Translations under genes and position numbers: made by a program | Notes under the pieces: generated by a model | Database searches by the model: none | What the model was told of the DNA's origin: nothing | The model's input: the letters and a program-made list of their open reading frames with translations, nothing else | NCBI GenBank assembly: GCA_963667725.2 | Contig: CAXXHO010000004.1 | Location: forward strand, 72,892-136,891 | Origin: Treponemataceae bacterium | GTDB lineage: Bacteria > Spirochaetota > Spirochaetia > Treponematales > Rectinemataceae | Length of the DNA: 64,000 bases | Reading direction: 5' to 3' | Shown: one piece after another, positions 1-64,000 of the stretch | Position numbering within the stretch: the stretch's first letter is position 1 | How the letters are laid out: each line of letters opens with the position of its first letter

Positions 1-807
1 CGAGGGTATGTACCCCTGGCGGGAGAGGGTGGCATGGTTGGAATCACGGCCTTTCGCCGGTATTTTCCTGGCGTGCCGCCGAGAGGACATAAGGGCTTCC
101 AGGCCATCGAGGGTGGCGAGGTACGCTTTAAGGCCGGCCTGGCCTTGTTTCAGCACTTCGGCGAGGCGCGCTTTGTCGGAGCGCAGTGTTTCGTCGAGCT
201 GATAGCACAGGTTGAGGAGCTCGTTCATTTTGGCGAGGTGCGTGGCGAGCTGTTTTTCTTCAGCTTCAGACGCTTCGTCCAGGTTGTGGCGAACGATGCG
301 CATCCAGAGAAGGAAGCGTTCAAAAATCTCCATAAGGGCTTCGCGGAGATAGTTTGCCTGCGGGTTCTCAATGATGGAGAGATCGATGCCATCGAGGATG
401 GCCTCCGCCGCGCCGCGCGCGCAGAGCCTCAGCGCTTTGCGTCCGGATTCGGGAATGCCCGTTACGCAGAGGCCCACGAGCGTTCGATCGATCGCACTTT
501 CCATGAGCCGTTCCCGAAAGGCCGGGTCGGAGGCGAGCTTTTTCTTGGTGAGTTTGCCGATTGCCGCATAGTGTCCGAGTTCGACGGCGAGGAAGTTTTC
601 AATATCGGCCGCATCAACCGAAAGGTCGTATTCCTCGGCGAGGTCGTGAAAGGGGTCGCGGGAGGGCAATGCGCCCTGGGTGATGTCTTGAAGCATTTCC
701 TGCATGAGGGCCAGCTCTTTATCGGAGAGTCCCTCCAGCATGGCATTGAAGGCATTGCCGATCGTCGCGGCATCGAGGGGGTCTCTGCTCTTTTTCGTGG
801 TTCCCAT
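1..807 (-). CDS. hypothetical alpha-helical protein, 3' end runs off the window
   Basis: ATG at 807 (MGTTKKSRDPLDAATIGNAF...) preceded by a TAGAGT -10-like hexamer; it is the antisense register of the listed 34..861 + shadow ORF; I did not check every codon. Confidence 0.5.
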   Translation of the reverse strand, partial: MGTTKKSRDPLDAATIGNAFNAMLEGLSDKELALMQEMLQDITQGALPSRDPFHDLAEEYDLSVDAADIENFLAVELGHYAAIGKLTKKKLASDPAFRERLMESAIDRTLVGLCVTGIPESGRKALRLCARGAAEAILDGIDLSIIENPQANYLREALMEIFERFLLWMRIVRHNLDEASEAEEKQLATHLAKMNELLNLCYQLDETLRSDKARLAEVLKQGQAGLKAYLATLDGLEALMSSRRHARKIPAKGRDSNHATLSRQGYIPS

Positions 808-841
808 GGGTGTTTACTCTATGATGTTTCTTTGGTTTTTG

Positions 842-885
842 CCAGAAGGTTTTCCTGGTAGTCCTGATGGTCCTGCTATCCTGTT
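842..885 (+). repeat. ACAGGA-box element E1 (right arm only)
   Basis: TTTCCTGGTAGTCCTGATGGTCCTGCTATCCTGT matches the right arm of the full copies. Confidence 0.75.
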
Positions 886-890
886 AAAAA

Positions 891-923
891 GTTGAAAATT
901 GGGGTCTGACCCCGAAGCTAGAG
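891..923. repeat. GGGGTCWGACCCC REP-like hairpin, copy 1
   Basis: GGGGTCTGACCCC at 901-913; left flank GTTGAAAATT resembles the other copies. Confidence 0.7.
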
Positions 924-2231
924 CGCCCACCAGGGGATGGCGGTGACTGTGTCGCTTATGCGAAGGGGATACGGGGCACGGCAAACGATGTATCCCTGAG
1001 GCGCGACGGCCTTATGATCCTGCAGGAACGCCTCGAGATGGCGCGCATCCTTTTTTGTCGGGTTTTCCGTCCATTTCACCTCTATCGGGACAAGCGCTCC
1101 CGCACGCTCCACGATAAAATCAATCTCAGCTCCGCCCGCGGTGCGATAATAGCTGAGTTTCGCGTCTCCGCGATAGGCAAGCCTCTTATAGAGCTCTATG
1201 CCCACCCATTGTTCAAAAAGAGGGCCCGGGTTCGCGAGCACCGTGTCCGGACCGAAGGAAAGCCCCGCCAGCGCATTCCGCACGCCGAGATCGATGAAAA
1301 AGAATCGGGGGCTGGAAAGCGCGGTCTTGCGCGGGCTTCCGGAAAAAGCGGGTACCGTGAATCCAAGAAACATGTCCTCGAGAAGCTGATAATGCGCCTT
1401 GATCGTGGGCGAGGAGACTCCCGATTCTTTGGCGATCCCTGAAAAGTTGACAATGCTCCCCGATTCGGCGGCCGCGAGCGACAAGAATCGCAGGAAAGGC
1501 CCCCACGCCCTTATCTGCGCTTCCCGATGAAGCTCCTCCTCGACATACGCGCCCGCATAGGCGCGAAGCACGTCGCTCCTATCGGAGCGCTCGACCGCAA
1601 TTCCGGGAAGATCGCCAAAAGTCATCCTATCCTCGAGGCTCCTCGGCGGAAAGGGTATCTTCAGGGAAGGTTCATCCTGAAGACAGGGAAGCAGGCTTCG
1701 CCTTCCGGCGAGTCGGTCGATAGGATATCCCACGGGGATCGTTTGTTCGTACTCGGCGCTGGTGAGCGGATAGAGTCGATGCATGAAGCTTCTGCCGGGG
1801 AGCAAATTGGCGCCGATGCGCCTGAGCCGCCGCGCCGAGCTCCCGCAAAGTATGAAACGGCTGCGCCGCTCTTCCGGCAAAATTCGTTTTTCCTCATCGT
1901 AAAGAAATTGGACCGCATCGAAAAGCTCCGGTACGGTTTGGGCCTCGTCAAGGAAGACCCATCGCGGAGTACCCGCGCGAGGGTTCCCCGAATCGGGGAG
2001 CGCTCGGTAAAGATCGATGAACCTCCCGGGAGCGGCGGCGAACCGCATCCGCAGGGAGGGATCGGAAAAATCGAAGACGAGCGCATCGGAGGGAATACAG
2101 CTTCTAATGAGCGTCGATTTCCCCGTTTGACGAGCGCCGAACATGATATGGACATAGGGCGCCGCCAATTTTTTAGAAAACTCCCCGAAATAAAGTCGAT
2201 CGAACAGTTCCATATCCGAATCATCGAACAT
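918..2231 (-). CDS. AAA_14 ATPase with C-terminal DUF4143 (PD-(D/E)XK-like) domain
   Basis: Walker A GARQTGKS, Walker B FLDEAQ, ILCGSS, and C-terminal EIDFIVE...PIEVK. Confidence 0.9.
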   Translation of the reverse strand: MFDDSDMELFDRLYFGEFSKKLAAPYVHIMFGARQTGKSTLIRSCIPSDALVFDFSDPSLRMRFAAAPGRFIDLYRALPDSGNPRAGTPRWVFLDEAQTVPELFDAVQFLYDEEKRILPEERRSRFILCGSSARRLRRIGANLLPGRSFMHRLYPLTSAEYEQTIPVGYPIDRLAGRRSLLPCLQDEPSLKIPFPPRSLEDRMTFGDLPGIAVERSDRSDVLRAYAGAYVEEELHREAQIRAWGPFLRFLSLAAAESGSIVNFSGIAKESGVSSPTIKAHYQLLEDMFLGFTVPAFSGSPRKTALSSPRFFFIDLGVRNALAGLSFGPDTVLANPGPLFEQWVGIELYKRLAYRGDAKLSYYRTAGGAEIDFIVERAGALVPIEVKWTENPTKKDARHLEAFLQDHKAVAPQGYIVCRAPYPLRISDTVTAIPWWAL

Positions 2232-2253
2232 TTGCCCAGAATTGTAAACTATT

Positions 2254-2282
2254 ACTTTAAATAATTTGAGTATTTTTAAAGT
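2254..2282. promoter_or_regulatory. imperfect palindrome (putative operator) upstream of the AAA_14 gene; -10 TACAAT on the - strand
   Basis: ACTTTAAATA-n7-TATTTTTAAAGT in an AT-rich island ~22 bp upstream of the ATG. Confidence 0.45.
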
Positions 2283-2304
2283 GTTGCTTTTAATTTGTTG
2301 ACAA

Positions 2305-2483
2305 GACAGGATTACAGGATGGGACAGGATTTACAGGAAGGAGTTTCGGGTTAGGAAAGAGGACGCTGCGCGCTTCTCGGAGCTTGGCGCGGTTACCGCG
2401 GTTACCTATCGCTGGACTTCTCTTTCTTGACCAAAGGCGCTTTCCTGTAGGTCCTGAAGGTCCTGTCGTCCTGTCGTCCTGTC
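2305..2483 (+). repeat. ACAGGA-box inverted-arm element E2
   Basis: left arm GACAGGATTACAGGATGGGACAGGATTTACAGGAAG...GGGTTAGGAAAG; right arm CTTTCTTGACCAAAG...TTTCCTGTAGGTCCTGAAGGTCCTGTCGTCCTGTC. Confidence 0.95.
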
Positions 2484-2569
2484 CTTGGGCTTCTTGAATT
2501 ACGGGAAGCCGCGGAGATACTTAAACTTATCGGAGTTTCCATTTTCCACGCATCACCGCCTGGGAGGAA

Positions 2570-3547
2570 ATGATGAACAAAAAGGCTACCCGGCATTTTG
2601 GATTCCCGTCGATCATCCTGGCGCTCCTCGCGCTGGCGGCATGGGGCGCGCTGGCCGCCTGCAGCCTGGACACCTACGAACCCAAGGAAAACGAAGTGAA
2701 GGTGACCATCTCGGGCCTGGGCGACAAGGCCGTCCTTGCCCGCGAAAGCCTTGGCGCCGAGAAGGCGCGGGGCTTCGCGGCGTCCTGGGTGAAGGTGGCG
2801 GTGATCGACGGCGACGGCGCCCAAACCGGATCGGGCAGCCTCGCCCTGGAGAACGGCGTCTGGGAAGGCTACGTCCAGCTGTCCGGCCCGGGCGCGATGA
2901 CCTTCATCGTCTCCGCCGGAACGGCGGCAGACCAGGTCTCGTGGATGGGCAACGGCGCCCTGACCGTCGGCGGGAAAGGCCAGGAGATCACCGTGACGGT
3001 GACGGTGCCCGCCCTCGGCGCGAAGGGCCCCGCCGGCGGCTCGATCTTCTACGACAAGGGCAGCTACTCGAACGGCTGGCGATACCTGGAAGCCTCGCCC
3101 ACCGACACCGCGGCGACGGCCTCCGTTTCCGACAATGGGTACCGGCTCTGGGCGGCCCAGACAACCTATGTCGTGGGCAACACCTACGCGGGGATCGGCT
3201 ACGGCAAGGAGAACACGGACTGGATCCAGGCCGCGGGCAACGCCACGATGTACCCGGCCGCCTGGTATTGCGCCGAATTGGAATGCGGCGGCGCGGCCGA
3301 CTGGTTCCTGCCCTCGTGGGACGAGCTTGCCGAGATGCGGAAGGTCATCGGCCACGCCGGCTTCCATGTCGAGTATCAAGGCGCCTTTTGGTCTTCGACC
3401 GAGCGGACGGCCCTGGACGGCGGCACGGACGCGGCCTACTACGTCTACACAGACGCCTACAAGACGACGAAGGGTCCGGCGCTGAAGACCAACGCGGACG
3501 TGTACGTGAAGGCCGCGCGGCGGTTTTTATGTAAGAGGACAGGATGA
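2570..3547 (+). CDS. lipoprotein with C-terminal DUF1566/Lcl-like (CLec-fold) domain
   Basis: GGGAGG RBS; signal peptide with LAAC lipobox; motifs GPAGGSIFYDKG...WRYLEA, DWFLPSWDEL, FWSS. Confidence 0.75.
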   Translation: MMNKKATRHFGFPSIILALLALAAWGALAACSLDTYEPKENEVKVTISGLGDKAVLARESLGAEKARGFAASWVKVAVIDGDGAQTGSGSLALENGVWEGYVQLSGPGAMTFIVSAGTAADQVSWMGNGALTVGGKGQEITVTVTVPALGAKGPAGGSIFYDKGSYSNGWRYLEASPTDTAATASVSDNGYRLWAAQTTYVVGNTYAGIGYGKENTDWIQAAGNATMYPAAWYCAELECGGAADWFLPSWDELAEMRKVIGHAGFHVEYQGAFWSSTERTALDGGTDAAYYVYTDAYKTTKGPALKTNADVYVKAARRFLCKRTG

Positions 3548-3702
3548 CGGGAATGGGACAGGATTTACTGAGAGAATGTTTTTGGGTTAGGAAAGACGAC
3601 GTTGTGCGCTTCTCGGGGACTGGCACGGTTGCCTATCGCCGCGCTTCTCTTTCTTGACCAAAGGTTCTTTCCTGTAGGTCCTGATGGTCCTGTCGTCCTG
3701 TC
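3538..3702 (+). repeat. ACAGGA-box inverted-arm element E3
   Basis: same arms as E2 with a related spacer; supplies the TGA stop of the upstream lipoprotein. Confidence 0.95.
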
Positions 3703-3754
3703 AGATTCCCGAAGAGGGAGCCGGACCATCGGGCTGGCTGCGCTAGCGCTTCAG

Positions 3755-4093
3755 TCATGCCTTTGAGAGTTCGTTTTCAAGCGCTTTCTGCATGAGCTGG
3801 TTCAGGGAGATCCCCTGCTCCACCGCCGTTCGCTTTGCTCTTTTATGCAGTTCGGGCGATATTCTCACGTTGAAGCTTCCCTTATAGGATTTTTCAGTTT
3901 CCTTTTCCTCTCGCTTGCAGGTTTCAAGATAGTCTTCAACGGATTCCTTAAAGGCGGATTTGAGGGCGTCGACGCTTTTCGCCTCAAAGGTCACCAAGTC
4001 GTCTATCCCTTCCAGCTTGCCATAGAAGATTTCGTCTTCAGCGCAGTAATGTACCGAGCCCATATAGTCTTTATAGGTAAGAACGTCTTTCAT
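3755..4093 (-). CDS. hicB: HicB-family antitoxin (no adjacent hicA)
   Basis: YKDYMGSV...FYGKLEGIDDLVTFE...SVEDYLETC...YKGSFNVRISPELH...SLNQ. Confidence 0.9.
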   Translation of the reverse strand: MKDVLTYKDYMGSVHYCAEDEIFYGKLEGIDDLVTFEAKSVDALKSAFKESVEDYLETCKREEKETEKSYKGSFNVRISPELHKRAKRTAVEQGISLNQLMQKALENELSKA

Positions 4094-4107
4094 TGTCTTT
4101 ATTATAC

Positions 4108-4266
4108 GACAGGACTACGGGATGGGACAGGATTTACAAGAAGGAGCTTTTAGGTTAGGAGGGCGCGCGGCGCTTATCGGAGCCTATTTAGGTTATGCAT
4201 ACTTGCTCTTCTCTTTCTTAACCAAAGGTTCTTTCCTGTAGGTCCTGATGGTCCTGTCGTCCTGTC
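4108..4266 (+). repeat. ACAGGA-box inverted-arm element E4
   Basis: same arms; its right arm encodes the GxxExxY C-terminal tail and stop codon on the - strand. Confidence 0.95.
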
Positions 4267-4646
4267 GTGGTTTTGGGCGTGTAGTCGCGGTACTTGCGCT
4301 TGAAGGTGATGTCCTGGGGGCCGAAGTTGATCACGAGGCCGGTGGGGGTGTCCGTGGCCTTGAGGTAGTTCACGAGCTGGACTTCGTGGGCTTTGGCGAT
4401 GGCCTCGACGGCTTTGAGCTCGAGGATCACGCGGCCTTTGACGATGACGTCGGCGAAGAAGGAGCCGATGACGGTTCCGTCGTAGAAGACGTCGATGGGC
4501 GCCTCGATGATGAAGGGCAAGGCGGCTTTGTGCAGTTCCATGGCCATGGCTTGCTTGTAGACGGATTCCAGGAAGCCGGCGCCGAGGGTGTTGTACACCT
4601 TGAACGCGCACCCGATGATTTTTTCCGTGAGCGGGTCGTCGATCAT
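4218..4646 (-). CDS. GxxExxY protein (PD-(D/E)XK nuclease fold, PDDEXK_3 type)
   Basis: LGAGFLESVY signature, FFADVIV...ILELKAV, QLVNYLKAT...GLVINFG. Confidence 0.95.
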   Translation of the reverse strand: MIDDPLTEKIIGCAFKVYNTLGAGFLESVYKQAMAMELHKAALPFIIEAPIDVFYDGTVIGSFFADVIVKGRVILELKAVEAIAKAHEVQLVNYLKATDTPTGLVINFGPQDITFKRKYRDYTPKTTTGRQDHQDLQERTFG

Positions 4647-4690
4647 GCTAATATTCCGCGCAAAGATAGGGCTCTTGATTCAAATAATTG

Positions 4691-4853
4691 GACAGGACGA
4701 CAGGAATGGGACAGGATTCACAGGAAGCGTTTTTGGGTTAAGAGAGCGCGCGGCTCTTCTCTTAACCCTTTTTCATTTTCTCCGCTCTTCTCTTCTCTTT
4801 CTTTCTTAATCAAAAGCTTTTTCCTGTCAGTCTTGGGGTCCTGTTATCCTGTC
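4691..4853 (+). repeat. ACAGGA-box inverted-arm element E5
   Basis: same arms; inner hairpin GGGTTAAGAG...CTCTTAACCC followed by a pyrimidine tract. Confidence 0.95.
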
Positions 4854-6727
4854 CTACTAGGAAGGAAGAGGCGGGAGGGGTGCTCCGGCCCCAGATGCAG
4901 GGCGTTCGTCGCCGCACGCCAGGTGCGGGAGGAGCCCTCGGGCTCGCCTGTGTTGGGGTTGACGTCGAAGTGGGGGAAGTTGGAGCTGGAGACGTCCAGC
5001 CGGATGCGGTGGCCGGCGGCGAAGAGGTTGCTGGTGGGGAAGGCGCGCACCGTGACCCTGTAGATCCTGCCGGGCTGCAGGGGCTCGGGCGATTCCCAGG
5101 AGTCGCGGTAGCGGGCGCGCAGGATGCCGTCCGTGAGGTTCATGGCGAAGCCGCGGGGATAGTCGGCGGAGGGCGGGTAGACGTCGATCAGCTTGATGGT
5201 GAAGTCGGTGTCCGGGCAGTCGGAGGAGATCCAGAGCTCGGCCTCGATGGGGCCGGTCACCTCGAGGGCGCTCGCCAGGGGCTCGGTTTGGAAGACGAGG
5301 ATGTCGGGGCGCGCCGCGAGGGGGAGGCCGGGGTGGGAGCAGCCGAAGAAGCGTTCGTCTTCGACTTGGTCGAAGGCGCCGCCGCGCATGATGGGTTCGC
5401 CGGAGGTGATGGAGCCGCCGATGGAGGGGACGGGGTCGCGGGGGTCGTAGCGGTAGGCGATCGAGGTTTCCTCTTGTGGCGGCGTGTCGCCCAGGAGCCC
5501 GCCGGGGAGGAGGTGGAGGGCTCGGCGCTCGGCGTCGGGCAGGGGCCAGTCGGGGGCGCTGCGCCATTCGCCGCCGTGCTCGAGCCGGCCCTGGGCGTTT
5601 TTGCGGCCGGAGCCGCCGCCCATGCGGAAATAGCGCACAGGGAGATCGGATTGGGCCGCGCCGGAGGCGGGGGCTTTGAGCCAGCGGTCGAACCAGGTGA
5701 GGCGGAGCTGGAGGAAGTCGGGGGCCACGTTCCCCTCCAGGGGGGCGCGGGGGCCGAAATCGACGTCGCCCGCATAGGTGAGGCAGCGGTCGCCGTGGGT
5801 CCAGGGGCCAAGGATGAGGGCCAGGGGGCCTTTGCCTCGCCGCTTGAGGTCCTGGTAGTTCTCGGTGGCGGTGCGGGGGTAGGGGTCGTACCAGCTGGAC
5901 ATGTGGACCATGGGGATGGCCGCGAAGCCGTCCATGTAGGCGGCGGCGCAGATGCCGAGCCGGCGCCAGAATTCGTCGTACCGGCCGTGGCCCCACTGCT
6001 CCAATAAATAGTCCTCGAAGTCGGGGAGCCAGCGCAGGGGGGACTGGCCGGCGCGCCAGGGGAGGGCGCGGAACCAGGCGCGGATGTGGGCGAATTCGGA
6101 CTCCAGCGCGCCCTTGACGAGGGGGTCGGCAGCGGCCTCGGGGCTCTGGATGGCCTGGCGCATGGCCCAGGTGGCCTGCTTGAGCTCGAAGGCCCCGCCC
6201 TGCCTGATGCCGCCCTGGTAGGCGTCGTGAAAGCCGCCGGAGTCGACGAACATGGCCTTGAGGGCGGTGGGCGCCAGGCAGGCGGCGGCCACTTGGGTGT
6301 GGGCCGCATAGGAGAGGCCCATAGTGCCGACCTTGCCGTCACACCAGCTCTGGGCGGCGATCCAGGCGATGGCGTCGTAGCCGTCCTCGCCTTCGGAGAG
6401 GTATTTGGTGAAGGTTCCTTCCGAGCGGTGGGTGCCGCGGCAGTCCTGGTAGACGAAGGCGTAGCCCCGCTCGACGAAGTAGGCGGCCACTTCAGCGCGG
6501 CCGAGGGGCTGGGGGTTGGCGACGCTCCGCTCCGAGCGGGAGGGGGCGGTTTTGTCGTAGGGGGTGCGCTCGAGGATGACGGGGAAAGACCCTGGGAGAG
6601 CGGCTTGGCCGCCGCTCTCCCCGCCGGCCGCGGCGGGCAGGTAGACGTCGGTGGCGAGGCGGACGCCGTCGCGCATCGGGACCATGACGTTGGAAAGGAG
6701 CACGTAGGTTTTCTTCGTTTCGGGCAT
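4844..6727 (-). CDS. CocE/NonD family hydrolase (alpha/beta hydrolase, peptidase S15)
   Basis: MRDGVRLATDVYLP, RTPY, GxSY nucleophile (GLSYAA), GPWTH, GHRIRLDVSSSNFPHFDVN; GGAGG RBS before ATG 6727. Confidence 0.92.
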   Translation of the reverse strand: MPETKKTYVLLSNVMVPMRDGVRLATDVYLPAAAGGESGGQAALPGSFPVILERTPYDKTAPSRSERSVANPQPLGRAEVAAYFVERGYAFVYQDCRGTHRSEGTFTKYLSEGEDGYDAIAWIAAQSWCDGKVGTMGLSYAAHTQVAAACLAPTALKAMFVDSGGFHDAYQGGIRQGGAFELKQATWAMRQAIQSPEAAADPLVKGALESEFAHIRAWFRALPWRAGQSPLRWLPDFEDYLLEQWGHGRYDEFWRRLGICAAAYMDGFAAIPMVHMSSWYDPYPRTATENYQDLKRRGKGPLALILGPWTHGDRCLTYAGDVDFGPRAPLEGNVAPDFLQLRLTWFDRWLKAPASGAAQSDLPVRYFRMGGGSGRKNAQGRLEHGGEWRSAPDWPLPDAERRALHLLPGGLLGDTPPQEETSIAYRYDPRDPVPSIGGSITSGEPIMRGGAFDQVEDERFFGCSHPGLPLAARPDILVFQTEPLASALEVTGPIEAELWISSDCPDTDFTIKLIDVYPPSADYPRGFAMNLTDGILRARYRDSWESPEPLQPGRIYRVTVRAFPTSNLFAAGHRIRLDVSSSNFPHFDVNPNTGEPEGSSRTWRAATNALHLGPEHPSRLFLPSRTG

Positions 6728-6752
6728 GGTGCCTCCGTTATTTCGGCCGCTC

Positions 6753-6785
6753 GTTAAAAAACGGGGTCTGACCCCGATTTTTAAC
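6753..6785. repeat. GGGGTCWGACCCC REP-like 33-bp hairpin, copy 2
   Basis: GTTAAAAAACGGGGTC-T-GACCCCGATTTTTAAC, 16-bp arms with one mismatch. Confidence 0.85.
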
Positions 6786-7779
6786 TTTTCGTGTTGAGGT
6801 GGCAGGCGGAGCGGCGGCCTGGAGCGATCTCCGCCAGCGCCGGCGCCGCCTCGCGGCAGAGGGGCATGGCGTGGGGGCAGCGGGGGTGGAAGTGGCAGCC
6901 GGGGGGCGGGTCCAGGGGCGAGGGAATCTCGCCCTTGACGGGGCGGTAGGCGGCCTTGCGGTCCTCGATCTTTGGCACCTGGCTTAAGAGGGCCTGGGTA
7001 TAGGGGTGGTTGGGCGCGGCGAAGAGCTCCGCGGCGGGGCCTTCCTCGACCAGGCGGCCCAGGTACATGACCATGACGCGGTCGGAGATGTGCTTGACCA
7101 CGCCGATGGAGTGGCTGACGAAGAGGTAGCTCAAGGAAAGTTCCTCGCGGAGCTTCATGAAGAGGTTGAGGATCTGGGCTTGGATGGAGACGTCCAGGGA
7201 GGCGACGGCCTCGTCGGCGACGATCAGCTCGGGGCGCACGGCCAGGGCGCGGGCGATGCCGACGCGCTGGCGCTGGCCGCCGGAGAACTGGTGGGGGTAG
7301 CGGTCCATGTAGGCCGGGTCCAGGCCGCAGCGGGAGAGGGTCTCGGCCACCCATGCGTCGAGGTTTTCCGCGGGCACGAGGCCGTGGACGAGGGGGGCTT
7401 CGCCGACGATGTCCCGCACGCGGAGGCGGGGGTTGAGGGAGGCGTAGGGGTCCTGGAAGATCATCTGGGCGCCCAGGGCCTTGAGGCGCTCAGTTTTGGT
7501 GCGGGCGTCGGCCAGGGAGACGCCGTTGTACAGGACCTTGCCCGCGCTGGGCGGAAGGAGGCCGACGGCCATGCGGCCCAGGGTGGACTTGCCGCAGCCG
7601 GACTCGCCGACGAAGCCCACGACTTCGCCCCGGGCGAGGGTGAAGCTGACGTTGTCCACGGCGCGGACGGCGCGCTCGTCGACATGGCCGCCGAGGCGTT
7701 TGACGATCTTGGCGGGCAGGTCGAGTTTCTTGGAAAAGACTTTGGAGACGCCCTCGACGGTGAGGATGGGATCGCTCAT
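6781..7779 (-). CDS. oligopeptide/dipeptide ABC transporter ATP-binding protein (OppF/DppF type)
   Basis: [20 protein letters not shown]...GCHFHPRC. Confidence 0.93.
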   Translation of the reverse strand: MSDPILTVEGVSKVFSKKLDLPAKIVKRLGGHVDERAVRAVDNVSFTLARGEVVGFVGESGCGKSTLGRMAVGLLPPSAGKVLYNGVSLADARTKTERLKALGAQMIFQDPYASLNPRLRVRDIVGEAPLVHGLVPAENLDAWVAETLSRCGLDPAYMDRYPHQFSGGQRQRVGIARALAVRPELIVADEAVASLDVSIQAQILNLFMKLREELSLSYLFVSHSIGVVKHISDRVMVMYLGRLVEEGPAAELFAAPNHPYTQALLSQVPKIEDRKAAYRPVKGEIPSPLDPPPGCHFHPRCPHAMPLCREAAPALAEIAPGRRSACHLNTKS

Positions 7780-8756
7780 ACCGGTTCCTCCTCGCTGTGG
7801 GGGTGATGGCAGCGGCAGCCGCGGCCGGGGCCGAGCTCGGTTTCGGCGGGGTCGCGATCGCAGGAGGCGTCGGCCCTGGGGCAGCGCGCCCGGAAGGCGC
7901 ATTCCTCGCCGATGGCGAGGGGAGAGGGGGTCATGCCGGGGATCTGGTAGAGTTCGCCGCCCCGAGCCGAGCGCGCGGGCAGGGAACGTATCAGGCCGCG
8001 GGTGTAGGGGTGGCGGGGGTGGTCCAGGATCTGGTCCACGGTGCCGCGCTCCACGATCTTGCCGGCGTACATCACGCAGATTTTATCGGCCAGGCCGGCC
8101 ACCACGGAGAGGTCGTGGGTGATCCAGATCAGGGCGGTGCCGGACTCGGCGCAGAGGGCGCGCATTTCGTACAGGATTTGGGCCTGGATGGTAACGTCCA
8201 GGGCGGTGGTGGGTTCGTCGGCGATGATGAGGGCGGGTTGGTTCAGGAGGGCGATGGCGATGCAGACGCGCTGGCGCATGCCGCCCGAGAACTGGTGGGG
8301 ATAGGCGGCGAGCCTTTCCTCCGGCGAGGGGATGCCGACCTTGCGCAGGGCCTCCACGGCGCGGCGGCGGGCCTCGGCCTCGCCCACTTTGGCGTGGGCG
8401 CGCACGGCCTCGACCATCTGGGTGCCGATGCGCAAGACGGGGTTCAGGGTCATGAGGGGGTCCTGGAAGACCGCCGCGATGGCCGAGCCGCGCAGCTGGC
8501 GGCGCCGTTCCTCGCTCATGGCGAGCATGTCCTCGCCTTTGAAGAGGATATGGCCGCCGGCGATCCTGCCCGGGCTGTCCACGAGGCCGAGGATGGAAAA
8601 GCCGGTGACGCTCTTGCCGGAGCCGGACTCGCCCACGATGCCGAGGACTTCCCCGGCGTCCAGGGTGAAGGAGATGTCGTTGACGGCCTTGACCTCGCCC
8701 GCCTTGGTGAAAAAGGAGGTTCGGAGATCGCGCACGTCCAGGGTGGGGGGGGTCAT
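7776..8756 (-). CDS. oligopeptide/dipeptide ABC transporter ATP-binding protein (OppD/DppD type)
   Basis: [31 protein letters not shown]. Confidence 0.93.
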
Positions 8757-9679
8757 CGCTTGAGCCTCGGGTTGAGCACGTCGCGCAGGCGGTCGCCCAT
8801 CATGTTGAGGGCGACGATCACGACGACCAGGGCGATGCCTGGGTAGAAGCTGATCCAGTACTTTCCGGAAAGGAGGTAACGGAATCCGTTGGAGATGAGG
8901 AGGCCGAGCGAGGGCTCGGTGATGGGCAGGCCGATGCCGAGGAAGCTCAGGGTGGCTTCCGTAGAGATGGCCCTGGCCACCATGGTGGTGGCGATGACGA
9001 TGATGGAGGGCATGACGTTGGGCATGAGGTGGCGGAAGATGATGCGGGCTTCCGAGAGGCGCAGGGCGCGGGCGGCTTCGATATATTCGCGGTTGCGCTC
9101 GGCCAAGGCCGATCCACGGGCGGCGCGGGCGAAGTAGGCCCAGTGGACGATGACGAGGGCGAGTGTGATTTTGTCCACGCCCTGGCCAAGGACGACGAGG
9201 AGGACCAGCGCGATAAGCAGGGCCGGGAAGCTGAGCTGGAGGTCCACGACGCGCATGAGGAGGGTGTCGAATCGGCCGCCCTTGTAGGCGGCGATGAGGC
9301 CGAGCGAGGTGCCGAGGATGAAGGCAGCGATGGTGCTGATGATGCCGACCGAGAGGCTGATGCGCATGCCGTAGAGGATGGCGGAGAGCATGTCCCTGCC
9401 CTGCTCGTCGGTGCCGAGGAGGTAGGTCATGCCGGAGAAGCTCTTGGAGAGGGGCGCGAGGGCGCCGTCCAGGAGGTCGAGCTTGGCGAGGTCGTAGGGG
9501 TCCTGGGGCGCGATGATGCTGGCGGCCGCGGCGGCCAGGACGAAGAGGGCCACGATGACGGCGGCGATGATGGCCGAGGGGCTTTCGGCGTACTCGGCCA
9601 GGGCCTTGCCGAGGGGGCGGTCGCGGAACGGCACGGCGGTTTTAGCCCGGGCAGCGGGTAGCTTTCGGGCGCGGCTCAT
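8753..9679 (-). CDS. peptide ABC transporter permease (OppC/DppC type)
   Basis: LGTDEQGRD, EYIEAARALR, EATLSFLGIG. Confidence 0.92.
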   Translation of the reverse strand: MSRARKLPAARAKTAVPFRDRPLGKALAEYAESPSAIIAAVIVALFVLAAAAASIIAPQDPYDLAKLDLLDGALAPLSKSFSGMTYLLGTDEQGRDMLSAILYGMRISLSVGIISTIAAFILGTSLGLIAAYKGGRFDTLLMRVVDLQLSFPALLIALVLLVVLGQGVDKITLALVIVHWAYFARAARGSALAERNREYIEAARALRLSEARIIFRHLMPNVMPSIIVIATTMVARAISTEATLSFLGIGLPITEPSLGLLISNGFRYLLSGKYWISFYPGIALVVVIVALNMMGDRLRDVLNPRLKR

Positions 9680-10650
9680 CGGCGTTCCTCCAGGCGAACC
9701 CGGGGGTCCAGGGCGGTGTAGACGAGGTCGACGATCAGGTTGATGGCGATGAACATGACGACGATCATCATGAGGTAGGCGACGATGACGGGGCGGTCCA
9801 GGACGCCGATGCTGTCGATCAGGAGCTTGCCCATGCCGGGCCAGGCGAAGACGGTTTCGGTGACGGTGGCGAAGGCAATGGTTCTGCCGAATTCGAGGCC
9901 GAGGACGGTGACGATGGGAAGGAGGGTGTTTTTCAGAACGTGCACGAAGATGACGCGGGCGGGCCTGAGGCCTTTGGCCTTGGCGTACTTGACGTAGTCG
10001 CTGCGGACGACTTCTTGAGTGCCCGCCCGCGTGAGACGAATCACGAGCGAGAGCTTGAAGCAGGCCAGATTGAAGGCCGGCAGCAGCATGTGCCTGAGGC
10101 CGTCCAGGGTGAGGAAGCTGAAGGGGATGCCGAAGAGGTCCTTTGTCTGGCCTCTGCCGGAGGCGGGGAGCCATCCCAGAAAGACTGAAAACACCATGAC
10201 CATCATCAGGCCCAGCCAGAAGGAGGGGACGGAGAATCCGAAGGCGGAGAAGCCCATGATCATTTTGCTCCAGGGGGCGTCGGGTTTGAGCCCGCAGAGG
10301 AGGCCCAAGGGGATGCCCACGAGGATGGTGAGGAAGAGGGCGGCGAAGGCGATCTCCAGGGTGGCGGGCACGCGCTCGGCGATGAGGCCGAGCGCCGGCT
10401 CGTTGTACTTGAAAGACCGCCCGAGGTCGCCTTTGGCGGCGTTGGCGAGGAAGAGGCCGTACTGGGCGTAGAGGGGCTTGTCGAGGCCGAAGTGGCGGAC
10501 GATGTCCGCGCGCTCGGCCTCGGTGGCGTCCGGGGATATGAGCACGTCGGCGGGATTGCCGATGGCGTAGACGCCCATGAACACCAGGAGCGACATCGCG
10601 AGGATGAGGATAACGCTCTGGAAGAGCCGCCGAACGATAAAGACGACCAC
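9676..10650 (-). CDS. peptide ABC transporter permease (OppB/DppB type)
   Basis: GDLGRS, DYVKYAKAKGL, TETVFAWPGMG; GGAGG RBS before GTG. Confidence 0.92.
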   Translation of the reverse strand: MVVFIVRRLFQSVILILAMSLLVFMGVYAIGNPADVLISPDATEAERADIVRHFGLDKPLYAQYGLFLANAAKGDLGRSFKYNEPALGLIAERVPATLEIAFAALFLTILVGIPLGLLCGLKPDAPWSKMIMGFSAFGFSVPSFWLGLMMVMVFSVFLGWLPASGRGQTKDLFGIPFSFLTLDGLRHMLLPAFNLACFKLSLVIRLTRAGTQEVVRSDYVKYAKAKGLRPARVIFVHVLKNTLLPIVTVLGLEFGRTIAFATVTETVFAWPGMGKLLIDSIGVLDRPVIVAYLMMIVVMFIAINLIVDLVYTALDPRVRLEERR

Positions 10651-10676
10651 GGTGTGTCCTCCGCTCCCTTGTCCGC

Positions 10677-12272
10677 TTACTTTACCGGCCTGACGTAATT
10701 GGCCAGGGTGTATTCGTCCATGCGCGCCTCGTAGGTGAGGCCTTTCTTGAGCGCCCAGGTAGTGGTCTGGTAGTAGAGCGGGATGATGGCGTGGTCTTTG
10801 GCGAAGGCGATGCGCGCCGCTTCCTGGAGGAAGGATTCGCGCTTGTCGTCGTCGGAGGCCGCGGCCGCCGCCACGATCTGCTTGTCGAACTCGGGGTTGG
10901 AATAGCGGCCGCGGTTGTTGGCCCCCAGGCCCGCGGCGGTGTTGTAGGTGGCCAGGACGGCCGTCATGCCACGGGCGGAGTCGCCGGTGGTGTTGCCGAA
11001 GCCCATCAGGAAGATGCTGTACTCGAGCTTGGTGGCCGCCGTGCTGAAGACCGAGTAGGGCAGCGCCTGGACTTTGATGTCCAGCCCAATGCGGGCGAAG
11101 AACTGGCCGATGGTCTGGGCGACCTGCTCGTCGTTGAGGTAGCGGTCGTTGGGCGAATGCAGGGTGAGGGAGAAGCCGTTGGGGTAGCCCGCCTCGGCGA
11201 GGAGGCGCTTGGCTTTCTCGACGTCGTAGGGTTCGGGCAGGAGGTCGGGGGCGTAGCCGACCATGCCTTCCGGGACGAACTGGCCGGCGGGCTCGGCCGC
11301 GCCGGAGAGGACGCGCTCGACCAGGGCCTGGCGGTTGATGGCCAGGGAAAGGGCTTCGCGGACTTTGGGGTCCTTGAGGGGGTTCTTGTCCAGGGGCTTG
11401 CCGTCCTTGCCGGCCACGAAGGGCGACTTGTCGCGGTTGGAGTCCATGTGGATGTACATCATGGTGGCTGCGGGCTTGGACAGGAGAGTGACGCGGCTGT
11501 CCTTGCGGAGCCTGTCCTGGTCCACGGGGGAGACTTGGTCGATCATGTCCACGTCGCCGGCCAGGAGGGCGGCCACGCGGGAGGGGTCGTTGGTGATGGG
11601 CCTGAAGATGACGCGGTCGTAGGAGGATTTGACGCCCCAGTAGGCGGGGTTCTTGTCCAGGACGAGGCGGTCGCCGCGCACCCATTCGACGAATTTGAAG
11701 GGGCCAGTGCCGTTCACGTACTTGCCTTTGTTGAAGTCGTCCTGGGTGGCGTCGGCCGGGGTGGTCGAAGGCAGGACGTACACGAAGGTGAGGTCGATGG
11801 GCAGCTGGGGCGAGGGGGTCTTGAGAAGGAGCCTGACAGTGAGGTTGTCCACGGCCACGGCATCCTTGATGGCGGCCACGTTGCGCTTGTAGCTGGAGGG
11901 GGAGTCGGGCACGCGGGGGATGCGCTTGAGGCTGAAGACGATGTCGTCGGCGCCGAAGAGCTTGCCGTCGTGGAACTTGACGCCGGGCCTGAGCTTGAGT
12001 TCCCAGGTGAGGGAGTCGACTTCCTTCCAGGAGAGGGCGAGGTTGGGGATCATGCGCAGGTTCTTGTCCCTGCCCACGATGGTCTCGAAGATTTGCTGGG
12101 AGGCGAGCTGGGTGGCTCCGGTGGTGGAGTACTGGGGGTCGATGGAGGCGGGTTCGGTGGAGACGCCCACTTTGAGGGTGGTCTGCGCGTAGGCGCCGAA
12201 GAGCGCCGCGAAAATGGCGGCGACGGCGAGCGCGAGGGTTGCGCGGCGTCGGGCGACGGTTCCTTTCGTCAT
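10677..12272 (-). CDS. peptide ABC transporter substrate-binding protein (SBP_bac_5)
   Basis: signal peptide, LRPGVKFHDG, NGTGPFKF, AKRLLAEAGYPNGF; AGGAGG RBS. Confidence 0.92.
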   Translation of the reverse strand: MTKGTVARRRATLALAVAAIFAALFGAYAQTTLKVGVSTEPASIDPQYSTTGATQLASQQIFETIVGRDKNLRMIPNLALSWKEVDSLTWELKLRPGVKFHDGKLFGADDIVFSLKRIPRVPDSPSSYKRNVAAIKDAVAVDNLTVRLLLKTPSPQLPIDLTFVYVLPSTTPADATQDDFNKGKYVNGTGPFKFVEWVRGDRLVLDKNPAYWGVKSSYDRVIFRPITNDPSRVAALLAGDVDMIDQVSPVDQDRLRKDSRVTLLSKPAATMMYIHMDSNRDKSPFVAGKDGKPLDKNPLKDPKVREALSLAINRQALVERVLSGAAEPAGQFVPEGMVGYAPDLLPEPYDVEKAKRLLAEAGYPNGFSLTLHSPNDRYLNDEQVAQTIGQFFARIGLDIKVQALPYSVFSTAATKLEYSIFLMGFGNTTGDSARGMTAVLATYNTAAGLGANNRGRYSNPEFDKQIVAAAAASDDDKRESFLQEAARIAFAKDHAIIPLYYQTTTWALKKGLTYEARMDEYTLANYVRPVK

Positions 12273-12383
12273 GATGGTTCCTCCTGGAAATGCCTGGGTA
12301 TGGGGCATCGGGCCTCCGCGGGCCCTTAGCGCTATTCTAGGGTCGCCTTTGGGCGGGGTATGTAGGAGCCCGGCGGAACTTCG

Positions 12384-12402
12384 CGTAGGACGGCGTCCTA
12401 CG
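12384..12402. promoter_or_regulatory. perfect palindrome, candidate binding site for the adjacent NarL-type regulator
   Basis: CGTAGGAC-GGC-GTCCTACG plus a TGTAGGA half-site at 12361, upstream of the SBP gene. Confidence 0.5.
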
Positions 12403-12404
12403 AA

Positions 12405-12437
12405 GTTAACTATTGGGGTCAGACCCCAATAGTTAAC
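12405..12437. repeat. GGGGTCWGACCCC REP-like 33-bp hairpin, copy 3
   Basis: GTTAACTATTGGGGTC-A-GACCCCAATAGTTAAC, perfect 16-bp arms. Confidence 0.9.
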
Positions 12438-13068
12438 CGAAGTCGGCCAGGCCGTGGAGGTGGGCGTAGCGCATGAGCTGGCTGTTGTTCTCGAAGCGCA
12501 TTTTCTCCATGAGCCGGGTGCGGTAGGTGCTGACCGTTTTGACCGAGAGGTTGAGGGCGGCGGCGATCTCGCCCACGCTCCTGCCGCCGGCCAGGAACTT
12601 GAGGATCTGGAATTCGCGGTCTGAGAGGCGGAGGTGGGGGCTGTCCTCGCCGCCGGAGAGTTCGTCCAGGAGGAGCTCGCCGGCCTTGGGGCTGAGGTAG
12701 CGCCTGCCCGCCAGCACGGTTTTGACAGCCTCGACGAGCTCGCCGGGGTCGATGGCTTTGTTGGCGCAGCCGGAGGCGCCGAGCCTGAAGGCGCGCAGGG
12801 CGTACTGTTCCTCCGGTAGGATGGTGAGGACGAGGATGTGGGTGGCGGGGTCGAGGTCCTTGAGGTCGCGGATGAGGTCGAGGCCGTCCATGCCGGGCAT
12901 GGAGAAGTCCAGGATGACGAGGTCGTAGCTTGCGGCGCGCGCGAGGCCGAGGACGGCGTGGCCGTCCTCGGCCTCGTCCACGGCGCAGTCGGGCAGGGTG
13001 GATTCAAGGAGCTGGCGCAGGCCTTTGCGCACGAGGAAGTGGTCGTCGGCCACGAGTATGCGTTTCAT
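12433..13068 (-). CDS. NarL/LuxR family response regulator
   Basis: ILVADDH, DLVILDFSMPGMDG, LSDREFQIL...LSVKTVSTYR. Confidence 0.93.
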   Translation of the reverse strand: MKRILVADDHFLVRKGLRQLLESTLPDCAVDEAEDGHAVLGLARAASYDLVILDFSMPGMDGLDLIRDLKDLDPATHILVLTILPEEQYALRAFRLGASGCANKAIDPGELVEAVKTVLAGRRYLSPKAGELLLDELSGGEDSPHLRLSDREFQILKFLAGGRSVGEIAAALNLSVKTVSTYRTRLMEKMRFENNSQLMRYAHLHGLADFG

Positions 13069-16000
13069 GGTTCCTCCGAGGTGCGGCGGGGTCTGGCCAC
13101 GGGAAAACGCGCGGTGACCGTGCAGCCGCCGCCCGGCGGCGACGCGAAGCTCAAGGCGCCTTTTCGGGCGGCGCAGGCCTCCCGCATGCCGATAATGCCG
13201 AACGAGTCGCGCGCCGCGATCTTGGCCGCCCCGATGCCGACGCCGTCGTCCTGGACTTCGAGGAGGTAGAAGCCCTCCTCGAGGCGGAAGCGCACGGCGG
13301 CGGTTGTGGCCTGGGCATGCCTTGCCACATTGCTGAGCATTTCCTGCAGGAGGCGGAAAAAGGCCTTGGCGGTGTCCGCCGGCATGTCCTTCCAGCCGGG
13401 TCCGATGTCCAGGCTCGTCCCGATGCCGCTCATGCGGTCGAAGCTCCTCACGTAATACTTCAGGACGTCGGGGAAGTCCAGCGTGTCCAGGCCGACGGGG
13501 CGCAGGCGGGTGGCCACGACCTTGACCGCGGCCATGGCGTCCAGGATGCCTTTCTGCAGCTGGGCCACCACGGGCAGGCGCTCGGAGGCCTCGGCCTCGG
13601 GGTGCCGGGCGAGCCAGTAGGCGTGGAAATTGAGGACCATGAGGTGCTGGCCGATCTCGTCGTGGACGTCGCGGGCGGCGATGGTGCGCTCCTCCTCCCT
13701 GGCATCCTCGATGTGGCGGGCGAAGCGCGCGAGGAGTTCGTTGCGGCGCTTGAGGCTGCGCAGGGCCGCCATGACGCCCGCCACCACGAGGAGGGCGAGG
13801 CCGGCGGCGGAGGCGGCGCGGAACCACCAGGCTCCCCACCAGGGCGGGCTGACGACGATGGCCAGGGAGGCGCCGTAGCGGTTCCAGACGCCGTTGCCGT
13901 TGGCGGCGCGCACGCGGAGCATGTAGCGCCCGGGGGCGAGGGGCGCGATGTAGCCCGAGTTCATGGAGCCCATGTCGGACCAGGCCGACTGCCGGCCTTC
14001 GAGCATCATGGCGTAGCGGTTCCTGCCCGAGGAGGAGAAGTCGATGGCGGCGATGGTGAAGCGCAAGCCGGCGTTGCCGTAGCCGAGGCTGATCTCGTCG
14101 CGCTCGGGGGAGCGCCTGGCCGCGCCGGAGCCGCCGGCGGTCTCAACGTCGGCGACGATGACGTCGGGCGGAAGGCCGTAGCGCGAGACTTTGGCGGGGT
14201 CGAAGCGGGTGATGCCGCCCTCGCCTCCCAGCCAGATATGGCCGTCCGAGTCCGCCAGGACCATGCCCGCGCCGTAGCCGCCGGGGGCGAGCCCGTCCTC
14301 GGGGCCGAAGCGAAAGAGGTCGCCGCGCTGGGGGTCGTAGGCGTAGAAGCCGCGGGAACCGGCCACCCAGAGGATGCCCTGGCTGTCCTCTGCCAGGCCG
14401 TAGATGGTTTCGTCGTCCAAGCCCGATGCGACAGCCCGCGCGCCTATGGTTTCGGTTTTAGGGTCGATGGCGGCGAGGCCGCCGCCGCCCATGCCGACCC
14501 AGAGCCTGCCGCGGGAGTCTTCCAGGACGGCGTTGACGCGCAGGCTGCCCAGGCCTTCACGGCTGCGGCCGCCTCTGCCGAAGGACCTGAAACGCGCGCC
14601 GCTGGGTTCGCGGACGAAGAGGCCGGCGTCGGCAGTCCCCGCCCAGGTTCTGCCCGACGAATCGCGGTAGAGGCAGGAAATCGTGGAGGCGGGCAGGCGC
14701 GGAGGCTGCTGCTGCGAGGGCAGCGGGGCTTGCCCCGCCGCGTAGCCCCAATGCTCGGCCTTGCCCGTGCGCGGATCGACGAGGTCGAGGCCGCCGCCTT
14801 CCGTGCCCACCCAGATTTTGCCGTTTTCGGCTTCAAGAAGGCTTAGGACATAGGGGGAAGCGATCCTGACGATGCGGCCGTCCGGTCTGCGCCCGACCAA
14901 GCCTTCCCTGCCCATGCCCAGCCAGAGCGAGCCGTCGGCGAGGGCCAGGATTGCCTGCGCCTTTCCGCGGGCGGCCGGCGGCATCGGCGTGGCCGGCGCG
15001 AACGCGCCGGCCACCGCATCGAACGCGACGAGCCCGGAATTCGAGCCCGCCGCCAACAGCCGCCCCGAGGGTGTCTTGGCCATCGCCGCAACCGCGCCGA
15101 GCGTTCCGCCGCCCGCGACCGCCGAGAAGCGCTGGAAATTGGCCGAGCGGAAATCGCCGGTGAGGAGGCCGCCCGACCGCATGCCCGCCCAGAGCAGGCC
15201 GCGGCGGTCGCGCAGCATGGCCGAGACTTCGCGCCCCTGGCCAAAGGGGTACGCCGCAAGCTCCATGCTCGAAGGGTCGAGGATGCCCACCCCGCCCTCG
15301 CGCAAGCCCACCCAGATTTGGCCCTGCTGGTCCTCGGCGATGGCGGAAACGGCTATGGCCGCGCCCGCCGCCGCGCCGCCCTTGGCGCCGGCCGCCAAAC
15401 GGGCATGCCTGAATTTTCCGCCCTCGAAAAGGTCGAGGCCGCCGTCCGCGTAGCCCACCCATAAAAAGCCGAGCGAATCTTCCATTATCGCGCTGACGCG
15501 ATCGGAGGCGAGGCCGCCCGCGCCCTTCGCGTAGCGCGCCAGGGGTTTCCCCTCGCCGTCGAGGAGCGAAATGCCCGCCCCGTCGGTGCCGACCCAGACC
15601 CGCTCCCTCGCGTCGGCGGCGAGGGCCGTCACCGCTGCGCCCGTATCGCCCGGCGCCGCGAACACTCCTCCCGTCAGGCTTTCGGGATCGATCGCCCAGA
15701 CCGTGCCGTCATTCGCCCCGGCGAAGACCCTGCCCCGCAGGTCGATGGCTAAGGCGGCGATCCGCAGGGAGCGCTCGCCGGGCGGGTCGGCCAGCTGGAC
15801 CCGCCGGAACTCACCTGAGAGCGTATCGTACCGCAGGACGCCGTCGGAGGCGGCGATCCAGATCCCGTTCCGGCCGTCGGCCAATATCCTGTTGATCGAG
15901 GGCACGCCCAGTACGCCGCCCCAGGTTTCCGGCCTGAACGAGGCGAAGCCCTGGCCGTCGTAACGGTACAGGCCGTCGCCGGCGCCGATCCAGATCAGGC

Positions 16001-16187
16001 CCCTGCTGTCCTGGGCGATCGAATGGATAGCGCCGCCCGCGAAACCCTGGTCCCTGCCCAGGGTACGCCAGGCGATGTCCGCAGGGTCGCTGGCCCACGC
16101 CCGCATTGCGGCCAGCGCGAAGGCAAGGGCGCAGAGAACGGTCCTCCGCCGCAAAAAATGAGTCAGCCGTCCGCGCTTGGTCGCCAT
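13065..16187 (-). CDS. sensor histidine kinase with beta-propeller (Reg_prop) and Y_Y_Y ectodomain and HisKA_3 core
   Basis: repeated EDSxGxLWVG propeller motifs, LAPGRYMLRVRAANGNGVW, EEERTIAARDVHDEIGQ, DDGVG. Confidence 0.9.
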   Translation of the reverse strand: MATKRGRLTHFLRRRTVLCALAFALAAMRAWASDPADIAWRTLGRDQGFAGGAIHSIAQDSRGLIWIGAGDGLYRYDGQGFASFRPETWGGVLGVPSINRILADGRNGIWIAASDGVLRYDTLSGEFRRVQLADPPGERSLRIAALAIDLRGRVFAGANDGTVWAIDPESLTGGVFAAPGDTGAAVTALAADARERVWVGTDGAGISLLDGEGKPLARYAKGAGGLASDRVSAIMEDSLGFLWVGYADGGLDLFEGGKFRHARLAAGAKGGAAAGAAIAVSAIAEDQQGQIWVGLREGGVGILDPSSMELAAYPFGQGREVSAMLRDRRGLLWAGMRSGGLLTGDFRSANFQRFSAVAGGGTLGAVAAMAKTPSGRLLAAGSNSGLVAFDAVAGAFAPATPMPPAARGKAQAILALADGSLWLGMGREGLVGRRPDGRIVRIASPYVLSLLEAENGKIWVGTEGGGLDLVDPRTGKAEHWGYAAGQAPLPSQQQPPRLPASTISCLYRDSSGRTWAGTADAGLFVREPSGARFRSFGRGGRSREGLGSLRVNAVLEDSRGRLWVGMGGGGLAAIDPKTETIGARAVASGLDDETIYGLAEDSQGILWVAGSRGFYAYDPQRGDLFRFGPEDGLAPGGYGAGMVLADSDGHIWLGGEGGITRFDPAKVSRYGLPPDVIVADVETAGGSGAARRSPERDEISLGYGNAGLRFTIAAIDFSSSGRNRYAMMLEGRQSAWSDMGSMNSGYIAPLAPGRYMLRVRAANGNGVWNRYGASLAIVVSPPWWGAWWFRAASAAGLALLVVAGVMAALRSLKRRNELLARFARHIEDAREEERTIAARDVHDEIGQHLMVLNFHAYWLARHPEAEASERLPVVAQLQKGILDAMAAVKVVATRLRPVGLDTLDFPDVLKYYVRSFDRMSGIGTSLDIGPGWKDMPADTAKAFFRLLQEMLSNVARHAQATTAAVRFRLEEGFYLLEVQDDGVGIGAAKIAARDSFGIIGMREACAARKGALSFASPPGGGCTVTARFPVARPRRTSEEP

Positions 16188-16226
16188 GGTGACGATGGTA
16201 GCCCGAACGAGGCGCCTTTTCCATAT

Positions 16227-16410
16227 GACAGGACGACAGGAGGGGACAGGATTTACAGGAAATGTGTTTAGGTTAAGAGAACACGCGGCTCTTCTCTTAA
16301 CCCTTTTTTTATTTCCATTTCTTCTCTTCTCTTTCTTTCTTAACCAAAAGCTCTTTCCTGTCAGTCCTGAGGAGTCCTGGGATCCTGTCGTGGAGTCCTG
16401 TCGTCCTGTC
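16227..16410 (+). repeat. ACAGGA-box inverted-arm element E6
   Basis: same arms as E5, right arm with extra boxes. Confidence 0.95.
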
Positions 16411-16464
16411 CTCTTCACGGGCTTGAGGATTGTTGCCTGAGGCGAAGCATTGTATCCTTCCCGC

Positions 16465-17697
16465 GTGGACCTTCAAAAGATAGGCAAGCTCGGCCTGCTG
16501 CTCGCGATTCTCGCGCTCGCCCATTGGGCGGGAGGATTCCCCACGTTCCATGTGACGCTGGAGGGCATGTGCCTGATCGCGGCGCTCTCAATCTACGTCA
16601 TCGGCACCCGCACCTACCGCTTCTCGAACAGCGTGATGCTCCTCTATATCAGCGTGGCGTTCATGTACGTCGGGGCGCTCGAAGTGCTCCACCTGTTCTA
16701 CTATAACGGCGTCGGCCTGCTGCAGGGCGCCTCGACCAACCGGGCCGCGCAGTTCTGGACCGCCTCGCGCGCCCTGGAAATCGGGGCGATCTGCGCAGTG
16801 CCCCTCGCCCTCAAGCGCCGATCTTCCCGCCTCAGGCTCCATCTCGGCTTTTTCGCGGCCGCCGCCCTCCTAGCCGCCTCGATTCTGGCGGGAATCTTTC
16901 CGGCCTGCTTCGTCGAGGGCTCGGGCTACACCGCCTTCAAGCGCTGGGCCGAACTGGCAATCGCAGCCGCGTCGGCCGCGAGCCTTGTGATGATGAGGGC
17001 GACGCCAGGCAAGGTTGGGAGCAAGGTTTCAGCAAGGACAATGTCGGGCGTCGCGGCTTTCGGAGCCTCGGGCCTGCTCTTCGCCTTCAGGCTCGCCCAC
17101 CAGGGGCCGCTTGACGCCTTCGCCCATCTCCTCAGCCTTCTCTCCTTCGCTTTTTTCTGGTCCATCGTGATCGAGGAGGGGCTCGACCGCCCTTACGAGC
17201 ACATGTTCCGCGAAATCTACGAGCGCTCCACCCGCGACATCCTGACGGGGCTCCGCAACCGCGCGGGCTTCGACCGCGACGCGGAGTCGGCGCTCGCCGC
17301 CAAGGGCGCCGGGGAGACTGAGTTCTCGCTTTTAGCCATGGATTTGGACGATTTCAAGCAGGTGAACGACGACTTCGGCCACCCGGAGGGCGATGTGGCG
17401 CTCAAGGAGTTCGCGGCCATCCTCGCCGAAGCGCTGGGCGAAGGCCCTCTTATCGCCCGTTACGGCGGGGACGAATTCGTGGTGCTCGCCGAGGGCGGCG
17501 CGGCCTGGGCTTCAGCCGCCGAGGCTAGGCTGCGCAGCCGCGCCGCGGCATGGCGCGAATCCCCGCGCCGTACGGCCCTGGGGCTTTCACTCGCTTGGGT
17601 GTCGCGGCGCGGCGGTCCGGGCGCCGCCCTGGAAGCCCTCTATCGCGAGGCCGACGCCCTCATGCTCGACGAGAAGCGCCGGAAGCACGCGCGATAG
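16465..17697 (+). CDS. membrane diguanylate cyclase (MASE3-like + GGDEF)
   Basis: multiple TM segments, DILTGLRNR, DLDDFKQVNDDFGHPEGD, RYGGDEF. Confidence 0.88.
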   Translation: MDLQKIGKLGLLLAILALAHWAGGFPTFHVTLEGMCLIAALSIYVIGTRTYRFSNSVMLLYISVAFMYVGALEVLHLFYYNGVGLLQGASTNRAAQFWTASRALEIGAICAVPLALKRRSSRLRLHLGFFAAAALLAASILAGIFPACFVEGSGYTAFKRWAELAIAAASAASLVMMRATPGKVGSKVSARTMSGVAAFGASGLLFAFRLAHQGPLDAFAHLLSLLSFAFFWSIVIEEGLDRPYEHMFREIYERSTRDILTGLRNRAGFDRDAESALAAKGAGETEFSLLAMDLDDFKQVNDDFGHPEGDVALKEFAAILAEALGEGPLIARYGGDEFVVLAEGGAAWASAAEARLRSRAAAWRESPRRTALGLSLAWVSRRGGPGAALEALYREADALMLDEKRRKHAR

Positions 17698-17876
17698 GAC
17701 AGGACGATACGACAGGACGACAGGACTAGACAGGATCTACAGGAAATGTGTTTGGGTTAAGAGAACGCGCGGCTCTTCTCCTAACCTTTTTTTTAATCTT
17801 TTCTTCTCTTCTCTTCTCTTCTCTTTCTTAACCAAAAGCTCCTTCCTGTCAGTCCTGTGTTTCCTGTCGTCCTGTC
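17698..17876 (+). repeat. ACAGGA-box inverted-arm element E7
   Basis: begins immediately after the TAG of the GGDEF gene; same arms and CTTCT tract. Confidence 0.95.
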
Positions 17877-17880
17877 GTAT

Positions 17881-18390
17881 TTACTTGCCGCCCTTCCCGC
17901 CCTTTTCGGGTTTCTCCCCCTTGCCCTGCTTTTCCTCGCGCTCTTGCTTCCGCTCACGGGCTTCCTTGCCGATCTTGTCGCCGCGCTCGACGATTTTGCC
18001 CTTTAGGGCGAAGAACTCGTCCGAACCGGGCTTTACGCCGAGGACCTGGGCGAGGACGCCCCAGCCGTGGCCTTCGGTGCCTTCGGCGAGGGCGACCGCG
18101 TCGGCGAGGGGCATGGCGGTTTTCGCCGAGATCTCGAGAGCCAGCCAGAGCTCGCCGGGCGTGGCGCCCGAGTCGTAGTAGGCCTGGAGCACCGCCTGAT
18201 CGACGGCGAACTCCTCGGCGAGCATCGCCAGGATGGCGGCGGGGTCGCCCTCGGCGGCCTGGTCGAGTTCCTCCAGAGTCTCCTTGAGGTCTTCGTCGGC
18301 TTGTTGCTCTTGCGCCATGGCGGCCTGCGCCGCACCGAAAAGCAGGGCGAGTACTGCGAGCGTCACGATCCATTTTTTGATTGTGTTCAT
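17881..18390 (-). CDS. exported hypothetical protein with charged G/K-rich tail
   Basis: GGAGG RBS, signal peptide MNTIKKWIV...AMA, motif GHGWGVLAQVLGVKPGSDEF. Confidence 0.75.
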   Translation of the reverse strand: MNTIKKWIVTLAVLALLFGAAQAAMAQEQQADEDLKETLEELDQAAEGDPAAILAMLAEEFAVDQAVLQAYYDSGATPGELWLALEISAKTAMPLADAVALAEGTEGHGWGVLAQVLGVKPGSDEFFALKGKIVERGDKIGKEARERKQEREEKQGKGEKPEKGGKGGK

Positions 18391-18500
18391 CTGGTACCTC
18401 CGTTGCTCCCTTTTTCGGGAAGCTACGCCCAGGGATACGCCGCGGTCCGGCGATCGGTTGCAGGGTGGCCAAAGCGTCGGGCGCCTGGTATATTTCAGGA

Positions 18501-19082
18501 ATGAAGGGCGATCAGGCTGACGACGACGCGGTGGCGCGAGTGCTCTCGGGGGACCGGGACGCATTCCGCTCGCTCGTGGACCGCTATGGGCAGCGGATCA
18601 TCGCCTTCTGCGGCTCTCGCTTGCGCTCGGAGGACGAGGCGCGCGACGCCGCGCAGGAAGTCTTCGTCCGCGCTTACCGCTCGCTCGGCACGTTCCGCCG
18701 GGGCGAGAGTTTCCCCGCCTGGCTTTTCGCCATCGCCGCCAATCAGCTCCGCACGCGGTTCCGCGTCTTCGCCTCAGACCGGCACAAGGTGGAGGCGGCG
18801 GGCTCCGAGGCCGCCGCGGCGGCGTCCGCCGATCCTGCGGAGGAGGCTGCCGACGCCATCAGGGCGCAGGCGCTCAGGAGGGCGGTGGCCGCACTGCCCC
18901 GCGACCAGCGCCTGCCGGTGGAGCTCTACTATTTCGGCGAGCTGTCGGTGGCCGAAGTCGCCCGCGCCCTGGGCCTGGGCGAGGAGGCGGTGAAGACGCG
19001 GCTGTTCCGCGCGCGCAAGGCGCTGCGGATCGCGTTGGAAGGAAAGCAACCCCGCGAGGGTTCCCGAGGTATACAGAAATGA
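18501..19082 (+). CDS. ECF RNA polymerase sigma factor
   Basis: DAAQEVFVRAY, FPAWLFAIAAN, VKTRLFRARKAL. Confidence 0.92.
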   Translation: MKGDQADDDAVARVLSGDRDAFRSLVDRYGQRIIAFCGSRLRSEDEARDAAQEVFVRAYRSLGTFRRGESFPAWLFAIAANQLRTRFRVFASDRHKVEAAGSEAAAAASADPAEEAADAIRAQALRRAVAALPRDQRLPVELYYFGELSVAEVARALGLGEEAVKTRLFRARKALRIALEGKQPREGSRGIQK

Positions 19083-19720
19083 TGAACTGTGATAACACGC
19101 GCGCCTTGGTCGACGAATGGGAAGCCGGCACGGCGCCCTCCCGCGGCCCGGAGGAATTGGCGGCCCACCTCGCTTCCTGCGCCGACTGCGACGAACGCTT
19201 TGGCGCTCTTCTGCCCTTAGTGGAGCGCGACTGCCGCGAAGCGATGGGGTCCGAGTCCAGCGAGTGCCCGGGGGCTGACCCCTGTCTTGGCGACGCGGTC
19301 ATGGCTTCCCTCGATGCGCCGAGGCGGGGGCTTTCGCCCTTCGCGCCCGCGGCGCGGATTCATGCCGTATCCACGCATCTTCTGGCGGCGGCCGCCGCGG
19401 CGATCTTCGTCCTGGGATTGGGCCTGGGCATCTATTTCGCCCGTCAGGGGAGCAGCACGGTGACGGTGAGCTTCGCCCTGCAGGCGCCCCAGGCATCGAC
19501 GGTCTCGCTGGCGGGCGACTTCAACGGCTGGTCGGGCGAGGGTTACCAGCTGCGCCGCGTGGGCAGGTCGGGCACCTGGGAGATCAAGGTGCCGCTCAAG
19601 CGGGGCAAGGCCTATGTGTACAATTTCGTGATCGACGGCAAAGTATGGATCGCCGACCCTGCCGTGCCGGCCAAGATCGACGACGGTTTCGGAGGCTCCG
19701 GCAGCCTCCTGAGGCTCTAG
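19079..19720 (+). CDS. putative anti-sigma factor: ZAS-like motif, TM helix, CBM48/glycogen-binding domain
   Basis: HLASCADC, hydrophobic segment, VSLAGDFNGW...W...YNFVIDGKVWIADP...DDGFGG. Confidence 0.8.
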   Translation: MMNCDNTRALVDEWEAGTAPSRGPEELAAHLASCADCDERFGALLPLVERDCREAMGSESSECPGADPCLGDAVMASLDAPRRGLSPFAPAARIHAVSTHLLAAAAAAIFVLGLGLGIYFARQGSSTVTVSFALQAPQASTVSLAGDFNGWSGEGYQLRRVGRSGTWEIKVPLKRGKAYVYNFVIDGKVWIADPAVPAKIDDGFGGSGSLLRL

Positions 19721-19722
19721 CC

Positions 19723-20511
19723 ATGCGCGCCACTACGCTGAGCAGGGCGGCATTCCGTCTCGCGGCGGCGCTGCTGTTGGCGGCGGCCTTCCCTTCGTTC
19801 GTCGCGGCCCAGAATCTGGCGGCCTGGTTCGCCGCGCCGGCGAACCAGGCCGCGTACGGTGCCCTGGCCGCTGAGGCTCAGCAGCTGGCGGCGGCCCTCT
19901 CCCAGGCCGGACTCTCGGACAGCCTCCTGGCCGATCGCTTAGTCGAAGCGGCCAAAAAACGCGTAGCCCCGGCGACGTTAGCCGCCACCTTGCGCGAGGA
20001 CACCCAGCGCTGCCTGGCGGTGGCCGCCTCGCTCAGAGGCCTCGGGCTCCTACCCTCGGACCCAAAAAAAGCCTCGGCGTCCGTCGAGCAGGCATCCCTC
20101 ATCCTCCGCGCGGGCATCTCGGAGCAAGCCCTCCGGGCCGCCTTTGCGGCCGCCGCGGACAAGCTCGGCGCGAACCAGGCCGCCGTGGACCGGGCGCTGG
20201 CCGCCCTCTCCGTGGTCGCCACGCTCGAGGCCGAGTACCGCCTCTCCGATGCCGAGGTTCTCGCCCTGGCGACGGGGCTGGTCGACTGCGATCTCTCCAA
20301 CGGCAAGCTCAATTCCCTGGTGGCCGCGATCAAGTCCGCGGTCAAGAAAGGCCTATCCGTCTCCCAGGCGATCGACGATTCCCTGGCCAAGGTCACCAAG
20401 GGCAAATCCTCCAACGCCAACACCGAAAAGTCGAACAATGCCGACAAGGAAAAGAAGTCCAAGGAGAACAACGGCAAGGGGAGCGGCTCGAAGAAGGGGC
20501 TGAGCGGGTAG
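19723..20511 (+). CDS. exported hypothetical protein with K/N/G-rich tail
   Basis: signal peptide; translationally adjacent to the anti-sigma gene. Confidence 0.7.
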   Translation: MRATTLSRAAFRLAAALLLAAAFPSFVAAQNLAAWFAAPANQAAYGALAAEAQQLAAALSQAGLSDSLLADRLVEAAKKRVAPATLAATLREDTQRCLAVAASLRGLGLLPSDPKKASASVEQASLILRAGISEQALRAAFAAAADKLGANQAAVDRALAALSVVATLEAEYRLSDAEVLALATGLVDCDLSNGKLNSLVAAIKSAVKKGLSVSQAIDDSLAKVTKGKSSNANTEKSNNADKEKKSKENNGKGSGSKKGLSG

Positions 20512-20525
20512 GCTTTGCCGTTGAC

Positions 20526-21674
20526 TTAGGCTCCAGCATCCAATAGCTGGGCAACGAGGGCATCGAGCGGGCAAAAAACAACGCGGAGATTGCCAATTTC
20601 CCGTTCGTAGGACCGATGCAGATCCGCCGCGACCACGTAATTGCGCCCCTGCGGATGAAGGGCTCTGAAGGCTCGAATGCCGTTAGGCTCGAATGCGTCG
20701 GCGGACCATTTTACCTCTATCGCGCTGGGCGCTGTTCCGCGCGGCGCCCAAACAAAGTCGACTTCATGCCCTTCCTTGTCGCGCCAGGTGAACGGCGCGC
20801 TGTCCTGAAGTCCCGCGTTCATTTCGTTCAAGACGAGGTGTTCCCAGAAAAAGCCTTTTTCCTTTGCCGGAATCTCATGCAGCCCCTGCGCCCAGGCAAT
20901 GAACCCTGTATCGAAGCCATAGACGCGCGGTGTGGCCGTGATTTCCCTGGCGTTCCCCCCATGATAGGGACGCACGACGTGTACGAGATGCGTTGCTTCT
21001 AATATCCCGAGATAATTTATAATAGTGGTGCGGCTTACGCCGCATGAGGCCGCGAACGCGGTGGCGTTGAATTGCCCTCCGCTCTGCGCCAGAAGCAGTT
21101 CAGCGAATTTCAGGAACGAGGCGCGGCGCTCCAAGCGAAACAATTCGAGAATATCGCGCGCCCAGAATGCTTCTATCCATTCCGAATACTCTCTGTCATC
21201 GCGCGCTTCGGCAAGGAAGAATCCAGGCAAGCCGCCGTTCAGGAACCGTCTTGAACGATCGCCGTATCCCGGGAACGCGGTATCGTTTTCGCAGAGCGGG
21301 GTGAGCCTGAGTTCCAGCTTTCTGCCCGCCAAGGTATCTTTGAACTTTGCTGATGCGCCTAAGGTCGACGACCCTGTCGCTACAATGCGGATTTCCGGGA
21401 AATGGTCGGCGGCAATTTTAAGGAGGAGCGCGGGGTCGGCGAGCCGATGGATTTCGTCGAGCGCGAGGATTCCGCTCCCGATAGCTTTGAGGAATGCTTC
21501 AGGATCCTCAATCTCCCTTCGCACTGAAGGCAACTCGCAATCAAAGTAGCGGATTCCCTCCAAATTCTTGCAGAGAACGGTCTTTCCCACCCTACGGACG
21601 CCTGACAGCCAGACGATCGGACGCTTTTCCCATAGCGATCGGATTCTTGCTTCCCACCATTGCCTTTGTATCAT
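20526..21674 (-). CDS. AAA_14 ATPase with DUF4143 domain (second paralogue)
   Basis: GVRRVGKT, LDEIH, ATGSS, EVDFV...AIEVK. Confidence 0.9.
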   Translation of the reverse strand: MIQRQWWEARIRSLWEKRPIVWLSGVRRVGKTVLCKNLEGIRYFDCELPSVRREIEDPEAFLKAIGSGILALDEIHRLADPALLLKIAADHFPEIRIVATGSSTLGASAKFKDTLAGRKLELRLTPLCENDTAFPGYGDRSRRFLNGGLPGFFLAEARDDREYSEWIEAFWARDILELFRLERRASFLKFAELLLAQSGGQFNATAFAASCGVSRTTIINYLGILEATHLVHVVRPYHGGNAREITATPRVYGFDTGFIAWAQGLHEIPAKEKGFFWEHLVLNEMNAGLQDSAPFTWRDKEGHEVDFVWAPRGTAPSAIEVKWSADAFEPNGIRAFRALHPQGRNYVVAADLHRSYEREIGNLRVVFCPLDALVAQLLDAGA

Positions 21675-21695
21675 ACAGGAAGCTTAATGCAGTCT

Positions 21696-21729
21696 ATGAC
21701 CAAACGCAAGTCTACTTGCGTTTGGTCAT
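21696..21729. promoter_or_regulatory. perfect 16-bp-arm palindrome (putative operator) upstream of the second AAA_14 gene
   Basis: ATGACCAAACGCAAGT-CT-ACTTGCGTTTGGTCAT, followed by a third half-site ATGACGAAACGAAAAT. Confidence 0.7.
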
Positions 21730-21766
21730 GACGAAACGAAAATAGACTTACTTTTTTAGCGGTCGA

Positions 21767-21817
21767 TCCTGACAGTCCTGCCATCCTGTCCAAAAGTCAA
21801 AATTGAGGTCTGCCCCC
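21767..21817 (+). repeat. ACAGGA half element E8 followed by a degenerate GGGGTC hairpin
   Basis: TCCTGACAGTCCTGCCATCCTGTCCAAAAGTCAAAATTGAGGTCTGCCCCC, homologous to 862-913. Confidence 0.7.
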
Positions 21818-21820
21818 AGG

Positions 21821-21849
21821 TTGAATAAAGTCAGCCAATGCGCTATATT
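21821..21849 (+). promoter_or_regulatory. sigma70-type promoter for the DEAD-box helicase
   Basis: TTGAAT-N17-TATATT. Confidence 0.6.
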
Positions 21850-21998
21850 ACAATAAATTCATCGAACGGCGCTGCATGAATCGAATTTGTAACATTTTCG
21901 AACGCCGTTTTACTGAGCTAGCCCTCCGCCGCCACCGTGCGGCCTCAGCCTTGATTGACCAGATTCATGCTGTTCAAGCAAACCACTAGGATTCTCAC

Positions 21999-23135
21999 TT
22001 GAATTTCTCCTCATTCGGATTCGACCAGCGGATAGCCGCCGCCATTGCCGCGGCTGGCTACGAAACCCCCACGCCCATCCAGGAAAAGACGATTCCCGCC
22101 ACGTTGGCGGGCAAGGACGTGCTGGGCCTTGCCCAGACGGGCACCGGCAAGACGGCGGCCTTCGCGCTGCCGATCTTCCAGCGGCTATTGGGCGGCGAGC
22201 GCTGCGTGATCCGCGCCCTCGTCATTTCCCCCACGCGGGAGCTGGCCGAGCAGACGCACCAGGCTTTCGAGATGCTGGGCAAGGACACGGGCTTCCGCAG
22301 CATGAGCATGTACGGCGGCGTTACAGTCAAGTCGCAGGTTAAGACGCTCAAGGGGCGCATGCCCGAGATCATCGTGGCCTGCCCGGGTCGCCTCCTGGAC
22401 CTGATGGGCCAGGGCTATGTCGACCTGCGCTCGGTCGAGACGCTGGTGCTGGACGAGGCCGACCAGATGTTCGACATGGGCTTCATGCCCTCGATCAAGA
22501 AGATCATCGCAGCCCTGCCCCGCGCGCATCAGACCCTGCTCTTTTCCGCCACCCTCCCCCAGGAGATCCGCACGCTGGCCAAGCAGTACCAGCGCGATCC
22601 GGTCCGCGTCGAGATCGGCAATTCCAAGCCGGTGGAGACGGTGAGCCACTACGTGAGCTCGATGGGCCAGAACGACAAGTACGAGGCCTTGCGCTCCGTG
22701 CTGGTGGACGACTGGGGTTCGAACGGCCCCGGCGGGCAGACGCTGGTCTTCACGCGCACGAAGCACCGGGCCAAGCGGCTCGCGCAGCAGCTCGCCAATT
22801 CGGGCTTCGCGGCCACGTCCCTGCAGGGCAACCTTTCCCAGGGCCAGCGCGAGAAGGCCATGGCGAATTTCCGCTCCGGCCGCGCCGCGATCATGGTGGC
22901 GACCGACATCGCCGCCCGCGGCATCGATATCACCAAGATTTCCCGCGTGATCAACTTCGATATTCCCGACACCCCCGAGGCCTATACGCACCGCATCGGC
23001 CGCACGGGGCGCATGGAGCGCAAGGGCGTTGCCCTGACCTTCGTGACGCCCGAGGATTCGTCCGTGCTGCGCCAGATCGAGCGCTTTATCGGCGCTCCGA
23101 TCGAGCGAATGTCCCTGCCGGCGGTTGGGGAGTAA
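21999..23135 (+). CDS. DEAD-box RNA helicase (RhlE-like)
   Basis: Q motif PTPIQ, AQTGTGKT, PTRELA, LDEAD, SAT, ARGID, HRIGRTGR. Confidence 0.95.
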   Translation: MNFSSFGFDQRIAAAIAAAGYETPTPIQEKTIPATLAGKDVLGLAQTGTGKTAAFALPIFQRLLGGERCVIRALVISPTRELAEQTHQAFEMLGKDTGFRSMSMYGGVTVKSQVKTLKGRMPEIIVACPGRLLDLMGQGYVDLRSVETLVLDEADQMFDMGFMPSIKKIIAALPRAHQTLLFSATLPQEIRTLAKQYQRDPVRVEIGNSKPVETVSHYVSSMGQNDKYEALRSVLVDDWGSNGPGGQTLVFTRTKHRAKRLAQQLANSGFAATSLQGNLSQGQREKAMANFRSGRAAIMVATDIAARGIDITKISRVINFDIPDTPEAYTHRIGRTGRMERKGVALTFVTPEDSSVLRQIERFIGAPIERMSLPAVGE

Positions 23136-23152
23136 GCGCTCTCCCGCGAAAG

Positions 23153-23209
23153 AGCGCGGTTCGGCGGCTCGCATCCTCGCGATGCGCGGCGCTGGACCGC
23201 GCTTTTTTT
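23153..23209 (+). terminator. intrinsic terminator
   Basis: AGCGCGGTTCGGCG...CGCTGGACCGCGCT stem followed by a T run. Confidence 0.65.
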
Positions 23210-23296
23210 ATAATTGCGGCGCTGGGCGACTCATAGTATAGTGCCTTCACTGAGCCGGTCCGGCTGGTTTTCCTACTGCACTCCAAGGAGCCCGCA

Positions 23297-23704
23297 ATGA
23301 GAAAAAGCACCTTTGCCCTCTTTTCCCTCGCGATCCTGGCGCTGATGGCCAGCTGCACTCCCTTTGCCCTTAACGACGCGCTGGGGGAGTGGGAAGTCGC
23401 CTCCGGCACCATAAAGGGCGTGGCTGCCACGAGCATTCACTTAAGCGTGATGTCCGATGGGCAAATGTACGATGCGGGCTGGGATACCGCGGACAATCAC
23501 TACTGGCTCCATTGTGATGGCTCCACGGCGAAGAATGTCTTTACTGGCATCTACGATGGCAACGACGACGGTGGACAGATCGCCGACGACCAGCAGATTA
23601 CGATCACGCTCTCGCTCAAGAACGGCAAGCTTTCCGCGAAATTCACCGGCGCGGGACCGCTCGACGGCGTCACTTTCACGGATCTGACGAAGGCAACCCT
23701 CTAG
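23297..23704 (+). CDS. hypothetical lipoprotein
   Basis: AAGGAG RBS, signal peptide ending LMASC. Confidence 0.75.
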   Translation: MRKSTFALFSLAILALMASCTPFALNDALGEWEVASGTIKGVAATSIHLSVMSDGQMYDAGWDTADNHYWLHCDGSTAKNVFTGIYDGNDDGGQIADDQQITITLSLKNGKLSAKFTGAGPLDGVTFTDLTKATL

Positions 23705-23814
23705 CAAACCAGGCGCCCCGGCTTTACCGCCGCGGCGCCTCATTTTATACTGACTCAGCATCGAAGCCGCGGCGCCGGGAATGACGTTGTGCGCTCGATA
23801 CCGGGAGGCTTTCC

Positions 23815-24522
23815 TTGTTCGCTATCAATCTGACTTCAAAACGTTATGCGGAACTGGCTGGAAAAATCGACACGGTCATCATCCCCGTGGGCAGCTTCGA
23901 GGCCCACGGGATGCACTGCCCGCTGGGCACCGACATCCTGATTCCGGAGCGCATGTGCCGCGATCTTGAGGCGGCGGCGGGCGGCGATTTCCTCATCGCG
24001 CCGACGGTGAACTACGGCTACACGCCCACCCTGGCCGGATTTCCCGGCACGGTGACGATCCCCGCCGAGACGCTCATAAGCCTCTACGCCGAGATCGGCT
24101 CCTGCTTCGTGCGCTGGGGCGCGAAGAACATCGTCTTCATGAACGGGCACGGCGGGAACATCGCGGCGCTCACACTGGCTTGCGACAAGATTGCGGCGGC
24201 GGGCGGCACGGCCCTCGTGATCAGCTGGTGGGCGACCTACTCGGCGGAGATCCTGAAGATCTGCGGCACGCAGGGCCACGCGGGCGAGGACGAGACCTCG
24301 ACGGTGCTCGCGATCGACGCCTCGCTTGTCGACGATTCCGCGCGGAGCGTCCACCTGCGCAAGGTGTTCTGCGCGCCGCTCTCGGGTCCGACGCAGACCA
24401 AGGCGCGCTATCCCGAGGCTATGAACGGCGACGCCACGGCCGCCACTCGCGAAAAAGGCGAAAAACTCTACGCCATGCTGCTCGCGGCCCGATTCACGGC
24501 TAATCCGAAGGCTGCAGCGTGA
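23815..24522 (+). CDS. creatininase family protein
   Basis: IPVGSFEAHGMHCPLGTD, NGHGGN, HAGEDETS; GGGAGG RBS before TTG. Confidence 0.9.
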   Translation: MFAINLTSKRYAELAGKIDTVIIPVGSFEAHGMHCPLGTDILIPERMCRDLEAAAGGDFLIAPTVNYGYTPTLAGFPGTVTIPAETLISLYAEIGSCFVRWGAKNIVFMNGHGGNIAALTLACDKIAAAGGTALVISWWATYSAEILKICGTQGHAGEDETSTVLAIDASLVDDSARSVHLRKVFCAPLSGPTQTKARYPEAMNGDATAATREKGEKLYAMLLAARFTANPKAAA

Positions 24523-26887
24523 AATAGAAGCAGGCGCCCTTGCCGGGCTCGGCTTCGGGCCAGATGCGTCCGCCATGCCGGCTCACGATTCGCTTGACCG
24601 TTACGAGCCCGATGCCCGTTCCCGAATATTCCGTCATCGCGTGGAGCCGATGGAAGGGCGTGAAGAGTTTCCCCGCGTAGGCCATGTCGAAGCCGACGCC
24701 GTTGTCTTTGACCCAGAAGACCGTCGTGTCCGCCGCCCCCTGCCGGTCCTGCCGCGCGCCCATCTCGATGCGCGGCGAGGCCGCCTTGCCGCTGAACTTG
24801 ATCGCGTTGCCCAGAAGGTTCCGCAGGAGTATGTCGAGCAAAGCGGGATCGGCGAAGCATTTCATTCCCACCTGGATCTGCACGGTCGGACGGTTGGCCG
24901 ATTCCGCCTCCACGCCGTCGAGCAGCTGCGCCGCTATCGTCTCCGCCATATCGCTGACATCAATCCGCGTTCTGACGAGGGGAGCCCGCGTCAGGCGGGA
25001 AAGGCTGAGCAGATCTTCGATGAGCTGTCCCATTCGCGTGGAGGCGCTTCTGATCCGCCGCAAATAATCATTGCCTTTTTCATCGAGGACCCGTCCGTAT
25101 TGCTCGGAAAGAATCGCGCTGAATCCCTCCATCGCGCGCAGGGGCGCCCGGAGATCATGGGAGACCGCGTACGAGAAGGCCTCCAGCTCTTTCAGGGAAG
25201 CTGCGAGCTCGACGGTCCTTTCGGACACGCGCCGCTCCAAATCCTGGTTGAGCTTCTTCACTTCCTCCTCTGCCTTGGTCCGCTCGGCGATTTCCAGCGT
25301 CAATTGGCGCGTGCTCTGAATCACTTTTTTCCGCAGCATCCTTGACCAGAGCAGAACGACTATAAGAAGGAAGACCGCCACCAGCGCGACGTACTGGAGG
25401 GCGATCAGGAATTTCGAGCCTATCCGCTCGTAGGACCCGAGCCATTTCTCCTCGATGCGACGATATTCGCCCGAGGCGATCACCGCGGCGAGCCCTTGCG
25501 ACAATTGGGCCTGCAATACGCCGTTCGCGCTGGGAACCGCGTAGCAGTACTCGGCGGCGAGGAGTGGCGCGCCGGAAAGCCGTATGTTCGAAAGTTTGTT
25601 GCTTTTAATGAAATAGAGGGCCGGAATTTTAGCCACGAGGGCGACATCGTATTTCCCCTCGGCGACCAGCCGCAGCGCGTTTTCCTGCGTGGCGACCCGG
25701 ACGAGGCTGTCGCCGAGGCCGGCGGCGGTCGCGAAGTCATCCATGACATCGCCTTTCATGACGACGACGGATTTGCCTTTCAGCTGCTCCAGGGTTTCCG
25801 GGATTGGGGAACGTGATCGTCCCGCGATGACATGGTTCACCACGGCGTGGGCGGGAGTAAAGCCGTAGACCTTGTCGCGCTCCGCCGAATAGAACATCCC
25901 TTGAACAACGTTGATCGAACCGTCGCTCAAGCCTTGCCGTATCTCGTCCCAGGTGCCCAGGCGTATCTCGACGTCCAAGCCCGCCTGGGCGGCGATGGCG
26001 CGGGTGAGGTCGACGTTGTATCCCGCGGGCTGGCCGTTTTTGTCCAGGAATTCGTACGGCGGATAGTCCTTGTCGCCGCCGATGATGATTCGGCTCCTGG
26101 CCTGCCCCAAGGCTTCTATTTCGGAAAACCAGGTCGCGTAGAGACTCCGGAACGTTCCATCCGATACCGCCAGAGAGAGTCCTTCGTTCAGCGTGGCGAG
26201 CAGTTCGGTGTTTCCCTTGTACGTGGCGAAGCAGAAGCTCTGCTTGAAGTCTTCGAGGGGCGGCCCCACGGCGCGAAGGTTGGCGAGACCGTTGTTCTTG
26301 ATGATCTGCATGGCGACGAGCTTCTGGATGACGACTGCGTCGTAATTGCCGCCAGAGAGTTCGCGAAGCGCCGTATCGAAGGAATCGAGGGGTATGATCT
26401 CGGCGCCGAGCTTGGCTTTCCTGAGGTATTCCTCGGCATTGTCGCCCCTGAGCACGGCGACTTTTTTGCCGGCGAGGTCGGCCGGCGTCTGGATATCGGC
26501 AGTATCGTCGCGCACGACGATCGTTCCATGCATGACGAGGTAGGGGACGGTGAATTCGTAGATCGCCTCACGCTCCGGGGTCCGGCCTACGAGCGGCAGG
26601 ACTTCGATCCGCTTTTCCACAAGGTCGCGCTTGAGATCCTCCCAGGCTCCCGCCTTGAAGACGACGTCCCGGCCCATGGCCTTCATGGCCGCGCGCAGCA
26701 GTTCGACGGAAAATCCGGTCACCGAACCGTCGGGATTGACGATGCAATAGGGGGGATAGTCGTACTCGCAGCCCGATCGGAGCGGGGCGAGATTTTTCTG
26801 GGCGCCGAGCGTGCCCGAAAAGGTTGCGATCGCCCCGAGGAGGAGGATCAGGAGAACGAGGCGTATGGCGGGGCGCTTTGCATTCAT
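24500..26887 (-). CDS. sensor histidine kinase with two SBP_bac_3 ligand-binding domains
   Basis: two DYPPY...GFSVEL/GYNVDL domains, FSYAVSHDLRAPLR, NLLGNAIKF, DNGVGF, GTGIGL. Confidence 0.92.
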   Translation of the reverse strand: MNAKRPAIRLVLLILLLGAIATFSGTLGAQKNLAPLRSGCEYDYPPYCIVNPDGSVTGFSVELLRAAMKAMGRDVVFKAGAWEDLKRDLVEKRIEVLPLVGRTPEREAIYEFTVPYLVMHGTIVVRDDTADIQTPADLAGKKVAVLRGDNAEEYLRKAKLGAEIIPLDSFDTALRELSGGNYDAVVIQKLVAMQIIKNNGLANLRAVGPPLEDFKQSFCFATYKGNTELLATLNEGLSLAVSDGTFRSLYATWFSEIEALGQARSRIIIGGDKDYPPYEFLDKNGQPAGYNVDLTRAIAAQAGLDVEIRLGTWDEIRQGLSDGSINVVQGMFYSAERDKVYGFTPAHAVVNHVIAGRSRSPIPETLEQLKGKSVVVMKGDVMDDFATAAGLGDSLVRVATQENALRLVAEGKYDVALVAKIPALYFIKSNKLSNIRLSGAPLLAAEYCYAVPSANGVLQAQLSQGLAAVIASGEYRRIEEKWLGSYERIGSKFLIALQYVALVAVFLLIVVLLWSRMLRKKVIQSTRQLTLEIAERTKAEEEVKKLNQDLERRVSERTVELAASLKELEAFSYAVSHDLRAPLRAMEGFSAILSEQYGRVLDEKGNDYLRRIRSASTRMGQLIEDLLSLSRLTRAPLVRTRIDVSDMAETIAAQLLDGVEAESANRPTVQIQVGMKCFADPALLDILLRNLLGNAIKFSGKAASPRIEMGARQDRQGAADTTVFWVKDNGVGFDMAYAGKLFTPFHRLHAMTEYSGTGIGLVTVKRIVSRHGGRIWPEAEPGKGACFYFTLQPSD

Positions 26888-26943
26888 AGGTTCATTCTAA
26901 TGCACGCCGTTTCGCGCGTCGATGCGGCATTTCGCGATTTCGC

Positions 26944-27910
26944 TCAGCCCGCCGCGTCCTCGAACACGCGCGCGAAGTTGCGCCAGGCGATTTTCTCGAC
27001 CTCGCCCTCGGAATAGCCCGAGGCGAAGAGGGCGTCGATGATGGCCTGGGCGCGCGAGGCGTCCTCGAGGCCGGACACGAGGGGGTATTCCTCGCGCGTG
27101 TAGAGGTATTCGCAGAAGTGGAGGCCGAGGCCGACGTGGTCGACTCCCGCGGCGCCGATCATGTGGTTCAGGTGCTCCATGTAGCGTTCGAGCGTGTGGT
27201 GGGCGCGGTCGGCGGCGGGCGCGAGCGCCGCGGGGCTGGTCATGCAGCCGACAAGGCCGCCCGAGTCGGCGATATCGCGCAACGCTTCGTCGGAGAGGTT
27301 GCGGCCGGTGTCGTACACCGCCTTGCACGAGGGTGTGCGAGAGCATGACGGGCCTGGTCGAGGCGGCGAGGATGTCGCGCCGCGTGGCCGCGCCGGCGTG
27401 GGCCATGTCCACCAGGATGCCGAGCTTGTTCATGGCGGCCAGGGCCTCGCGGCCTTTTTCGGTGAGGCCGCCGCCGGAGCCGAGCGCCCCGCCGCCGAAG
27501 ATGTTGTCGTCGTTGTGCGTGAGCGAGGCGACGCGCAGGCCGGCCTCGCCATAGAGCCGCCACAGCCAATCAATATCGCCCAACGTTGCGGAGAGTCCCT
27601 CGTAGCCGACGACGGCCGCGAAGGCGCCGGATTCCATGGCGGCGCGGAGATCGGCGGCGCGGAGCACGGTCACGGCGCCAGGCCACGCGGCGGCGAGCTC
27701 GCGCCGCGCCGCCGCGATGAAGCGCTCGAGGTGCTCGGGACCGGCCGCCTCGCCGGCCATGCGGCAGTCTATAAGGGCCGCTCCCGCGACGCCTCCGGCG
27801 CGCATGCGGCGCAGGTGGCGCTCCTCGAGCTCGGGCGCGGCGTTATGCGATTCATGCCGGCGCGTCAAGTCCATGAACACGTCGGCGTGCAAGTCAAATA
27901 TCGGCACCAT
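26944..27910 (-). CDS. membrane dipeptidase (peptidase M19), one frameshift near 27332
   Basis: DLHAD, GYEG, LTHN, GILVDMAH, SHT; removing one G from GGG at 27331-27333 restores SHTSCKAVYDTGRN. Confidence 0.85.
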
Positions 27911-27919
27911 GGCTAATAG

Positions 27920-28082
27920 GACAGGATGACAGGATAAGAGGACAGGATTTACAGGAAAAGGACTTTGGTTAGGATAGCGTTTTCTTCGCATCCTGTTATC
28001 GCGTCTTTCTTCTTCTCTCTTTCTTCTCTTCTCTCAACCAAAAACTCTTTCCTGCCAGTCCTGCTCATCCCGTTATCCTGTC
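27920..28082 (+). repeat. ACAGGA-box inverted-arm element E9
   Basis: GACAGGATGACAGGATAAGAGGACAGGATTTACAGGAAAAG...TTTGGTTAGGA; right arm CAACCAAAAACTCTTTCCTGCCAGTCCTG...ATCCTGTC. Confidence 0.92.
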
Positions 28083-28091
28083 CAACCCCCC

Positions 28092-29186
28092 TCAGCGGCT
28101 GTAGCTCAGGATATCGCGCTCGTACGCCGCGCGGTCCATCGAGCGCAGGAAGGCCAGGGCGAAAGCCTTGGCGGCGGCGTAGTCGTCGTAGGTCATCATG
28201 CTGGAATTGGTGTGGATGTAGCGCGACGGCACGCCCACCGTGATCGAGGGGCAGCCCGAGCGCGTCGTGTGGATCTCGCCCGAATCGGTGCCGCCCAACG
28301 CCATGAAATGCTGGAAGGGGATGCCCTTGTCCTCGGCCAGTCTGGTCGAGTACATGAAAATGCCGCGATGCGTGATCGAGGTGCGGTCGATGTAGCGCAA
28401 AAGGACGCCCTTGCCCTGCTGGCCCAGCTCCTCGGGATCGCCCATGTTGTCGTTGGCGGCCGAGGACTCGAACACGATCGAGAGGTCGGGATCGATGGTG
28501 AAGGCGGCGGTCCTGGCGCCGCGCAGGCCCGACTCTTCCTGCACGGTGGCGCCGATGTAGAGGTCGACGCCCAGGTCCTCGTTCGCCACTTCCTCGAGCA
28601 CGTCCAGGGCGAGGCAGCAGCCGAAGCGGTTGTCCCAGGCCTTGGCGAGGAGCTTGGCGCCGCCGAAAAGCGGCACGAAGGGTCCGTCGATGACGATCAT
28701 GTCGCCCGGCCTGATGCCCGCGGCGAGCACGTCCTCGCGCGAGGCGGCGCCGATGTCCACCAGCATCTGGTCGATGGAGAGGAGCTTTTTGGCCGAATCC
28801 TCGGGCAGAAGGTGGGGCGGGATCGAGGCCACGCAGCCGGGATAGCCCTGGCCGGTGATGCTGGAATAGACGGTGACGCGCTGGGCCATGATCACATGCT
28901 CCCAGGTCCTGCCGATGGGGAAGAACTTGATGAGGCCCTTGGGCGTGATCTGCTTGACGATGAAGCCGACTTCGTCCATGTGGCCACCCATCATCAATTT
29001 CGGGGCGTTGGGGCGCCTGGATTTCTTGACGCCGAACACCGAGCCCAGGTTGTCGTAGACGAGTTCGGGGCAGAAGCGCGAAAGCTCCCGCTTCATGTAG
29101 TCGCGCACGCGCATTTCATGGGCCGAGATGCCGGGGATTTGCGTAAGCGTCCGGAAACGCTCCATCTGTTTCTCGTTGGGTACCAT
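28092..29186 (-). CDS. M42 family (glutamyl) aminopeptidase
   Basis: GHMDEVG, KAWDNRFG, TVQEESGLRGA, GGTD, RYIH. Confidence 0.93.
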   Translation of the reverse strand: MVPNEKQMERFRTLTQIPGISAHEMRVRDYMKRELSRFCPELVYDNLGSVFGVKKSRRPNAPKLMMGGHMDEVGFIVKQITPKGLIKFFPIGRTWEHVIMAQRVTVYSSITGQGYPGCVASIPPHLLPEDSAKKLLSIDQMLVDIGAASREDVLAAGIRPGDMIVIDGPFVPLFGGAKLLAKAWDNRFGCCLALDVLEEVANEDLGVDLYIGATVQEESGLRGARTAAFTIDPDLSIVFESSAANDNMGDPEELGQQGKGVLLRYIDRTSITHRGIFMYSTRLAEDKGIPFQHFMALGGTDSGEIHTTRSGCPSITVGVPSRYIHTNSSMMTYDDYAAAKAFALAFLRSMDRAAYERDILSYSR

Positions 29187-29204
29187 ATCGTTTCCTCCTG
29201 GGTA

Positions 29205-30205
29205 TCAGGCGAATTGTTCGGCCAGGCGGCACGCGACAAAACGGCCGGGTCTGACTTCGCGCAGGGCCGGGTCGGCGGCCGAGCATTCGGGCGAGGCGTA
29301 GGCGCATCGCGGGGCGAAGCGGCAGCCGGGCTTGGGGTCGATGGGCGAGCTGACCTCGCTCTTCAGGATGATGCGTTCCTTGCGCGCGTTCAGCTTGGGC
29401 ACGGGTATGGCCGACAGGAGGGCCTGCCCGTAGGGGTGGATGGGCCGCGCGAAGAGTTCCTCGGTGGGTCCGCGCTCGACGATCTGCCCCATGTACATGA
29501 TGACGATATCGTCGGAGATGTGCTTGACCACCGAGAGGTCGTGGGTGATGAAGAGGTAGGTCAGGCCCAGCTTGTCCTGGAGGTCCATCAGGAGGTTGAG
29601 GATCTGGGCCTGGATCGACACGTCGAGCGCGGAGACGGGCTCGTCGCAGACGATGAACTCGGGATCGAGGGCCAAGGCGCGCGCGATGCCGATCCGCTGG
29701 CGGCGGCCGCCGTCCAGCTCGTGGGGATAGGCGTCGTAGAGGCGGTCGGCCAGGCCGACGGTGGCCATGAGGCTCCGCACCCTGTCCTCGTACTCGGCCA
29801 CGCCCCTCACCTTTTTGTGGATCTTGAGGGGCTCGCCGATGATGGTAGCCACGGTGTGGCGCGGGTTGATGGAGGAGTAGGGATCCTGGAAGATCATCTG
29901 CATACGGGTGCGGAGCTTCTGGAGCTCGCGGTCCGAGGCGGCGGTGACTTCCTGGCCGTCGTAGAGGATGGAGCCCGCGGTCGACTCGTGCAGGCGCACG
30001 AGGAGGCGGCCGGTGGTGGACTTGCCGCAGCCGGACTCGCCGACCATGCCGAGGGTTCTGCCCTTGGCGATGTCGAAGCTGACGTCGTCCACCGCGTGGA
30101 GCTTGCCGTGGGCGGACTGGAAATATTTCTTGAGGCCGTTCACGCGCAGGATGGGCGCGCGGCGCCGGAGGCCGGGGCGGAAGCTGGTGTTTTGGCGCTG
30201 CTCAT
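29205..30205 (-). CDS. peptide ABC transporter ATP-binding protein (OppF type), one frameshift near the 5' end
   Basis: [27 protein letters not shown] 30205 overlaps the upstream stop and is one base out of frame. Confidence 0.88.
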
Positions 30206-30650
30206 TTGGCCCTCCCTTCGGTGGCGACAGCCGCGGAGCCGGTTTTCGCCGCGCCCTTCGCCGCGCCGGCGGCCGCGTAGAGGTGGCACTTTACGCGGTG
30301 GCCGCCAAGGTCCACGTCCGCGGGGTGCTCGGCCGCGCAGATGTCCATGGCGTGGGGGCAGCGCGGGCAGAAGAAGCAGCCCTCGGGCAGGGCGGTCGGG
30401 TCGGGCATCAGGCCGGGGATGGGCTTGAGCCGGTCCGTGGCCGTCGAGAGGTCGGGCAGGGAGCCGAAGAGGCCCTGGGTGTAGGGGTGGAGGGCTTTTC
30501 CGAAGACCTGCTCCACGGTGCCGTACTCGACGATCTCGCCCGAGTACATGGTGGCCACCTCGTCGCAGTTTTCGGCCACCAGGCCCAGGGAGTGGGTGAT
30601 GAAGAGCACCGAGGTGCCGTTCTCCCTGATGAGCGTGCGCATGAGGTCGA
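30202..30650 (-). CDS. 3' part of an OppD-type ABC ATPase, 5' part lost at the junction
   Basis: DLMRTL...[13 protein letters not shown]...HPYTQGL...GCFFCPRC; Walker A and signature motifs are absent. Confidence 0.85.
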
Positions 30651-30653
30651 TCG
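30648..30653. other. probable chimeric junction between two genomes
   Basis: OppD and a BACON-domain gene are both truncated at CGATCG; repeat families and frameshift density change here. Confidence 0.8.
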
Positions 30654-31739
30654 TCCCACTCCCTCCTGCCGCCGACACCGTCGGTCTCGATGGCGTGATG
30701 CCGAACGCACAGCCCGTCAATTGGTTGACCAGAAATGACTGGCCCGCGATGGACAGCGTTGTGCTGCGCGGCGGGCCGTCGTTGGCTTCCACGCTGAAGC
30801 CCACCGTGCCGCTGCCGGTCCCGGTCATGCCGCTCGTAATCGTCACCCAACTCGCCGGACTCGAAGCCTGCCACTGCGGGCATCCCTGCGGCGAACCGAC
30901 CACCACGAAGCCGTTCGACGCCGTCGGCCCCACTGCCACTGCTCCCGCCGACAGCGTGTTTATAACAGGTTGCTCCCAACGGGCTCGTCGTGTCCGTGAA
31001 CGACTGCGACGCCGTTTGCGGGCTTGGCGTGGAGTTGTCTTTCACTTTGCACGGAGAAGCTATAGGACCCCAGTGTCGCCGGCAAACTCCCCGACAGTCA
31101 CCACGCTTCCGCTCGTCGCACTCAACGACAATCCCGGCGGCATGTTGCCCGCCAGCGTCCACTGTACGACCCCGTGCCGCCGCTCGCGATGCACGTCGCG
31201 GAGAAGAGCACCGGCCCCGCATTGGGAGTGCATACCATGCTCAGCGGACTGCTCGACGCGCTCACAATCCCGGCCACCGCGAAATACGCGTGACCGCCCG
31301 GGGGAATTGGCGGGTTGAACACCACCGTTCCGGACGCCCGGTCCGGGCTGATATCGATGAACGATGTCCCCGGGCCCTCGAATCCGGTCGGACCGAACGG
31401 ACAACCCGGCGGTGCGGGAACGATGGGGCACAGACCGTTCCCGCTGAAGGCCAGGATGGGCGCTCCATTGCCGCGGATGGGTAGCGAGGTAAGCGGACGC
31501 GAGGAGGAGTTCTGCGCCCCCACCAGCGTGGCGCTCCCCATGCCGTCCACCGGCAGTTGGGTCGAATCTCGAAGCAGGGTTGTGGCGCCGTCCATGACGG
31601 TTACCAGGTAGGCACAACCGGTGCTGAAACCGATCGGCGGGGCATTGACTGAACAGCGGGTTCTGCGCCTCGGCGGGCGCGCCTGCCAATACCAGGACCA
31701 GTAAGAGCAGAAAGGTTCCTCTGAGGAGAATCCGAGCAT
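30651..31739 (-). CDS. 5' part of a secreted Ig-like/BACON-repeat protein, frameshifted and truncated at the junction
   Basis: [55 protein letters not shown] (BACON-like) and an ASGG...[11 protein letters not shown]g-like segment. Confidence 0.7.
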
Positions 31740-32151
31740 CGGATTAGTGTAACCCGACCGGCGAGTACTGACCAGGGGCCTCATCCGGAGCGTCGCTCCC
31801 CAACGCCCCCGAGGGACTGACACCTCCGTCCCCACGCACCCCGCACGAAGCCCGCAGCGCTCCGAGGCGCGGACGGAGCGTGTCTGTCCCAAACGGAACC
31901 CCAACGCCCCCCAACGCCCCCGCGGGACTGACACCTCCGTCCCCACGTACCCCGCCCAGACCCCGCCCGCTCGCGGAGGCGCGGACGGAGCGTGTCTGTC
32001 CCAAACGGAACCCCAACGCCCCCGCGGGACTGACACCGTCCGTCCCCACGCACCCCGCCCGGCCCCCGCCGCTCGCGGAGGCGTGGACGGAGTGTGTCTG
32101 TCCCAAACGGAACCCCAACGCTCCCCAACGCGCCCCGCGGGGACTGACACC

Positions 32152-33785
32152 GAGCCTGTCGAAATGAAAATGGGTACCCATAAGGATACCCAATGGCAGG
32201 ATCAGAAGAATCAATTGGCCTGCGAGGAATGGTGTTGCTTACTCTGGTAAGTGAAGCGTTTTCGCGACTGTAGCCTCGACCAGCCGTACCTGCTGCCGCC
32301 CTCTGTGTCCGACTGGCTGCCCGAGCAGCATGTGGCTCGATTCATCGGCGAAGTGGTCGACACTCTCGACCTGAGCAGCATCCTCAGCCAGTACCGACGC
32401 AACGACGCCCGCGGCGCCCCTGGCCTACCATCCGGTGATGCTCGTCCGCCTGTTGCTGTATGCCTACTGCATCGGTCAACCCAGCTCCCGCCGCATCGAG
32501 CGCGCCACCTACGAAGACATCGCCTTCCGCTACCTGAGCGCCGATCAGCACCCCCGATCACGCCACCATCGCGCACTTCCGCCAGCAACACCTCGAGCAA
32601 CTGGCCGCGCTGTTCACCGACGGTCTGGCGATGTGCCGTGAGGCGGGACTGGGTAAGCTCGGCAAGGTGCTGCTGGACGGCACCAAGATGGGCGCCAACG
32701 CCGCCCGGCAGCAATCGCGCAGCATGGAGAAGCTGACGCGCGAAGAAGAGCGCCTTCGCCAGCAGGTCGAACAACTGCTGGCCGAAGCCCAGACCACCGA
32801 TCAGAACGAGGATCAACTCTACGGCGCGGATCGGAGCGGCGACGAGTTGCCGGAAGGCTTGTCGGACGTCCACCAACGGCTGCAGCGCATTCAGGAAGCC
32901 AAACAGGCACTCCAGGAGCGCAACAAAGAGCGGCTCAAGGAGGCCGAAGAGGAACGCAAGGACGCAAAAGGCCAGCGGCAAGCCGCCGACAGCAGCGCAG
33001 AAGAAGCGCTACACGCGGGCGCGAGAAGCGGTCGCAAAGAATCTGGGCGCCATCAACCTGACCGATCCCGACTCGCGCATCATGAAAGCCGGCAATCGCG
33101 GCGGATACTTGCAGGGTTACAACGCTCAGGCAGCGGTCACCGAAGACCAGATCATCATCGCGGCCGACGTTACCGAACAGGAATGCGACAAGCAACAGCT
33201 GGTGCCGATGATGGTGTGCATTCGCGAAGGGTTGAAGGGTGAGCCGACGGCGGTGGTGGCCGACACGGGATACTACAGCGACGAAGCGGTGACGGACGCA
33301 TCGCTGGCGGAAGTAGACCTGTATGTGCCGCCGGACCGGGCCAAGCGGGGCGAGCCGTTGAAGGCGAACGCGCCGACGAGTGCGACGGCAGCGTCGATGC
33401 GAGAGAAGCTGTGGAGCGAAGCGGGCATCGAGTGCTATCAGCTGCGTGCTCAGACGATTGAGCCGGTGTTTGGGCAGATCAAGGAAGGTCGGGGGCTGCG
33501 TCGGTTCTTATTGCGGGGCACCAAGAAAGTGCGTTGTGAGTGGAAGCTGATTGCGCTGACGCACAATCTGCTGAAGCTCTACCGGCACAAGAATCCGGGT
33601 CGGAACGGCAGCCCATGGCGGCGCAAGGAGCGGAGAAGGGTGGTCGCGGTGCCGGCACCGTTCGGGTTGGGTTGCCGTTGCCGCCAGTCGCGACCGTGTC
33701 GCACACTGGCGGCTTGAGTCGGCACTTTTTGACGCGCGATACCCCTGCGCGCACTCTTCTGCCGGAAGTTTCATTTCGACAGCTC
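32152..33785 (+). mobile_element. IS1182-family insertion sequence
   Basis: terminal IRs GAGCCTGTCGAAATGAAA / TTTCATTTCGACAGCTC; CACC duplicated at 32148-32151 and 33786-33789. Confidence 0.9.
32251..33717 (+). CDS. IS1182-family DDE transposase (several frameshifts)
   Basis: LLPPSVSDWLP, SSRRIERA...FRYL, LDGTKMGANA, TDPDSRIMK, GYNAQ, ADTGY, IEPVFGQIK..RGLRRFLLRG. Confidence 0.9.
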
Positions 33786-34301
33786 CACCTCCGTCCCGAC
33801 GCGCCACGCCCGGCCCCCGTCACTCGCGGAGGCGCGGACGGAGTGTGTCTGTCCCAAACGGAACCTCAACGCTTCCCCAACGCCCCCGCGGGACTGACAC
33901 CTCCGTCCCCACGTGCCACGCCCAGACCCCGCCGCTCGCGGAGGCGCGGACGGAGTGTGTCTGTCCCAAACGGAACCCCAACGCCCCCCAACGCGCCCGC
34001 GGGACTGACACCTCCGTCCCCACGCGCCACGCCCAGACCCCGCCGCTCGCGGAGGCGCGGACGGAGTGTGTCTGTCCCAAACGGAACCTCAACGCCCCCC
34101 AACGCCCCCGCGGGACTGACACCTCCGTCCCTACGCGCCACGCCCAGACCCCCGCCGCTCGCGGAGGCGCGACGGAGCGTGTCTGTCCCAAACGGAACCT
34201 CAACGCCCCCCTCAACGCCCCCCCAACGCCCCCGTCTGTCCCGAACGGAGGCCCATCACCCCTGGCCTCACCAGCCACCCAAGTCCCGACAATCACGCCG
34301 A

Positions 34302-35360
34302 CTACGGCGGCAGCAACCGCCGTAGCCCGTGTGCGATCATCACCGCCGCAAAGACACCATTCCGCACCAGCAGCGCCAGGAACGGAAGCCTCATCCTTCC
34401 GCGTCTCGCCCCGGACGCCACCACCTCGCCCAGTCTCGACCCCTGTGCCTCGATCCATCGAGGACTTCTCGGCCAATCGAGGATTCCATCGCGCCACTCC
34501 TGCGGTATGCCTCCAGGCCCGACTCGGGCGCCAACAATCGCCCCTGCAATCGCCGCCATGGTGTCCGTGTCTCCGCCGCACTGGGACCACCTCACTTACA
34601 GCCGCCCGGTAATCCAAAGGATGCCGCAGCCACGCGTGCAGAGCCACAGGGGACACTCTGAAGGCAGTATCCTGACGGACCTCGACCGGGGCTAACCTGC
34701 TCGGCATAGGCAGCGGTGCTGGTGCCGGCCGTAACACTCGTCACCACCTCTTCGACTCGTTTCCAGTACTCGCCGACACCATCCATGTGCTCGCGGAGGG
34801 CCTTGTGGAAAGCCCCGGCGTCGGCGATCCCGCGCCTCGATAAGTGCGCGGCAATCGCCACCGACAACGCCGCGTGCTCAGCCTTCGGGTCAGTATGCGT
34901 AATCCGTGTAGAGAGGCTCACAAGTTTTCCGCATCCGCACCGGGTCCTGCCCATAACAAACGCCGATCAGCGCCGACCGCATTGCCGGGCCGTTTCCTGC
35001 CGAGAACACGCCGGAGTGCCGCGGACCGAAGCCCAGCCAGAGCTTGGTAGTCGCTCTCAATGTTGCCAGGCCGGTGCCGGCTGGCAAAGTCGCAAGCCAT
35101 GCGCGTAGGCCGCGGGCGAGTTCGCGCTGAAAGATAGCTTCGTCGCCGCCGGATTCAATCAGGGCATTCGCCAACAGGCATGTGTGTTCCGTGTCATCGG
35201 AAGTCATGCCGCGCCCGAACAACAGGCAATGCGAGTCGACCTTCGCGCACATCCGTCGTAACCGCCGAGGCGGCAGTCCCTCGAAAGGCAACCCGATCGC
35301 GTCGCCGACGGCCGTTCCGAGCATGCAGCCGACGATCGCATCCGTCGTTCGCGTCTCCAT
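34302..35360 (-). CDS. ADP-ribosylglycohydrolase family protein (frameshifted)
   Basis: GCMLGTAVGDAIG, TSDDTE, SAGNGPAMRS, ITH, GGDTDTMAAIAGA. Confidence 0.88.
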
Positions 35361-35448
35361 CCTGTATCGTAGACGCGTGAAAGAGCCATTTGGACGACTC
35401 GTGCAGACGCCAGCATGGCTCGCAGACCTCGCTTGCTACCATCAGCAA

Positions 35449-36037
35449 ATGGACCGGTCCAATGGCTACGAAGCCCGTCCTCGAGGGAGTTTCTCGCGCG
35501 TCGCGGCCATGCTCCCTCCGTCGGCATCGGAGCGAAGGAAGTGCGGAAATGGGCGAGATCACTGGCACGCGGCAGTAGCGTCATTGACTTGGGTTGCGGA
35601 CCGGGCTTTCCCATCACGGCCGTGCTGGTCGACGAAGGGCTGGATGTCTTCGCCGTCGATGCAGCCCCGTCGTTTGTCGCGGCATTCCAACGCAAACTGC
35701 CGGGAACGCCCATCATCTGCGACGCGGTCCCAGGAGTCGGAGTTATTTGGTCGGACTTTCGATGCTGTCTTGGCATGGGGGCTGATCTTCCTTCTCGACG
35801 CCGCCGATCAACATCGCCTGATCCGGAGATTCGCCGACGTCCTCGTGCCGGGTGGCCGTCTGCTATTCACCTCGCCGGCCCAGCCCGTCGTTTGGAACGA
35901 CGCCATGACCGGCCTGGAATCGCGCTCCTCTCGGTTCCGGGCAATACCGTAAACTGCTCAAAGCCGTCGGCATATCGGTAGCCAACGAGTACGAAGACGA
36001 AGGCGAGAATCACTACTTCGACGCCTTCAAGGAGTAA
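35449..36037 (+). CDS. class I SAM-dependent methyltransferase (frameshifted)
   Basis: VIDLGCGPG, FDAVLAWG, LVPGGRLLFT. Confidence 0.8.
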
Positions 36038-36097
36038 GTCGTGTAAGTGCGCCGGCTGGACCAATCATGTCCCAGGCGACATCGTTCGGCCTCGGAC

Positions 36098-36473
36098 TTA
36101 CGAGGCCGACGGCTCCCTCGTCGACGGCGCGAACGTGACGATTTGCCCCAACTTACCTTCAGGTGTAACACGGATGGCATCGTGTCCCAGCACGCCCGGC
36201 GTCCCATCGGGAAGGATCAGTTGCCACTCCATCAGTGCCACGTCGTGATGCTCCGAGACGCTGTGGAGCGCGAACTGCCCTCCTGGAAACTTCGCCTGAA
36301 ACTCGTTCATGTCGTCGATGACGACTTGATGGCCTGTCCCCTCCAACCTCGGAATGCGGTAGACCACCTCTGTCTCCCAGCACCGCGTCCACGATCCTGC
36401 GGCGCTCTTGGTCTGAGATAGCGGACCAGCCTTTGGCGTAACGCTTGTAAAGTTCGATTGCTTTCGATGGCAT
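36098..36473 (-). CDS. SnoaL/NTF2-like protein (frameshifted)
   Basis: YAKGWS...RRRIV...FQAKFPGGQF...HHDVALMEWQL...GKLGQIVTF. Confidence 0.65.
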
Positions 36474-36569
36474 ATCCTTGCACCGGCTCCTCGGATCCAG
36501 AATATTCAGTCCTGCTCACACCGTCGATAATCCCTGCACCGAATTCGTTTATCCGGAGTCCAATACTGG

Positions 36570-37495
36570 ATGGACCCTTTCGCCGATCTGATCGGTTTGC
36601 TCAAACCGCGGGCCACGCTGTGGGGGCCGCATCCAGGGCACCGGCAGGTGGGCCGTCTCCTTTCGCAAGCGCGATGACCTCCTCTTCTGCTGGGTCGAAG
36701 CTGGCGAGTGCCTTCTGACACGCCCCCATGCCGACTCGGGCGCGGCTGAGAACCGGAGACTTCGCCTTCATCCGGACCTCGTCGCCGTTTGCTCTGACAT
36801 CCGATCCGAAGCTGGAACCGGCAGACAGCGAGGCCATCGTCGCCGCGACAGGGGAGTACCGAGCTTGTGCTGGGAGACGCGACGGGGACCTGCACCATGC
36901 TCCGATGTGGTCGTTTCGTCTTCGACACGAACAACGAAGCGTTGCTGTGGAGCCTTCTTCCCTCTCTCATTCACATCCCGGCTGACCAGCAGATCTCCTG
37001 GCGCCTGCGCTCGTTACTCAACATGAACGACGCCGAAGGTCAACATCCGGGACCCGGCAGCGATCTCGTCGTCAGCCGTCTGATGGAGTTGACCCTCCTG
37101 GAACTGCTGCGTAGCGAAGTAGTGCGGCTGAAACCGGGAACAAAAGGTCTGCTCTCCGGTCTCGCCGATCCGGTCATCGCGAAATCGCTCTCAGCGATGC
37201 ATCGCGACGTCGCCGGCGTATGGACGGTGGCCCGCCTTGCACGCATCTCCGGCCGTCTCGCGGTCAACGCTCGCGGCCCGGTTTTCGGGCCGTGATGGGG
37301 ATCGGCCCCATCGAGTACCTGGCAAACTGGCGGATCGCCTTGGCGAAAGACGAGCTCTCCTGCGGAACAAAGACCATCGGAGAGATTGCTCTGTCCGTAG
37401 GTTTTCACTCTTCGAGCGCCTTCAGCACCGCATTCACCCGCGCGGCAGGTTGCTCGCCAAAACGATTCGCGACCCGGAGAGTGCCCGGCAAATAG
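36570..37495 (+). CDS. AraC family regulator with cupin domain (frameshifted)
   Basis: MDPFADLI..., LLSGLADPVIAKSL, WTVARLA, PIEYLANWRIALAK, IALSVGF..SSAFSTAF. Confidence 0.85.
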
Positions 37496-37599
37496 CCGAT
37501 CAGAAGCGCCGCCGGGGGGCGGACACGCACCGGCAACTCGCGCTGTCGCACGGCGAATGCGACAAGCCGAATCCGGGCCAGCCCCTGTGACGCTCGCGA

Positions 37600-38043
37600 T
37601 CACTCCCCAAGCAGCAGGACATGCTTGCTGTCGGTCGCCAGGCTCACCAGTCGACGGTCGAACGTGACCAGCACGGCGTTGTGAGTCACCGCGAGGCGCA
37701 GCAGGTACGCGTCAGTCACCTGTTTGTGTCCCAGGAGGTCGTTGAAGATCGGCTGACAGACGCTCGATACCGGCGCGGGTAGAGTGTCGAGGTAGGTGTG
37801 TAGCGGGTCGGCGACCATCCTCGCAAGCACTCCGGCGACCTCGCGAGGACTTCGCGCGGTGGCGACGATCAATGGATTGGACGACAACCGAATAAACCCC
37901 AGTTGGGTGAGTGCACACGTCGCCCACCGCTTACGCGAGGAGAGCGCGGCCAGGGCCTCTCGGTGAAACTGGTGGTTGGGCCAGGCGATCGCCAGTAGGA
38001 CGTTCACGTCCAATAGCAGCGGGCTAGAAGATGCCTTCTTCAT
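37600..38043 (-). CDS. vapC: VapC/PIN-domain toxin
   Basis: LLDVNVLLA..WPNH..H, TQLGFIR, QVTDAYLL.LA, LVTFD. Confidence 0.9.
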   Translation of the reverse strand: MKKASSSPLLLDVNVLLAIAWPNHQFHREALAALSSRKRWATCALTQLGFIRLSSNPLIVATARSPREVAGVLARMVADPLHTYLDTLPAPVSSVCQPIFNDLLGHKQVTDAYLLRLAVTHNAVLVTFDRRLVSLATDSKHVLLLGE

Positions 38044-38266
38044 CGATTGCGCGCTGGATCCGGGAGGCCGCGATCACGGGTGCATCTGCTGAAACGTCGA
38101 ATGTCGGGAATCGGCGTGTGGAACGGCGCGCGCCCTCGCCCGATGCCGGCTTCAATCCGCGCCGGGCGAGTGTCGAGAGCACCTTCCCGAGCCGTTCACC
38201 CGAGGTGCGCGACAGATGCATAGCGGCATCGTAGACGTCGTCGTCCAGCGTAACAGTGGTCCTCAC
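38024..38266 (-). CDS. vapB: VapB-type ribbon-helix-helix antitoxin
   Basis: MRTTVTLDDDV...GKVLSTLARRGL; overlaps vapC. Confidence 0.85.
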   Translation of the reverse strand: MRTTVTLDDDVYDAAMHLSRTSGERLGKVLSTLARRGLKPASGEGARRSTRRFPTFDVSADAPVIAASRIQRAIDEEGIF

Positions 38267-38394
38267 AGTCTCAGAATGATGTGGTGATACGCTGATGTCA
38301 AGCTGCCGAAGCCGCGAAGATCAAGGCGGCGCCAGTCGCCCAATCGGTCGCATCCAACCGGACGGATACCGCAATCTGCGCGGCAGTGCGCGAT

Positions 38395-38775
38395 CTAGAT
38401 TCGCTCCACCGCCACGTCGGCAGCGTGGGCCGCCAGCGCCTTCAGGTCGTCCGGATCCGACGTCAGCACGGTCCCCCCGGGTTCTGCGAATGCAACGACC
38501 AGTGCATCGACGGCTGACCCGCGACGCGCCAGTCGACGCAGGGTCGCAGCTCGCCGCGCCAGAGACTCCGGGACCGCATCGGCGATCTCACAGGTCTTGA
38601 GGAAACGATTCTCGTTTGCGTCGCGTCCTGCGTGCCCCTGCAGGCACTCCACGAGAACCACCGCCGGAACCGTTGGTGGCCACAGGCCCTCCTCGCGAAG
38701 GGCGACGATCAGCGCCAGAGCGTGGCGCGATCGCTCCGCCAGTTGACTGACGGCGCCCGAGTCGAGAATCAACAC
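38395..38775 (-). CDS. PIN-domain toxin
   Basis: LILDSGA, VPAVVLVE, SAVDALVVA, VLTSDPDDL. Confidence 0.85.
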   Translation of the reverse strand: MLILDSGAVSQLAERSRHALALIVALREEGLWPPTVPAVVLVECLQGHAGRDANENRFLKTCEIADAVPESLARRAATLRRLARRGSAVDALVVAFAEPGGTVLTSDPDDLKALAAHAADVAVERI

Positions 38776-38781
38776 AAAAGC

Positions 38782-39031
38782 CTAGCCTGCCTTCCGACCC
38801 GTGCGACCGGCGATTCGTTGTGCCAGGGGCGGCGGCGCGGGTGCGTTCTCGGGGAGTGGGTTCGCCGACCTGCGACTCCAGTTCGTCCGTGTACCGCCGG
38901 CTGGCGGTCTGCAGTTCCCGACGACGCACTTCGGCGCGCACGGCCTCCTGCAGCAGTTCGGACGCGGAGAGCCGGCGCTCCTTGACGATTTCGTAGAGAT
39001 CCGTCGGCAGGTAGACCTGCATGCGCGGCAT
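38782..39031 (-). CDS. antitoxin of the PIN toxin (frameshifted)
   Basis: MPRMQVYLPTDLY...LSASELLQEAVRAE directly upstream of the PIN gene. Confidence 0.75.
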
Positions 39032-39384
39032 ACGCCTAGTATACACACATGCATTCACGAGGTCGCGGACATCCACTCAGGACACAGCCTATCCGCAACC
39101 CAGGCGACGTTCACCTCGGCCGATTCGTGAGCCCGTTGAACGCTGGAGAAGACCCGGGGTTTCACGATCGCTCCATTTCAACACACGCGCCAGACGCGTG
39201 TTCAGCCGACGGGCGATCTCCCGCGCCGACAGGCCTTCAAGTGTGTATCACAACGGCCTTCGCGCGTCTCGCCTGTTCGGGCCGCGAAAGCTGCGAGATT
39301 GGAGGGACATTATGCCGGGAATCGGTCCGGCCTGACAGCATTGGCAATGTTTGCCAAGTCCGCTACGATGAATGGGGAGGGGCT

Positions 39385-39672
39385 ATGCCGACGCGGAATA
39401 TCAATCTCACCGAGCATCTCGACCGTTTTGTGGCGGGCGAAGTGAATGCCGGGCGGTATGGCAACGCGAGCGAGGTGGTGCGCGAAGGGCTCCGGCTGAT
39501 GGAGCGCCGACACCAGGAGGAGCGCGCCAAGCTGAAATGGCTGCGAGGCGCGGTGCGGGCCGGGGTGAACGAACTCGACCGCGGCGAAGGTATCGAGTTC
39601 GAATCGGCGGAAGATCTGAGTCGGGCGATCTCCCGGCTCACGGCGGCTCCGGCAAGAAAGCGACGTGGCTAA
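39385..39672 (+). CDS. parD: ParD-family antitoxin
   Basis: TRNINLTEHLDRFV...GRYGNASEVVREGLRLM. Confidence 0.9.
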   Translation: MPTRNINLTEHLDRFVAGEVNAGRYGNASEVVREGLRLMERRHQEERAKLKWLRGAVRAGVNELDRGEGIEFESAEDLSRAISRLTAAPARKRRG

Positions 39673-40057
39673 GACGTCCCAGTGCCCGGCGCGTCCGCGT
39701 CAGCCCATCGGCCATGCGCGACATCGAAGAGGCGCTGGCGTGGACCGAGGAGCACTTCGGACAGCGCGCCGCGATGCGCTACGGGCGGTTGATCAGTCGG
39801 GCTGTTTTCGATGTCGCTACCGATCCGCAACGCGTCGGAGCCAAGGCGCGGCCCGAGCTTGCATCCGGCATCTGGACCTATCACCTGTGGTTCAGTCGCG
39901 AGCGAACACTACTTCGCTAAAGAATCCGCGTCACTTTCTGGTCTATCGAACAACCGAGGCTTCGATCGAGGTGGTGCGCCTCCTGCATGACGCGCGCGAG
40001 TTGGAGCGCCATCTGCCACTCGATAGCGGCGAAGCGGCTGGTGGCACGACCGTCTGA
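39665..40057 (+). CDS. parE: ParE/RelE-family toxin (frameshifted)
   Basis: SAMRDIEEALAWTEEHFG...RPEL...PRHFLVYR...IEVVRLLHDARE. Confidence 0.85.
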   Translation: MAKTSQCPARPRQPIGHARHRRGAGVDRGALRTARRDALRAVDQSGCFRCRYRSATRRSQGAARACIRHLDLSPVVQSRANTTSLKNPRHFLVYRTTEASIEVVRLLHDARELERHLPLDSGEAAGGTTV

Positions 40058-40565
40058 GCGATACCGGCCAGTCAGCCGAGGCAGCTCGCTATTTCGACGA
40101 TTTCTACGCGGTCCCGCAAAGCGGCACGCCAACCATTACTCCAGCTACGAACGCGATCGCCAGACGCGACCGTGGGGCGCGAGTTCTCGCCGCGATCCAA
40201 CACGGCCCGTGGCCGTCGGGCGCCTGGCCGGTAGCGTTTGCCAAGTCGCTAACAACGTCCTCACATCGTTCGCGATCCCGCCTCTTGCGCGGACTTGCAC
40301 GCCCTCCGTCGCCGATTCGAGGACTGACACGACCCAATACGCGAGGCCGAAGCCGTCCGAATAGATATCGCAGCTCACGTTTGTGACGATTCTCAACTGA
40401 TCCAACCAGGCGGCGGAGCTTGGGGCCGTGAGTGCCGTTGGGCTGTTGCTAGTAAGAAGTCTGATGCAGAACAACGCGTGCGCCAAAGCGCGGGGAAGTC
40501 AACTGCTCCCCTGCCGCCGGAAGCACTATTGTTGAGGCGAAGAACTCGCGCTCGGCAGGTGAGGA

Positions 40566-41030
40566 TCACGCGCAGAACATGCCGAGATGATAGATGACCA
40601 TTCGCCTCGCTTCTGGAACCCAAATCGTGTAAAGCACCCCATCATGGAGCGGGATGAGCACAATCTCGACGATCTCAGCTGGGATGTTCTTTCTCAGGTG
40701 GCGCTGTTGCGCGACGGTGTCGCCGAGCCGCGCGGCCTCGTCTCGCGTTGCCCTGAAGATCACGTAGTGATCCTCGTCGGCTCGGTTCTCGGCGCGATTC
40801 AGCAACTGACTCCACCCCTCGCTTTGCCGCAGAACGTCAAGTCGGACAACGGAACGGACACTGTCGGCCTTGTGCCGGGAGAAATCGTGCAGGAACCCCT
40901 TGAGCCTTGCGCGGATCTCACTCGGCGTGGCGGCTTCCACTCCGCTCACGCATGACTCGGTGAGAAGTGCGCGGTTGTGGAAGGCGCGCGATGAAAACCA
41001 GCCGAGCGTGCTGTCGATATCACCGGACAC
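40566..41030 (-). CDS. hypothetical protein
   Basis: 154-aa ORF with protein-like composition; no family recognised. Confidence 0.4.
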   Translation of the reverse strand: MSGDIDSTLGWFSSRAFHNRALLTESCVSGVEAATPSEIRARLKGFLHDFSRHKADSVRSVVRLDVLRQSEGWSQLLNRAENRADEDHYVIFRATRDEAARLGDTVAQQRHLRKNIPAEIVEIVLIPLHDGVLYTIWVPEARRMVIYHLGMFCA

Positions 41031-41202
41031 CAGCCATGACCGCAGGAATGCATTTACACGCCTCCGTCGACAGCGCTGTCCTGGAAGGGCCGCCCAAGGT
41101 CCAACGCCGCCACCGTAGCGAACAAGATGTAGAGCCGTGACCTCACGAACTCATCCTATCCCGCACCGCGTCGCGATAGTCTGTTGTAGAGGACCGTGTC
41201 AG

Positions 41203-41546
41203 GTGAAAGTCACGCTGAATAGAGAATCAATAGGGCAGTGCGAAGTGTGGATTGATCCTGGCGAAGTGCTACCAGTTCTCGCCATTATGAATCAGAGCGA
41301 TGGTTCCAAACTCCTCCTATGGTCGGGCAAGCAAGAAGCTGTTGCCCTCTTCTCCGCTTCGAAGTTCGTCGTGTTGACAGCCGGCTCCCTCCTCAGTGGG
41401 AGGCTTCCGTGAACACTGCGGGCCACGTCGAACTGTCACCGAAGGAGTGGAAGACGCCAGAGTTTTGGGAGGCCTATCACGACGCGACGTGCTCTGCGGA
41501 GGAGTTGTTCCGCTCCATCGCAGACAGCATAATCGCGGTTTCTTAA
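41203..41546 (+). CDS. small hypothetical protein, possibly a toxin-immunity protein (frameshifted)
   Basis: VLAI...ALF...PPQW...LSPKEWKTPEFWEAYHD pattern across two frames. Confidence 0.5.
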
Positions 41547-41627
41547 GCGGTTCACTCAGCGATATGGTGGATCGGCGTAACAGAAGTCGCCGGCCGCCTG
41601 CAATTCTCGTGTTACTCCCTCCTTACT

Positions 41628-41960
41628 ATGACAATTGCCGATATTGCCAAGGCGGTGGACGTGCTCTCCCACGGGCAGCAACGCCGCTTTCTTGCCGGAT
41701 TAGCGCAAGCGTTCACCGTGGCGGCACGAGACACATACGTGGCAGGTAGTGAGGATGTCCAGGCTCCTAGGGGCCTCCGGGCATACATCGAGATGCAGCA
41801 CAGGATCACTGCTTGTCTGGCGGATAAGTTGAATGGCGAAAGCCACGATATCTGGACGTGGTCGTATCTGGCGGAATGCGCTGAAGGATACAGTTGCGAA
41901 GCGGCGGTATTGGGTGCATGCGCACGAGCCCTCCGCCTGTGCACCATAAGCCGAGACTTG
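41628..41960 (+). CDS. small hypothetical protein; the ORF reads on into a repeat
   Basis: FLAGLAQAFTVAARDTY...LRAYIEMQHRIT; true 3' end uncertain. Confidence 0.45.
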
Positions 41961-42062
41961 ACTCTGGTAGCGATGATCAATGAGATAGTGCGAGCTCCTG
42001 GCGTGTTCGCTTCCTTCAGCGATTGGCGATCACGGCGCAATTGGAGTGCTCTGGAGCGTGGT
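41957..42062 (+). repeat. ~105-bp dispersed direct repeat, copy 1
   Basis: CTTGACTCTGGTAGCGATGATCAATGAGATAG...CTCTGGAGCGTGGT recurs at 45760-45863. Confidence 0.9.
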
Positions 42063-42219
42063 CGCCTTTTGGGGTGGTGTTGTTGCACCGCCGGACGCAC
42101 TGATGGCTCGCGAAAACGCCAGCTGGCCGTGCGACTCTGTATCGCGACTCCATTTATGGGCCTGCCGAGCTCGGCTCAAGACGTCTGGCGGTCCTGCCGA
42201 AATCGATGGAAGGAGCACC

Positions 42220-42705
42220 GTGGACATTGACCACTACCTGATCGACCAAGCGGGGTTCGATTGGCAGGTGCTCCTTCAGGGCTGGGCAGAGATCCTGCCC
42301 GCGACATTTACGATTTGGCTAGTTACCAGATTCGGCGATGTGTTCCTGATTTCGGAAGATCGCTCTGTCCAACATCTCGACGTCGGACTCGGTAGGTTAC
42401 AACAGGTCGCGAAGACGCGGGAGCAGTTTGCGGACCTGATGGATGTGCCCGAAAACGCGGACGACTGGCTCATGATTCCGCTTGTAGACCAGTGTGTTGA
42501 ATCGGGCATCGCGCTTGCCCCCGGGCAGTGCTACGGCTTTAAGACTTCCCCGCTTTTCGGTGGCGAGTATCGACCCGAGAACGTTTATTCTATCGACCTT
42601 GCGAAGTACTATTCATATCTGGCCGACATCTTCCTGCAGACGAAAGACCTCCAGGATGGGACACGCGTCAGGCTGCTGGTGCGCCCGGATCCGCCCGGTC
42701 GCTGA
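42220..42705 (+). CDS. DUF1851 / T6SS Tdi1 C-terminal-like immunity protein
   Basis: AGGAG RBS; TRFGDVFL, LAPGQCYGFK.SPLFGGEY..EN. Confidence 0.75.
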   Translation: MDIDHYLIDQAGFDWQVLLQGWAEILPATFTIWLVTRFGDVFLISEDRSVQHLDVGLGRLQQVAKTREQFADLMDVPENADDWLMIPLVDQCVESGIALAPGQCYGFKTSPLFGGEYRPENVYSIDLAKYYSYLADIFLQTKDLQDGTRVRLLVRPDPPGR

Positions 42706-42933
42706 AGCGCGTTCGGTGGCTCTCCACCAGACACCAAGTGCCATGTCGGGACCGACGGTCGCGTAGCGGCAGCGGTGCGACACCTTTACCTGGTGCTGTT
42801 CGAAGCGAGCGGCCCGCCGATATCTTGGTGAACTCCGCGAATCCACCGAAACGGTCGTGAACAGTCGGAAGGCCGTTCCGCGACCATCTCCAGTGCCGGC
42901 CTCTGCGAGAACGACTGCCAATAGAATAGATAG

Positions 42934-43435
42934 ATGGACATCCCCGCAGAGGACAGCGTGGGCTCGATAGGCCTGGAAGGCATTCCACCCATGGATCCAG
43001 GAGCGCCCTGTCCCATGGTCTTTGCTGAGGACCACGCGTTGGTGTTGTCCTACTGGTGCCGCGACGAGCCGCCCTATCCGCCAGCGACGGCGCCTTTGGC
43101 GGTCATTCGCTTTGACGATCCGTATTACCACTCGTCTGGTCCGCCAAACGACGAAGCGATAGCGGGACACCGTCTCGCTGGCAAGGGGTTGCATCCCTGC
43201 GGTGTGTTTCGGGTCGAAGAATCATCACTGATTCGGCAGCTTGAACAGATGAACACCGTCCCATCCCCGCCACGACCCCGAGGCCTTCGGTCGCATGGTC
43301 CATTACATTTTCACGTTTCACGATTCCACCTTTGAATGCATCGCTGGAGGCTTTACCGCCACCGTAGAGCAGGTAGGACTGGGCCAGGAATATGACCGAA
43401 CTCTTGCGTGTTTGCGCCGGCGCGAGGGGCAATAA
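42934..43435 (+). CDS. conserved hypothetical protein, immunity-like (frameshifted)
   Basis: GAPCP, GPPNDEAIAGHRL..KGL, HYIFTFHDSTFECIA across two frames. Confidence 0.6.
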
Positions 43436-43440
43436 CCGAG

Positions 43441-44021
43441 ATGGCCGGGCCCGTGGCTTCGATTCTCGTGCCTGAGCTACTGAGCGATGCGCGCCTGGGG
43501 GCGCTCCGAATGCTCGGAGATCCACGACCCGCCGCTTCGAACGCGAGTGCCGCATTGCGGATCACGGACACACGAGCGGTTGGGGGAGACTACTTCGGCG
43601 AGGGCACGCCCTTTCATATTCGCGTGCGACCCTCCCGACTTGGACCCGTCGGAAGTGGCCCGGATCGCCGACACTTTCGGTTTCGTGCCTAGGCAGGAGT
43701 TTGTGCTTGCGGCGATGTGCAACGCTCCTGAGGATCACAGAATTCTGGGCGCTGTTGCCGCGCACCTCGCTGAGCAGTGGTCCGGCGTCATCGACCTAGG
43801 TGGAGCATTAGTGCCGCCCTCCTGGATACACCGGAAGTACTGGACGGTCTCCTGGTCCGAGATAGAGCCGGAACTTGGCCCCTGGGTAGCTTCAATCGGC
43901 GGGTCGCATTCTGACACTCCCTTATGAGGCAAGGAACGGACACATATGGGCGGAGCATGTAGTTGACGTGACGTTCCTGCGGAACTGGCTTCAGCACCCA
44001 GATTTCTATATGGTCAAGTAG
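43441..44021 (+). CDS. DUF6368-like protein (frameshifted)
   Basis: MAGPVASI..., AMCNAPEDHRILG..A..LAE..SGVIDLGG, C-terminus WLQHPDFYMVK. Confidence 0.55.
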
Positions 44022-44503
44022 ACCGGACGAAATGCGGGAATCTGGATGCGGGGTCGTCATTTCTGAATTAGGCTCGTACGGGCTGGAGTTCAAAGGCGCG
44101 ATTACGAATTCCGTATCGCGACTGGACATTTCAGCCCACATAAGCCAGACCACACTACTTCGGCGTTCATTGAGAAGTTCAGTGGTGGAGGTCTCGACCA
44201 CTACCACTACGATTGACAGTTCGATCCAGTTCCTGCCCCCAGGCGCCTGGCTTCGTACGGGGTGTGGTGCCGCAGGAACAGAATGGCGTACTGCGGATCT
44301 GGACGAGCCCTGTAACGCTGAACGACATAACCGACCGATTGACCACCGGTGCGATCCGATGCGGAAATGGTTGGAGGCACCACCGACATCATGCCAAACC
44401 AGCCAGAACGAGCAGGCTACTTGAATGTTTCCGGAAGCGCCACTGCTGCACCGACGGCCGTTCGGCTGCGATGCTGGGCTGGGCACAACAATGAGAGGGA
44501 AAC

Positions 44504-44686
44504 ATGCAAATCGATGAGGTTGAACAGAACTCGCCCGATTTCGATTGGTTCGCTGTCGATGAGCAAGGTTTGATCGCTCACTTTGCGACGGCAGGATTCA
44601 AGCTCTTGCCAGGGACGGTTTCAAGCTCGGCAGAAGACCTCGCCACCGTCACGAGCTATTTTCTGAACCGCGCTCCGGTCGTCAGC
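44504..44686 (+). pseudogene. 5' fragment of an immunity-like gene, cut by an araC fragment
   Basis: DFDWFAVDEQGLIAHFATAG; sequence switches to araC-like at 44687. Confidence 0.55.
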
Positions 44687-44852
44687 GGGGCTGGTCCCAT
44701 TGAGTACCTGCGAACTGGCGCATCGCCCTGGCGAAAGACGAACTTTCCTGCGGAACAAAGACCATCGGAGAGATTGCTCTGTCCGTAGGTCTTCACTCTT
44801 CGAGCGCCGTCAGCACCGCCTTCACTCGCGCGGCGGGTTGCTCTCCAAAACG
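44687..44852 (+). pseudogene. diverged duplicate of the araC 3' end (37297-37464)
   Basis: shared long tract CCTGCGGAACAAAGACCATCGGAGAGATTGCTCTGTCCGTAGGT with scattered substitutions elsewhere. Confidence 0.9.
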
Positions 44853-44871
44853 GTATGCGGCGCGGAGAGAA

Positions 44872-45357
44872 CTATCGCGGCCCCAGTTTGGCTTGTAGGT
44901 CTTGGAACACGTTTTGCAGCACGACAGAATCGTACCCCTGGAAAGCCTCCTTCAGGCGTCCTTTACTGATTTTCGCAAGATGGCCCGAGGCTTGAATCCG
45001 AATTTTCTGAGCTGTTCCGGGCTCGCCAGCAGCACCCGGAACGTAGGCGAACTTGATGCTCACTTGAACGTTGTAGACCCAGTCGCCCTTGAGCACGACA
45101 ACGCCTGCGTTCTCCGTGGTTCTCAAGTAGCCGGACTCTTTGTCCATCGTAGCAACGGCAAAGTTGCTTTCCAGGATCGCGTTCAACGCCGTCTGCCAGC
45201 ATTTCTCGTATTGGTGTTGGAGGTCGTCGCGGATAGGGATCTCTCGCCAGACCGGGTCGCCGACTACGAACCGGGATTTGACCGGGTCCGGTAGACCGGC
45301 AAATGCGGGCACGCAAGCAAGTGTAATGGAGAGTACGACGCAAAGAGATGAGCGCAT
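44872..45357 (-). CDS. exported hypothetical protein
   Basis: signal peptide MRSSLCVVLSITLACVPAFA; intact 161-aa ORF; GGAGG upstream. Confidence 0.7.
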   Translation of the reverse strand: MRSSLCVVLSITLACVPAFAGLPDPVKSRFVVGDPVWREIPIRDDLQHQYEKCWQTALNAILESNFAVATMDKESGYLRTTENAGVVVLKGDWVYNVQVSIKFAYVPGAAGEPGTAQKIRIQASGHLAKISKGRLKEAFQGYDSVVLQNVFQDLQAKLGPR

Positions 45358-45759
45358 TTAGCAAGGCCTCCGTCCTGCCAACAAAGCGAAGCTCGGATGG
45401 TTCTCAGGACACCATCAGTTCATGAAAACCGATCGGCGACAACTGGAATAGCTGGTCGATCTCTGCCAAAAAGAGGAAGCGTAATCCATGAAACTGAAGT
45501 CCTTTATTCGGACGATCTCGCTGGGCCTCGCCATCGAACTTAAGCCCTCCTCGTGAAAACAATCCAGGCTGGTGGCACGGTAAGCTTCCTGCTTCTCGTC
45601 CTTGATCGCCACAATCAAGGACTTCTGCGAGTGTCGCCCGGCCTTTCGATCGGCAGGCCGGCCATAAGTACGTCGGCCTGTGATCGCCCCTCTCAATCCA
45701 CTTAAGAAGATACCCGAAACGGCTTTCTCCCGAAACAACTTTCCCCTTCGGACGCCCTC

Positions 45760-45863
45760 CTTGACTCTGGTAGCGATGATCAATGAGATAGGCGAGCCCT
45801 GGGATGTTCGCTTCCTTCAGCGATTGGCGATCACGGCGCAATTGGACTGCTCTGGAGCGTGGT
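45760..45863 (+). repeat. ~105-bp dispersed direct repeat, copy 2
   Basis: near-identical to 41957-42062. Confidence 0.9.
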
Positions 45864-45872
45864 AGCGAGTAA

Positions 45873-47105
45873 GATGGACCGAGTGGCTCATTGTATCGTT
45901 CGTGACACCGCAGGTTTTCCGCGCACATACCGCGCTTCCGGCTTCTGGTTGATTCTGCTCACAGTCGTTGGATCCGGCCTTTGCGCTCGGCGGCGCCATC
46001 GGTGCATGGCAGCTTGTTGCGAAGGGCCCCCGAAATGGCACTCTCTGGATAGTAGGTGTTTGCGTTCTCGTTGCCGTCTTCGGAATCTACTGCCTGTTGT
46101 CCACGTACCGCTCGAAGGTTGTACTTTTTCCGGACCGTATCGAAGCCGAAGAACTCACTCGGACCGATGTGCTCAGCCGCGACGAGATTCGGGGCTGGAG
46201 ACCAATCCCGACATCGCCCGGAGGATTTGTCTTCATTCCCAAGAACCCTGGTCAGCGTCCGGTGAAAGTGGCCCAGGTGTTCCGTCCGGATTCGACATTC
46301 CTCGAATGGGTGTACACGCTGCCTTCCTTGGACGAGTTGGACAGGAAGCGGTCGAAAGGTGAGGTCCGCAAGGATGCCCGCCTTGGTGCCACGCCTGGTG
46401 AGCGAATGAAGTCGCTGGCCAAGGGGCGGCGCCTCGCGGCATGCGTCAATATCGGAGCTTCTTCGGTCGCGCTTTGGGGGTTCTTGTGGCCCCAACCATA
46501 CGAGACGGTCGTGCTGTCCCTGGTCGCGGTGCCTTGGGTGGCTCTCGCCATCGTCAAGGGATCGCGAGGCCTGTTCCGCGTAGACGGATATAAGAACGAC
46601 GCTCATCCTAACGTCGCGATCGCTCTGATATTTCCGGGGCTGATACTGATGTTTCGTGGTGTGATCGACTATCAAGTCCTGGGGGCACTCGCTCTTGGCT
46701 GGTACGCACTGGGCATTGGTGTTGCCTTGTGGTTCTGTACCTGCCTTGCCGACGCCACCATGAGGACGCGAGTGGGCAGCGCGATCGCCTTCTTTGCATT
46801 CGCTGTTCTCTACGGCTATGGCGTTGCGGCTGAAGCGAACGCATTGCTGGATCGCTCGCCGGAGCAATCGTATTCCGCGGAAGTGACAGATAAGCGGGTT
46901 GTGTCCGGGAAGAACTACCACCTACCGACTTGACCTGGGCCCATGGGGACCTCTGTCGGACGCAAACCATATTCGCGTGGGGCAGAGTACCTATGAGTAC
47001 ATTCAGCGCGGAGATATCGTCCATATGGTCGTGCAGAATGGCGCATTGGGCGTAAAGTGGTTCTATTTTCGCTCCTGGGAGCGCGGTGGATCGCGCCAAC
47101 GCTAA
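45873..47105 (+). CDS. multi-pass membrane protein (frameshifted)
   Basis: TM segments; C-terminal TTYRLDLGPWGP...GALGVKW across frames. Confidence 0.65.
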
Positions 47106-47421
47106 ATGAAGCGCGACCAAGCCTCCGCAACTCGATGAGGTGCTGATTGGTCACAAGCCTTTGGTCTCCGCTCGCTGCCCGGGCAGTGAGAAGCACATAC
47201 TCTTTCGAAGGAGGTCCCCCTTTTTATGTGCCAGAGAGCCTCGAGAGATACGACGGCGTTTGTCGTTGCTAATCTTGCCCGAACTCAGGATTGTGCCAAT
47301 TCTTCGAGAGGCCGGTACTATAGCCAAAGTGCGCCGCAGCGTTGCGCGGATAGGCATTCTCTGCCGGAAGGGCAAATTCCGGGTAAAGCGGAACTGTTCC
47401 TTATTGTCGTAAGGAGGAAGG

Positions 47422-50400
47422 TTGGAACCACCAATGGCAAGCTCAGCTGAAGCCTCCTTGAAGAAGGTCTATCCCTGGAAACGGTTCTGGGTGCCCCGTG
47501 GTACGGAACTGACGCTCCTTAACAATGCATACCTCCCGGACCCGGAGGCTGACTTCACTCGCTTCTACAACCAGAATGTGTCCACTTTCAAGGCGATGAG
47601 CGGCGGGCAGTGTAACGTGCTTCTTGGCGATGGCGGCATGGGCAAGAGCTGGAGTCTGGGCCGCGACCATCGTGAGTTGACTCCGATTTGGGAGTCCCAA
47701 AAGGAATGCGGGGCTCTCATGGACCTCGGCCAGCTATCGCGCTGTGCCGACCTCGATCTTCGGTTGAACGACGATGCGGCCGTCCGGCGGTGGCGGAGCG
47801 AAGGGGGAATCCTGCACCTAACTTTTGACTCCCTCGATGAGGCGCTCCCCTCACTGCCGAATCTGCCTAAGGTGCTCCTTGGTATCCTAGAGAGACTTCC
47901 CAAAGACTCCTTGCGGCTCTCAATATCGTGCCGCTCGGTCCTGTGGCCGCCATTTCTCGAGGATCGCCTGCAAAGCCTATATGGGCGGGCCGGAGTCCAG
48001 GTGTGGCGGCTTGCTCCGCTCCGGCGTGAGGATGTGCGCGTAGCTGCCTCGGTGAACAATCTGGACGGCGATGCGTTTCTTCAGGCTGTCGGAGACAAAA
48101 ACGTAGAGGCAATGGCGGCGCATCCTCTGACGCTTGCGTTACTCCTCCGCTCAGTCTCCAGCGGCTCCGCACTTCCCGATGAACTGACTCAACTTTATGA
48201 GCGCGGTTGCAAGACATTTCTTCTTGAGCCGGCAGACTCGAGTCGCGCTGTTACGCCTGGACGGATGAACGCAGACGAGATGATGGCGGTTGCGGGACGC
48301 ATGGCTTGCATGATGCTCTTTGCCGCGAAGACCGCTGTTGAAACGAACGAGGTTGATCCTTGCCCGGAGGATGCAGTCGGAATAGGCAGCTTGGCGGGAA
48401 GTTCCGAAATCGTTCGGGGCGCCCGTTTTCAGATCGGAACTCTTGATGTGTGGGAGGCGATTAGGAGTGGCCTGTTCACGCGAACCGGTTCTCAGTTTCG
48501 GTGGATTCACAAGAGCTTCGCTGAGTTTCTCGCCGCCTATCATCTGCGCGGCGAAGGCACCACCCTCTCGCAGATCCGGAAACTCTTTGTGGTGGCCGAT
48601 CGGATCGCTCCGCCCTTGGCGGGGATTGGGGCGTGGCTCGCCGCGATGCGGGAAGATGTCGTGACCGAGTTCCTGCAAATCGATCCCGAGGTGCTTCTGG
48701 ACGCCGATCTTTCGAAGAGCCCTACTTCGATTCAAGCGGATTTGGTTGAGTTCCTATTTCGGCTGGCTAAAGCTGAAAGCCCTTTCGTATATCAGTGGGG
48801 CCTGTTCTGGAAGTTCAAGAAGCTGAGCCATCCGGGTTTGCCGGCGCAGGTCGAAGCGCGGCTCGACGCATCAAATCCCAAAGGGGTTCGGAGGCTTGCC
48901 ATCCAGATCGCAAATGCCTCTGGCGGGATCGGACTAACCCGGAAGCTTGTTGACATCGCATTGGACGACAACGAGGAAGGCTTCCTTCGCATCGATTCGG
49001 TAGCGTGGATCTCGGAGTACGGAGATTCAAGTGACAGGGTACGTCTTCGCCCGTTGGCGCTGAAGGTGGGCGGCGAGAGGGACGAGCAACGTCTTCAGTC
49101 ATACGCCCTTGCGGCCGTGTGGCCGTCGCACGCCACGTGGCCGGAAGTTCGCGACAGTGTCGGCCTGAAGGATTATCAACAAACGGACGCCCTCGGGCGA
49201 TTCCTGGCTCACGATCTCATTAAGGAGCTTCCGAAGTCTGAGTTCGCCGGTGCGTTGCATTGGCTCGCTCAAGAATACCCTGATCCAAACCCGCTTTCCG
49301 GCTGGGCGGGCGCAGCGGATCAACTCATTCTGAGCGCTATGAACCATGTGGATGATGCAGCTATCCGATCCGCACTCGCGGATCTTCTGGCTGCGCGACT
49401 TGCGTATCACCATATGGTCTTCGATAGTCGCGGGGTTTTCCAGCATAGGGAGGTTGTGTTGGGATCGGCCACAATGCGCCGAATTCTTGCTTCAGAGTTG
49501 GTACCCCGCCTTGGCGGAAAGACGCCAACTGCGTGGCTGCTACTCCAGGCCCCGGCTCCACTTCTCCTGGAAAGCGATCTCGAATTCGCGGTTGAAGAGT
49601 GGAAGCATGCTGTGCCTGACACTCGACCGAACTGGGAGAGTATTGTTGTGGCGCTCACTAAGTGGGACATCGCCGAAGCGCGGTCCAAGGTCTACGCCCT
49701 GACGGCGGACCGGCCTGAGCTGAAAGCGACACTAAAAGCTCACTACGCCAGTAGCCGGCGGTTCAGGAAACGCGAGAATGACCTTCAAGCGAAGGCGCGC
49801 CGCAAGTCCGGGCGCACTCGCAGCATTCGCATTCGGGCCATTGGAGATCTCGTTGCCGAATGCGAGCGGGATCCTCGCTCGATACCGCGCCTTCTCTGGC
49901 TTATGGTCGCGAGAATCGACCGTGACATGGTCGAGGATCCTTTTCGCTCGAACCTTCGCGAACTGCCCGGCTGGTCGGTCCTGACGGCGATGGACGCGGA
50001 TCGCGTCATCGTGGCAGCGAAACGGTTCTTGACTGTCGAACCTTCTTACACAGGCATGACCCTTCGATACGGTGGTCGAAGCCGACGCGACCTCGCTGTA
50101 TACAAGATCCTTCGGGACCGTATGGCTCATGAGCCCGGGTACGTGAGATCTCTCACTCCCGAGGTGCTTTCGAAGTGGGTTTTGAGTGTTCTGCTGTACC
50201 AGGCATCCCAAACGGACAAAGAATTGGACGAGACGGATGCCGTCTTGAGAAAACTCTGTTGTGCAAATGCATCGGCTGTCAGGCGCTGCTCGGAAATCCT
50301 CATTCGTCAGTACGACAGGCTCCACAATCCAGAGCGGTTACTGAAGTGGTTGTCGTCCGAATGCACGTCTCCGGAACTAGACCAAACTCTCCTCAGAATT

Positions 50401-51684
50401 GTTAACCTTCCCGCTGTGTCCGAGAGCCTGTATATCGAGGGTCTAGGGACGCTCTTTGAGCGAGAATCTAGGGCTGCTGAGAAGCTGGCTCAAGATCAAC
50501 TCGCACTCGCAAAGAGCACTGGAGCTAGCGACCGTCGCATAGCCACCTGCTGCGCCGTCTGGATCGAACACTGCCGCGAACGGGCTTGGCGTGAGGTGTG
50601 GCCGGCCATGACGACAAACGGCAGCTTTGCTAAAGAAGTCCTGGAGGTGATGTATTCAAGCGGCAAGATCGCCGAGAGACTAGGCGCATGGCTTCCCGAG
50701 AATGAGTGCCTCGACATCTACCGGTGGCTTCGCTCGACGTTCGGCGCTCCTCCAAACTCCGATCCATTCCAGCGCGATATCGTCCATACGACCCAGGGAA
50801 GTATTCTCCATTGGCTCCAGGAACGGTCCACAGCTGAGGCGCTCGCGGCGCTTGAGACGCTGGATCGCGAGTACCCTGGCGACTGGTGGATACGAAAAGC
50901 AGCTTGGGAGACTGGCCGGGACAATCGCCCAAAGGAGTTGGCAGCCACTTGAGCCGGCTGCCGTTCAGCACGTTATCGAAGACCATCGACATCTGCTCGT
51001 CCGTGACGAAAAGGAACTCCTCGATGATCTCCTGGAGGCGTTAAGCGAACTCCAGGCGAAGTTCCACGCCACAGGCGATCGCGTAAGGAGGCTGTGGAAC
51101 GAATACCACATAGGCCGGACTCTCAGGTGCAAGCCCAAGCCCGAAGAACCCGTATCCCGCGAGATCGCCTCAGAACTCATGGACCTCCTCAGGCGTCGTG
51201 GAGTCACCGCAACGCTGGAGCCGAAGATCCGCGAGGGGGAGTACGTAGACATTCATGTGACAGCGACCACGGAATCTTCTCCCCTCAAAGTTCCTCTCCC
51301 TCGTTATCGAGGTGAAGGGGTGTTGGAACCCTGGAGTGAGAAGTTCGCTTGATGCGCAGCTCGCGCGACGGTATCTCAAGGGCAATCAGTCGCCCTACGC
51401 TATCTATCTGGTCGTCCTGGTTCACGTGCGACGCGTGGGACGACCGAGATTCGAGACGAAAGGCCCAGGCTTCGAAAGAGACGCAGAAAGGCCTTACGGC
51501 ATTCCTGACAGAGGAGGCGAGCCGTGCGAGCCGTGATCACGCCGTCTCCATCAAGAGCTTCGTTTTGGATGCGACACTTAGGGGCGGGACGGCAAAAGAA
51601 GGTCGCCCGCAAGTCTGCCAAGCGCCAAGCCGCGAAAAAGGGCCGAGGGTAGAGCGTCAAGGTGAAGAGACCGCTACGCCTTGA
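47422..51684 (+). CDS. large STAND/NACHT-like NTPase with helical repeats and a C-terminal PD-(D/E)XK-like domain (frameshifted near the 3' end)
   Basis: AAGGAGG RBS; LLGDGGMGKS (Walker A), LTFDSLDE (Walker B), ISCR, HPLTL, FRWIHKSFAEFLAA; downstream frames give YVDIHV...VIEVKGCWN. Confidence 0.8.
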
Positions 51685-52237
51685 GGGGCAGGCCGAGTCC
51701 GGACTGGAGTCCGCTACACCGGTACAGGCACAACCGAGCTGGCTATCTTTGTGACGCAAAGAAGTGATGGCTACCCCTTGATGCTGAGAACAGAGAATCC
51801 GACCCTTTCAAGGGCGGCAACTAAGGTTAGCACCAGTGATGCGTGATTCCGGCTCATGCCGCAACAGTCGCCCGCTGGACACGCCACCAACAAACTCCAA
51901 CTGCTCGCCCGGCACGCTCTCGACTCCCGGACCGACCTCTATCGCTTCCCGAATGCGAACCACGACCTAATCAAGCGACTGCGCTTGCGTCTGGCACGCT
52001 GGAATCTGCGGCGCTGAGGCGTCCGCAGCAGCTGCCTTCTGCGTCGCGCTCAATACGGCACCGAAACTGGCGTGGCACCGGAGTTGTTCCTGGGCGGCGC
52101 AGGAAACCGTGCGACCCCGTTCCGCCCGGTCATAGCCCTCAAAAAAATCCTAACTCTTTCAAACTCCACCACATCCCGGCACCCGTACCCCGCCCTCGCA
52201 GAACCTCGCGCGTACTCTGTAGCCGAGGAGCACATCC

Positions 52238-52940
52238 ATGCCCAAGCACTACGACAACACCTCTCGCCCGCGACCCCGCCCGTCCACCGGGACACCGCGC
52301 AGCCCGACCCGCAAACCCACATCACCGGCGGCAAGCCGGCATCCTCCCGCAACCCGTTCGTCCCCGGCCTCCGCCGAACCATCATCCTTATGGACTGCGA
52401 GGACCCCGCAGAATTCGAAGCCCCTCGAACAACTCCTCCGCATCGAGTTCAGCCCGCGCTCCAACACCGAGGAAATGCTCTTCACCGAAATCGTCCTCAT
52501 CCATTGGGACCAGCGCCGGTGCCGCGGCATCCACTCCGCCCTCCTGCGCATCGCCTCCGAGGATCCCGACGCTCGCGACGGTTTCCAGCACATCGAAAGG
52601 CGCCGCACTCGCCGCCGTCTCCTACGAGCGCTGCGTCGGCCAGAGTCGTGCCCTCCAGGCCGTCGGCCCGCGACCTCGGCCGTCTCAGTCGCGAACTCAA
52701 CCGCGCCGTCCGCCTCTACCTCCTCCTCCACGGGCCCCTCGACCCGCCCGAGCCTCCCGTCGAACCGCTGCCCTCCAAACCCGAATCCACCGAAAATACC
52801 CACGATTCGAAAAAAATCAAACCCATTCCCATAAACGAACACCCGCATTCGGCCTTTTACCGTCCGATAGCGAACGATTTCGTCCGCGCCGACCGTCCGG
52901 AGGTCGTCCCCGCTGACAGTCGGGGCTCTCCATGGCTAAC
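52238..52940 (+). CDS. hypothetical protein (frameshifted)
   Basis: GKPASSRN...GL...EDPAEFE...E..L...I....W..RR...L.R..REL.RA across frames. Confidence 0.45.
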
Positions 52941-53033
52941 GCGGACTCGACGCACACACAAAAGGGGAAAACAAACGACAGGAGGGAAAAGAGGAAGGGA
53001 AGGCCCGGCAGCGGAACTACCGGGCCTCAAACA

Positions 53034-53834
53034 CTACTTCGAAAACGCCCAACGCTTCGCTTCCACCGGATCTTCGCCGGGTTCCCGGCGCGACGCGATG
53101 CTCGCGTTGCGGAAGTCCTGGTTCATCCGGGCGATCACGCTGAGGTTGATCTCCTTCGGACAAACCGCTTCGCATTCACCAATGTTGGTGCAGCTGCCAA
53201 ACATCTCCTGCGTCATCTGCGCCACCATGTTCAGGCGCGCGGCTGTGACGCTCGGGCTGGCCCTGCGGCAGCAGTCCGAGATGCGAGATCTTGGCCCCGG
53301 TGAACAGCGCCGCGGCTGCATTCGGACACGCCGCCACGCAGGCGCCGCAACCGATACAGGCCGCCGCGTCCATAGACCGGTCGGCGTCTTCCTTCGGAAT
53401 CAGGATCGCGTTGGCATCCTTCGGCGACCCGCTGGGTGCCGAAATGTACCCCGCCCGCCGCCACAATGCGGTCCAGCGCGCTCCGATCCACCATCAGGTC
53501 CTTCAGAATCGGGAACGCCTTGGCGCGCCACGGTTCCAGGTACAGCTGGTCGCCATCTTTGAAATGACGCAGCGTCAACTGGCACGTCGTCGTTGCCGCC
53601 CGACGGACCATGCGCCACGCCATTGATCATGAAGCCGCAGCACCCGCAGATGCCTTCCCGACAATCATGCTCGAACGTAACCGGCTCTTCACCCTTCTCA
53701 ATGAGATGTTCATTGAGGACATCCAGGCACTCCAGCATGGACATGTCCTCGTTGGCATCCGTCATCTCATACCGGACCATCTTGCCCGGAGAGCTTGCGT
53801 TCTTCTGCCGCCAGATGTGAAGTATGAGTTTCAT
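53034..53834 (-). CDS. sdhB: succinate dehydrogenase/fumarate reductase iron-sulfur subunit (frameshifted)
   Basis: [36 protein letters not shown]. Confidence 0.93.
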
Positions 53835-55752
53835 TTACTTGTAGCTCCGCTGGGAAGGATGCACGTATTCAAACTCGAGCGGCTCCTTGTTCATCTTGGC
53901 CGGCTGCGAGGGTCCCTGGTATTCCCAGGCGGCGACGTAGCTGAACTTGTCGTCCACGCGCTGCGCTTCACCTTCCGGCGTCTGGTATTCCTCGCGGAAG
54001 TGACCGCCGCACGATTCCGCGCGATGCAGCGCGTCCTGGCACATCAGCTCGCCCAGTTCGAAGAAGTCGCCCACGCGGGCCGCCTTCTCCAGCGACTGGT
54101 TGATGTCGTCGGACGATCCGAGCACCTTCACGTCCTGCCAGTATTCTTCACGCAGCGCCCGGATCTTGCTGATCGCTTTGCTCCAAGCCGGCCGCGTTTA
54201 CGCGCCATACCGCAGTCTTCCCACATCGTCCTTGCCCAGCTCGCGATGGAACGAATCCACCGTCCGCTTGCCGTTGATCGAGAGCAGCCGCTTGATGTTG
54301 CCGGCCACGCTCTCCATCGTCCCGCGAACTTCCGGATGGCTCTCGTCCACCTTCTCGTTCTTGTGGGTGGCGAGATAGTTGCCGATCGTGTACGGAATCA
54401 CGAAGTAACCGTCCGACAGCCCCTGCATCAGCGCGCTCGCGCCGAGGCGGTTGGCGCCGTGATCGGAGAAGTTCGCTTCGCCCAGCACGAACAGCCCGGG
54501 GATGGTGCTCATCAGTTCGTAGTCCACCCACAGGCCGCCCATCGTGTAGTGGATGGCCGGGTAGATGCGCATCGGAACCTTGTACGGGTTCTCGTCGGTG
54601 ATGCGCTCGTACATGTCGAACAGGTTGCCGTAACGTTCCTTGACGGTCCCTTCACCGAGACGACGGATCGAATCGGCGAAATCGAGATACACGCCCAGGC
54701 CGCCAGGTCCCACGCCGCGGCCTTCGTCGCAGGCGTTCTTGGCGTTGCGCGACGCCACGTCGCGCGGCACCAGGTTGCCGAAGCTCGGATACTTGCGTTC
54801 GAGATAATAATCGCGCTCGTTTTCGGGGATCTGGTCCGGCTTGCGCGTGTCGCCCTTCTTGAGCGGGACCCAGATCCGACCGTCGTTGCGCAGGCTTTCG
54901 CTCATCAGCGTCAGCTTCGATTGGTATTCGCCCGCAACCGGGATGCAGGTCGGGTGGATCTGCGTGAAGCACGGATTGCCGAACGCCGCGCCCTTCTTGT
55001 AGGCGCGCCAGATGGCCGTGGCGTTGGAGCCCTTGGCGTTGGTGGAAAGGTAATAGACATTACCATAGCCGCCCGTGGCCAGCACCACGGCATCGGCCGT
55101 GTGGGACTCGATCTTGCCGGTGACCAGGTCGCGCGTCACGATGCCGCGGGCCTTGCCGTCGATCACGATCAGGTCCAGCATCTCGGTGCGCGAGTACATC
55201 TTCACCTTGCCGGTGTCCACCTGGCGTTCCAGCGCCTGGTAGCAGCCGAGCAGCAGCTGCTGGCCCGTCTGCCCTCGGGCGTAGAACGTTCTCGACACCT
55301 GCGCGCCGCCAAACGAGCGGTTGGCCAGCAGGCCGCCGTACTCGCGGGCGAACGGGACGCCCTGCGCCACGCACTGGTCGATGATGCTGACGCTGTTCTG
55401 CGCCAGGCGGTAGACGTTCGCTTCACGGGCGCGGAAGTCGCCGCCCTTCACCGTGTCATAAAAAAGACGGAAGATGCTGTCGCCGTCGTTCTGGTAGTTC
55501 TTGGCGGCGTTGATGCCGCCCTGGGCGGCGATGGAGTGAGCGCGGCGGGGCGAATCCTGGAAGCAGAAGCACTTCACGTTGTAGCCGAGTTCGCCAAGCG
55601 AGGCGGCGGGCCGAACCGCCGGCCAGTCCCGATCCCACCACGATAATGGTGTACTTCCGCTTGTTCGCTGGATTCACCAGCTTCATCTCAAATCTGGCGC
55701 GGTCCCACTTCTGTTCAATCGGACCGGAGGGAATTCTGGAATCGAGTTGCAT
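53835..55752 (-). CDS. sdhA: succinate dehydrogenase/fumarate reductase flavoprotein subunit (frameshifted)
   Basis: [45 protein letters not shown]. Confidence 0.95.
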
Positions 55753-55756
55753 GGGA

Positions 55757-56453
55757 TTAGTTGATCGGCGGCCGGAAGCCCGCCAACACCGCAACGGGGA
55801 CGGAGCTGAATCCAAGGAACAGGGGCGATGGCGAGGATCTTCGCCAGGCTCTTCAACATCGGCGTGTACCGCGGGTGGTTCACGCCCAGGGTCTGGAACA
55901 TGCTCCAGACTCCGTGATAAAGGTGCAACATCAACATGCCGACGGCCACAATGTAAAACACCGCCACCGGCCACACGCTGAAGCCGGCAATGATGTTCTC
56001 CGACGGGTGGAGCTCTTCAAACGGAGTCCCGCCGACGCCCCAGGTGAGCTGCATCAGGTGATAAACGACAAACGCCCCGATGATCGGACCGCTCCAGTAC
56101 ATCGTGCGCGACGCGTAACTGGATCCGATGTTTTTCTTTTTGACGTATCCTACCGGCCGCGCTTCCAGCTTGTTGAGCAGCGCCAGTTTGATGCTGGCCC
56201 AGACATGCAGGAAAACGAGTACCAGCAGCCCGCCGCGAGCGGCCCAAAGTAAGGGAGGTTCCACTCGGAGGAAGCGCGCATAGGCGTTCATGGCCTCCTG
56301 GCTGCGGAAGAAATTGAGATTGCCGAGCAGGTGCGCAATGACGAAGCCGACCAGAGCAAGGCCGCTCACCGCCATCACGATCTTTTTGCCGACAGTGGCG
56401 TCCCAGAAGCGCGCGGTGCGCGAGCCCCCGAGACCGATCGCAGAAGCACTCAT
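55757..56453 (-). CDS. sdhC: succinate dehydrogenase cytochrome b558 subunit
   Basis: [38 protein letters not shown]; 3' frameshift. Confidence 0.92.
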
Positions 56454-56541
56454 AGTATTTAGGTCCACCTGATGGGATGATGCACATGCGCCCGTTGAAA
56501 GACATCAAGGGCGCAATGGTTCGAGCTAGGGTTTCTCAAAG

Positions 56542-57308
56542 CTAAATTTTACAACCCATCGCAAGCTCGGGGCGGTCTACCCCTGTTGCGGATTCCCTCA
56601 CTCGATCCAACTGGTGAGCCGGTCGGCCACCCGTGCCGCCACGTCGAGCGTCAGATCCAGCGCCTCGTAGGCCCCGCTCCCGCAGGCCGTAGCGCTCCAG
56701 TTGAGCGGGCGGCAAAACGGTGCAGCCGGTCTCGGGCACCAGCGTCTGGTGAGGTCCCTGGAAGGCCCATCGATAGCCCGAGTCGAACGCCATGTAGCGA
56801 TAGGTGCCGGGCGGCACCGCAAACCATCTCGAAGCTGCCGTCGGCCCGCCGACACCGCGCGGACCACCTGGCGGCCCGCCTCCAGTTCCACCACCGCGCC
56901 GGCGTGTGGTTTCGGCGCCTCGCTGCGCGACACCGTGTATACGTTGCCGCGGACGATGTTCCGTCCGGTCCGCAGGGTTTCGAACTCTACCAGCTCCTCG
57001 CGGGCCAGGTCGGCCAGCTTGGTGCCGCTGCAGCTGCAGTTCGAATCCCAGCAGGCGACGTAGACCAGCAGGCGCTGCCCGGGCAGGAAGGCGCAGTACG
57101 ACGGCCGCACGAACACCGTGTCGCCGCCGCTGCCATGGACCCAGCTCTCCACCTTGATCGTCACCCGGCCGTCGTTGGTGGTGCGGAGCGGGTAGCCGAT
57201 CAACGCCTGTTGCTGGTCCATCGAGCACGGGCCGTAGTGGGGAAGCGGCAGTGCGTCATCCGCCGAAACAGCCAGGCTGATGCCGAGCCACACCAGGAGG
57301 GGGCGCAT
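56542..57308 (-). CDS. exported hypothetical protein (frameshifted)
   Basis: signal peptide MRPLLVWLGISLAVSA, CSCSGT motif, Ig-like C-terminal part (VPPGTYR). Confidence 0.5.
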
Positions 57309-57399
57309 ATGGGTTTGGACACCGACCTCCGCCAGCCGGTTCCGATCGCTGAATTTTTGGCTTCTCCGTTTATTCGCCTTCTGGTATATTCGAGGAGCC

Positions 57400-57877
57400 A
57401 TGAACTCCGAAAATCCGTTCGTTCCGCAGATTCTCGCCAGCAAGGAATTCTTCGAACGCTCCACACGGGTGCTTGAAGAGGCCGACTCGGAATTCTCTCC
57501 CACCCCGGACATGATGACGGTGGCGCAGCAGGTGGCGCACACCGCCCATACCATCGATTGGTTTATCGAAGGTGTCTCTCGTCCTGAAGGGTTCGATCTC
57601 GACTTTGCCAAGCAGGCCGAGCTGATCAACGCTGTCGTTTCGCTTACCAAGGCGCGCGAAATGCTTGCCGCCGCCTATGACCACGCGATCGCTTTTGTGA
57701 ACGAGAAAGGGCTGGAGGGACTGATGCCAGCCGATTCCTCCGGGACCGATTATGGGTGGGGCGCCGATGAGTTCGGTGGTCGGGGCGATGATCGAGCACA
57801 CGGCCCACCATCGCGGTGCATTGACTGTGTATTCGAGGCTGCGCGGGAAAGTGCCGATGATGCCCTACGGGGAGTAG
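57400..57877 (+). CDS. DinB family protein (frameshifted)
   Basis: GAGGAG RBS; F.PTPDMMTVAQQVAH, IEHTAHHRGALTVYSRL.GKVP. Confidence 0.85.
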
Positions 57878-57891
57878 GCTCCTGATACCCC

Positions 57892-57920
57892 GAGGGGGAC
57901 GGTCTCGCGCCGTCCCCCTC
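57892..57920. terminator. GC-rich hairpin between convergent genes
   Basis: GAGGGGGACGG-TCTCGCG-CCGTCCCCCTC. Confidence 0.55.
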
Positions 57921-57967
57921 CCCATTGCTCCCGTTTGTCGTACCTTCCTCTTGCTGGAACGGAGCAA

Positions 57968-58471
57968 CTATGCCGCAACTGTCAGCGGGGTGGGCGCGGG
58001 ATCGGCCGCCGGTGCCCCCCATCTTCGCGCCCACGCTCCGCCGTGCCCGCAGCAACCGGATCCGCACCGCGGTTTCCGTCCACCCGTGCTGCTCGGGCGA
58101 TTTCCTGTACTTTGTACCCCTTCCAGATAGTGCCGTTCGAGCACCAGCCGTTCATTGCGGCGGCAGACCTTTAGAACACGCTGCAGGTCGATGGCCGAGA
58201 CGTTGATCTTGGACGGCGTGGTGAGTTCCGGCAGCGCCTGGAGCAACGGCTCTTTCCGCACCCGGCTGCGATGCAGATTGAGGGCGATGCTGTTCATCCA
58301 GGTAAGGATCATGTTCTGGTCGCGTAGCTGGCCGAGGCGTTCCCAGCCTTTGGCCCATGCCGCCTGCGCCGTTTCCTGGGCGTTATCGCAAGATAGACCG
58401 CGCGAGATGAGGAATCGCACCGTCAGGCTGTATCCGCGTGAGTAAGCTTGTCCGAATTCGTCGCTGGTCAT
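57968..58471 (-). CDS. ECF-type sigma factor (frameshifted)
   Basis: AQETAQAAWAKGW...TWMNSIALN; second frame gives AVRIRLLRARR. Confidence 0.75.
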   Translation of the reverse strand: MTSDEFGQAYSRGYSLTVRFLISRGLSCDNAQETAQAAWAKGWERLGQLRDQNMILTWMNSIALNLHRSRVRKEPLLQALPELTTPSKINVSAIDLQRVLKVCRRNERLVLERHYLEGVQSTGNRPSSTGGRKPRCGSGCCGHGGAWARRWGAPAADPAPTPLTVAA

Positions 58472-58784
58472 GGTCCTCCGATCCTTCCCTGCTTCCACGT
58501 CACCCGGGCACGTAGGATGCCAAGTAGGTACCAGTCTTTAACCACTTGAAAACAAAGCACTCGGTCGCCAGCGTGCAAAAATGATCCTAGTACCCCCTAC
58601 AGAAAGTACGGCAAGAATTTCGTCCTATGAGCAATTTTTTCCGGACGCCCCCCCCCCGACACCGTCCAATGGGGTGTCGGGGAATCCGCACCGGGAGATG
58701 GAAAATCCCACGAAATCCTTGCTCAGGACTACCCGAAAAGCTGCAATCGTGGCGTTATACTGAGAAGTTAGGAGTCTGTGCCTT

Positions 58785-59217
58785 ATGAAGACGTACGCGA
58801 AGTTCGGCATCCTTGTCGTTGCGATCATTTGGCACTCTCGCGTGGCTCGCGGCGGGCGGCGTGAATGAGACCAAGACCTATTACCGGACGATCACCGAGG
58901 TCAACCAACTCGGCTCCAAAGCCCTGAACCAACGGCTGCGCGTCGGCGGCGACGTCGAGTCCGGTTCCATCCAGCGCAACGGCCACGAGGTGAAGTTCAC
59001 CCTCACCCAGGACCAAACGAAGCTCCACGTGATCTACAGCGGGATTGACCCGCTTCCGGATACGTTCCGCGACGGTTCCCAAGCCCTCGCCGATGGCAAA
59101 ATGGGCACCGACGGCGTCTTCTATGCCAGCAAGATCCAGGCCAAGTGCGCTTCCAAGTACGAAGCCAAACCGGGCCAGCAGCGCGCGCCGGTGAACGGCA
59201 ACCGCGCCAGCCTCTAG
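58785..59217 (+). CDS. ccmE: heme chaperone CcmE (CxxxY type, frameshift near 5' end)
   Basis: RLRVGGDV..GSI, PDTF, IQAKCASKY. Confidence 0.9.
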
Positions 59218-59248
59218 CTCCACCGCAGTCACCTGCAGGTCCGAATCT

Positions 59249-61257
59249 ATGGAAAATCTGGGCGCCCTTGCGATCCTCCTTGCATTTTGTTTCGCCCTCT
59301 ATGCGATCCTCGGATCGCTGGTTGGCAAGTGGAAACAGAAACCGTTCCCTGGCGGTAAGCGGCGAGCGCGCCGTATACACCGCCTGGGCTCTCACCACCG
59401 CCGCTTCCGCCCTGCTGCTGTATTCCCTGATCGCCGGCGATTACCGCATGGCCTTTGTCTGGGCTCACAGCAACAAGACCATGCCGATCTACTACAAGAT
59501 CGCCGCGTGGTGGGGCGGCCAGGAAGGCTCGCTGCTGCTGTGGGCGTTCCTCCAGGCCACGTATGCGGCCGTGGTGGTGTTCACCTGCCGGCGGAAGTTC
59601 CGGGACATGATGCCCTACGTCATCAGCGTGCTGATGGCGACGCTGGCGTTCTTCCTGTTGATGATCTGGCTGCCGCTGAGCCCCTTCCAGGTGTTCACGG
59701 TCGGCAAGGGCGTCCAGGACCTGGGCGACGGCCAGGGCCTGAATCCGCTGCTCCAGTACTGGACCATGGTGATCCATCCGCCCATGCTGTACCTGGGCTA
59801 CGTCGGGTTCTCGGTTCCGTTCGCTTTCGCGATCGCTTCCCTGATCACCCGCCAGCCGGGCGACGCCTGGATCCACACCACGCGGCGCTGGGACGCTGAT
59901 CACCTGGCTGTTCCAATCCACTGGCATCCTTCTCGGCGCCGGCTGGGCGTACTCGGTTCTCGGCTGGGGCGGCTACTGGGGCTGGGATCCGGTGGAGAAT
60001 GCTTCGCTGCTGCCCTGGATCACCGCCACTGCGTTCCTGCATTCGGTAATGATGCAGGAAAAGAAGGGCATGATGAAGGTATGGAACGCCGTGCTGGTGT
60101 CGGCGACCTTCTTCCTGTGCATCTTCGGCACGTTCCTCACCCGCTCGGGCGTGGTCAGCTCGGTACACGCGTTTGCGCAATCGTCCATCGGCACGTACTT
60201 CATCGCCTTCATGGCCATCGGTATTGCCGGCACGATCTACCTGATTCTGGACCGCCTGCCGTACCTCAAGAGCGAAGCGCACCTGGAAAGCGTGGTCTCG
60301 CGCGAATCGAGCTTCCTGTTCAACAACCTGATCCTGCTGGCGAGCTGCTTTGCGGTGCTGTGGGGCACGCTGTTTCCGGTGATCTCGGAAGCCGTGACCG
60401 GCGACAAGATCAGCGTCGACAAGCCGTTCTACGACCGCATCAACGTGCCGATCGGCCTGTTCCTGCTGTTCCTGACCGGCGTGGGCCCGCTGATTGCCTG
60501 GCGCAAGAGCTCAATTGAAAGCCTGAAGCGCTCGTTCCTGTGGCCGGCGGTTGGCGGCCTGGTGCTGATGGGGGCGCTGTTTGCCGCCGGCGTGCATCAC
60601 TACTACGCGCTGATGTCGTTCGGGCTGTGCCTGTTTGTCGCCTGGACGGTGGTCTCGGAATTCTACAAGGGTTCCCGGGCGCTGGCCGCGAAGAATGATC
60701 GCAACCTGCTGCTATCGGCGGTGGACCTCACCTATCGCAACACGCGCCGCTACGGCGGCTACATCGTCCATATGGGCGTGGTGCTGATGTTCATCGGCTT
60801 CACCGGGTCCGCCTTCAACCAGGACGCGACGCTTGAAGTGGGCACCGGCAGCGTGAAGAGCATCGGCCGGTACGATTTGCGGATTGCCGATATCCAGCAG
60901 GGCGAGAACGACAATTACGTGTGGCACCGGGCGACGGTGGCCATCTCGCGCAACGGCCAGGACCTCGGCACGCTCGAGCCGGAGCGGCGGCTCTACAAAT
61001 CGAGCAAGCAGCCGACTTCCGAGGTTTCTATCCGCCGCCGGCTGAACGAGGATCTGTACCTGAACTTCGCGGGCATGTCGAACGACGACAAGCACGCCGT
61101 GATCCAGGCCTACGTGTTCCCGCTGGTGTCGTGGATCTGGATCGGTTACTGGGTGCTGCTCGGCGGTACCCTGATCTGCCTGGTGCCGCCCAAGGCCCGC
61201 CTGCAGTACGCGCGGACGGAAGTTGTGGGCATCGCGGGGGAAACATGCGACGGTTGA
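59249..61257 (+). CDS. ccmF: cytochrome c biogenesis protein CcmF (frameshifted)
   Basis: WGGQEGSLLLW, GLNPLLQ..MVIHPP, WGWDPVENASLLPW, GTFLTRSG. Confidence 0.95.
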
Positions 61258-61726
61258 AAAATAGCTTTCTGGCGGTGCTACTGGCCGCCGCGGCGCTGGC
61301 GCAATCCTCGTCGGCGCTGCTGACGCCGGAGATCCGCCGTGTCGGCGGACGCCTGGCGTGTCTCTGCGGCACCTGCAACAACACGGTGGGCGATTGTCCG
61401 ATGCTCGAGTGTCATTACACCAAGCCGATGCGGGAGCGGATTGCCGCCATGCAGAAGCTGGGGATGAACGACGAAGAGATCGTCAGCGCCGTGGTGAAGG
61501 ACAAAGGGCTCAGGCACTGGCTGCGCCGCCTGAAGAGGGATTTCACCTGCTGGCGTGGGTGATGCCCTGGATTGTGGTGAGCCTCGGCCTGGCCGCCATC
61601 TGGTTGTTTATCCGCCGTCTCAATCGCAAGAAAGTGGCGGCAGCTGCCGCCGCCTCGGAACTCGATCCCGAAGTCCTGAACCGTTATCGGGAAAATATTG
61701 AAAAGGATCTGGCGAAACTAGACTGA
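61245..61726 (+). CDS. ccmH: cytochrome c biogenesis protein CcmH/CycL (frameshifted)
   Basis: LACLCGTCN, ALAAPPEEGFHLLAWVMP. Confidence 0.85.
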
Positions 61727-62122
61727 TGATCCTCGCCGCCGCTGTCCTGCTCACAGTTGGAGCCATCGTCTTCACTCTGTTCATCCGCACCCGCGACCTG
61801 CCGGAGCCCGAGCCGGTCTCGCCCTGGGAGCACCTGGAGTTGCGCAAGGCCCAGATCTACGAGAACCTGCGCGACCTTCAGTTTGAGTATCGGGTGGGCA
61901 AGCTGTCCGATGCCGATTACCAGCAGACCAAGGTCGGCCTGCAGACCGAACTCGCCGGTGTGCTGGCGGAGATCGACAAGCTCAAGGGAACGCCGGTGCC
62001 GCCGTTGGTTGCCGCGAAGAAGGCGGAGCCCGCGCCGGGCACGGTCTGTCCGCATTGCGGCGCGAAGTTCCCCAAAGCCATGAAGTTCTGCGGCGAGTGC
62101 GGAAAGGGCGATGACGGCATGA
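61726..62122 (+). CDS. CcmI N-terminal-like protein with C-terminal zinc ribbon
   Basis: LRDLQFEYRVGKLSDADY, CPHCG...KFCGECG. Confidence 0.7.
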
Positions 62123-63102
62123 AGACGCTCCTGTTCCTGCTCGCCCCGGTCCTGATGTTTGCCGTCGACGGCGTGGTGACCAACCAGACCACCGGCAAGC
62201 CCCAGCCGAACGTCATCCTCCAGCTCATCCAGCCCGGACAGGGCGGCATGCAGACGCTGGGAACCGCCAAGACCGACGCTGCCGGCAAGTTCACCTTCAC
62301 CCAGTCCACGGGCGAGAATCCGGCGTTGATCCAGGCCATTTACGGCGGCGTCACCTACACCCGCATGCTGCAGCCCGGCGCACCGTCGACGGGCGTCCAG
62401 GTGGAAGTGTTCGACGCGACCAACAAGCGCGACACCGTCGAGCTCAACCAGCACATGGTGCTGCTCCAGCCGAGTTCCAGCGCCCTGCAGGTGAACGAGA
62501 TGTTCCTGCTGCGCAACACCGGCAAGACCACCTTCAACGATCCCGCCAAAGGCAGCCTGCAATTCTACGCCCCGGCCGGCCACGGCGACATACGGATCAC
62601 CGTCAGCGCTCCCGGAGGAATGCCGGTGCAGCGTACGGCCACGCCCGCCGGCGCGCCGAACACGCTCAAGATCGACTTTCCGGTGAAGCCCGGCGAGACC
62701 CGCTTCGATATCGTCTATTCCATCGATGGCCCGCCCGGCGAGTTCGCCGGCAAGCGCCTGGTGAAGGGCGGCGAGACGCGCCTGGTGGTGCCCGGTACGG
62801 TGTCGATTGAAGGCGCCGGAATCGAGCAACTCGGCACCGAGCCGCAGACCCAGGCCAAGATCTTCAGCGTGAAGGCCGACACCTTCAACTTCAAGATTTC
62901 CGGCACCGGTTCGATTGCTCTTGAAGGCGGCAGCGGCAGCGGCGGTGAAGGCGGCGGCCAATCGGCAGAGGATGACGAGGGCCGTCCGCAGATCCAGCAA
63001 TCGATGCCCCGGCTCTACGACCAGCTCTGGCTGGTGCTGGCGCTGGCGGCCGGCGTGCTGGCCGTCGGCTTCATCCTGCTCTACAGGAGCAACAAGGCTT
63101 GA
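62119..63102 (+). CDS. exported membrane-anchored hypothetical protein in the ccm operon
   Basis: own signal peptide MKTLLFLLAPVLMFA, Ig-like N-terminus, C-terminal TM helix. Confidence 0.7.
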   Translation: MKTLLFLLAPVLMFAVDGVVTNQTTGKPQPNVILQLIQPGQGGMQTLGTAKTDAAGKFTFTQSTGENPALIQAIYGGVTYTRMLQPGAPSTGVQVEVFDATNKRDTVELNQHMVLLQPSSSALQVNEMFLLRNTGKTTFNDPAKGSLQFYAPAGHGDIRITVSAPGGMPVQRTATPAGAPNTLKIDFPVKPGETRFDIVYSIDGPPGEFAGKRLVKGGETRLVVPGTVSIEGAGIEQLGTEPQTQAKIFSVKADTFNFKISGTGSIALEGGSGSGGEGGGQSAEDDEGRPQIQQSMPRLYDQLWLVLALAAGVLAVGFILLYRSNKA

Positions 63103-63794
63103 CCGCCGTCGAGGTGGACAAGGTCTGGAAGTACTACGGCGACTTTCCTGCCCTGCGCGACATATCGTTCAACGTCGCCAACGGTGATTGCGTCGCCCTG
63201 CTCGGACGCAACGGCGCCGGCAAGACCACTCTGCTGCGGATCATTGCCGGCCTTTCCAAAGCTGCCCGGGGACAGGTCCGGATCTACGGCGGCGATACAC
63301 GGGCGCACGCCACCCGCACCCGCATCGGCGTCCTGGGGCACGGCATCGGCGTCTATGAAGAGCTGTCCGCCTTGGAGAACCTGAAGGTCTTCGCCAGCCT
63401 GTACGGTGTGGCCGACCCTTCCGCGCGGGCCTTGGAGTGGCTGGAGCGCACGGGGCTCGAACGGGTCCGCGACGGCCTGGTCCGCGAGTTCTCGCGCGGC
63501 ATGCGGCAGCGCCTCGCCGTCGCCCGGGCGTTCATCCACGAGCCGAGCGTGCTGCTGCTCGACGAACCGTTTACCGCTCTCGACGATCGGGCCATCGCCG
63601 TCCTGCAGTCGTTGCTCCACAAGGCGCGGGACGAAGGCAAGACCATCATCATGTCCACCCACCAGCTGCGCGAGGCGCTGGAACTGGCCACGCACGTGGT
63701 GCTGATCAATCGCGGCCGGGTGGGATTCCAGGGCGTGCGTCCGCCGGAGATGCTCGACGATCCAACCTGGCTGTACCGGAATTACGGGGAATAA
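63099..63794 (+). CDS. ccmA: heme exporter ATP-binding protein CcmA
   Basis: GRNGAGKT, FSRGMRQR, LDEPFTALD; ccm context. Confidence 0.9.
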   Translation: MTAVEVDKVWKYYGDFPALRDISFNVANGDCVALLGRNGAGKTTLLRIIAGLSKAARGQVRIYGGDTRAHATRTRIGVLGHGIGVYEELSALENLKVFASLYGVADPSARALEWLERTGLERVRDGLVREFSRGMRQRLAVARAFIHEPSVLLLDEPFTALDDRAIAVLQSLLHKARDEGKTIIMSTHQLREALELATHVVLINRGRVGFQGVRPPEMLDDPTWLYRNYGE

Positions 63795-63796
63795 CG

Positions 63797-64000
63797 ATGC
63801 CGCTGCTTCTCCGTCAGGCGTTCACCATCGCGATGAAGGACCTCCGCGCCGAGATGCGGACCAAGGAGGCCATCAACGCTTCGCTGTCGTTCGCGCTGGT
63901 GATTCTGCTGCTGTTCAGCTTTGCCTTCGACCCGACGGCCGACACGACGCGCGAGATTTCGGGCGGCCTGCTGTGGATGGTGTTCGCGTTTGCCGGCGCG
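63797..64000 (+). CDS. ccmB: heme exporter permease CcmB, partial
   Basis: KDLRAEMRTKE...LFSFAFDP...GGLLWM.F.FAG; runs off the window. Confidence 0.85.
   Translation, partial: MPLLLRQAFTIAMKDLRAEMRTKEAINASLSFALVILLLFSFAFDPTADTTREISGGLLWMVFAFAGA

Follow-up and report, generated by a model that had tools for sequence, protein, structure and literature searches.

A family of ACAGGA-box elements and one subfamily of GxxExxY genes were found to be inherited together across many phyla, and our comparisons lead us to favour, by a modest degree, a reading in which the encoded nuclease would cut its cognate arms and host repair would copy or recombine them. The pairing of nuclease and repeat is real and apparently unpublished so far, and the mechanism is plausible. 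The window referred to below is the whole stretch of 64,000 nucleotides that was analyzed (C4:72892-136891 of assembly G000, C4 being contig CAXXHO010000004.1).

An arm profile detected seven full two-arm elements (159-184 bp each) and two half copies in the window, and the pattern GACAGGAY-N1-3-CRGGA had 25 matches there, whereas 100 order-2 Markov simulations averaged 0.07 and never exceeded 1. Each full element starts with GACAGGA, stops with TCCTGTC, carries four boxes per arm around a variable spacer and folds as a long hairpin. These results agree with a preliminary description of this DNA, which had reported seven full elements and two half copies and had placed the GxxExxY gene (4218-4646) between elements E4 (4108-4266) and E5 (4691-4853). 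The inverted arms that it reported were also present; in addition, the left and right arms are two distinguishable types, which have one polarity in all full copies on C4. This polarity is common to the full elements of this region on C4, C6 and C5, whatever the gene direction, and the GC skew was too weak to relate element polarity to the replication strand. The features are as follows (elements are given without a strand).

1-807, minus strand: 5΄ portion of a cassette gene of the pRiA4b-ORF3-like type; another copy, with 86% identity, lies farther on in the array
844-884: half element, one arm, adjoining a GGGGTCTGACCCC repeat at 902
918-2231, minus strand: AAA_14 + DUF4143 cassette gene, candidate defence gene (PADLOC PDC-S01)
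2305-2483: element E2, 179 bp, with one extra box
2570-3547, plus strand: cassette gene in reverse orientation, with a weak Lcl C-terminal domain match below the Pfam cut-off
3538-3702: element E3, 165 bp
3755-4093, minus strand: hicB antitoxin gene without hicA
4108-4266: element E4, 159 bp, inverted ACAGGA-box arms and a variable spacer, covering the 3΄ end of the GxxExxY gene
4218-4646, minus strand: GxxExxY / PDDEXK_3 nuclease gene, 142 aa, first array slot (profile match)
4691-4853: element E5, 163 bp, upstream of the GxxExxY gene, array head, with an inner hairpin in the spacer
16227-16410: solo element E6, between divergent genes
17698-17876: solo element E7, between convergent genes
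20526-21674, minus strand: AAA_14 + DUF4143 gene (PDC-S01)
21762-21790: half element, upstream of the AAA-DUF4143 gene
27920-28082: solo element E8, between two peptidase genes

The family had been called dispersed, which understates the clustering of its copies: all 28 arms detected on contig C5 at E ≤ 0.01 fall within 676-785 kb, and most elements sit inside gene arrays. No flanking direct repeat was found for 29 of 33 elements, and the 2-3 bp repeats of the other four were at the chance level observed for cross-paired flanks. Neither a Y1 transposase nor a tyrosine recombinase maps inside the window, and a blastn search of the element DNA against 72,556 plasmid records yielded no match. The absence of a consistent target-site duplication and of a transposase in this segment, both noted previously, was thus borne out. 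At the E6 site, presence and absence were observed directly: C4 and C6 carry the element, whereas in C2 and in genome G023 the same genes flank a site without it, and the comparison of filled and empty sites revealed no target duplication. Both gain and loss are compatible with this pattern, as C2 and G023 are a sister pair. The E7 site contains a single arm in G023, and the site orthologous to E8 contains a decayed copy in C5. Positions 20500-21800 of the window form a further variable site, with an AAA gene and a half element in C4, a full element without the gene in C6, no element in C5 and other DNA, about 38 kb long, in C2 (C2:3976-42240).

MITEs are non-autonomous IS derivatives, which are short and have inverted ends, a variable interior and a target-site duplication. 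The elements described here are likewise short and inverted-ended, with variable interiors and presence or absence at orthologous sites; however, they lack the target-site duplication, and we found no transposase with these ends. The duplication analysis speaks against an IS-derived MITE (29/33 without a repeat, four at chance level, none at the filled and empty E6 sites). The possibility that the element is the end of a known IS or MITE, raised in the preliminary description, therefore receives no support from target duplications, and an attC identity was also excluded (see below).

The GxxExxY protein matched TIGR04256 at 136 bits (cut-off 35) and PF13366 at 132 bits (cut-off 22). Its alignment-based model (pLDDT 93, compared with 37 for single-sequence AlphaFold) had as the closest fold, among the Foldseek candidates, SSO0001 (E 2e-5, Z 10.6, rmsd 3.2 over 100 residues), which we take to be a Cas4. 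Lower-ranked folds included Hjc (Z 7.3) and the Cas4 Pcal_0546 (Z 7.0), as well as restriction-enzyme-like domains, lambda exonuclease and AddAB. Both the profiles and the modelled fold support the earlier PD-(D/E)XK assignment. A PDB sequence search gave a single match (E 0.19), a protein atlas search returned GxxExxY clusters alone, and searches of a phage protein collection and of PADLOC gave no match. The motif residues G24, E27, Y30, D66, E76-x-K78 and Q90xxxY94 are all present, QxxxY being a mark of RecB-type nucleases; among 133 aligned sequences, G24, E27, D66 and Y94 are invariant, and E76, K78 and Q90 are conserved in at least 90%. The alignment indicates that the protein keeps the full Cas4/lambda-exonuclease-like PD-(D/E)XK site, and dN/dS values of 0.06-0.14 among four orthologues indicate purifying selection. 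The gene most probably encodes an active nuclease. The nuclease domains of the Cas4, lambda exonuclease and AddAB type, which are the nearest solved structures, are alike in fold, whereas the GxxExxY protein is a minimal core of roughly 125 residues at an identity of 16%, and its invariant alignment columns hold no conserved cysteines. The shared Cas4-type fold by itself says nothing of GxxExxY function. The accessible text of one survey (PMC3424549) describes PDDEXK_3 as widespread, with multiple transfers and the function 'Unknown', and the full texts that we covered (main texts outside subscription journals) mention GxxExxY in passing only and leave the arms undescribed (e.g. 10.1101/2021.01.26.428298, PMC12085832).

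The last ~16 codons of the gene had been assigned to the E4 arm. The arm does encode the final 15 codons and the stop codon; however, because six of six aligned relatives have no such tail and end before the arm, the arm-coded C terminus appears to be incidental read-through, and we rejected it as a functional feature. The AAA genes likewise read into arms.

We compared the flanks of related genes, using the best 80 of 582 loci from one scan of species-representative genomes, of which 79 were full-length and 72 had 200-bp flanks; the nearest named relatives were spirochaetes. At least two ACAGGA boxes were present on both sides in 64 of these 72 nearest relatives, but in only 2 of 249 distal control window pairs. 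The ranking of relatives by the arm-coded tail does not account for this enrichment, because boxes still occurred on both sides in 44 of the 49 loci where the match stopped short of the tail. An arm, the gene and an inverted arm made up the commonest layout (36/72), and 7 of 72 loci resembled the present one in having a full element on either side.

A quick IQ-TREE analysis of 142 distinct genes over 121 columns (partial, N-containing and duplicate genes were dropped, and many forks are unresolved) covered 17 phylum labels in a sample enriched by design for the clade of the query. On this tree, 82 of 97 rows on the branch of the query had the ACAGGA label, which was absent from all 39 rows of the other main branch, and the motif label changed 10 times, compared with 46 after shuffling. 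Other GxxExxY branches carry other arm motifs, and paralogues within one genome may carry differing motifs (G069, G070, G071, G075). An out-of-sample set of 121 genomes from another order, in which 30 loci were read, agreed: the seven best-scoring loci were all ACAGGA-armed (one is in the seed genome and one has just three boxes), four of the next five genes (172-182 bits) had a related motif of the CACGGAT / CACAGAT type, and the remaining 18 loci never reached four ACAGGA boxes; below the top seven, genes carried either different motifs or none at all. Clade and motif do not correspond one-to-one, because CACAGAT-armed genes nest in the ACAGGA branch and because of the four genes at 172-182 bits. 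Within that limit, the enrichment of repeats beside GxxExxY genes and the covariation of protein clade with repeat type, both anticipated in the preliminary description, were observed, the latter in the tree and in the second order.

We also compared element abundance with gene presence in 69 genomes of the family. The 10 genomes with an ACAGGA-type gene had 20-131 pattern hits each, the 17 with only other GxxExxY types had 0-9, and five of the 42 without a gene over the cut-off reached at least 20. Thus, at least 20 hits were found in 10/10 genomes with the cognate gene and in 5/59 others, a line that was set after the counts had been seen; G067 was assigned by sequence and not by tree, and G058 and G027 were placed under 'other' although their genes nest in the broad branch, so that a count by branch gives 10/12. 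In the second order, at least 8 hits (again a post hoc line) were found in 8 of 11 genomes with a gene of at least 170 bits and in 11 of 109 others. Both counts include close kin, which are not independent of one another, and consist mostly of draft assemblies. Elements were nevertheless plentiful in genomes that yielded no cognate gene (G009, 57 hits; G006, 45; G061, 25) and in genomes without a GxxExxY gene of any kind (G139, 46 hits; the single-contig, 5.6-Mb G150, 11 hits). In G150 they lie between ordinary-looking ORFs and are more scattered than on C5, and tblastn found no GxxExxY remnant in seven arm-bearing stretches of G150, G158 and G092. The earlier suggestion that copy number tracks gene presence therefore holds as a higher count with the cognate gene, but these gene-less, element-rich genomes speak against a strict dependence of the elements on the gene.

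Covariation is expected for any gene that is co-inherited with its flanks, regardless of what those flanks do, and genomes of related organisms do not count as independent observations. It could accordingly be supposed that arms and gene simply travel together, that the arms serve as an operator or in self-protection, and that gene-less copies and shuffling result from host homologous recombination. The persistence of elements without the gene, the expectation of covariation from linkage alone and the variable crossover positions in mosaic elements (see below) are in line with such an arrangement. On the other hand, it does not explain why solo elements with sharp outer ends come and go between conserved genes, as exemplified by E6 and its absence from C2 and G023, or why, in two lineages, genomes that have the gene tend to have many copies. 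We regard this explanation as rather unlikely, though it is the most probable of the alternatives to the reading that we favour.

The sequence of the arms bears on whether they act as DNA or as RNA. In 38 canonical loci, the outer box was T-rich-GACAGGAT on both sides in 97-100% of cases, a value that is partly due to these loci having been selected by that anchor. An arm is more similar to its own partner (0.78) than to arms of other loci (0.60), and this pairing and covariation, together with the long hairpins, might be expected if the arms formed a stem processed from transcripts, as in rRNA intervening sequences, or served as an mRNA terminator or stabiliser. However, G-U and A-C mismatches on the sense strand were equally frequent (22:22) in 25 well-aligned arm pairs, the polarity does not change with the arrangement of the neighbouring genes (divergent, convergent or co-directional), no match to Rfam at the gathering threshold was found in positions 1-30000 of the window, and no terminator-like site was found in 2200-4950. 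The mismatch ratio and the Rfam result speak against a structured RNA of the intervening-sequence type, and the terminator search against a terminator role; an action of the arms as RNA is in our view very improbable. The arms seem to suit DNA binding sites in an inverted array better than an RNA stem.

We found that elements of this family punctuate arrays of co-oriented single genes, mostly AAA-DUF4143 (PDC-S01) genes, with hicAB and AbiE genes in addition; this strain-variable, element-delimited array of AAA-DUF4143 and toxin-antitoxin genes was overlooked in the preliminary description. An array that reaches C4:65233, about 7.7 kb to the left of the window, has elements E2-E5 at its head; it comprises 10 full elements, one half element and 10 slots. 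The slots contain the GxxExxY gene (1 of 10), hicB, the reversed Lcl-like gene, two genes of the pRiA4b-ORF3-like type and five AAA_14 + DUF4143 genes, one of which is a fragment. The array terminates at an AbiEi-like gene. All five AAA-DUF4143 proteins tested matched PADLOC PDC-S01, and an arm lies within 250 bp of 16 of the 23 AAA-DUF4143 genes in the assembly, as judged with a profile made from array members. The ends of the arrays adjoin genes resembling those of nucleotide-sugar and polysaccharide biosynthesis, as judged from translations (C4:58900-62200, C5:738400-742700), and GxxExxY genes or arms also lie beside genes of this type in G005, G008, G009, G048, G063 and G067. Two comparable arrays were found in G048 and one in G039, with looser clusters in G002 and G009, when 108 of 221 listed ORFs were scanned. 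At locus L177 (G004:C167:1-6867), three tandem 1857-bp units each contain a 520-aa ORF, with ACAGGA arms between them; the two ORFs scanned had no Pfam match, and arm-mediated amplification or a paralogue array is possible.

Contigs C2, C4, C5 and C6 are orthologous haplotypes mixed in assembly G000, with alignments of ~75-99% over the region; element counts per 'genome' are consequently pooled, and the chromosome of the window is only partly present. In the assembly, C1, C2, C4, C6 and C7 duplicate parts of C5 or of one another at ~75-99% identity, so it combines DNA of related organisms. Gene content and order vary among the three haplotypes C4, C5 and C6. The C5 array begins with GxxExxY and has six AAA-DUF4143 genes or fragments, the C6 array begins with an intact hicAB and lacks GxxExxY (C6 is only 71 kb long), and two AAA cassettes that C4 and C5 have in common are in swapped order. 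In G068, GxxExxY is followed by an internally deleted hicA and hicB. The homology of shared cassettes was observed to begin and stop at the element edge, with a few ragged bases on the gene side. The left arms averaged 0.895 in comparisons inside C5 and 0.72 when C4 was compared with C5. Arms at the same cassette in C4 and C5 (0.68-0.75) were no closer than random cross pairs (0.72); homogenisation was weaker for the right arms (0.85 versus 0.78). These values, taken from the sequence comparison, indicate that the arms are homogenised within each haplotype.

Apparent crossovers occur at differing positions in the spacers, and the elements are mosaic; scans for hybrid elements gave a suggestive result at C6:27985 and weak ones at C6:26445 and C6:25553. 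Public contigs from three runs in three studies contained two joints of equal depth, in which a single arm connects the AbiE side with the 3΄ end of a 440-aa ATPase. These joints skip about 4.2 kb, their short side is just 30-55 letters long, and they are supporting but not decisive for a rearrangement of the array. Over positions 1-6000 of the window, no joint skipping GxxExxY was found, and the contigs break at elements, which makes them uninformative on its absence. Contigs from RNA libraries cover parts of the array, a coverage that does not show transcription.

A different mobiliser might be considered, namely that the element is a MITE or REPIN moved by a RAYT, an integron integrase or another transposase, with GxxExxY as cargo and perhaps as a defence nuclease. 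The assembly contains RAYT-like Y1 genes and integron-type integrases, the cargo is mostly defence-like, and ACAGGA elements often abut a second repeat family. This second family, with a GGGGTC-A/T-GACCCC core (positions 902, 6764 and 12416 of the window), abuts several of the ACAGGA elements and flanks a RAYT-like Y1 gene (C4:25534-25863, C5:695224-695553); it resembles a conventional REP-RAYT system that occupies the hotspots of the ACAGGA elements as well. However, the repeats that flank RAYT-like genes are GGGGTCAGACCCC repeats and not ACAGGA arms, an attC core was found in 0 of 12 elements, the attC-like sites near an integrase are different sequences, and target duplication is absent. 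GxxExxY gave no PADLOC match, and mere cargo would not be expected to hold one motif over 17 phylum labels with arm-gene-arm as the commonest layout (36/72). We consider this explanation improbable.

To return to the cut-and-repair reading that we favour, the GxxExxY nuclease would recognise phased GACAGGAT boxes and nick or cut at or near the arms, and host repair would then copy arm-bounded DNA to new sites or recombine existing element copies. Arm binding, arm cleavage and a causal link from cleavage to spread are thereby predicted from sequence. To our knowledge, hydrolytic PD-(D/E)XK enzymes have no strand-transfer chemistry, so that cut-and-repair would be predicted and not true transposition; the lack of target duplications, the ragged junctions on the gene side and the mosaic elements fit such a process. 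In this spirochaete family, the accumulated elements would serve as recombination joints for stacking and shuffling candidate defence genes, and once elements exist, this shuffling could run on host recombination alone. Several observations are counter-points: C6, of just 71 kb, has an array without GxxExxY in that slot, GxxExxY takes a single one of the 10 C4 slots and yet 16 of 23 AAA-DUF4143 genes are arm-adjacent, and the variable crossover positions are explicable by host recombination without a nuclease. Even so, it seems likely that the nuclease underlies an undescribed form of repeat spreading and gene reshuffling that uses neither integrase nor transposase. A broader proposal, which we put forward tentatively and hold at somewhat below an even chance, is that GxxExxY proteins may be sequence-specific nucleases, each with its own arm, driving cut-and-repair mobility as a non-HUH, non-integrase counterpart of REPIN-RAYT systems and integrons that has been co-opted for arrays of PDC-S01, AbiE and toxin-antitoxin genes. 

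The assignment of a cognate DNA motif to each subfamily means that the function of GxxExxY is open to direct experiment, for which a protein of 125 residues and a short arm suffice. Should GxxExxY mobilise its arms, this would be a new chemistry for small mobile DNA, and nature would provide a whole set of compact nucleases with sequence specificity. The arrays offer a visible mechanism for stacking and exchanging PDC-S01-type genes without an integron, and this locus adds haplotype-level shuffling, homogenisation and gene-less counter-examples. PDC-S01 is described as the fourth most common candidate defence system in the available text of PMC12988326, where most such candidates are said to await validation; further context is given in PMC13356809. 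Two other repeats were noted in the window: direct repeats of about 111 bp in two clusters at 31794-34282 (families D1 and D2), which probably encode a repeat protein, and a 160-bp pair (D12; 37322-37481 and 44710-44869) with 90% identity, 7.4 kb apart.

Integron cassette arrays consist of tandem single-gene units of strain-variable order, with attC sites and IntI. Like them, the arrays described here are tandem single-gene units of strain-variable order and content, rich in toxin-antitoxin and defence-like genes, and the imperfect palindromes between them share one orientation and have become homogenised within lineages. In contrast to integrons, RYYYAAC/GTTRRRY cores occur in 0 of 12 C4 elements with both strands covered, PF00589 has no match on C4 or C6, and on C5 about 190 kb lie between the array and the nearest match, crossovers are seemingly not at one fixed position, and some cassettes are reversed. 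An attC or integron identity was therefore rejected (no core in 12 elements, no integrase by the array). Palindromes of 113-125 bp that resemble attC lie near an integrase gene at C5:540419-546288 and are unrelated to the ACAGGA elements.

REPIN-RAYT systems, as set out in the available text of Bertels and Rainey 2011 (PMC3116915) and Di Nocera 2013 (PMC3733652), share with the present pair the inverted doublets with variable spacers in extragenic space, the single enzyme gene flanked by cognate repeats whose type follows the enzyme subfamily or clade, and the excess of gene-less over gene-linked copies. They differ in their enzyme, an HUH/Y1 transposase instead of the PD-(D/E)XK protein assigned here by profile and modelled fold, and in their arm, a palindrome of 20-40 bp with a GTAG/CGTC tag instead of 3-4 phased direct boxes; 'ACAGGA' is absent from the main text of PMC3733652. 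Furthermore, the GxxExxY gene is often inside the hairpin, many paralogues are possible per genome (10 matches in G069), and the C5 arms are confined to 676-785 kb, whereas REPINs are spread randomly over extragenic space. The REPIN-RAYT-like reading of the preliminary description is thus strengthened by flank enrichment, clade-motif covariation and copy number, and weakened by the incidental arm-coded tail and the abundance of elements without the gene.

Rpn/YhgA-like nucleases promote recombination (PMC5350276) and were later described as anti-phage toxins (PMC10400941), as far as the accessible parts of these papers indicate. They are likewise stand-alone PD-(D/E)XK proteins, often multi-copy, and Rpn recombination is described there as proceeding by cutting and not by strand transfer; they differ in belonging to another Pfam family, in the little sequence specificity of RpnA and in that the abstract of PMC5350276 mentions no cognate repeat. 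They set a precedent for recombination promoted by a PD-(D/E)XK enzyme without a cognate repeat. The defining enzyme and site tests of both REPIN-RAYT systems and integrons fail for the pair described here, which resembles the former in its layout and integron arrays in its outcome.
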